Virus record (IMG/VR): IMGVR_UViG_2579778635_000004
Coordinates: 1 to 8,241 of that record
Source of the DNA: a virus
Lineage: Duplodnaviria; Heunggongvirae; Uroviricota; Caudoviricetes
Reading direction: 5' to 3' (one strand)
DNA: 8,241 bases
Part shown: piece after piece, positions 1 through 8,241 of the stretch
How positions within the stretch are numbered: position 1 is the stretch's first letter
How the letters are laid out: each line of letters opens with the position of its first letter
Notes under the pieces: model-generated
The model's input: the letters and a program-made list of their open reading frames with translations, nothing else
Told to the model about the DNA's origin: nothing
Databases searched by the model: none
Translations under genes and position numbers: made by a program

Positions 1-1
1 G

Positions 2-718
2 AGTCATGCGGTTTTTCCTGGCATCGTGCTTGCCTGGATTCTGGGGTTACCTCTGGCTACAGGGGCATTTATCGCCGGAGTATTCTGCGCGGTGGCGACG
101 GGATACCTGAAAGACAACAGCCGAATCAAGCAAGATACAGTGATGGGGATTGTTTTTTCTGGCATGTTTGCCGCAGGTCTGATCTTGTATATTGCAGTCA
201 AACCAGACATACATCTTGACCATATTCTTTTCGGCGACATGCTCGGGGTAACCATCGGCGATATAATCCAGACGATGATTATTGCCGGGCTGGTTACACT
301 TGTTATTAGCGTAAAATGGCGGGATTTTTTGCTGTTCAGCTTTGATTATCAACAGGCGCAGGTAAGCGGTTTGCATACGCGATGGCTGCATTATGGGCTG
401 CTGTGCATGGTTTCCCTGACCATTGTGGCGACGCTGAAAGCAGTAGGTATCATTCTCTCCATTTCTCTGCTCATTGCGCCTGGCGCCATTGCGGTACTCC
501 TGACACAACGCTTTCATATTGCACTCCTACTGGCGACTGGCATATCGGTAATAGTCTCAATGACTGGTGTTTGGCTGTCCTTTTTTATCGACAGCGCACC
601 AGCTCCGACGATTGTCGTCTTATTCGCGGTTGTGTTCATCATGACGTTTACCGTTATCAGTTTCAACGCACGCACAAAGGGAAACGCTCATAGACAGGAT
701 CTGTTATCCCCCAATTAG
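2..718 (+). CDS. sitD: ABC-type divalent-metal (Mn/Fe) uptake permease, inner-membrane subunit; 3' portion only, 5' end lies upstream of the window
   Basis: Frame is open from the window edge (codons phased from nt 2) to TAG at 716-718. Translation (...SHAVFPGIVLAWILGLPLATGAFIAGVFCAVATGYLKDNSRIKQDTVMGIVFSGMFAAGL...) is uniformly hydrophobic with the conserved pattern of ABC-3 (ZnuB/MntB/SitC/SitD) permeases. It is the last gene of a + strand operon lying beside lambdoid prophage genes, the context I recall for sitABCD in E. coli/Shigella. Assignment to sitD rather than another ABC-3 paralogue is from memory and context, not a search. Confidence 0.7.
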   Translation, partial: SHAVFPGIVLAWILGLPLATGAFIAGVFCAVATGYLKDNSRIKQDTVMGIVFSGMFAAGLILYIAVKPDIHLDHILFGDMLGVTIGDIIQTMIIAGLVTLVISVKWRDFLLFSFDYQQAQVSGLHTRWLHYGLLCMVSLTIVATLKAVGIILSISLLIAPGAIAVLLTQRFHIALLLATGISVIVSMTGVWLSFFIDSAPAPTIVVLFAVVFIMTFTVISFNARTKGNAHRQDLLSPN

Positions 719-879
719 CACAACATCCGAGGGCAGCATTGTCCGCTAGTACACTGCAGTCCAGAAAGTCATGGGCGGACGTTGGGAGGAGGTGCAAATC
801 CTCCCATACAAAAAATATATAAAATCAATAATGGATTGAAATTATTCAATACTCTCACCATCGACACTTCACCAGCGAA

Positions 880-921
880 CCGCAGCACGTTTTTGCATAA
901 GGCGTGTCTGCGGTTTTCTTT
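880..921 (+). terminator. Candidate intrinsic terminator downstream of the permease gene
   Basis: Imperfect inverted repeat ccgcagcacg (880-889) / cgtgtctgcgg (903-913, one bulged t) around a 13-nt loop, followed by ttttcttt (914-921). The loop is long, so stability is uncertain. Confidence 0.35.
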
Positions 922-1072
922 ATGATTTATGCACAATGGACAATTTGAAATTATTGATGATTGTATGGTGCATCGTTTTCTGAACCTACACTGATTTTTT
1001 GGTATAGCCTTGCCTAGCCAGTCTTACCGGATCAACCCCTTCGCTATTGCAATACTAACCAAAATCATCAAT

Positions 1073-1104
1073 TTGACAGCGATTAACCAGAATAATAGTA
1101 TACT
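1073..1104 (+). promoter_or_regulatory. Candidate sigma70-type promoter for the diguanylate cyclase gene
   Basis: Perfect -35 hexamer TTGACA at 1073-1078 and a -10-like TATACT at 1099-1104 (20-bp spacing, longer than optimal; alternative AT-rich -10 hexamers lie at 1091-1098). About 70 nt upstream of the ATG at 1174, in AT-rich DNA that also contains a (TA)5 tract at 1146-1156. A Shine-Dalgarno AGGTG sits at 1164-1168, 5 nt before the ATG. Confidence 0.3.
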
Positions 1105-1173
1105 ATCACCAGTAAGAAATTATCGTTATTTGTAGCGATACATATTATATATATATCATTCTCAGGTGCGTAC

Positions 1174-2505
1174 ATGATTATCAACCAGGTACCTATAAAA
1201 ATAAAAATCTTCATCTTTTTATTTTCATGCATCTCTATTATATTTTTGTTACTGCATGAAAATAATGGAATATACATAACACAAACAACACAAATAAGTT
1301 ATAGTGTTTTCATTATTGGGCTTTTTTTCATAAACCTGATGATTTTTATTTTTCTATTACTTTACTATGTCTCTAATCAGAGACAAAGTTATCTCTTAAT
1401 TCTTTCATTCGCGTTTTTGAGCAACACGTATTATTTATTAGAAGTGGCTATTATTTCTTTATCTCCGTTAGGTAACGATTTATCTACAATCTATCAGAAA
1501 TCAAATGATATCGCAATATATTATCTATTCCGTCAGTTCAGCTTTATATCTATAATCTTTCTGGCTGTTTATTCCACCAATGTTAAAAATAAAAGTGTTT
1601 TAGAAGATAAAAGAAACATAATAATTGTTGTTTTGTCAATATTAATTCTTTTTATTACTCCGTTTGTAGCAAAAAATCTAAGCAGTGACAATATAAAATA
1701 TAGTCTTAATATTATACAATACTCGCTGAATCGTCATTTGTCGACGTGGAATATCGTGTGCACCAAAATAATATCAGTATTTTGGCTTGTATTACTTATC
1801 AGCTCATGCATCAGCATACGTAATTACTCAAAAATATGGTTGTGTATAATACTTATTAGTATAGTGTCAGTATGCAATAATCTAATTTTATTGTATTTTA
1901 TTGATAAATCCCATCCTGCATGGTACATGACAAAATTTCTTGAATTGATATCAATGATTTATATTATTTCAACACTCATGTATTATGTTTTCAGGAAATT
2001 AAATCATGCTAATCATATGGCAATTCATGATCCACTAACGAATACATACAATAGAAGATACTTTATTGACTCATTGAAGAATATATCAAAACACCATGAT
2101 TTCTCAGTAATAATGTTAGATATTGACAGTTTCAAAAGCATCAATGACAAATGGGGGCATCATATGGGTGATCAAGTCATAGTAATGGTTACCAGAATAA
2201 TAAAAAAATCCATCAGGAAAGAGGATATATTAGGGCGCTTAGGCGGTGAGGAGTTCGGTATTATCATTAAAGGTAATACTCAAAAGCTCTTGCTATCAAT
2301 TGCAGAGCGAATCAGAAAAAACATTGAAGAGCAATGCTCGGAAAAATTATTATCGCATGGACCTGAGAAAATAACTGTCAGTATTGGTTGCTTTACTTCA
2401 AAAGAGAATAATCTCAGTCCATCTGAAATGTTAGTCAATGCCGATAAAGCGTTATATCAAGCCAAAAGAACCGGAAAAAACAAGGTGATAATTCACTCAA
2501 AATAA
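1174..2505 (+). CDS. Membrane-anchored GGDEF-domain diguanylate cyclase: N-terminal ~8-helix integral membrane sensor-like domain (MASE4/YcdT-like by recollection) plus C-terminal GGDEF domain
   Basis: 443-codon ORF, ATG at 1174 preceded by AGGTG, TAA stop at 2503-2505. The C-terminal ~160 aa carry GGDEF hallmarks: DPLTNTYNRRYF, MLDIDSFKSINDKWGH, active-site GGEEF (nt 2242-2256), I-site RxxD as RKED (nt 2215-2226) at canonical spacing, and KALYQAKRTGKNKV. The N-terminal ~280 aa are about eight hydrophobic segments rich in I/L/F. The gene is very AT-rich (13 G+C in nt 1201-1260 by hand count) against ~50-58% in flanking genes. Confidence 0.9.
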   Translation: MIINQVPIKIKIFIFLFSCISIIFLLLHENNGIYITQTTQISYSVFIIGLFFINLMIFIFLLLYYVSNQRQSYLLILSFAFLSNTYYLLEVAIISLSPLGNDLSTIYQKSNDIAIYYLFRQFSFISIIFLAVYSTNVKNKSVLEDKRNIIIVVLSILILFITPFVAKNLSSDNIKYSLNIIQYSLNRHLSTWNIVCTKIISVFWLVLLISSCISIRNYSKIWLCIILISIVSVCNNLILLYFIDKSHPAWYMTKFLELISMIYIISTLMYYVFRKLNHANHMAIHDPLTNTYNRRYFIDSLKNISKHHDFSVIMLDIDSFKSINDKWGHHMGDQVIVMVTRIIKKSIRKEDILGRLGGEEFGIIIKGNTQKLLLSIAERIRKNIEEQCSEKLLSHGPEKITVSIGCFTSKENNLSPSEMLVNADKALYQAKRTGKNKVIIHSK

Positions 2506-2532
2506 ACACCTTTTTAAAATACAGCCCCAATA

Positions 2533-2569
2533 AACTGCAGAATATTATCCCATATAATATCCTGCAGTT
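2533..2569. repeat. Near-perfect 16-bp-arm palindrome in the convergent intergenic gap between the cyclase gene and tfa
   Basis: aactgcagaatattat (2533-2548) / loop cccat (2549-2553) / ataatatcctgcagtt (2554-2569); the arms are reverse complements with one mismatch (a vs g). No strong T-run follows on either strand (a weak TTTATT follows on the - strand). It may be a bidirectional terminator or a protein-binding/recombination site. Confidence 0.4.
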
Positions 2570-2578
2570 CGTAATGCA

Positions 2579-3163
2579 CTATTCGATAATGGGTACTGTT
2601 GGCCATTCAATATCCGGTGCAGTTGTTGTATTAACACGGTTCAGCAACACCCGATACTTCTTCCATGCGGCCAGTAACGCTTTCTCTTCCTCCGTTGCGA
2701 TTTCCAGATCTGCAGCATCCTGAAGCGGCGCAATATGCTCACTGGCTACCTGCATCAGGTTGTTTTTTGTTTCTTCCGCCTCCCGGATCCGGAACAGTTT
2801 TTCTGCTTCCGTATCCTTCACCCAGGCTGTGCCGTTCCACTTCTGAAACTCCCCTTCCGGCGATAACCAGGTAACATTTTTCGGTAACGGACCGAGTTCA
2901 GAAATAAATAACGCGTCGCCGGAAGCCACGTCATAAACCGTTTTACCCCGATGATCTTCAACGAGATGCCACGATGACTCATCACTGTTGAAAACAGCCA
3001 CGAAGCCAGCCGGAATATCTGGCGGTGCAATATCGGTACTGTTTGCTGGCAGACCTGTATGAGGCGGAATATATGCATCACCTTCACCAATAAATTCATT
3101 AGTTCCGGCCAGCAGATTATAAATTGTTATGGTCCGTGGTTGTTCACTCATTCTGAATGCCAT
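2579..3163 (-). CDS. tfa: Tail fibre assembly protein (lambda Tfa family chaperone)
   Basis: 194 aa beginning [58 protein letters not shown]..., which matches lambda-type Tfa as I remember it. ATG at 3161-3163 overlaps the stf stop (TAATG); TAG stop at 2579-2581. Position directly after stf is the canonical lambda order. Confidence 0.95.
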
Positions 3164-6100
3164 TATGCAAGCCTCACAATATAGTTAAATGCGATGTTTT
3201 TGACGGTGTTTTCCGCGTTACCAGCAGCGTTAACGGTGATGGTGTGTCCATGTGAGCCAATCGCAACCGAGTGCGTATGAGCACCAATACCGACAGTATG
3301 TGCGTGAGCACCTGCAGATGCAGCTGTGCCGCTGACACTATGAGTGTGCGCTCCTGCAGCACTTGTATTCACACTGGCCGCAGACACTACCTTATGTACT
3401 GACCCATTTTGTGACCACTGGCTGACTGCTGATGCGCCTGTGACACTATGAGTATGGTTTCCGGCACTTGCGGCTGTACCGCTCACACTGTGCGTATGCG
3501 CCCCGATGTTATTCGTGGATTTAGTGCCGTAATCAAACGACGATGTGGTTTTCGTCCCCAAATCCGTACTGGATGCGCTGGCGCTGTGGGTGTGCGATTT
3601 AATGCCGTCCTGTTCCTGAGACAATACAGCCCGACCACTGGCAGGTTTGCCCTTAATCGTCCAGCCACGCATATCAGGGATCACGCCTGACGGATAAGCG
3701 GCTGCAAGTTTCGGGTATGCAGATTTGTCAAAAGTCTGCCCCTGCATCAGGGCATAACCAGACGGAACGGTATCTGATGGCCACGGGATTGGTGCACCGA
3801 CTGGATAAAACTCTGCAGGAGGATGAGCCGAGGTGTAAAGCTGCGCCCACGGCGACCAGTTTGCGTCGGTCGTATCCCGTCGTGAACGAATAAATGCCGG
3901 AGCATGAGCACCGCTTGTACCACTCCAGCCGATGAGTAACTCACCTTCGCCAACGGCTGTCATCCCTTTCAGGTGAATGATATTTCCATACGTTGTTGGA
4001 TATCCGTTGTTATACACCTCGTATAACTCAAGACCTGCTGCCCCCTGCGTATTGTCTGTCAGCGCGGCTACCCGACCTTTTGAAGCCAGATTAACTGATG
4101 ATACTGCTGTTCCACCTGACGGTAGCGCCCCGATCTCTGATGCCGTTGGCTTATTTCTGGAGTTATAGTCCCTTCGCCAGCCAGGTGAATAATCTGTTCC
4201 GTGATTAATATAGGTAAACTGGGCGTTGGTTGTTCCGCCACCGCTGGATGTGGTCGGAGTGGTAATGCGGATCGTCATCGCTGACTTTATCCCCATTACT
4301 TCAATGACAGCTCCGGCGAGATGAATATTACCGCAGCCAGTATCAGTAATGATTTTATTATTGCCATAAGACCAGGAACCCTTGCACATCCAGTATGGAT
4401 GGTTAAATGCTCCCTGAGAATCCAGCCACTCGATAAACTGTGCAGTCGTCCAGTTTCCTGTTGTTGTGCTTACTGACCCACCGAAGGCACGGCAGGCACC
4501 AATATTTTTCGTAAAGGTGTCTTTGCCAGGGATATCCGCACCGTTCTGATCTTTCTGCAGACGTTTCTCAGCATTGTCATTGGCTGCTTTTACTGCCTTT
4601 GGCGTTGCCGCCAGCGTTTCAGACGTGCTGTTGGTCGCGCTGCTTAGCTGGATTATCCCTTTCTGTGCTGTCGTTGCATCCTGTGCGGTGTATTTCCCGT
4701 TAGCCAGGTCATACGCGGCCTTAACGGCTTTTGGTGTTGCCGCCAGTGACTCGGAAGTGCTGTTAGTCGCACTACTGAGCTGTACTATCCCCTTTTTTGT
4801 CGTGCTCGCATCCTCAAGCGCCACGGCGGATGCAATATCCTCTGCCCGTTTTGCCGCTGTCTCAGCGCGCGTTGCTGCAGATTCCGCCGTACTTTTGCTC
4901 TGAGCTGCTGCCTTCGCACTACCAGCAGCCTCTGTCGCCTTCGTGGATGCCGTCGTGGCGCTGCCCTTCGCTGCTGACGCCTGTCTGGTCGCCTCATCTT
5001 TTGAAGCAGACGCCGATGATGCCGATGACGCCGCCGAACTGGCGGACGATGCCGCTGCCGTTTTTGAGGATTCTGCACGGGTTTCCGACGCTTTCGCGTT
5101 CGTTTCGGATGTCTTCGCTGCGGAAGCTGACCTCGCTGCTGCCGTGGCCTGCTCAGTGGCTTCGCCAGCCTTTGTTGTGGCTGTTGAAGCGGATGATGCG
5201 GCGCTTTCTGCCGATTTTCCGGCGGCGGTGGCACTGGCTGAGGCCTGCCCGGCACTTGTTGACGCGGCACTGGCAGACGACGCAGCCGCTGTTTTTGAGC
5301 CTGCCGCAGCTGAGGCGCTCTGTCCCGCTGCCGTCTCAGAAGACCTGGCGTTCGTCTCGGACGTTTTTGCCGCCTTCGCGGAATTTCCTGCCGCCGTTGC
5401 CGAGGAAGCTGCGCTACTGGCGCTCAAGGATGCGTTCGTTTCTGATGATTTCGCTGCCTCTTTTGAGGCCGCCGCATCCCGGGCTGAAGTGGCGGCTTCT
5501 GACGCTTTCGTCGTCGCAGTGGATGCAGAAGTGGCTGCTGATTTTTGTGACGCTGCAGCATTCGTTTCTGACGTTTTCGCGGCACCGGCACTGGTGGCCG
5601 CCGCGCTTTTTGAGGACTCTGCAGCGGCAGCACTTTTTGATGCTTCAGTGGCCTTTGTTGATGCCGTTCCTGCGCTGGAAGACGCCTCCTGAGCCGACGT
5701 CGCGGCCTGTCCGGCTGACGTGCTGGCTGCACGCGCTGAGCCTGCAGCATCAGTCGCATGGGTTGCCGCCTCACTGGCAGATGTGCCGGCATCACTGGCT
5801 GACTTCTTCGCGGCTGCCGTGTTCTGTGCCACCGCGGACGCGTTACGCGCCACCTCTTCCACCATCAGTTCAAAACGGCGCAGAGCCTCCGGACGGGCAT
5901 CATCCTCCGTCATGGCACCGAGAAAATCATTCAGCGTACCGGGTCGGGAATCTTCATACACGGTGATGGTCCCGGCATGTGACGGCGGGAATCCTTCCAC
6001 CAACAGAATAACGCTGTACTGACCGTACTCAACGTCCATGCTGTAACGCCCGGCTTCATCCGGATTTTCTGAGGCCAGCGTGTTCACCACCACCGTGGTG

Positions 6101-6189
6101 CTGTTACGTTTTGCTTTCAGCTGGATTGTGCAGTTCTGTACCGGTTTTCCTGTGCCGTCTTTCAGTACACCTGAAATCTTTACTGCCAT
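3163..6189 (-). CDS. stf: Side tail fibre protein (lambda Stf family), mosaic
   Basis: Long uninterrupted ORF. The ATG at 6187-6189 ([37 protein letters not shown]...) is the likely start, with GGGG 6-9 nt upstream; the ORF track's GTG at 6195 would add only MN. The N-terminus, the Ala/Ser/Thr-rich repeats with recurring AK(T/S)SETNA motifs, the His-rich HxH C-terminal region ([40 protein letters not shown]) and the final [18 protein letters not shown] all resemble lambda Stf. TAA stop at 3163-3165. Confidence 0.95.
4590..4810 (-). repeat. Tandem duplication inside stf encoding two copies of a conserved tail-fibre repeat motif
   Basis: The protein has [28 protein letters not shown] and [28 protein letters not shown] separated by ~15 aa. 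The DNA copies (about 4594-4675 and 4723-4806) are visibly similar, e.g. ctttggcgttgccgccagcgtttcagacgtgctgttggtcgc vs cttttggtgttgccgccagtgactcggaagtgctgttagtcgc. Confidence 0.75.
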
Positions 6190-6200
6190 ATTCACCCCAC

Positions 6201-6227
6201 AAAAAAGCCCGCCTGAACCGGCGGGCT
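6201..6227 (-). terminator. Intrinsic terminator between lom and stf (- strand)
   Basis: On the - strand: AGCCCGCC (6227-6220) / 6-nt loop / GGCGGGCT (6213-6206), GC-rich 8-bp stem, immediately followed by TTTTTT (complement of a 6201-6206), then GTGGGG and the stf ATG. Confidence 0.6.
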
Positions 6228-6253
6228 GTCATAACACTGTGTTACCTGGCTAA

Positions 6254-6853
6254 TCAGAACTTATAACCGACACCCATGATGAAACCGTCAGTGCGCCAGT
6301 CGCCACTGCCGGAGCCTTCATAAGCAATATCAATGGCCACGGATTCGGTCGGGTTAAACTGCACGCCAGCTCCCCACGCCAGAGACGTGTTGCTGTGGCG
6401 ACCGTCATCACTTCCGGTCAGCACATCGTGCGTTTTCCCCTTGTTGTCAGTTACGCGAAGATAATCCCCGGAGAAAGTCGACACACGGCTGTAAGCCACA
6501 CCCGCCATCGCATACGCGCTGAACCATTCATTCACGCGCACAGACGGCCCCGCCATTACGCTGAACCAGCGGTTACGAACGGAATCTTCATGCCAGCGGG
6601 TATCGCTGTAACGGGTCAGCTGGCGATTCTTGTCTCCTGCATAGCTGAATGACGTCACCAGCCCCAACGTGTCCGTAAACTCATAACGGTATTTCACGTT
6701 AATCCCGTTCAGATCATCACTGCCGGGAACGTTCGTCGAGGCATGAAGATACCCCGCGCTCAGCGTGGACTGATGTTCAGACGCCCATGCAGGCGCACCG
6801 GATACGGCCAGACAAATGGCTGCGGACAAAATTGCTGCACAAACTTTACGCAT
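6254..6853 (-). CDS. lom: Lom outer-membrane protein (Ail/Lom/PagC/OmpX family beta-barrel), prophage-encoded
   Basis: 199 aa: MRKVCAAILSAAICLAVSGAPAWASEHQSTLSAGYLHASTNVPGSDDLNGINVKYRYEFTDTLGLVTSFSYAGDKNRQL...GFIMGVGYKF. It has a signal peptide (cleavage likely after AWA), alternating beta-strand pattern and C-terminal aromatic residue, and closely matches lambda Lom as I recall it. SD GAGAGG precedes the ATG at 6851-6853; it lies between J and stf as in lambda. Confidence 0.95.
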   Translation of the reverse strand: MRKVCAAILSAAICLAVSGAPAWASEHQSTLSAGYLHASTNVPGSDDLNGINVKYRYEFTDTLGLVTSFSYAGDKNRQLTRYSDTRWHEDSVRNRWFSVMAGPSVRVNEWFSAYAMAGVAYSRVSTFSGDYLRVTDNKGKTHDVLTGSDDGRHSNTSLAWGAGVQFNPTESVAIDIAYEGSGSGDWRTDGFIMGVGYKF

Positions 6854-6877
6854 AATTACCTCTCGCTTTTCTGCAAT

Positions 6878-6901
6878 AAAAAAGGCGTCATTCCTGACGC
6901 C
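6878..6901 (-). terminator. Candidate intrinsic terminator between J and lom (- strand)
   Basis: On the - strand: GGCGTCA (6901-6895) / loop GGAA / TGACGCC (6890-6884), followed by TTTTTT (complement of a 6878-6883). It sits 22 nt after the J stop (TGA at 6924-6926) and before the lom SD. Confidence 0.5.
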
Positions 6902-6923
6902 ATTTATTGGGGTTATAAATATT

Positions 6924-8241
6924 TCAACGAATACTGATGCCGGAAGCAGCTTTTTTGGTCACAATCACCGTACAGTCGGTGATATTGCCTGCCCCCTGAT
7001 TGCCTTTCTGGAAAATCTTAAACTCCAGAGTGACGCTACCACCACCACTAGGCATATCAATAACTGCACTGTAACTACCGGGAATGGCCCCTTTAGTTTC
7101 TCTGGATGCGATTAATACGCCGTTTTTGCGAACTTCAAAACCATAACCCGTGTATCGCGTGCCTCCTGGGTTATTTCCGCTCCCCGGATCGTCATACGCT
7201 ATACCGTTAAAAATAATGGGCGGAATAATAATCTGGCGGTCAAAGTTATGATCATCGCTGATGGTGACTGTAACCGTACCGTTTGGTGTTTCCGTGTTAC
7301 CCCACGTACCGACTTTTTTCGGGAAGGCTTTTGATACAGCTTTAACGAAATCCCCTCTGACCTGGGTCGCCTCCAGCATGCCCTTAATCGTACAGTTCTG
7401 GTTAATCGTGACATTGTTGAGCGTTCCTGAGTTCGCATTCACACTGCCACTGATATCCGCATTTTTAGCGGTCAGCTTTCCGTCTGATGTCAGGGAAAAT
7501 ACCGGAGGACTGCCACCGCTGGTAATGGTGGGGGCCGTCAGGCGCTTCAGGAACACGTCGTTCATGAATATCTGGTTGCCCTGCGCCACAAACATCGGCG
7601 TTTCATTCCCGTTTGCCGGGTCAATAAACGCGATACGGTTAGCGGCAACCAGAAACTGGCTCAGCTTGCCTTCCTCCGTGTCCTCCATGCTGAGGCCAAT
7701 ACCCGCGACATAATGTTTGCCGTCTTTGGTCTGCTCAATTTTGACGCCCCACATGGCATTCCATTTATCGTTAGCGTCCTTCCACTCTTTCGAAAACTCA
7801 TCCAGTCTGCTGGCGTTATCCTCCGTCAGATCGACTTTTTCCAGCAGCTCCTTGCCGAGATGAGATTCGGTTATCTTGCCTTTGAAAAAATCCAGGTAAC
7901 CTTCCGCATCATCGCTCGCCCGACCGACGGCTTCCACGAATGCCGATTTGCCAACGGTGTTCACACTGCGGATATAAAAGTAATAATCATGGCCCGGTTT
8001 GATATTGATACTGGCGGCTATCCAGTACAGCGCCGTACCAAGATAGCGGGCTGTGGTTTCAACCTGCCTGATATCGGTAATCCGCTTTTCCGAGAACCAG
8101 AACTCAAACTGTACCGTCGGGTCATAAACGGCAAGATGCGGCGTGGCGGTTATCTGAAAATAGCCCGGCGTCAGCTCAATCCTCGACGGTGCTGCCGGTG
8201 CGGCAATCCGGAACGATACCGACGCCGGATCGCCCTGCTGC
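6924..8241 (-). CDS. J: Tail tip / host-specificity protein J (central tail fibre), C-terminal ~439 aa; 5' end lies beyond the right edge of the window
   Basis: The frame stays open on the - strand from the window edge to TGA at 6924-6926; the ORF track's 346-aa ORF is only the part after an internal GTG. Hand translation upstream of that GTG gives ...[45 protein letters not shown]..., matching the lambda J C-terminal region as I recall it. The last ~130 aa differ from lambda J. Confidence 0.93.

Follow-up and report, generated by a model that had tools for sequence, protein, structure and literature searches.

A probable Rac-type lambdoid prophage end in Escherichia coli carrying sitABCD, dgcX and lom as independent morons

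The window analyzed here, 8241 bp in length, is one complete draft contig (JJLK01000026.1, assembly GCA_000627255.1), the ends of which fall within sitD and J. With a probability of about 0.9, it represents the right (tail-fibre/b-region) end of a Rac-type lambdoid prophage in E. coli ttcA, with three independent morons: the Fe/Mn importer operon sitABCD, the diguanylate cyclase gene dgcX, and lom. As the window is a whole draft contig, the att sites, the integrase gene, and sitABC of its own genome are outside view, and its location is taken from relatives with 97.6–100% identity. The complete order would be J, lom, stf, tfa, dgcX, a hairpin, and sitDCBA, followed, beyond the window, by the att arm, the attR core, and uspF. 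None of the three morons belongs to virion assembly or to the lysis/lysogeny circuitry.

Open reading frames and Pfam profiles give the order sitD (3' end), dgcX, tfa, stf, lom, and J (3' part) along the window (Table 1). The initial annotation had reported the end of a Sit importer, a diguanylate cyclase, and Lom within ~7 kb, and Pfam matches and sequence identities bear out each of these genes at the place given for it. The tfa and stf genes (3.6 kb) separate dgcX from lom; the three cargo units are thus not contiguous. Their clustering is no statistical oddity, because the stretch from J to att is the standard site for non-essential genes in lambdoid phages. Rfam matches in the window (CssrB, isrG, ST7-AS1_2) were weak, far below the gathering score, and were discarded.

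Table 1. Features of the 8241-bp window and the evidence for each.
Feature	Position	Strand	Evidence
sitD, 3' 238 codons	1–718	+	Pfam ABC-3, 205 bits; contig starts inside the gene
Spacer 3' of sitD	719–876	none	blastn, H10 vs. the sit regions of phage 21 and ATCC 25922; sequence
Hairpin and T-rich tail, likely intrinsic terminator for rightward transcription	877–916	+	Fold; homology
dgcX cassette, 1684 bp, 30.5% GC	914–2597	+	blastn breakpoints against ON032529.1; GC content
Sigma-70-like promoter match	1073–1101	+	10/12 consensus positions; consensus match only
dgcX, 443 aa, MASE4 + GGDEF	1174–2505	+	Pfam; identity to O104:H4 DgcX
Imperfect AT-rich inverted repeat, CTGCAG...CTGCAG	2535–2567	none	Read from the sequence
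tfa, tail fibre assembly protein	2579–3163	-	Pfam Caudo_TAP; identity to lambda Tfa
stf, side tail fibre	3163–6195	-	Pfam phage_tail_N, Phage_fiber_2, Collar; called genes in L018
lom, Ail/Lom-family outer-membrane beta-barrel protein	6254–6853	-	Pfam Ail_Lom, 405 bits
J, 3' part, tail tip/host specificity protein	6924–8241	-	Pfam Ig_J_second, Phage_Tail_Tip, Ig_GpJ_C; contig ends inside the gene

The placement of the window in a Rac-type prophage rests on 11 relatives that have the sitD–dgcX–tfa layout (H10, STK77-E, and nine more). All of them have the 26-bp Rac att core in the interval from uspF to sitA. The core was located by an exact pattern search; blastn with default masking overlooks this AT-rich sequence. 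H10 has a second copy at the 5' end of ttcA, beside intR and xisR and 53,043 bp from the first, which lies at ttcC beside uspF; both copies are the core found in attL/attR of the K-12 Rac prophage. The H10 prophage reads ttcA, intR, xisR, recET ... lysis, trkG, terminase ... J, lom, stf, tfa, dgcX, sitDCBA, uspF. The att sites, integrase gene, and sitABC that the initial annotation proposed to seek in flanking sequence are present in relatives (in H10, as intR, the 26-bp cores, and sitABCD). In prophage-free genomes, that of E. coli C included, uspF stands directly beside an intact ttcA, homology ends exactly at the core, and this junction carries neither sit nor dgcX. Since the core lies beyond sitA in the 11 relatives, and not between tfa and the cyclase gene, as the refuting case of the initial annotation would require, sitABCD and dgcX are inside the prophage, in agreement with the earlier proposal of a cargo region at the b-region end of a lambdoid prophage.

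One of the closest known relatives of this element is the cryptic prophage Rac of K-12, with which it shares the att core, the attP-arm sequence, the hairpin element, and stfR/tfaR/lomR homology; the trkG cargo is found in H10 as well. However, K-12 has pinR–ynaE–ynaM where the window element has dgcX, and it lacks sit. Moreover, Rac of K-12 is reduced to a 23-kb remnant, compared with 53 kb and full morphogenesis genes in H10. The record named 'Salmonella phage SPF_0923' (ON032529.1) was considered as a packaged, sit-carrying Rac-type phage and rejected: it holds uspF, ompN, and ydbK and is thus a chromosomal prophage stretch, retained only as a comparator with sit and without dgcX.

The DgcX protein combines a MASE4 domain (PF17158, residues 40–274, 121 bits) with a GGDEF domain (PF00990, residues 283–437, 151 bits). 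Its translation contains RKEDILGRLGGEEF, in which the GGEEF A-site and, five residues upstream, the RKED I-site are both intact. It is identical to the protein of O104:H4 strain 2011C-3493 at 438 of 443 residues (5 substitutions), and shares with O104:H4 DgcX the MASE4–GGDEF architecture, the GGEEF and RxxD motifs, and a gene position convergent with tfa at a lambdoid prophage end. Synthesis of c-di-GMP by DgcX has been shown with catalytic-site mutants (Cimdins-Ahne et al., 2023, PMC10459773). From this near-identity to the published protein, we infer that the window allele is an active membrane-bound diguanylate cyclase. As judged from the published near-identical genes, it would raise c-di-GMP levels, leading to more cellulose and biofilm and to less motility.

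The gene appears to form a 1.7-kb low-GC moron, convergent with tfa and directly after it. The cassette (30.5% GC vs. ~50% in its flanks) stands where the sit-only prophage ON032529.1 has 33 bp (blastn), and it contains, besides dgcX itself, a promoter-like site, an AT-rich inverted repeat, and ~6 codons from the end of tfa. The promoter match (TTGACA, 17-nt spacer, TAGTAT) is the best one upstream of dgcX, in a region where sigma-70-like sites are no more numerous than in shuffled sequences. The inverted repeat sits between the convergent dgcX and tfa genes.

Other studies have described dgcX as 'adjacent to' prophage DNA, and hitch-hiking by specialised transduction was proposed (Richter et al., 2014, PMC4287979). 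The att mapping places it, instead, inside the prophage. In O104:H4, the gene is within a lambda-type prophage, where ~640 bp separate it from the lambda att core; it is flanked by tfa on one side and by this core and the P arm (89% identical to lambda 27471–27742) on the other. The att boundaries of lambda-type (O104:H4) and Rac-type prophages alike thus enclose dgcX, the flanks of the window itself being read from its relatives; this makes the gene true phage cargo rather than a hitch-hiking neighbour. Unlike the O104:H4 gene, the window-type copy is in a Rac-type prophage at ttcA, not at att-lambda, and has sitABCD between itself and attR. A search of the window for the lambda att core found none, so the window is not an att-lambda prophage end. 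More generally, the dgcX–tfa pair recurs in four settings: at att-lambda, at the Rac site both with sit and without it (the latter in JX2), and in an argW/intS remnant. Its uspF-side location in strain SE11 has already been published (PMC4287979, PMC10459773).

Among 50,697 phage records, dgcX is absent, the best tblastn matches being below 40% identity and confined to the GGDEF domain. The IMG/VR matches to DgcX were rejected as evidence of packaging; they are short predicted prophage fragments, and their identifiers mostly look like those of isolates. For these reasons, the packaging of dgcX is unproven.

At the left end of the window, the SitD fragment belongs to the ABC-3 family of permeases (PF00950) and to an Fe/Mn ABC importer of which sitD is the last gene. 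Annotated sitD genes of several E. coli genomes match this fragment with 100% nucleotide identity. The window starts inside this gene; relatives have the full sitA–sitB–sitC–sitD operon, with sequence matches to a Fur box (17/19) and an MntR palindrome 5' of sitA. Because the cassette has these operators of its own, it would constitute a phage-borne Mn/Fe importer under the control of the host iron and manganese regulons. Compared with JX2, the sit cassette measures 3815 bp; it may be viewed as a 3.8-kb moron, 97% identical to the phage 21 version and located just inside the integrase arm sites.

Phage-borne sitABCD is not new. It has been reported as a moron in infant-gut Lambda-like phages (Mathieu et al., 2020, PMC6969025) and in prophage 042p3 of EAEC 042 (PMC2808357). 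The operon occurs in the b region in 27 phage records, and likewise in PhiR47_2; phages that carry sit include phage 21, the Lambda_ev and PhiR series, and others. In phage 21 (OL657228.1), it occupies the interval from the side tail-fibre genes to attP, and in ATCC 25922 it is in the b region of an icd-integrated prophage. As in phage 21, the infant-gut phages, and 042p3, the sit genes of the window-type prophage are at the tail end/b region and are read toward the tail-fibre genes; the 3.66-kb sit region is 97% identical to that of phage 21, which also has the upstream Fur box. Integration, however, is at ttcA and not at icd. Homology to the sit regions of phage 21 and ATCC 25922 stops at position 738 of the window, and the spacer at ~765–897 is 77–78% similar (blastn) to 133 bp found upstream of sitA in both. 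The window-type sit cassette is on the att side of the hairpin, whereas phage 21 has the related 133-bp segment upstream of sitA.

This hairpin (-25.4 kcal/mol, z -3.57) folds with an apical loop of 5 nt on a stem that is interrupted. It is common to K-12 Rac, JX2, and O104:H4: a 40-bp match links the element to the end of K-12 Rac, and homology begins at 838 for O104:H4 and at 878 for JX2. Judging from sequence pattern and folding energy, it is likely an intrinsic terminator that parts the sit cassette from the dgcX cassette. The element came from homology and folding; a pattern scan for terminators over 600–2700 listed none, this hairpin included. The scan accepts loops of 3–8 nt only, and the stem and tail may lie outside its criteria despite the 5-nt loop. 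The sit and dgcX cassettes lie on opposite sides of this conserved hairpin.

The third putative moron, lom, occupies the place that is fixed in lambda, with J on one side and stf on the other (lambda-type synteny J–lom–stf). Its product matches PF06316 over the full profile (1–199 of 199, E 5e-122), and its N-terminus, MRKVCAAILSAAICLAVSGAPAWA, looks by eye like a signal peptide. In spite of its equal position, Lom is only 44% identical to the lambda protein; its gene matches the K-12 Rac lomR fragment at 97% of nucleotides, but lomR is split by IS5, whereas the lom of the window is intact. Tfa is 91% identical to lambda Tfa. Stf has 1010 aa from its first GTG (1008 aa in the public gene call), and TRF found no tandem repeats in stf.

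The distribution of these cassettes in 5426 complete genomes bears on whether they form a unit. The sitD–dgcX junction is present in 42 of them, dgcX in 771, and sitD in 2343. The dgcX–tfa arrangement at att-lambda is found in 595 genomes, the icd'–sitA junction in 739, and the uspF–ttcC–sitA junction in 495. Each cassette also stands alone at the Rac site, dgcX in JX2 and sit in ON032529.1. The two are apart far more often than together, so the arrangement is a mosaic made by recombination rather than a functional operon. A prophage end with all three genes is likewise an uncommon mosaic, not a coherent unit.

Two other readings of the cluster were weighed against the Rac-type prophage end. 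It is extremely unlikely that sit and the cyclase gene are ordinary chromosomal genes abutting a prophage, with attR between tfa and the cyclase: although the literature on dgcX used the word 'adjacent' and invoked specialised transduction (PMC4287979), and the window is without any att site, the att core is found past sitA in the 11 relatives and past dgcX in O104:H4, neither gene is at this locus in empty-site genomes, and sitABCD occurs in phage 21 and other phage records. GGDEF enzymes require divalent cations. This need, the location of all three genes within 7 kb, and the action of all three products at the envelope would fit a co-selected, functionally coupled virulence module, e.g., with Mn import feeding an Mn/Mg-dependent cyclase and Lom as the adhesin output. 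Such a module is nevertheless very improbable, given three transcription units on two strands, a hairpin between sit and dgcX, the Fur and MntR operators proper to sit, the occurrence of either cassette alone at the same site, and a junction seen in 42 genomes against 771 and 2343 for the separate genes. Functional coupling of sit and dgcX was rejected on these distribution and transcription-unit grounds.

The present state of the element is a separate matter. We consider it plausible, though we lean against it, that what the source strain carries is a defective and domesticated remnant, its cargo fixed and immobile in the chromosome. K-12 Rac is defective, the O104:H4 terminase is frameshifted, dgcX persists in short remnants (PK8566, WP2-S18), stf is fused to lysis genes in relative L011, and the remainder of the source prophage is outside the window. 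On the other hand, H10 has a complete annotated gene set (integration, recombination, regulation, replication, lysis, packaging, head, and tail); the 21-kb structural region of its prophage is, over 77–93% of the length, 97–98% identical to database entries labelled as E. coli phages, one of 55.7 kb; and tfa, stf, and lom are intact ORFs in the window. A remnant would bear on present mobility only and is compatible with a Rac-type prophage. Several dgcX prophages are visibly decayed (O104:H4, PK8566, and WP2-S18), and in some strains dgcX has in effect become a fixed part of the chromosome. A bolder proposal, which we regard as doubtful, is that the H10/window-type element is a Rac-family phage of 53 kb, intact and inducible, and that it packages both sitABCD and dgcX, with the hairpin beside the att arm as a reusable landmark for moron insertion on either side.

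All three genes have already been published as phage or prophage cargo, and in this respect the finding is ordinary. The additions made here are modest: the location of dgcX inside att boundaries, a precise map of the cassette breakpoints around the hairpin, and the absence of dgcX from the phage records of the collection. Their significance is small and mostly a matter of book-keeping: a widespread ExPEC-associated metal importer and the cyclase of O104:H4 are both phage-borne and can be stacked at one prophage end. As the phage collection still lacks a record with dgcX, transduction of c-di-GMP signalling is a simple experiment, and with a Rac-family phage that packages sitABCD and dgcX, a functional coliphage would for the first time be shown to transduce a diguanylate cyclase.

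The window is the whole of an 8241-bp draft contig (JJLK01000026.1, assembly GCA_000627255.1) in reverse complement, and its gene map was built from the ORF listing and Pfam scans. The end of a Sit-type importer, a diguanylate cyclase and Lom, which the initial annotation had reported, are all present. The contig ends, at positions 1 and 8241, fall within sitD and within J; one might guess that the assembly broke there at repeats, such as a second sit copy (plasmid-borne in many strains) and the J genes of other lambdoid prophages.

Features of the window
Feature	Position	Strand	Remarks
sitD 3' end	1-718	+	ABC-3
'capsid protein' pseudogene fragment	814-930		RefSeq annotation in E. coli STK77-E; looks spurious
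Recurrent element	838-923		about 86 bp, with predicted terminator hairpin
Hairpin	877-916		-25.4 kcal/mol, z -3.6, T-rich tail (fold prediction)
CssrB (Shigella sRNA) Rfam hit	881-977	-	sub-threshold, 29.8 bits vs 76
Candidate dgcX promoter	1073-1101		predicted, best candidate
Diguanylate cyclase, 443 aa	1174-2505	+	MASE4 + GGDEF
tfa	2579-3163	-	Caudo_TAP
IS009 (RF02111) Rfam match	2622-2820	-	213.7 bits vs gathering score 117; full model length
stf	3163-6195	-	phage_tail_N, Phage_fiber_2, Collar
lom	6254-6853	-	Ail_Lom, full length
J 3' part	6924-8241	-	Ig_J_second, Phage_Tail_Tip, Ig_GpJ_C

GC content is 58-63% in the middle of stf (about 4600-5900), a region encoding a long low-complexity stretch rich in Ala, Ser and Thr, which explains the long spurious ORFs (up to 389 aa) in other frames on both strands; TRF found no tandem array in the gene. 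Across close relatives, Stf measures 1008, 1024, 1098, 1101, 1117 or 1119 aa, and some relatives have a Peptidase_S74-type C-terminus instead, with tfa reduced to a remnant. The IS009 match lies wholly inside the tfa coding sequence, and this family probably derives from a conserved stretch of tfa and not from an independent RNA gene.

The initial annotation read sit and the cyclase as prophage cargo; the alternative is that attR lies between tfa and the cyclase and that both are chromosomal genes conserved in prophage-free strains. The E. coli genome H10, 99.1% identical in nucleotides to window positions 1-3804, has the order ttcA, intR, xisR, rcbA, ralR, recT, recE, followed by repressors, replication, lysis, trkG, terminase, portal, capsid, tail, J, lom, stf, tfa, dgcX, sitDCBA, uspF and ompN. 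Rac, the cryptic lambdoid prophage of K-12, is bounded by a repeat found at the 5' end of ttcA and at the ttcC pseudogene beside uspF. H10 has exact copies of the 26-bp core TTGTTCAGGTTGTATTGTTCTTTCTT at its two prophage ends, 53,043 bp apart, and in 11 loci with the layout of the window the core lies between uspF and sitA. Homology to K-12 extends about 150 bp inward of the core, through a stretch with repeated TTTGCCCC motifs that are also found beside the attL core. These TTTGCCCC / GGGGCAAA repeats stand on the phage side of the core at both ends (17010-17062 in locus L001; about 5790-5830 in L007, the H10 prophage), and the sit cassette starts directly after the last of them; their position and repetition suggest that they are probably arm-type sites of the integrase IntR. 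Given a core between uspF and sitA in H10 and its relatives, sitABCD and dgcX are placed inside the prophage, a position read in these relatives, with the flanks of the window itself lying beyond the contig. In many genomes (matches H190-H199) uspF is followed directly by an intact ttcA, homology does not extend past the core, and both sit and dgcX are absent from that locus. The core beyond sitA and these empty sites speak clearly for prophage cargo and against the chromosomal alternative.

Alignment of the Rac right end distinguishes four versions. Reading from tfa towards the att core, K-12 has tfaR, pinR, ynaE, ynaM, hairpin, arm and core; E. coli JX2 has tfaR, dgcX, hairpin, arm and core; ON032529.1, deposited as "Salmonella phage SPF_0923", has tfa, hairpin, sitDCBA, arm and core; and the window and H10 have tfa, dgcX, hairpin, sitDCBA, arm and core. 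Relative to JX2, 3815 bp (sit) replace 39 bp in H10, and relative to ON032529.1, 1684 bp (914-2597, dgcX) replace 33 bp in the window. Since the breakpoints fall on either side of the shared hairpin, the alignment identifies sit and dgcX as independent insertions at two points, with a conserved element between them. This hairpin is predicted to be oriented so as to stop transcription leaving sit, and phage 21 carries a 133-bp segment overlapping the hairpin on the upstream side of sitA. The sitD-dgcX junction occurs in only 42 of 5426 genomes. Lambdoid prophage ends (K-12 Rac, JX2, O104:H4) share the element of about 86 bp, which also stands alone in genomes matching neither sitD nor dgcX in the respective query (H110, H182).

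The cyclase gene has a GC content of about 30% vs about 50% in its flanks, and its translation contains GGEEF, with RKED five residues upstream. The protein shares 438 of 443 residues with its counterpart in O104:H4 str. 2011C-3493, the published DgcX (PMC4287979), whose cyclase activity was demonstrated with active-site mutants (PMC10459773). The O104:H4 locus runs bioA, ybhB, the lambda att core (exact GCTTTTTTATACTAA), P arm, dgcX, tfa, stf, lom and J; core and arm match lambda 27471-27742 at 89%, and the start of dgcX lies some 640 bp inward of attR. Among complete E. coli genomes, 771 of 5426 carry dgcX, 595 of them with the ybhB-att-dgcX junction. JX2 has the gene at the Rac site without sit, and an argW/intS remnant provides another context, with a 94% allele; in all contexts inspected, tfa or a tfa remnant follows dgcX. 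These three chromosomal locations (att-lambda, Rac/uspF site, argW/intS) are already in the literature (PMC4287979, PMC10459773). dgcX is also phage cargo outside the prophage type of the window.

For sitABCD, carriage by phages is documented: 70% of the lambda phages that infant-gut E. coli released were found to carry sitABCD, in each case with a Fur box (Mathieu et al., PMC6969025), and prophage 042p3 of EAEC 042 carries it 'at the tail end' (Chaudhuri et al., PMC2808357). By megablast, sitD is present in 27 of 50,697 phage records, including phage 21, the Lambda_ev/2E9/4A7 series, Perceval and the PhiR series from ECOR strains. Phage 21 has the order J, stf, two small ORFs, sitDCBA, small ORFs, icd', attP and int; PhiR47_2 shares it from J to sitDCBA, and ATCC 25922 has a phage 21-like arrangement as an icd-integrated prophage. 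Of the 5426 E. coli genomes, 2343 carry sitD (at 1646 sites on chromosomes and 1011 on plasmids), and the icd'-sitA junction is present in 739 and the uspF-ttcC-sitA junction in 495.

The H10 prophage has a complete annotated gene set and shares, over its 21-kb structural region, 97-98% identity with database entries submitted as E. coli phages, one of which is 55.7 kb long. Several dgcX-bearing prophages are decayed. Co-packaging of the cargo, raised in the initial annotation, is answered for sit by its presence in phage 21 and other phage records; dgcX is in none of the 50,697, and the IMG/VR matches to DgcX are short fragments. The structural region of ON032529.1 is 97.7% identical to that of H10. 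This record was submitted as a full phage genome, but its last genes are uspF, ompN and a partial ydbK, which marks it as a chromosomal prophage region with wrongly set boundaries. The K+ transporter gene trkG also lies in the 53-kb H10 prophage (L007 25155-26612), flanked by the lysis and packaging genes as it is in K-12 Rac, so that four accessory units (trkG, lom, dgcX and sitABCD) can reside in a single prophage.

In the window, sit (+) and dgcX (+), with the hairpin between them, and lom (-), within the tail region, form three separate units. Upstream of sitA, H10 has a Fur box (17/19) and a perfect MntR-type palindrome. On the basis of the literature cited and general background, it may be proposed that in a lysogen limited for Fe or Mn, sit would be derepressed via host Fur and MntR and import Mn2+/Fe2+. 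DgcX, made from the gene's own candidate promoter, would raise c-di-GMP, with more cellulose and biofilm and reduced motility as the outcome (PMC10459773), and Lom would be produced by lysogens as an Ail-family outer-membrane protein. Nothing indicates that the three are functionally coupled.

Overall, the att positions and the occurrence of sit in phages support lysogenic-conversion cargo at a lambdoid prophage end. Much of this is already known: DgcX has been described beside lambdoid prophages, including at the uspF site, sitABCD is a common lambda moron and Lom a classical one. The additions are small, namely the placement of dgcX inside the att boundaries, the cassette breakpoints flanking a conserved hairpin, and the rarity of the double-cargo mosaic.

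Follow-up and report, generated by a model that had tools for sequence, protein, structure and literature searches.

The stretch of DNA analyzed here, referred to as the window, comprises 8,241 nucleotides of a tailed-phage record and contains an AT-rich block of about 1.5 kb (positions 1060-2578) lodged between metal-uptake genes and the tail genes of a prophage. The locus raises the question of what this block is, whether it belongs to the prophage or to the chromosome of the host, and what the single gene that it holds would bring to a bacterium that acquires it. The initial annotation, made from the letters alone, saw in it a separately acquired diguanylate cyclase gene, and pointed to DgcX, a prophage-flanked cyclase reported near the lambda attachment locus in enteroaggregative E. 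coli, as the same gene or a relative.

The gene dgcX was named by Richter et al. (2014; PMC4287979), who found it in Escherichia coli O104:H4 with ybhB on one side and a prophage at attB on the other. The carriers listed in 2014 were EAEC, O104:H4, two ETEC strains and the commensal SE11; the gene lay at lambda attB except in SE11, where uspF-ompN was its neighbor, and lambdoid prophage DNA always adjoined it (PMC4287979). A third site, argW-dsdC, was subsequently reported by Cimdins-Ahne et al. (2023; PMC10459773), who also found dgcX to be restricted to Escherichia. In the present analysis, the AT-rich block is identified as dgcX, the published horizontally transferred gene, carried as a cargo unit of a prophage, and a probability of roughly 0.93 is assigned to this reading. 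The existence of the gene, its horizontal transfer and prophage association, and a location on the uspF side are already known; the att-bounded position, the defined slot in the b region, the pairing with sitABCD and a census of carriers are small additions to that knowledge.

The block is compositionally distinct from everything around it. Its computed G+C content is 0.298, against 0.489 in the left flank (1-718, part of sitD) and 0.535 in the right flank (2579-8241, the phage tail region). Sliding windows confirmed the abrupt drop, from about half to roughly a quarter over some 1.5 kb, that had been proposed from hand counts, and the counts themselves (13 of 60 in 1201-1260 and 35 of 60 in 4981-5040) were exact. 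The 200-nt windows within 1101-2600 have a G+C content of 0.235-0.37 and those lying entirely outside 801-2700 have 0.43-0.66, with no overlap between the two sets. As had also been noted, the block holds a single gene, one long open reading frame of 443 codons. The left edge requires a distinction: the G+C content does fall where the initial annotation had put the start of the block (1060-1080), the steepest fall being near 1060-1100 and coinciding with the -35 element of a promoter-like site, but homology to lambda and to the Rac prophage of K-12 already ends at 913-917. The intervening stretch (914-1173) has an intermediate G+C content of 0.338, and the foreign unit as delimited by homology (914-2579) has 0.305.

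Such a composition might simply follow from the amino acids that a hydrophobic membrane protein requires, the gene being an ancestral core gene with nothing foreign about it. The paralogs of K-12 are also AT-rich (0.386 for dgcT and 0.385 for cdgI), and within dgcX the G+C content is lowest in the membrane half (0.268). However, the half encoding the soluble GGDEF domain is low as well (0.343), and the coding sequence as a whole (0.296, compared with 0.48-0.56 in the adjoining phage genes) is poor in G+C at each of the three codon positions (0.304, 0.275 and 0.309). The third-position value of 0.309 compares with 0.45-0.60 in five neighboring genes. Because both the third positions and the soluble half are low, the composition is not a matter of amino-acid content alone. 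Furthermore, dgcX is missing from 86% of complete genomes and occupies several sites. The pattern of presence and absence, together with the third-position composition, refutes the idea of a core gene, the chance of which is practically nil.

The coding sequence (1174-2505, plus strand) specifies a protein of which 438 of 443 residues are identical, in a gap-free alignment, to WP_000586343.1 of E. coli O104:H4. The locus of the latter, between ybhB and a lambdoid prophage, fits the published description of dgcX. The naming of DgcX was therefore correct and, as was expected should it prove so, the novelty of the gene is lowered since it has already been published. Residues 40-274 (nucleotides 1291-1995) match the MASE4 integral-membrane sensor domain (Pfam PF17158, E = 5.7e-35; score 121.3 bits, cut-off 28.4; 4-237 of the 239 profile positions), and multiple hydrophobic segments are found in residues 1-274. 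Residues 283-437 (nucleotides 2020-2484) match the GGDEF catalytic domain (PF00990, E = 3.5e-44; score 150.9 bits, cut-off 23.8) over the whole profile, 1-161 of 161. With both matches far above the Pfam cut-offs, the assignment as a diguanylate cyclase gene stands. An I-site, RKED (residues 348-351, nucleotides 2215-2226), is followed after five residues by the A-site GGEEF (residues 357-361, nucleotides 2242-2256), which is the arrangement of product-inhibited cyclases. Judged by these motifs, the product is predicted to be an inner-membrane diguanylate cyclase with intact active and product-inhibition sites.

A GGDEF protein may also be degenerate and serve as a noncatalytic receptor of c-di-GMP, as in the case of CdgI of K-12, and over 426 residues the identity of the protein to CdgI (38%) is slightly above that to DgcT (37%). 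The aligned position reads EGEVF in CdgI, but the protein of the window retains an intact GGEEF, and mutation of this motif to GGAAF or GGEAF abolishes the effects of DgcX on cellulose and motility (PMC10459773). A receptor role in place of catalysis is thus exceedingly improbable. In addition, with a dN/dS of 0.16 between dgcX of the window and the allele lineage of strain CEC15, and with the motifs preserved, the protein is under purifying selection.

The census of complete E. coli genomes bears out the polymorphism that had been anticipated, the block being present at a coverage of at least 80% in 766 of 5426 genomes (approximately 14%). It lies at three or more chromosomal sites. The junction ybhB-attR-dgcX was found in 587 complete E. 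coli genomes and the junction sitD-dgcX in 42 (strict coverage), while 82 cover the whole window to 80% or more, with sitD included in all of the matches listed. In 520 complete genomes the 3' end of dgcX continues directly into about 120 nt or more of tfa, and in every context inspected a tfa gene or a remnant of one abuts this end. On the question of whether the block always travels with the prophage, this adjacency to tfa was seen in every carrier inspected. This includes CEC15, in which a diverged allele (94% nucleotide identity in the coding sequence) lies in the argW-dsdC island beside a 96-nt remnant of tfa. Sixteen IMG/VR contigs, which are predicted pieces of prophages, also carry the block.

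Searches outside these chromosomes gave no comparable carrier. A megablast search of the block against 50,697 GenBank phage records yielded no match, and tblastn of the protein against phage records returned only hits to the GGDEF domain, with less than 60% identity and at most 63% coverage; packaging of dgcX into virions was not observed in that no sequenced phage record contains the block or the full-length protein, an absence that does not by itself show that dgcX is never packaged. Megablast of 914-2578 against the PLSDB plasmids was likewise negative, and for this reason nine plasmid locations obtained with the block query are attributed, by inference, to the sit-proximal part of that query. 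Among the GTDB species representatives, relatives were found only in E. coli, in a single-protein mode that finds close relatives only. One match to a metagenome-assembled genome labeled 'Bacillota' was rejected, as it lies on a 2.5-kb contig that is 99% E. coli sequence.

The borders of the unit were defined by comparison with two lambdoid genomes. Homology to lambda covers 767-913 of the window and resumes at 2580, at the tfa stop codon. The left segment (767-913; blastn, 77.6% over 147 nt) corresponds to lambda 24162-24308 in the b region between ea47 and ea31, and the O104:H4 copy of this segment is 89% identical to the same unannotated stretch of lambda. Homology to the Rac prophage of K-12 covers 878-917 and resumes at 2597, with pinR, ynaE and ynaM in between. 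The edges given by lambda and by Rac agree, and the foreign unit is therefore placed at approximately 914-2579, where it takes the place and orientation of ea47 of lambda. On this alignment the tfa stop codon and a conserved hairpin of the b region delimit the space that dgcX fills. The earlier proposal that the block occupies the position of the lambda b region can thus be made more specific: dgcX lies between tfa and attR, at the place of ea47.

Whether this place lies inside or outside the prophage was examined in O104:H4 and in strain STK77-E, and the ends of the prophage in the window were accordingly read in close relatives and not in its own genome. In O104:H4, two copies of the 15-nt lambda att core were located, one between ybhB and dgcX (locus L002, 11681-11695) and the other between int and ybhC (locus L028, 31415-31429); they share the same orientation and are separated by about 44.6 kb. 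The sequence at L002 11677-11948 resembles the lambda core and P arm (89% by blastn; mean column identity of 92% by MAFFT). From the att cores and the homology of the P arm, it follows that dgcX of O104:H4 lies between attR and tfa. STK77-E matches the window from 1 to about 2600 and is identical over 720-2620. The order of its genes is ttcA, intR, xisR ... J, lom, stf, tfa, dgcX, sitDCBA, uspF, and a repeat of 26 nt (exact; 43 nt at 93%) is found in ttcA beside intR and again between uspF and sitA. In STK77-E, the sequence homologous to K-12 extends across the ttcC attR fragment and on into Rac DNA, and sitA starts only after that. These repeats, together with the homology to K-12, place both sitABCD and dgcX inside the prophage. 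The gene therefore lies within att boundaries in both cases, of the lambda-attB type in O104:H4 and of the ttcA/Rac type in STK77-E. By its similarity to the latter, the carrier in the window is a Rac-type prophage integrated in ttcA, with a b region that also holds sitABCD. The sit operon, taken at first for a chromosomal neighbor of the phage, is thus part of the same prophage.

These observations bear on the mechanism proposed in 2014, when dgcX was placed next to the prophage and specialized transduction was suggested (PMC4287979), that is, a chromosomal gene spread through aberrant excision. The composition of dgcX, which is unlike that of the adjoining phage genes, would agree with this mechanism. 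However, att repeats enclose the gene in both prophage types examined, homology to the lambda b region is found on both sides of the unit, and the unit recurs with a tfa remnant at three different integration sites. A chromosomal gene beside the prophage is consequently very unlikely, although the original capture of dgcX could still have been an ancient aberrant excision. The description as a separately acquired cargo of the moron type, in contrast, agrees with the patchy presence, the several sites, the distinct G+C content and the slot within the att boundaries. The two prophages may themselves be defective: the terminase is frameshifted in O104:H4 and tfa is truncated in STK77-E.

The neighboring genes are those named in the initial annotation: sitD precedes the block, and tfa, stf, lom and J follow it. 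The 3' part of sitD (1-718, plus strand; Pfam ABC-3, E = 2.4e-55) encodes the permease of an iron/manganese ABC transporter and is the last gene of sitABCD; it starts upstream of the window, and SitD is annotated in STK77-E, which is identical over 1-718. The remaining genes are on the minus strand. The tail-fiber assembly gene tfa (2579-3163, 194 residues; Pfam Caudo_TAP, E = 4.4e-43) has 91.8% nucleotide identity to orf-194 of lambda from the stop codon inward. It is followed by stf (3163-6195, 1010 residues), an open reading frame annotated as a prophage tail fiber in related genomes and taken here as the side tail fiber, with partial homology to orf-401/orf-314 of lambda; Tandem Repeats Finder reported nothing in stf. 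The outer-membrane protein gene lom (6254-6853; Ail/Lom family, PF06316, E = 5e-122) and the 3' part of J (6924-8241; tail tip and host specificity, Pfam Phage_Tail_Tip and Ig_GpJ_C, annotated as gpJ in related genomes) complete the window, and J runs on beyond it. No complete E. coli genome matches the whole window at 100%, the best having 85% coverage and 97.7% identity. The best whole-window relatives differ from it in the middle of stf.

Several candidate signals surround dgcX. A terminator-like hairpin followed by a T-run, TTTTCTTTAT (877-924, plus strand, with the stem at 877-916), lies downstream of sitD and upstream of dgcX and folds as RNA with -25.4 kcal/mol (z = -4.4). It is largely conserved in the O104:H4 copy, which has a perfect 14-bp stem (-24.7 kcal/mol), and is more divergent in that of CEC15. 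This hairpin would end sitD transcripts and thereby insulate dgcX. A sigma-70-like promoter, TTGACA-17-TAGTAT (1073-1101, plus strand), matches the consensus at 10 of 12 positions and lies 72 nt before the ATG. It is the best promoter-like site in 700-2700, where the total number of such sites is not above the expectation from shuffled sequence. The site is identical in the O104:H4 allele, and the -35 element is degenerate (TTAATA) in the CEC15 allele. A Shine-Dalgarno-like AGGTG (1164-1168, plus strand), 5 nt before the ATG, is kept in all three dgcX contexts. The palindrome said to precede the tfa stop codon is real: dgcX and tfa converge, and in the gap between their stop codons two 16-nt arms (2533-2548 and 2554-2569) are 94% complementary around a 5-nt loop. 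This element (2533-2569) folds on both the plus strand (-15.8 kcal/mol, z = -5.8) and the minus strand (-22.1 kcal/mol, z = -4.8), with UUUAUU after the stem on the latter; it is found in neither lambda nor Rac of K-12 and is conserved in all three dgcX contexts. It is probably a 3' hairpin or terminator for the transcripts of both dgcX and tfa. A terminator scan of 700-2700 called nothing, and both hairpins came from an inverted-repeat search and folding. Given a putative promoter, a ribosome-binding site and two flanking hairpins whose functions are read from their form, dgcX may be transcribed on its own in the lysogen; strong independent expression is on record from a published reporter fusion (PMC4287979).

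An A+T content of about 70% over 1.5 kb, as in this block, is typical of targets of H-NS, and the initial annotation considered the gene to be probably silenced by this protein. Under silencing, dgcX would contribute little during normal growth. This expectation conflicts with published expression data, in which dgcX, assayed as a single-copy lacZ fusion in K-12 W3110, far exceeded every other cyclase gene of E. coli in expression, with a dependence on both RpoD and RpoS (PMC4287979). The fusion was made with the O104:H4 allele, whose promoter-like site is the one found in the window. Moreover, the deletion of dgcX alters the behavior of strain Fec101, the motility of which becomes slightly higher (PMC10459773). 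With the strongest published reporter in K-12, silencing by H-NS is therefore unlikely. The reporter may lack intragenic nucleation sites for H-NS, which leaves room for partial repression. A full-text literature search for dgcX together with H-NS returned no study of H-NS binding at the gene and only a general review of biofilms.

A working DgcX would raise the level of c-di-GMP, and published work links the protein to more cellulose and rdar biofilm and to less swimming; specifically, overexpression induces cellulose and represses motility (PMC10459773). Transfer of the gene would occur by ordinary lysogenization. With dgcX in a fixed slot inside the att boundaries, lysogenization would install a strongly expressed source of c-di-GMP in the host and, in a prophage of the ttcA/Rac type, would bring the SitABCD iron/manganese importer along with it. 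The att-bounded slot, the sharing with sitABCD and the census suggest spread by ordinary lysogeny and not by rare aberrant excision. A further step, which is rather unlikely, is that dgcX is a working part of the lysogenic-conversion toolkit of the phage and not a passive passenger. The host would then be pushed toward sessile life within a matrix; the lysogen might thereby be shielded from superinfection, or prophage induction might be affected. DgcX has been proposed as a contributor to the strong adherence and to the biofilm of the O104:H4 outbreak strain of 2011, so recognition of the gene is useful for annotation.

The closest known system is dgcX of O104:H4 and EAEC 55989. Their DgcX has the same length, the same MASE4-GGDEF architecture and the same I-site and A-site, and differs from that of the window, in the O104:H4 comparison, by five amino-acid substitutions; at the O104:H4 locus, no more than one base is changed in the promoter-like site and the downstream palindrome. 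In both cases the gene adjoins tfa of a lambdoid prophage. The carriers are nevertheless different, with the prophage of the window in ttcA (Rac type) and that of O104:H4 at lambda attB, and sitABCD stands directly upstream of dgcX in the window in place of the lambda P arm of O104:H4.

The relatives in K-12 are more distant. DgcT (YcdT; 452 residues) shares MASE4 and a GGDEF domain of the active type, with RxxD and GGEEF, and its gene is AT-rich as noted above. However, it is only 37% identical and chromosomal, beside pgaABCD, and is not borne by a prophage; dgcT is also reported to be very weakly expressed, in contrast to the strong expression of dgcX (PMC4287979). CdgI (YeaI) shares the MASE4-GGDEF architecture at 38% identity, but it is longer (491 residues), is encoded on the chromosome and has a degenerate active site, for which it is considered to be noncatalytic.

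As a genetic unit, dgcX, a predicted independent transcription unit, is best compared with the morons and b-region cargo of lambdoid phages, such as lom, bor and ea47 of lambda and pinR-ynaE-ynaM of Rac, which are likewise of deviant composition and in a nonessential slot. Like ea47 and pinR-ynaE-ynaM, it sits exactly between tfa and the b-region hairpin and is bounded by conserved phage sequence. It differs from them in its payload, a c-di-GMP synthase, and in that it replaces the resident genes of the b region and is not a pure insertion between two adjacent genes.

The sitABCD operon, which encodes an iron/manganese transporter (8550-11999 in L001, the locus of E. coli STK77-E; window 1-718 covers the 3' part of sitD), is enclosed by the att boundaries of a Rac-type prophage. 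The att repeat is present in two copies, one between uspF and sitA and the other in ttcA adjoining intR (L001 8165-8190; L005 12474-12499). sitABCD and dgcX are therefore two neighbouring cargo units within the prophage's b region. Upstream of dgcX, at the position of window 814-930 on the minus strand, the RefSeq annotation of STK77-E lists a pseudogene for an 'incomplete capsid protein'. This call is probably an annotation artefact, because a terminator-like hairpin overlaps the interval, which is also homologous to a part of the lambda b region (24162-24308) that carries no annotation.

The middle of stf (window 3840-4707) has no counterpart in H10, otherwise the closest genome, or in the K-12 Rac prophage, which indicates mosaic exchange inside stf. 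The adjoining Ala/Ser-rich stretch (about 4800-5900) reaches a G+C content of 0.66, and no tandem repeats were found in it by Tandem Repeats Finder. In STK77-E, tfa is cut down to a 147-nt remnant (L001 13860-14006) and stf also differs from that of the window, whereas the dgcX region is 100% identical; this prophage's tail-fibre end is evidently undergoing reshuffling while dgcX remains unchanged.

A second dgcX allele lineage is located in the argW-dsdC island of E. coli CEC15 (L027 7393-8893), with 94% nucleotide and 94% amino-acid identity and a dN/dS of 0.16. The surrounding island is decayed, and a 96-nt tfa remnant adjoins dgcX. The -35 hexamer of this allele is degenerate (TTAATA in place of TTGACA), and its expression may therefore differ from that of the O104:H4 type. 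In a 'Bacillota bacterium' metagenome-assembled genome, one 2.5 kb contig (L006; JAEWTL010000008.1) codes for a protein with 99% identity to DgcX of E. coli; this contig almost certainly comes from E. coli and was mis-binned.

The K-12 paralogs dgcT (L003 2877-4235) and cdgI (L029 3386-4861) have the MASE4-GGDEF architecture in common with dgcX. Both are AT-rich for E. coli, with G+C contents of 0.386 and 0.385, respectively; however, dgcX is far more AT-rich than either, at 0.296.

Follow-up and report, generated by a model that had tools for sequence, protein, structure and literature searches.

Among the c-di-GMP synthases of Escherichia coli, DgcX has been on record since 2014, when it was reported from the German O104:H4 outbreak strain (Richter et al., 2014, PMC4287979). 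The protein was reported to have an intact A-site with an RxxD I-site five residues upstream, and an N-terminal domain of about 270 amino acids and eight helices that is common to YcdT and YeaI (PMC4287979). The gene was found always to adjoin lambdoid prophage DNA, as it does in SE11 at a site beside uspF-ompN; its lacZ fusion (dgcX::lacZ) gave the strongest expression of any E. coli diguanylate cyclase gene fusion tested, and this expression was both RpoD- and RpoS-dependent (PMC4287979). DgcX has since been termed a MASE4-GGDEF protein, whose overexpression leads to cellulose production and to the rdar morphotype (PMC10459773). It has been suggested that DgcX helps the 2011 O104:H4 outbreak strain, as well as EAEC and ETEC lineages, to adhere strongly and to form biofilms.

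The window analysed here (the whole stretch of DNA, 8,241 nucleotides long, to which all positions refer unless another sequence is named) carries an uninterrupted reading frame on the plus strand at 1174-2505, encoding 443 amino acids. This frame is an allele of dgcX, a gene for a membrane-bound c-di-GMP synthase of E. coli. It shares 99.3% nucleotide identity with dgcX of the O104:H4 strain HUSEC2011, and 438 of the 443 residues of its product are identical to the HUSEC2011 protein (WP_000586343.1), the five substitutions being, with the window residue given first, I194T, C196Y, K245Q, S319N and I440T. A megablast search of 5426 complete E. coli genomes returned dgcX in 771, O104:H4 strains included, with 623 genomes at 99% nucleotide identity or more, 61 at 95-99% and 86 at 90-95%. 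The first-pass annotation of this DNA, made from the letters alone, had called the frame a divergent paralogue of the YcdT/DgcT family. Its description is correct and nearly identical to the interpretation already given by Richter et al. (2014); the paralogue is the named and characterised DgcX, a name which that annotation did not recognise. Since the 2014 paper already covers the active A-site, the I-site and the eight-helix YcdT-like sensor with its unknown signal, the finding in itself adds nothing new, yet given the proposed role of DgcX in adherence and biofilm formation, spotting dgcX in genomes is useful for annotation. Taking the evidence below together, we are highly confident that the frame encodes a MASE4-anchored diguanylate cyclase that is carried in E. 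coli as lambdoid prophage cargo, should be limited by its I-site and appears to have expression signals of its own.

The coding sequence stands out by its base composition, with a GC content of 29.6% against approximately 52% in its flanks and the remaining window. Its assignment as a MASE4-GGDEF diguanylate cyclase gene is based on the open reading frame, on Pfam and TIGR00254 profiles and on the identity to HUSEC2011. The GGDEF catalytic domain spans amino acids 283-437 (2020-2484, plus strand), as delimited by Pfam, TIGR00254 and an alignment to the Caulobacter cyclase PleD. It is recognised by Pfam GGDEF (PF00990; E 3.5e-44, 150.9 bits versus a cutoff of 23.8) and by TIGR00254 (E 1.1e-47, 161.9 bits versus 37.4), while Pfam MASE4 (PF17158) matches amino acids 40-274 (1291-1995) over 234 of its 239 profile positions (E 5.7e-35, 121.3 bits versus 28.4), so that both Pfam domains score far above their gathering thresholds. 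Placed by script and by the PleD alignment, the GGEEF A-site (G357 to F361) lies at 2242-2256 and the primary RxxD I-site (R348-K-E-D351, RKED) at 2215-2226, with exactly five residues (ILGRL) between RKED and G357. The coordinates and canonical spacing of these two motifs are identical to those that had been read from the sequence by eye. The NCBIfam equivalog models (DgcQ, DgcN, DgcJ, AdrA and others) all fell far short of their thresholds, the generic GGDEF model alone scoring above its cutoff, and the product is therefore none of DgcQ, DgcN, DgcJ, AdrA or the other modelled cyclases. Matches to PHROGs were confined to GGDEF-domain families of unknown function, and a PADLOC scan gave zero matches, hence no tie to any known defence system.

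PleD is among the best solved relatives of DgcX (E 2.6e-24 over amino acids 271-439). The roles of its residues in binding Mg2+, GTP or substrate, and phosphate are well established. With the published PleD numbering taken as the HMMER index for chain 1w25_A plus 1, an offset which we applied to all equivalences, the alignment pairs DgcX D316 with PleD D327, K321 with K332, N324 with N335, D333 with D344, R348 and D351 with R359 and D362, E359 and E360 with E370 and E371, R379 with R390, and K431 with K442. The sole differing pair is DgcX K435 (2476-2478) and PleD R446, a conservative exchange at a phosphate contact: the lysine occurs in every DgcX-clade sequence with an identity of 67% or more in an alignment with 19 other sequences (A3), and the position is R in DgcT and in the E. 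albertii relative and G in the inactive CdgI. In the same alignment R348, D351 and R379 are invariant. Overexpression of GGEAF and GGAAF mutants of DgcX, published as E359A and E360A in a numbering that agrees with the window protein, no longer gives the cellulose/rdar phenotype, and a dgcX deletion changed the phenotype of strain Fec101 only slightly (Cimdins-Ahne et al., 2023, PMC10459773). The prediction of a competent cyclase is thus supported both by the PleD-equivalent residues (D316, K321, N324, D333, E359/E360 and K431 all have their PleD counterparts) and by published phenotypes for which an intact GGEEF motif is needed, from which we infer that DgcX synthesises c-di-GMP.

The membrane domain covers amino acids 8-275 (1195-1998, plus strand) and is predicted, from Pfam, AlphaFold models and the distribution of charges, to consist of eight transmembrane helices with both termini in the cytoplasm. 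We ran AlphaFold2 on the full-length protein with a 20-sequence alignment and on amino acids 1-282 with a 10-sequence alignment; both models reached a pLDDT of 78, the domain-only model had a pTM of 0.78, and both place eight long helices ahead of the GGDEF domain, with minor differences at helix ends. In the full-length model these helices span amino acids 8-27, 40-67, 72-96, 103-134, 146-169, 194-214, 220-241 and 249-285, the last of which continues into the GGDEF linker. The predicted loops are 4-13 residues long except for a 24-residue loop with a small beta-hairpin (170-193), and loops as short as these leave no room for a periplasmic domain, as the first-pass annotation had anticipated when it proposed a membrane-integral sensor of about eight helices. 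Both termini are placed inside because the GGDEF domain must be cytoplasmic, and the residues K9, K11, R70, K138, K140, K146, R147, R216 and K220 fall in predicted cytoplasmic segments, in agreement with this topology. For DgcX eight helices were counted by Richter et al. (PMC4287979) versus six, with SMART, by Cimdins-Ahne et al. (PMC10459773); our models support the former count.

The stretch NDIAIYYLFRQ (amino acids 111-121, 1504-1536, plus strand), a MASE4 signature located by motif placement and alignments at the periplasmic start of TM4, had been linked to E. coli YcdT/DgcT in the first-pass annotation, and the 11-mer is indeed identical in K-12 DgcT. Its arginine, R120, is the sole invariant MASE4 residue in a family-wide alignment of 26 diverse sequences (A6), in which W204 and W250 are kept at 90% or more. 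A search with a profile restricted to the MASE4 domain gave only 89 matches at E<=0.001 among 1.84 billion cluster representatives. The named members all come from Enterobacteriaceae (Enterobacter, Kluyvera, Entomohabitans, Salmonella, Citrobacter and Atlantibacter), and all ten distant full-length relatives that we checked (10/10) combine MASE4 with GGDEF. MASE4 is thus a tiny family, found in Enterobacteriaceae only, whose checked members all carry GGDEF as well.

These features can be assembled into a putative mode of action. The eight MASE4 helices would anchor DgcX in the inner membrane with its termini in the cytoplasm, and the last of them would run as a linker into the cytoplasmic GGDEF domain. 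Going by what is known of the family, two GGDEF domains brought together in a dimer would each bind GTP-Mg2+ and condense the two nucleotides to c-di-GMP, and the raised c-di-GMP level would feed the cellulose and biofilm-matrix output published for DgcX. The RxxD motif and R379 should in turn bind c-di-GMP and so limit the output of the enzyme, and the MASE4 bundle presumably tunes its activity to some membrane or periplasmic cue.

Several elements around the gene may govern its expression. A Shine-Dalgarno sequence (AGGTG, 1164-1168, plus strand) precedes the ATG by 5 nucleotides. Seventy-three nucleotides upstream of the ATG lies a sigma-70-like promoter candidate (1073-1101, plus strand; TTGACA, 17 nucleotides, TAGTAT), which matches 10 of 12 consensus positions; such promoter and terminator calls are consensus matches, and sites of this kind are not enriched in the region over shuffled sequences. 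The candidate is kept in the dgcX loci of attB type, and its -35 element is degraded to TTTAAT in an allele of 94% identity described below. Further upstream, a GC-rich hairpin followed by TTTTCTTTAT (877-921, plus strand; -25.4 kcal/mol, z -3.6) resembles an intrinsic terminator; it is kept in all dgcX contexts and has a 40-bp match near the right end of the K-12 Rac prophage. Between dgcX and the convergent gene tfa, an inverted repeat (2533-2569) that would form a perfect 17-bp stem on the minus-strand RNA (z -5.7 and -5.9) is likewise kept in all contexts. A terminator scan of the window returned no canonical site, and the hairpins at 877-916 and 2533-2569 surfaced on folding alone. No tandem repeats were found in the window. 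The leader of dgcX has no GGA motif, while the leaders of dgcT and cdgI, both reported to be CsrA-repressed, do; a leader lacking GGA would fit a high expression of dgcX. With what appear to be a strong promoter-like site and a Shine-Dalgarno sequence of its own, and a position in the b region of the prophage, dgcX could be expressed in a lysogen independently of the phage late genes.

The window places dgcX amidst lambdoid DNA. Downstream, on the opposite strand, follow tfa (2579-3163, minus strand), a tail fibre assembly gene that encodes 194 amino acids with a Caudo_TAP domain, is convergent with dgcX and shares about 92% identity with the tfa region of lambda, then a gene for a side tail fibre, followed by lom and the 3' portion of J. 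The first of these three (3163-6195, minus strand) encodes 1010 amino acids with phage_tail_N, Phage_fiber_2 and Collar domains, and its centre is a long low-complexity stretch rich in Ala, Ser and Thr, with about 62% GC and many overlapping spurious reading frames on both strands. Upstream of dgcX the window begins with the 3' end of sitD (2-718), and the flank away from tfa holds a segment (767-913, minus strand) that matches lambda 24162-24308 at 77.6% identity, a part of the b region with ea47 and ea31 on its two sides. With lambda b-region-like DNA on one side and tfa on the other, dgcX occupies the position and the strand of lambda ea47. RefSeq annotates window positions 814-930 (minus strand), as found in strain STK77-E, as an incomplete 'capsid protein' pseudogene, a label that looks like an annotation artefact because what lies there is the segment resembling the lambda b region, together with the terminator-like hairpin.

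The chromosomal setting can be read from STK77-E, which is 99.8% identical to the window over nucleotides 1-2724 and 100% over nucleotides 1000-2600. Its gene order, ompN-uspF-sitABCD-dgcX-tfa-stf-lom-J, agrees with the published description (PMC4287979). Homology of STK77-E to K-12 extends from uspF through ttcC, the remnant of the Rac attR, to a point about 150 bp inside the end of Rac, after which sitABCD begins; as ttcC lies beyond sitABCD, both sitABCD and dgcX are inside the arm of a prophage at the Rac site. The iron/manganese transporter operon sitABCD (7686-11719 of locus sequence L001) appears to be a second block of cargo in this same lambdoid prophage arm. The core of the lambda att site is absent from the window, even with two mismatches allowed, so that the window locus is not of the attB-lambda type. 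Loci of this latter type are found in HUSEC2011 and N196, where the 15-bp lambda att core and approximately 270 bp of lambda P-arm/b-region-like DNA (about 90% identity; 5346-5613 in both locus sequences, L004 and L006) lie between ybhB and dgcX, which puts dgcX on the phage side of attR. A third setting is that of the 94% allele (nucleotide identity), seen in E. coli SCU-113 (6001-7332 of locus sequence L005) and present in 86 complete genomes. It differs at 27 amino acids, including a change of RKED to RKDD, and resides in the argW-dsdC island, where it adjoins an alpha/beta hydrolase gene and is followed by a mere 96-bp fragment of tfa.

Two other readings would leave the gene in place and question the activity proposed above. 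DgcX could be a catalytically dead receptor or scaffold like CdgI (YeaI), working through c-di-GMP binding at the I-site and through protein contacts. CdgI is the nearest K-12 relative of DgcX, with 38% identity, and has been shown to bind c-di-GMP and to contact other GGDEF domains (PMC5635695); the replacement of the PleD R446 equivalent by K435 points in the same direction. However, the A-site of CdgI is degenerate (EGEVF), whereas DgcX has GGEEF together with all Mg2+ and substrate residues, and the phenotypes reported for DgcX are lost when E360 or the GGEEF motif is altered (PMC10459773). With its A-site intact, we rejected a degenerate receptor of the CdgI kind for DgcX and give this reading hardly any weight. 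The window allele might instead be impaired, as it has C196 where its homologues in alignment A3 have Y or F. Codon 196 (1759-1761) stands at the start of TM6 and encodes an aromatic residue in all 19 other A3 sequences, with Y or F in the four alleles that we compared directly (O104:H4, N196, the argW-island allele and P0001) and in distant paralogues. The loss of this residue through Y196C, unique to the window allele among the A3 sequences, could yield a hypomorphic or misfolded variant, in which case the gene would be intact but its product poorly active or deregulated in this lineage, and just 3 complete genomes are 100% identical over nucleotides 1000-2600, a range that includes codon 196. 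Against this, it is a single change at the end of a helix, it leaves the frame and every catalytic residue untouched, and residue 196 falls outside the columns that reach 90% conservation in the family-wide alignment A6, which makes an impaired allele improbable, if somewhat less so than a dead receptor.

Another explanation concerns the way in which dgcX travels. Richter et al. proposed that it hitch-hikes by specialised transduction (PMC4287979), and a review remarked that dgcX is not part of a mobile element; the gene would then be bacterial DNA beside prophages, moved by aberrant excision, rather than a part of the phage genome. In line with this, a megablast search with the 1.7-kb cassette found no dgcX among the isolated phage genomes of INPHARED, and the neighbouring prophage is just a remnant in many loci. 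The same cassette had no match among the plasmids of PLSDB and matched 16 short prophage-type contigs in IMG/VR. Yet the att core and the lambda-like P arm lie outside dgcX in the attB-type loci, and a junction-specific search of complete genomes recovered this P-arm/dgcX junction in 605 genomes, next to 86 with the argW-island/dgcX junction of the 94% allele and 42 of 5426 with the sitD/dgcX junction. In the window, moreover, the gene takes the position and orientation of ea47, with lambda b-region-like DNA to one side of it and tfa to the other, and the place of ttcC in STK77-E puts the prophage border beyond both sitABCD and dgcX. We therefore regard transfer of flanking bacterial DNA as unlikely, though it is the most plausible of the three alternatives. 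That dgcX lies within the att borders of prophages, and not merely beside prophages, is a modest point that rests on prophage remnants, and it offers a modest refinement of both the specialised-transduction and the not-mobile-element statements.

Retaining the reading of dgcX as a prophage-borne gene for an active cyclase, we tentatively consider a more far-reaching one. The gene might be true cargo of a lambdoid phage that replaces ea47 in the b region and is spread by ordinary lysogeny instead of rare specialised transduction, and the MASE4 domain, whose predicted model weakly resembles GPCR-type seven-helix bundles, might be a GPCR-like bundle of seven helices with an extra N-terminal helix, built around the intramembrane R120 and possibly binding a small lipid-soluble or periplasmic ligand. 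We see this combined proposal as a possibility to which we lean less than to its opposite. If dgcX is indeed phage cargo, it would represent a lysogenic-conversion trait that rewires the c-di-GMP signalling and biofilm behaviour of the host.

Compared to the DgcX known from O104:H4, EAEC 55989 and SE11, the window gene is the same in its GGEEF numbering (E359/E360) and in its tail fibre assembly gene neighbour, and the chromosomal site of window-type loci, beside uspF-ompN, is the one reported for SE11. It differs by its five substitutions relative to the outbreak allele, the rare C196 among them, and by the presence of sitABCD between dgcX and uspF. The two K-12 paralogues share the MASE4-GGDEF architecture, and the identities (37% over 408 amino acids for DgcT, 38% over 426 for CdgI) bear out the divergent relationship that had been proposed. 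DgcT (YcdT) has the same NDIAIYYLFRQ stretch and an intact GGEEF and RxxD; dgcT, in contrast, is a core-genome gene beside pgaABCD that is reportedly very weakly expressed and CsrA-repressed, with GGA motifs in its leader and a GC content of 39% versus 30% for dgcX, and its product has R where DgcX has K at the PleD R446 position. CdgI also keeps an intact RxxD I-site and is set apart from DgcX by its degenerate A-site. With PleD and other I-site-regulated GGDEF cyclases DgcX shares the RxxD motif, the equivalent of R390 and the catalytic residues except for K435 in place of R446, but its input domain consists of eight membrane helices instead of the receiver domains of PleD, and the extra I-site arginines that the PleD D2 domain provides have no DgcX counterpart. 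The closest parallel to its genomic setting is offered by the accessory genes of lambda, 'morons' such as lom, bor and ea47: dgcX, read in the opposite direction to tfa, lies between that gene and attP, exactly in the place of ea47, is atypical in GC content and comes with its own promoter-like and terminator-like elements, and it differs from these lambda genes in that its cargo is a signalling enzyme.

Follow-up and report, generated by a model that had tools for sequence, protein, structure and literature searches.

[quoted passage not shown] The tail genes lie in the order J - lom - stf - tfa (Table 1), as in the lambda side-fibre family; the same order is found in lambda and in strain H10, which has the same chromosomal locus (uspF - sitABCD - diguanylate cyclase gene - tfaR - stfR - lom - J). 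The tfa and lom genes and the 3' part of J are open frames, the start of tfa overlaps the stop of stf, and the 3' end of stf together with tfa is 92% identical to lambda at the nucleotide level. The side tail fibre gene stf is a single, intact ORF. We numbered its residues from the GTG at 6195; the alternative start, an ATG at 6189 that is equivalent to the lambda start and is the one annotated in databases, gives a protein of 1008 aa and is residue 3 in our numbering.

Table 1 Genes of the tail operon and domains of the side tail fibre, with positions in the window.
Feature	Position	Strand	Evidence
tfa, tail fibre assembly chaperone, 194 aa	2579-3163	-	Pfam PF02413 Caudo_TAP, E 4.4e-43
stf, side tail fibre gene, 1010 aa from GTG 6195	3163-6195	-	ORF list
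C-terminal collar, needle and tip, T4 gp37/lambda Stf type, aa 796-1010	3166-3810	-	PDB 2XGF, PF07484
Hypervariable head patch in tip, aa 893-961	3313-3519	-	Identity comparison with lambda, T4 gp37, StfR
Module B, beta-rich knob, aa ~691-795	3811-4125	-	PHROGs 22609 and 37852
Module A, compact alpha/beta knob, Mu S'/P1 Sv'/P2-like H type, aa ~549-690	4126-4551	-	
Two Phage_fiber_2 repeats, aa ~461-548	4552-4815	-	PF03406, two stretches, E 5.9e-37
Ala/Ser/Thr-rich proximal shaft, lambda-like, aa 137-460	4816-5787	-	Composition
N-terminal tail-attachment domain, lambda StfN type, aa 3-136	5788-6189	-	PF08400, E 1.4e-71
Lom (Ail/Lom outer membrane protein)	6254-6853	-	ORF list and Pfam
J, C-terminal part	6924-7964	-	ORF list and Pfam

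An earlier note on this DNA had described Stf as a mosaic whose ends resemble lambda Stf and whose centre, at 3815-4590 (aa 536-794), does not, and had named a pairwise alignment with lambda Stf as the comparison that might overturn this description. When we compared the fibre with intact lambda Stf (774 aa; KT232076) by BLASTP, residues 3-354 were 80% identical to lambda 1-352 and residues 797-1010 were 68% identical to lambda 530-774, and the Phage_fiber_2 region aligned to lambda ~330-398. Between these ends, no similarity was detected by BLASTP between aa ~549-796 and lambda 398-529, and the 258 aa encoded by 3815-4590 gave a best E of 4 against lambda Stf; the two proteins are thus not collinear over their full length. 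Similarity to lambda DNA ends at window position 4589 and restarts at 3798, and on the N-terminal side it covers aa 1-305 and 407-493 only. Taken together, the BLASTP identities and the DNA-level breakpoints establish that the mosaic is real and that it had been placed accurately. Because the centre is without lambda similarity, we assigned the fibre to the lambda Stf/StfR family by its ends and its genomic context; the element that carries it is a Rac-site lambdoid prophage of E. coli.

The proximal half of the fibre follows lambda closely. Its N-terminal domain is 87% identical to lambda at the nucleotide level, and aa 3-96 match chain Ta of PDB 9E7M ("Tail fiber protein") with an E of 1.3e-51. 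The shaft, which comprises 122 Ala, 75 Ser, and 41 Thr in 324 aa and whose lambda counterpart is the proximal coiled coil (102-393; PMC12617516), is ~100 aa longer than that of lambda and is followed by two Phage_fiber_2 repeats where lambda Stf has one. These repeats end in (S/T)LAATPKAVK, are 75-84% identical at the nucleotide level both to lambda and to the H gene of the P2-like phage fiAA91-ss, and form the upstream recombination junction. The GC content of the centre (~50%) is lower than that of the shaft (60-64%); we considered this as a sign of foreign origin and rejected it, since the difference reflects the Ala-rich codons of the shaft.

Beyond the repeats, the two fibres part. They have in common the J - lom - stf - tfa position, the PF08400 domain and shaft, a Phage_fiber_2 repeat, and a gp37-type C-terminus, whereas modules A and B stand here where lambda Stf has a hinge and distal stalk (~398-529). 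According to cryo-EM/ET of Ur-lambda, its Stf begins with StfN (1-91) and a linker, continues as a proximal coiled coil (102-393), a hinge (394-422), and a distal stalk (423-525), and ends in the receptor-binding domain (PMC12617516); by this division modules A and B take the place of the lambda hinge and distal stalk (~394-529). Functional engineered lambda STF chimeras have been made by fusion at R393 and S528 (PMC11338833), ~5 residues and 1 residue, respectively, from the natural junctions seen here.

The earlier note had not recognized the centre. It is indeed unlike lambda Stf, but it consists of a known module of the Mu S', P1 S', and P2 H fibres, for which a structure has been solved, and of a second module that is common in phage fibres. 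Module A is 82% identical to aa 215-358 of P1 Sv', 72% identical to the first 137 residues of D108 S', and 51% identical to the C-terminal domain of a 310-aa fibre of Vibrio phage pA2SJ1, where it is the last domain. It matched the solved Mu S-S' fibre (PDB 8JU3) in sequence and fold, with an E of 1.9e-85 for the whole chain and 3e-69 for the best stretch. Module B is 64% identical to aa 47-153 of P1 Sv' and 45% identical to aa 424-546 of Vibrio phage AG74 gp36, where it is the penultimate domain and is accompanied by a second, more divergent copy; it is also shared with the repeat region of the P1 S C-segment and with Goslar gp90. A search of module B against solved structures gave no convincing match besides 8JU3, and in an AF2 monomer model with a mean pLDDT of 67 the pLDDT of module B was 62-77. 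Pfam searched with the centre alone returned a sub-threshold Gp34_trimer match (18.3 bits; cut-off 27) and a chance TPR match, neither of which supplies a functional label, and the PHROGs matches of the centre are to several families of tail fibres.

A translated search of phage genomes located the centre in P1 (Sv'), P7, D6, D108/Mu (S'), and many P2-like H genes, as well as in Goslar and in phages of Vibrio, Aeromonas, and Shewanella. When we searched 1.84 billion cluster representatives exhaustively with HMMER, 999 clusters matched at E ≤ 0.001. In the 150 best of these 999, we found module A in 136, module B in 46, and both in 32; in the representatives with both, B preceded A in 20 of 32 and A preceded B in 12. 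The proteins carrying the modules range from ~90 to ~3600 aa. By this distribution of sequences, modules A and B are independent of each other.

Mu/D108 and P1 use such modules in a different setting. Mu/D108 S' and P1 Sv' belong to baseplate fibres of myophages, are encoded in invertible G/C segments with the Gin/Cin invertase, end in another distal domain, and come with U' chaperones. In the present protein, the modules lie within the side fibre of a siphophage, their order is the reverse of that in P1 Sv' (B, then A), and the tip is of the gp37 type. No invertase was found among the larger ORFs of the window (SitD, the GGDEF protein, Tfa, Stf, Lom, and J), and none is annotated at the equivalent locus of strain H10, which suggests that a Mu/P1-type module was borrowed and the inversion system was not.

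The C-terminus had been described as lambda-like. Its collar and needle framework is conserved, but aa 796-1010 align more simply with T4 gp37 (812-1026; 69% identity without internal gaps) than with lambda Stf, which has three insertions here and eight HxH motifs against seven in the present fibre. The same residues match the T4 gp37 tip structure (PDB 2XGF, chain 28-242) with an E of 4.2e-87, and the collar domain (Pfam Collar, E 6.8e-12) and seven HxH motifs are shared with gp37. In contrast, no part of the fibre that precedes the collar is related to gp37, and the chaperone is a lambda-type Tfa, whereas the T4 record annotates gp38 as the gp37 assembly catalyst.

Within the tip, the head patch (aa 893-961) is 40% identical to lambda, 34% to T4 gp37, and 58% to K-12 StfR, whereas its flanks are 79-100% identical (79-86% to lambda and T4), and no match to lambda DNA was found over aa 893-949. 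It is a second mosaic patch of stf, beyond the region flagged in the earlier note. Given an identity of only 34-40% in the head patch, the receptor of the tip cannot be assumed from lambda or T4. Judged by where the sequence varies, this patch is the likeliest primary determinant of receptor choice, and binding to OmpC or LPS would be a putative property of this fibre.

A further comparison, with StfR, bears on how the centre was acquired. StfR of the K-12 Rac prophage (1120 aa) and StfR of H10 are 87-88% identical to the present fibre over aa 3-567 and 80-93% identical over aa 768-1010, the H10 protein being identical from aa 805 to the end. Between these stretches, StfR has its own central cassette of ~355 aa, which lacks module A and contains only the last third of module B. 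There are thus three natural centres between common flanks, those of lambda, K-12/H10 StfR, and the present allele, and the proposal that side-fibre domains are swapped holds at this locus. Both flanks of the cassette, the ATPKAVK repeat upstream and the collar start GAPIPWPSD downstream, are widespread in fibre genes. As the StfR centre is the third natural one between shared flanks, this part of the fibre is clearly a cassette prone to recombination.

Our preferred reading, to which we give a probability of roughly 0.7, is that the centre is an interchangeable cassette in which modules A and B serve as a structural spacer or joint, primary specificity resides in the head of the needle, and the cysteines are ordinary residues. 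The fibre would be a trimer, anchored to the tail by its lambda-type StfN domain and running from this anchor through the Ala/Ser/Thr coiled shaft and the Phage_fiber_2 repeats to the A and B knobs and the gp37-type collar, needle, and tip, which the downstream Tfa chaperone would help to fold. Modules A and B were most likely swapped in by recombination at the two conserved sequences, the ATPKAVK repeat and the GAPIPWPSD collar start, and as spacer or joint knobs they may fix the length of the distal half-fibre and its joint geometry. The tip would be the first part to bind, reversibly, to a receptor in the outer membrane and would thereby speed adsorption before J binds its own receptor.

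Alternatively, the fibre could have two receptor-binding domains, the gp37-type tip and a lateral site formed by modules A and B that might recognize, for example, sugars of the LPS core or O-antigen, as in the Mu G(-)/P1 C(-) fibres. Module A is 72-82% identical to host-range-determining Sv' parts of Mu/D108 and P1, and it can sit at the tip of a fibre and might there bind a receptor, since it is terminal in pA2SJ1 and is followed by at most 40 residues in 16 of the 136 representatives that carry it among the best 150 clusters, some of which may be truncated contigs. Single-polypeptide fibres with two receptor-binding domains have been described, and Ur-lambda Stf has been suggested to engage both the O16 O-antigen and OmpC (PMC11990801). 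However, a further distal domain comes after module A in the Mu, P1, and P2-like fibres, and both modules occur at widely varying internal positions, so that we regard a lateral site as doubtful. The more specific proposal, for example that recognition of LPS core came from fibres of the Mu G(-)/P1 C(-) type and that the site acts together with the tip, is a little more doubtful again. If a lateral site did exist, exchange of the centre among lambda, StfR, and the present allele would switch host range independently of the tip.

It is very unlikely that the centre is a disulfide-stabilized or metal-binding module defined by its cysteines, as the earlier note had suggested from four Cys in the centre of an otherwise Cys-free protein. 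The centre holds only three, C568 (4492-4494), C604 (4384-4386), and C621 (4333-4335), all within module A; the fourth, C22, lies in the N-terminal lambda-like domain, where lambda Stf has a Cys as well. Three Cys in 247 aa amount to 1.2%, which is about the usual frequency in proteomes, and the centre appears enriched because the remaining protein is a Cys-free, low-complexity Ala/Ser/Thr shaft. In favor of a Cys module, C568, C604, and C621 are present in 98, 114, and 121 alignments, respectively, with the 122 homologs of module A, and C604 and C621 are each retained in 24 of 24 homologs with at least 80% identity. The cysteines are nevertheless lost independently of one another. In the set of 122, we found (in the order C568, C604, C621) A-C-C (6), G-C-C (3), x-A-C (6), A-M-V (1), and also S-C-C, and across homologs the Cys are neither conserved throughout nor lost only in pairs. 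Among cluster representatives with less than 60% identity, C568 is retained in 2 of 22, C604 in 13 of 37, and C621 in 24 of 36. The residues that replace them in these representatives are Ser/Ala/Gly at C568, Ala/Gly/Ser/Val at C604, and Leu/Phe at C621, and in homologs with 50-80% identity Ala/Gly/Ser, Ala/Met/Val, and Ile/Val/Leu/Phe, respectively.

In Vibrio phage pA2SJ1 and Aeromonas phage Aeh1, C604 and C621 are absent though module A is 51-52% identical, and P1, D108, pA2SJ1, and Aeh1 have additional Cys at non-equivalent sites. Phage fibres, moreover, fold in the reducing cytoplasm. Loss of the Cys one at a time and their replacement by small or hydrophobic residues make a conserved disulfide or metal site unlikely; a facultative disulfide in the present allele would likewise be unlikely. 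The three Cys are most simply read as ordinary, probably buried residues of module A. A metal-binding part of this fibre is far more likely to be the C-terminal HxH needle than a Cys module: the HxH histidines of 2XGF coordinate iron, and the HxH motifs here may hold iron as well.

The allele is found in phages and in bacterial chromosomes alike. Over its full length, stf is 97-99% identical at the nucleotide level to annotated side tail fibre genes of SPF_0923, PhiR29_1, PhiR68_2, mEp460_ev081, and E. coli prophages; the whole gene is 97-98% identical in the isolated phages PhiR29_1/2, PhiR68_2, mEp460_ev081, and SPF_0923, and its identity reaches 98.9% in E. coli chromosomes. Of 5426 complete E. 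coli genomes, 639 contain 80% or more of the gene and 800 contain 80% or more of the central cassette. In the literature on the ECOR-derived PhiR phages, we found nothing specific to this fibre. That stf is a decaying, non-functional prophage remnant with debris of illegitimate recombination at its centre is suggested by its place at the Rac prophage site, which holds a cryptic prophage in K-12, and by the dispensability of Stf for lambda plaque formation (PMC12617516), but we rejected this reading as highly improbable. The 1010-aa ORF is intact, and both cassette junctions keep the reading frame and fall at conserved motifs; tfa, lom, and the portion of J inside the window are open as well. 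The allele is also carried by phages that were isolated and deposited with their hosts named, and both modules are well-formed domains present in hundreds of other fibres.

Both the allele and the mosaic principle behind it are already known, and stf is a widespread, ordinary fibre gene of E. coli prophages. Tail fibre genes are a textbook example of modules passing between unrelated phages, and it has long been established that lambda, P2, Mu, P1, and T4 exchange segments of their fibres. The practical interest of this allele lies in its junctions and its centre. The natural junctions (lambda ~393-398 and ~529) lie near the fusion points used for engineered lambda particles, and three natural centres between the same flanks provide material with which to probe the share of the middle of the fibre in adsorption.

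The shaft of the side tail fibre (Stf) is about 100 residues longer than that of lambda Stf, and comparison of the DNA encoding residues 306-406 with lambda yielded no match. The Phage_fiber_2 repeat is also duplicated, being present in two copies as compared with the single copy in lambda. Several long open reading frames (389, 249, 161, 123 and 100 aa) overlap the Ala/Ser/Thr-rich part of the shaft; their translations are of low complexity, either Ala/Asp-rich or Pro/Arg/Gln-rich. Rather than genes, these frames seem to be incidental products of the repetitive, GC-rich codons.

Features in and around the side tail fibre gene (window coordinates)
Feature	Position	Strand	Remark
Extended shaft and repeat region, Stf aa ~305-548	4552-5280	-	
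Long ORFs overlapping the Ala/Ser/Thr shaft	4785-6022	both	other frames and opposite strand
Second mosaic patch inside the gp37-type tip, Stf aa 893-961	3313-3519	-	
MASE4-GGDEF diguanylate cyclase gene	1174-2505 (flanks 719-2578)	+	between sitD and tfa

Within the C-terminal tip, which resembles T4 gp37, the second mosaic patch has only 34-40% identity to T4 and lambda, with flanks at 79-86%, and is identical in StfR, the side tail fibre encoded at the Rac site of E. coli H10. This patch is probably the real receptor-contact head.

Downstream of the fibre genes, the GC content of the MASE4-GGDEF gene is only 26-30%. The gene is carried by E. coli H10 and by approximately 80 further genomes, whereas in the otherwise near-identical record ON032529.1 ("Salmonella phage SPF_0923") it is absent and the spacer between sitD and tfa is only ~212 bp. 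It looks like a low-GC insertion, recently acquired at the prophage end. The SPF_0923 record is deposited as a complete phage genome; beyond tfa, its sequence (8830-13033) runs into sitDCBA and then uspF, genes that in E. coli H10 are the chromosomal neighbours of the Rac-site prophage. The record probably comprises a prophage region plus host flank, and its Salmonella label is doubtful.

The two parts of the non-lambda central cassette of Stf, module A (aa ~549-690) and module B (aa ~691-795), also occur elsewhere. In the C-segment locus of P1, module B matches at two inverted positions, 3073-3320 and 6659-6906 of the P1 record. Each of the two alternative forms of the P1 fibre, Sv and Sv', therefore contains module B; module A is confined to Sv'. 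The final ~255 nt of module B (window 3815-4070, minus strand) are 99% identical to a fragment in E. coli K-12 strains that is annotated as "phage tail protein" and adjoins nohA; thus, pieces of the cassette are scattered among other cryptic prophages.
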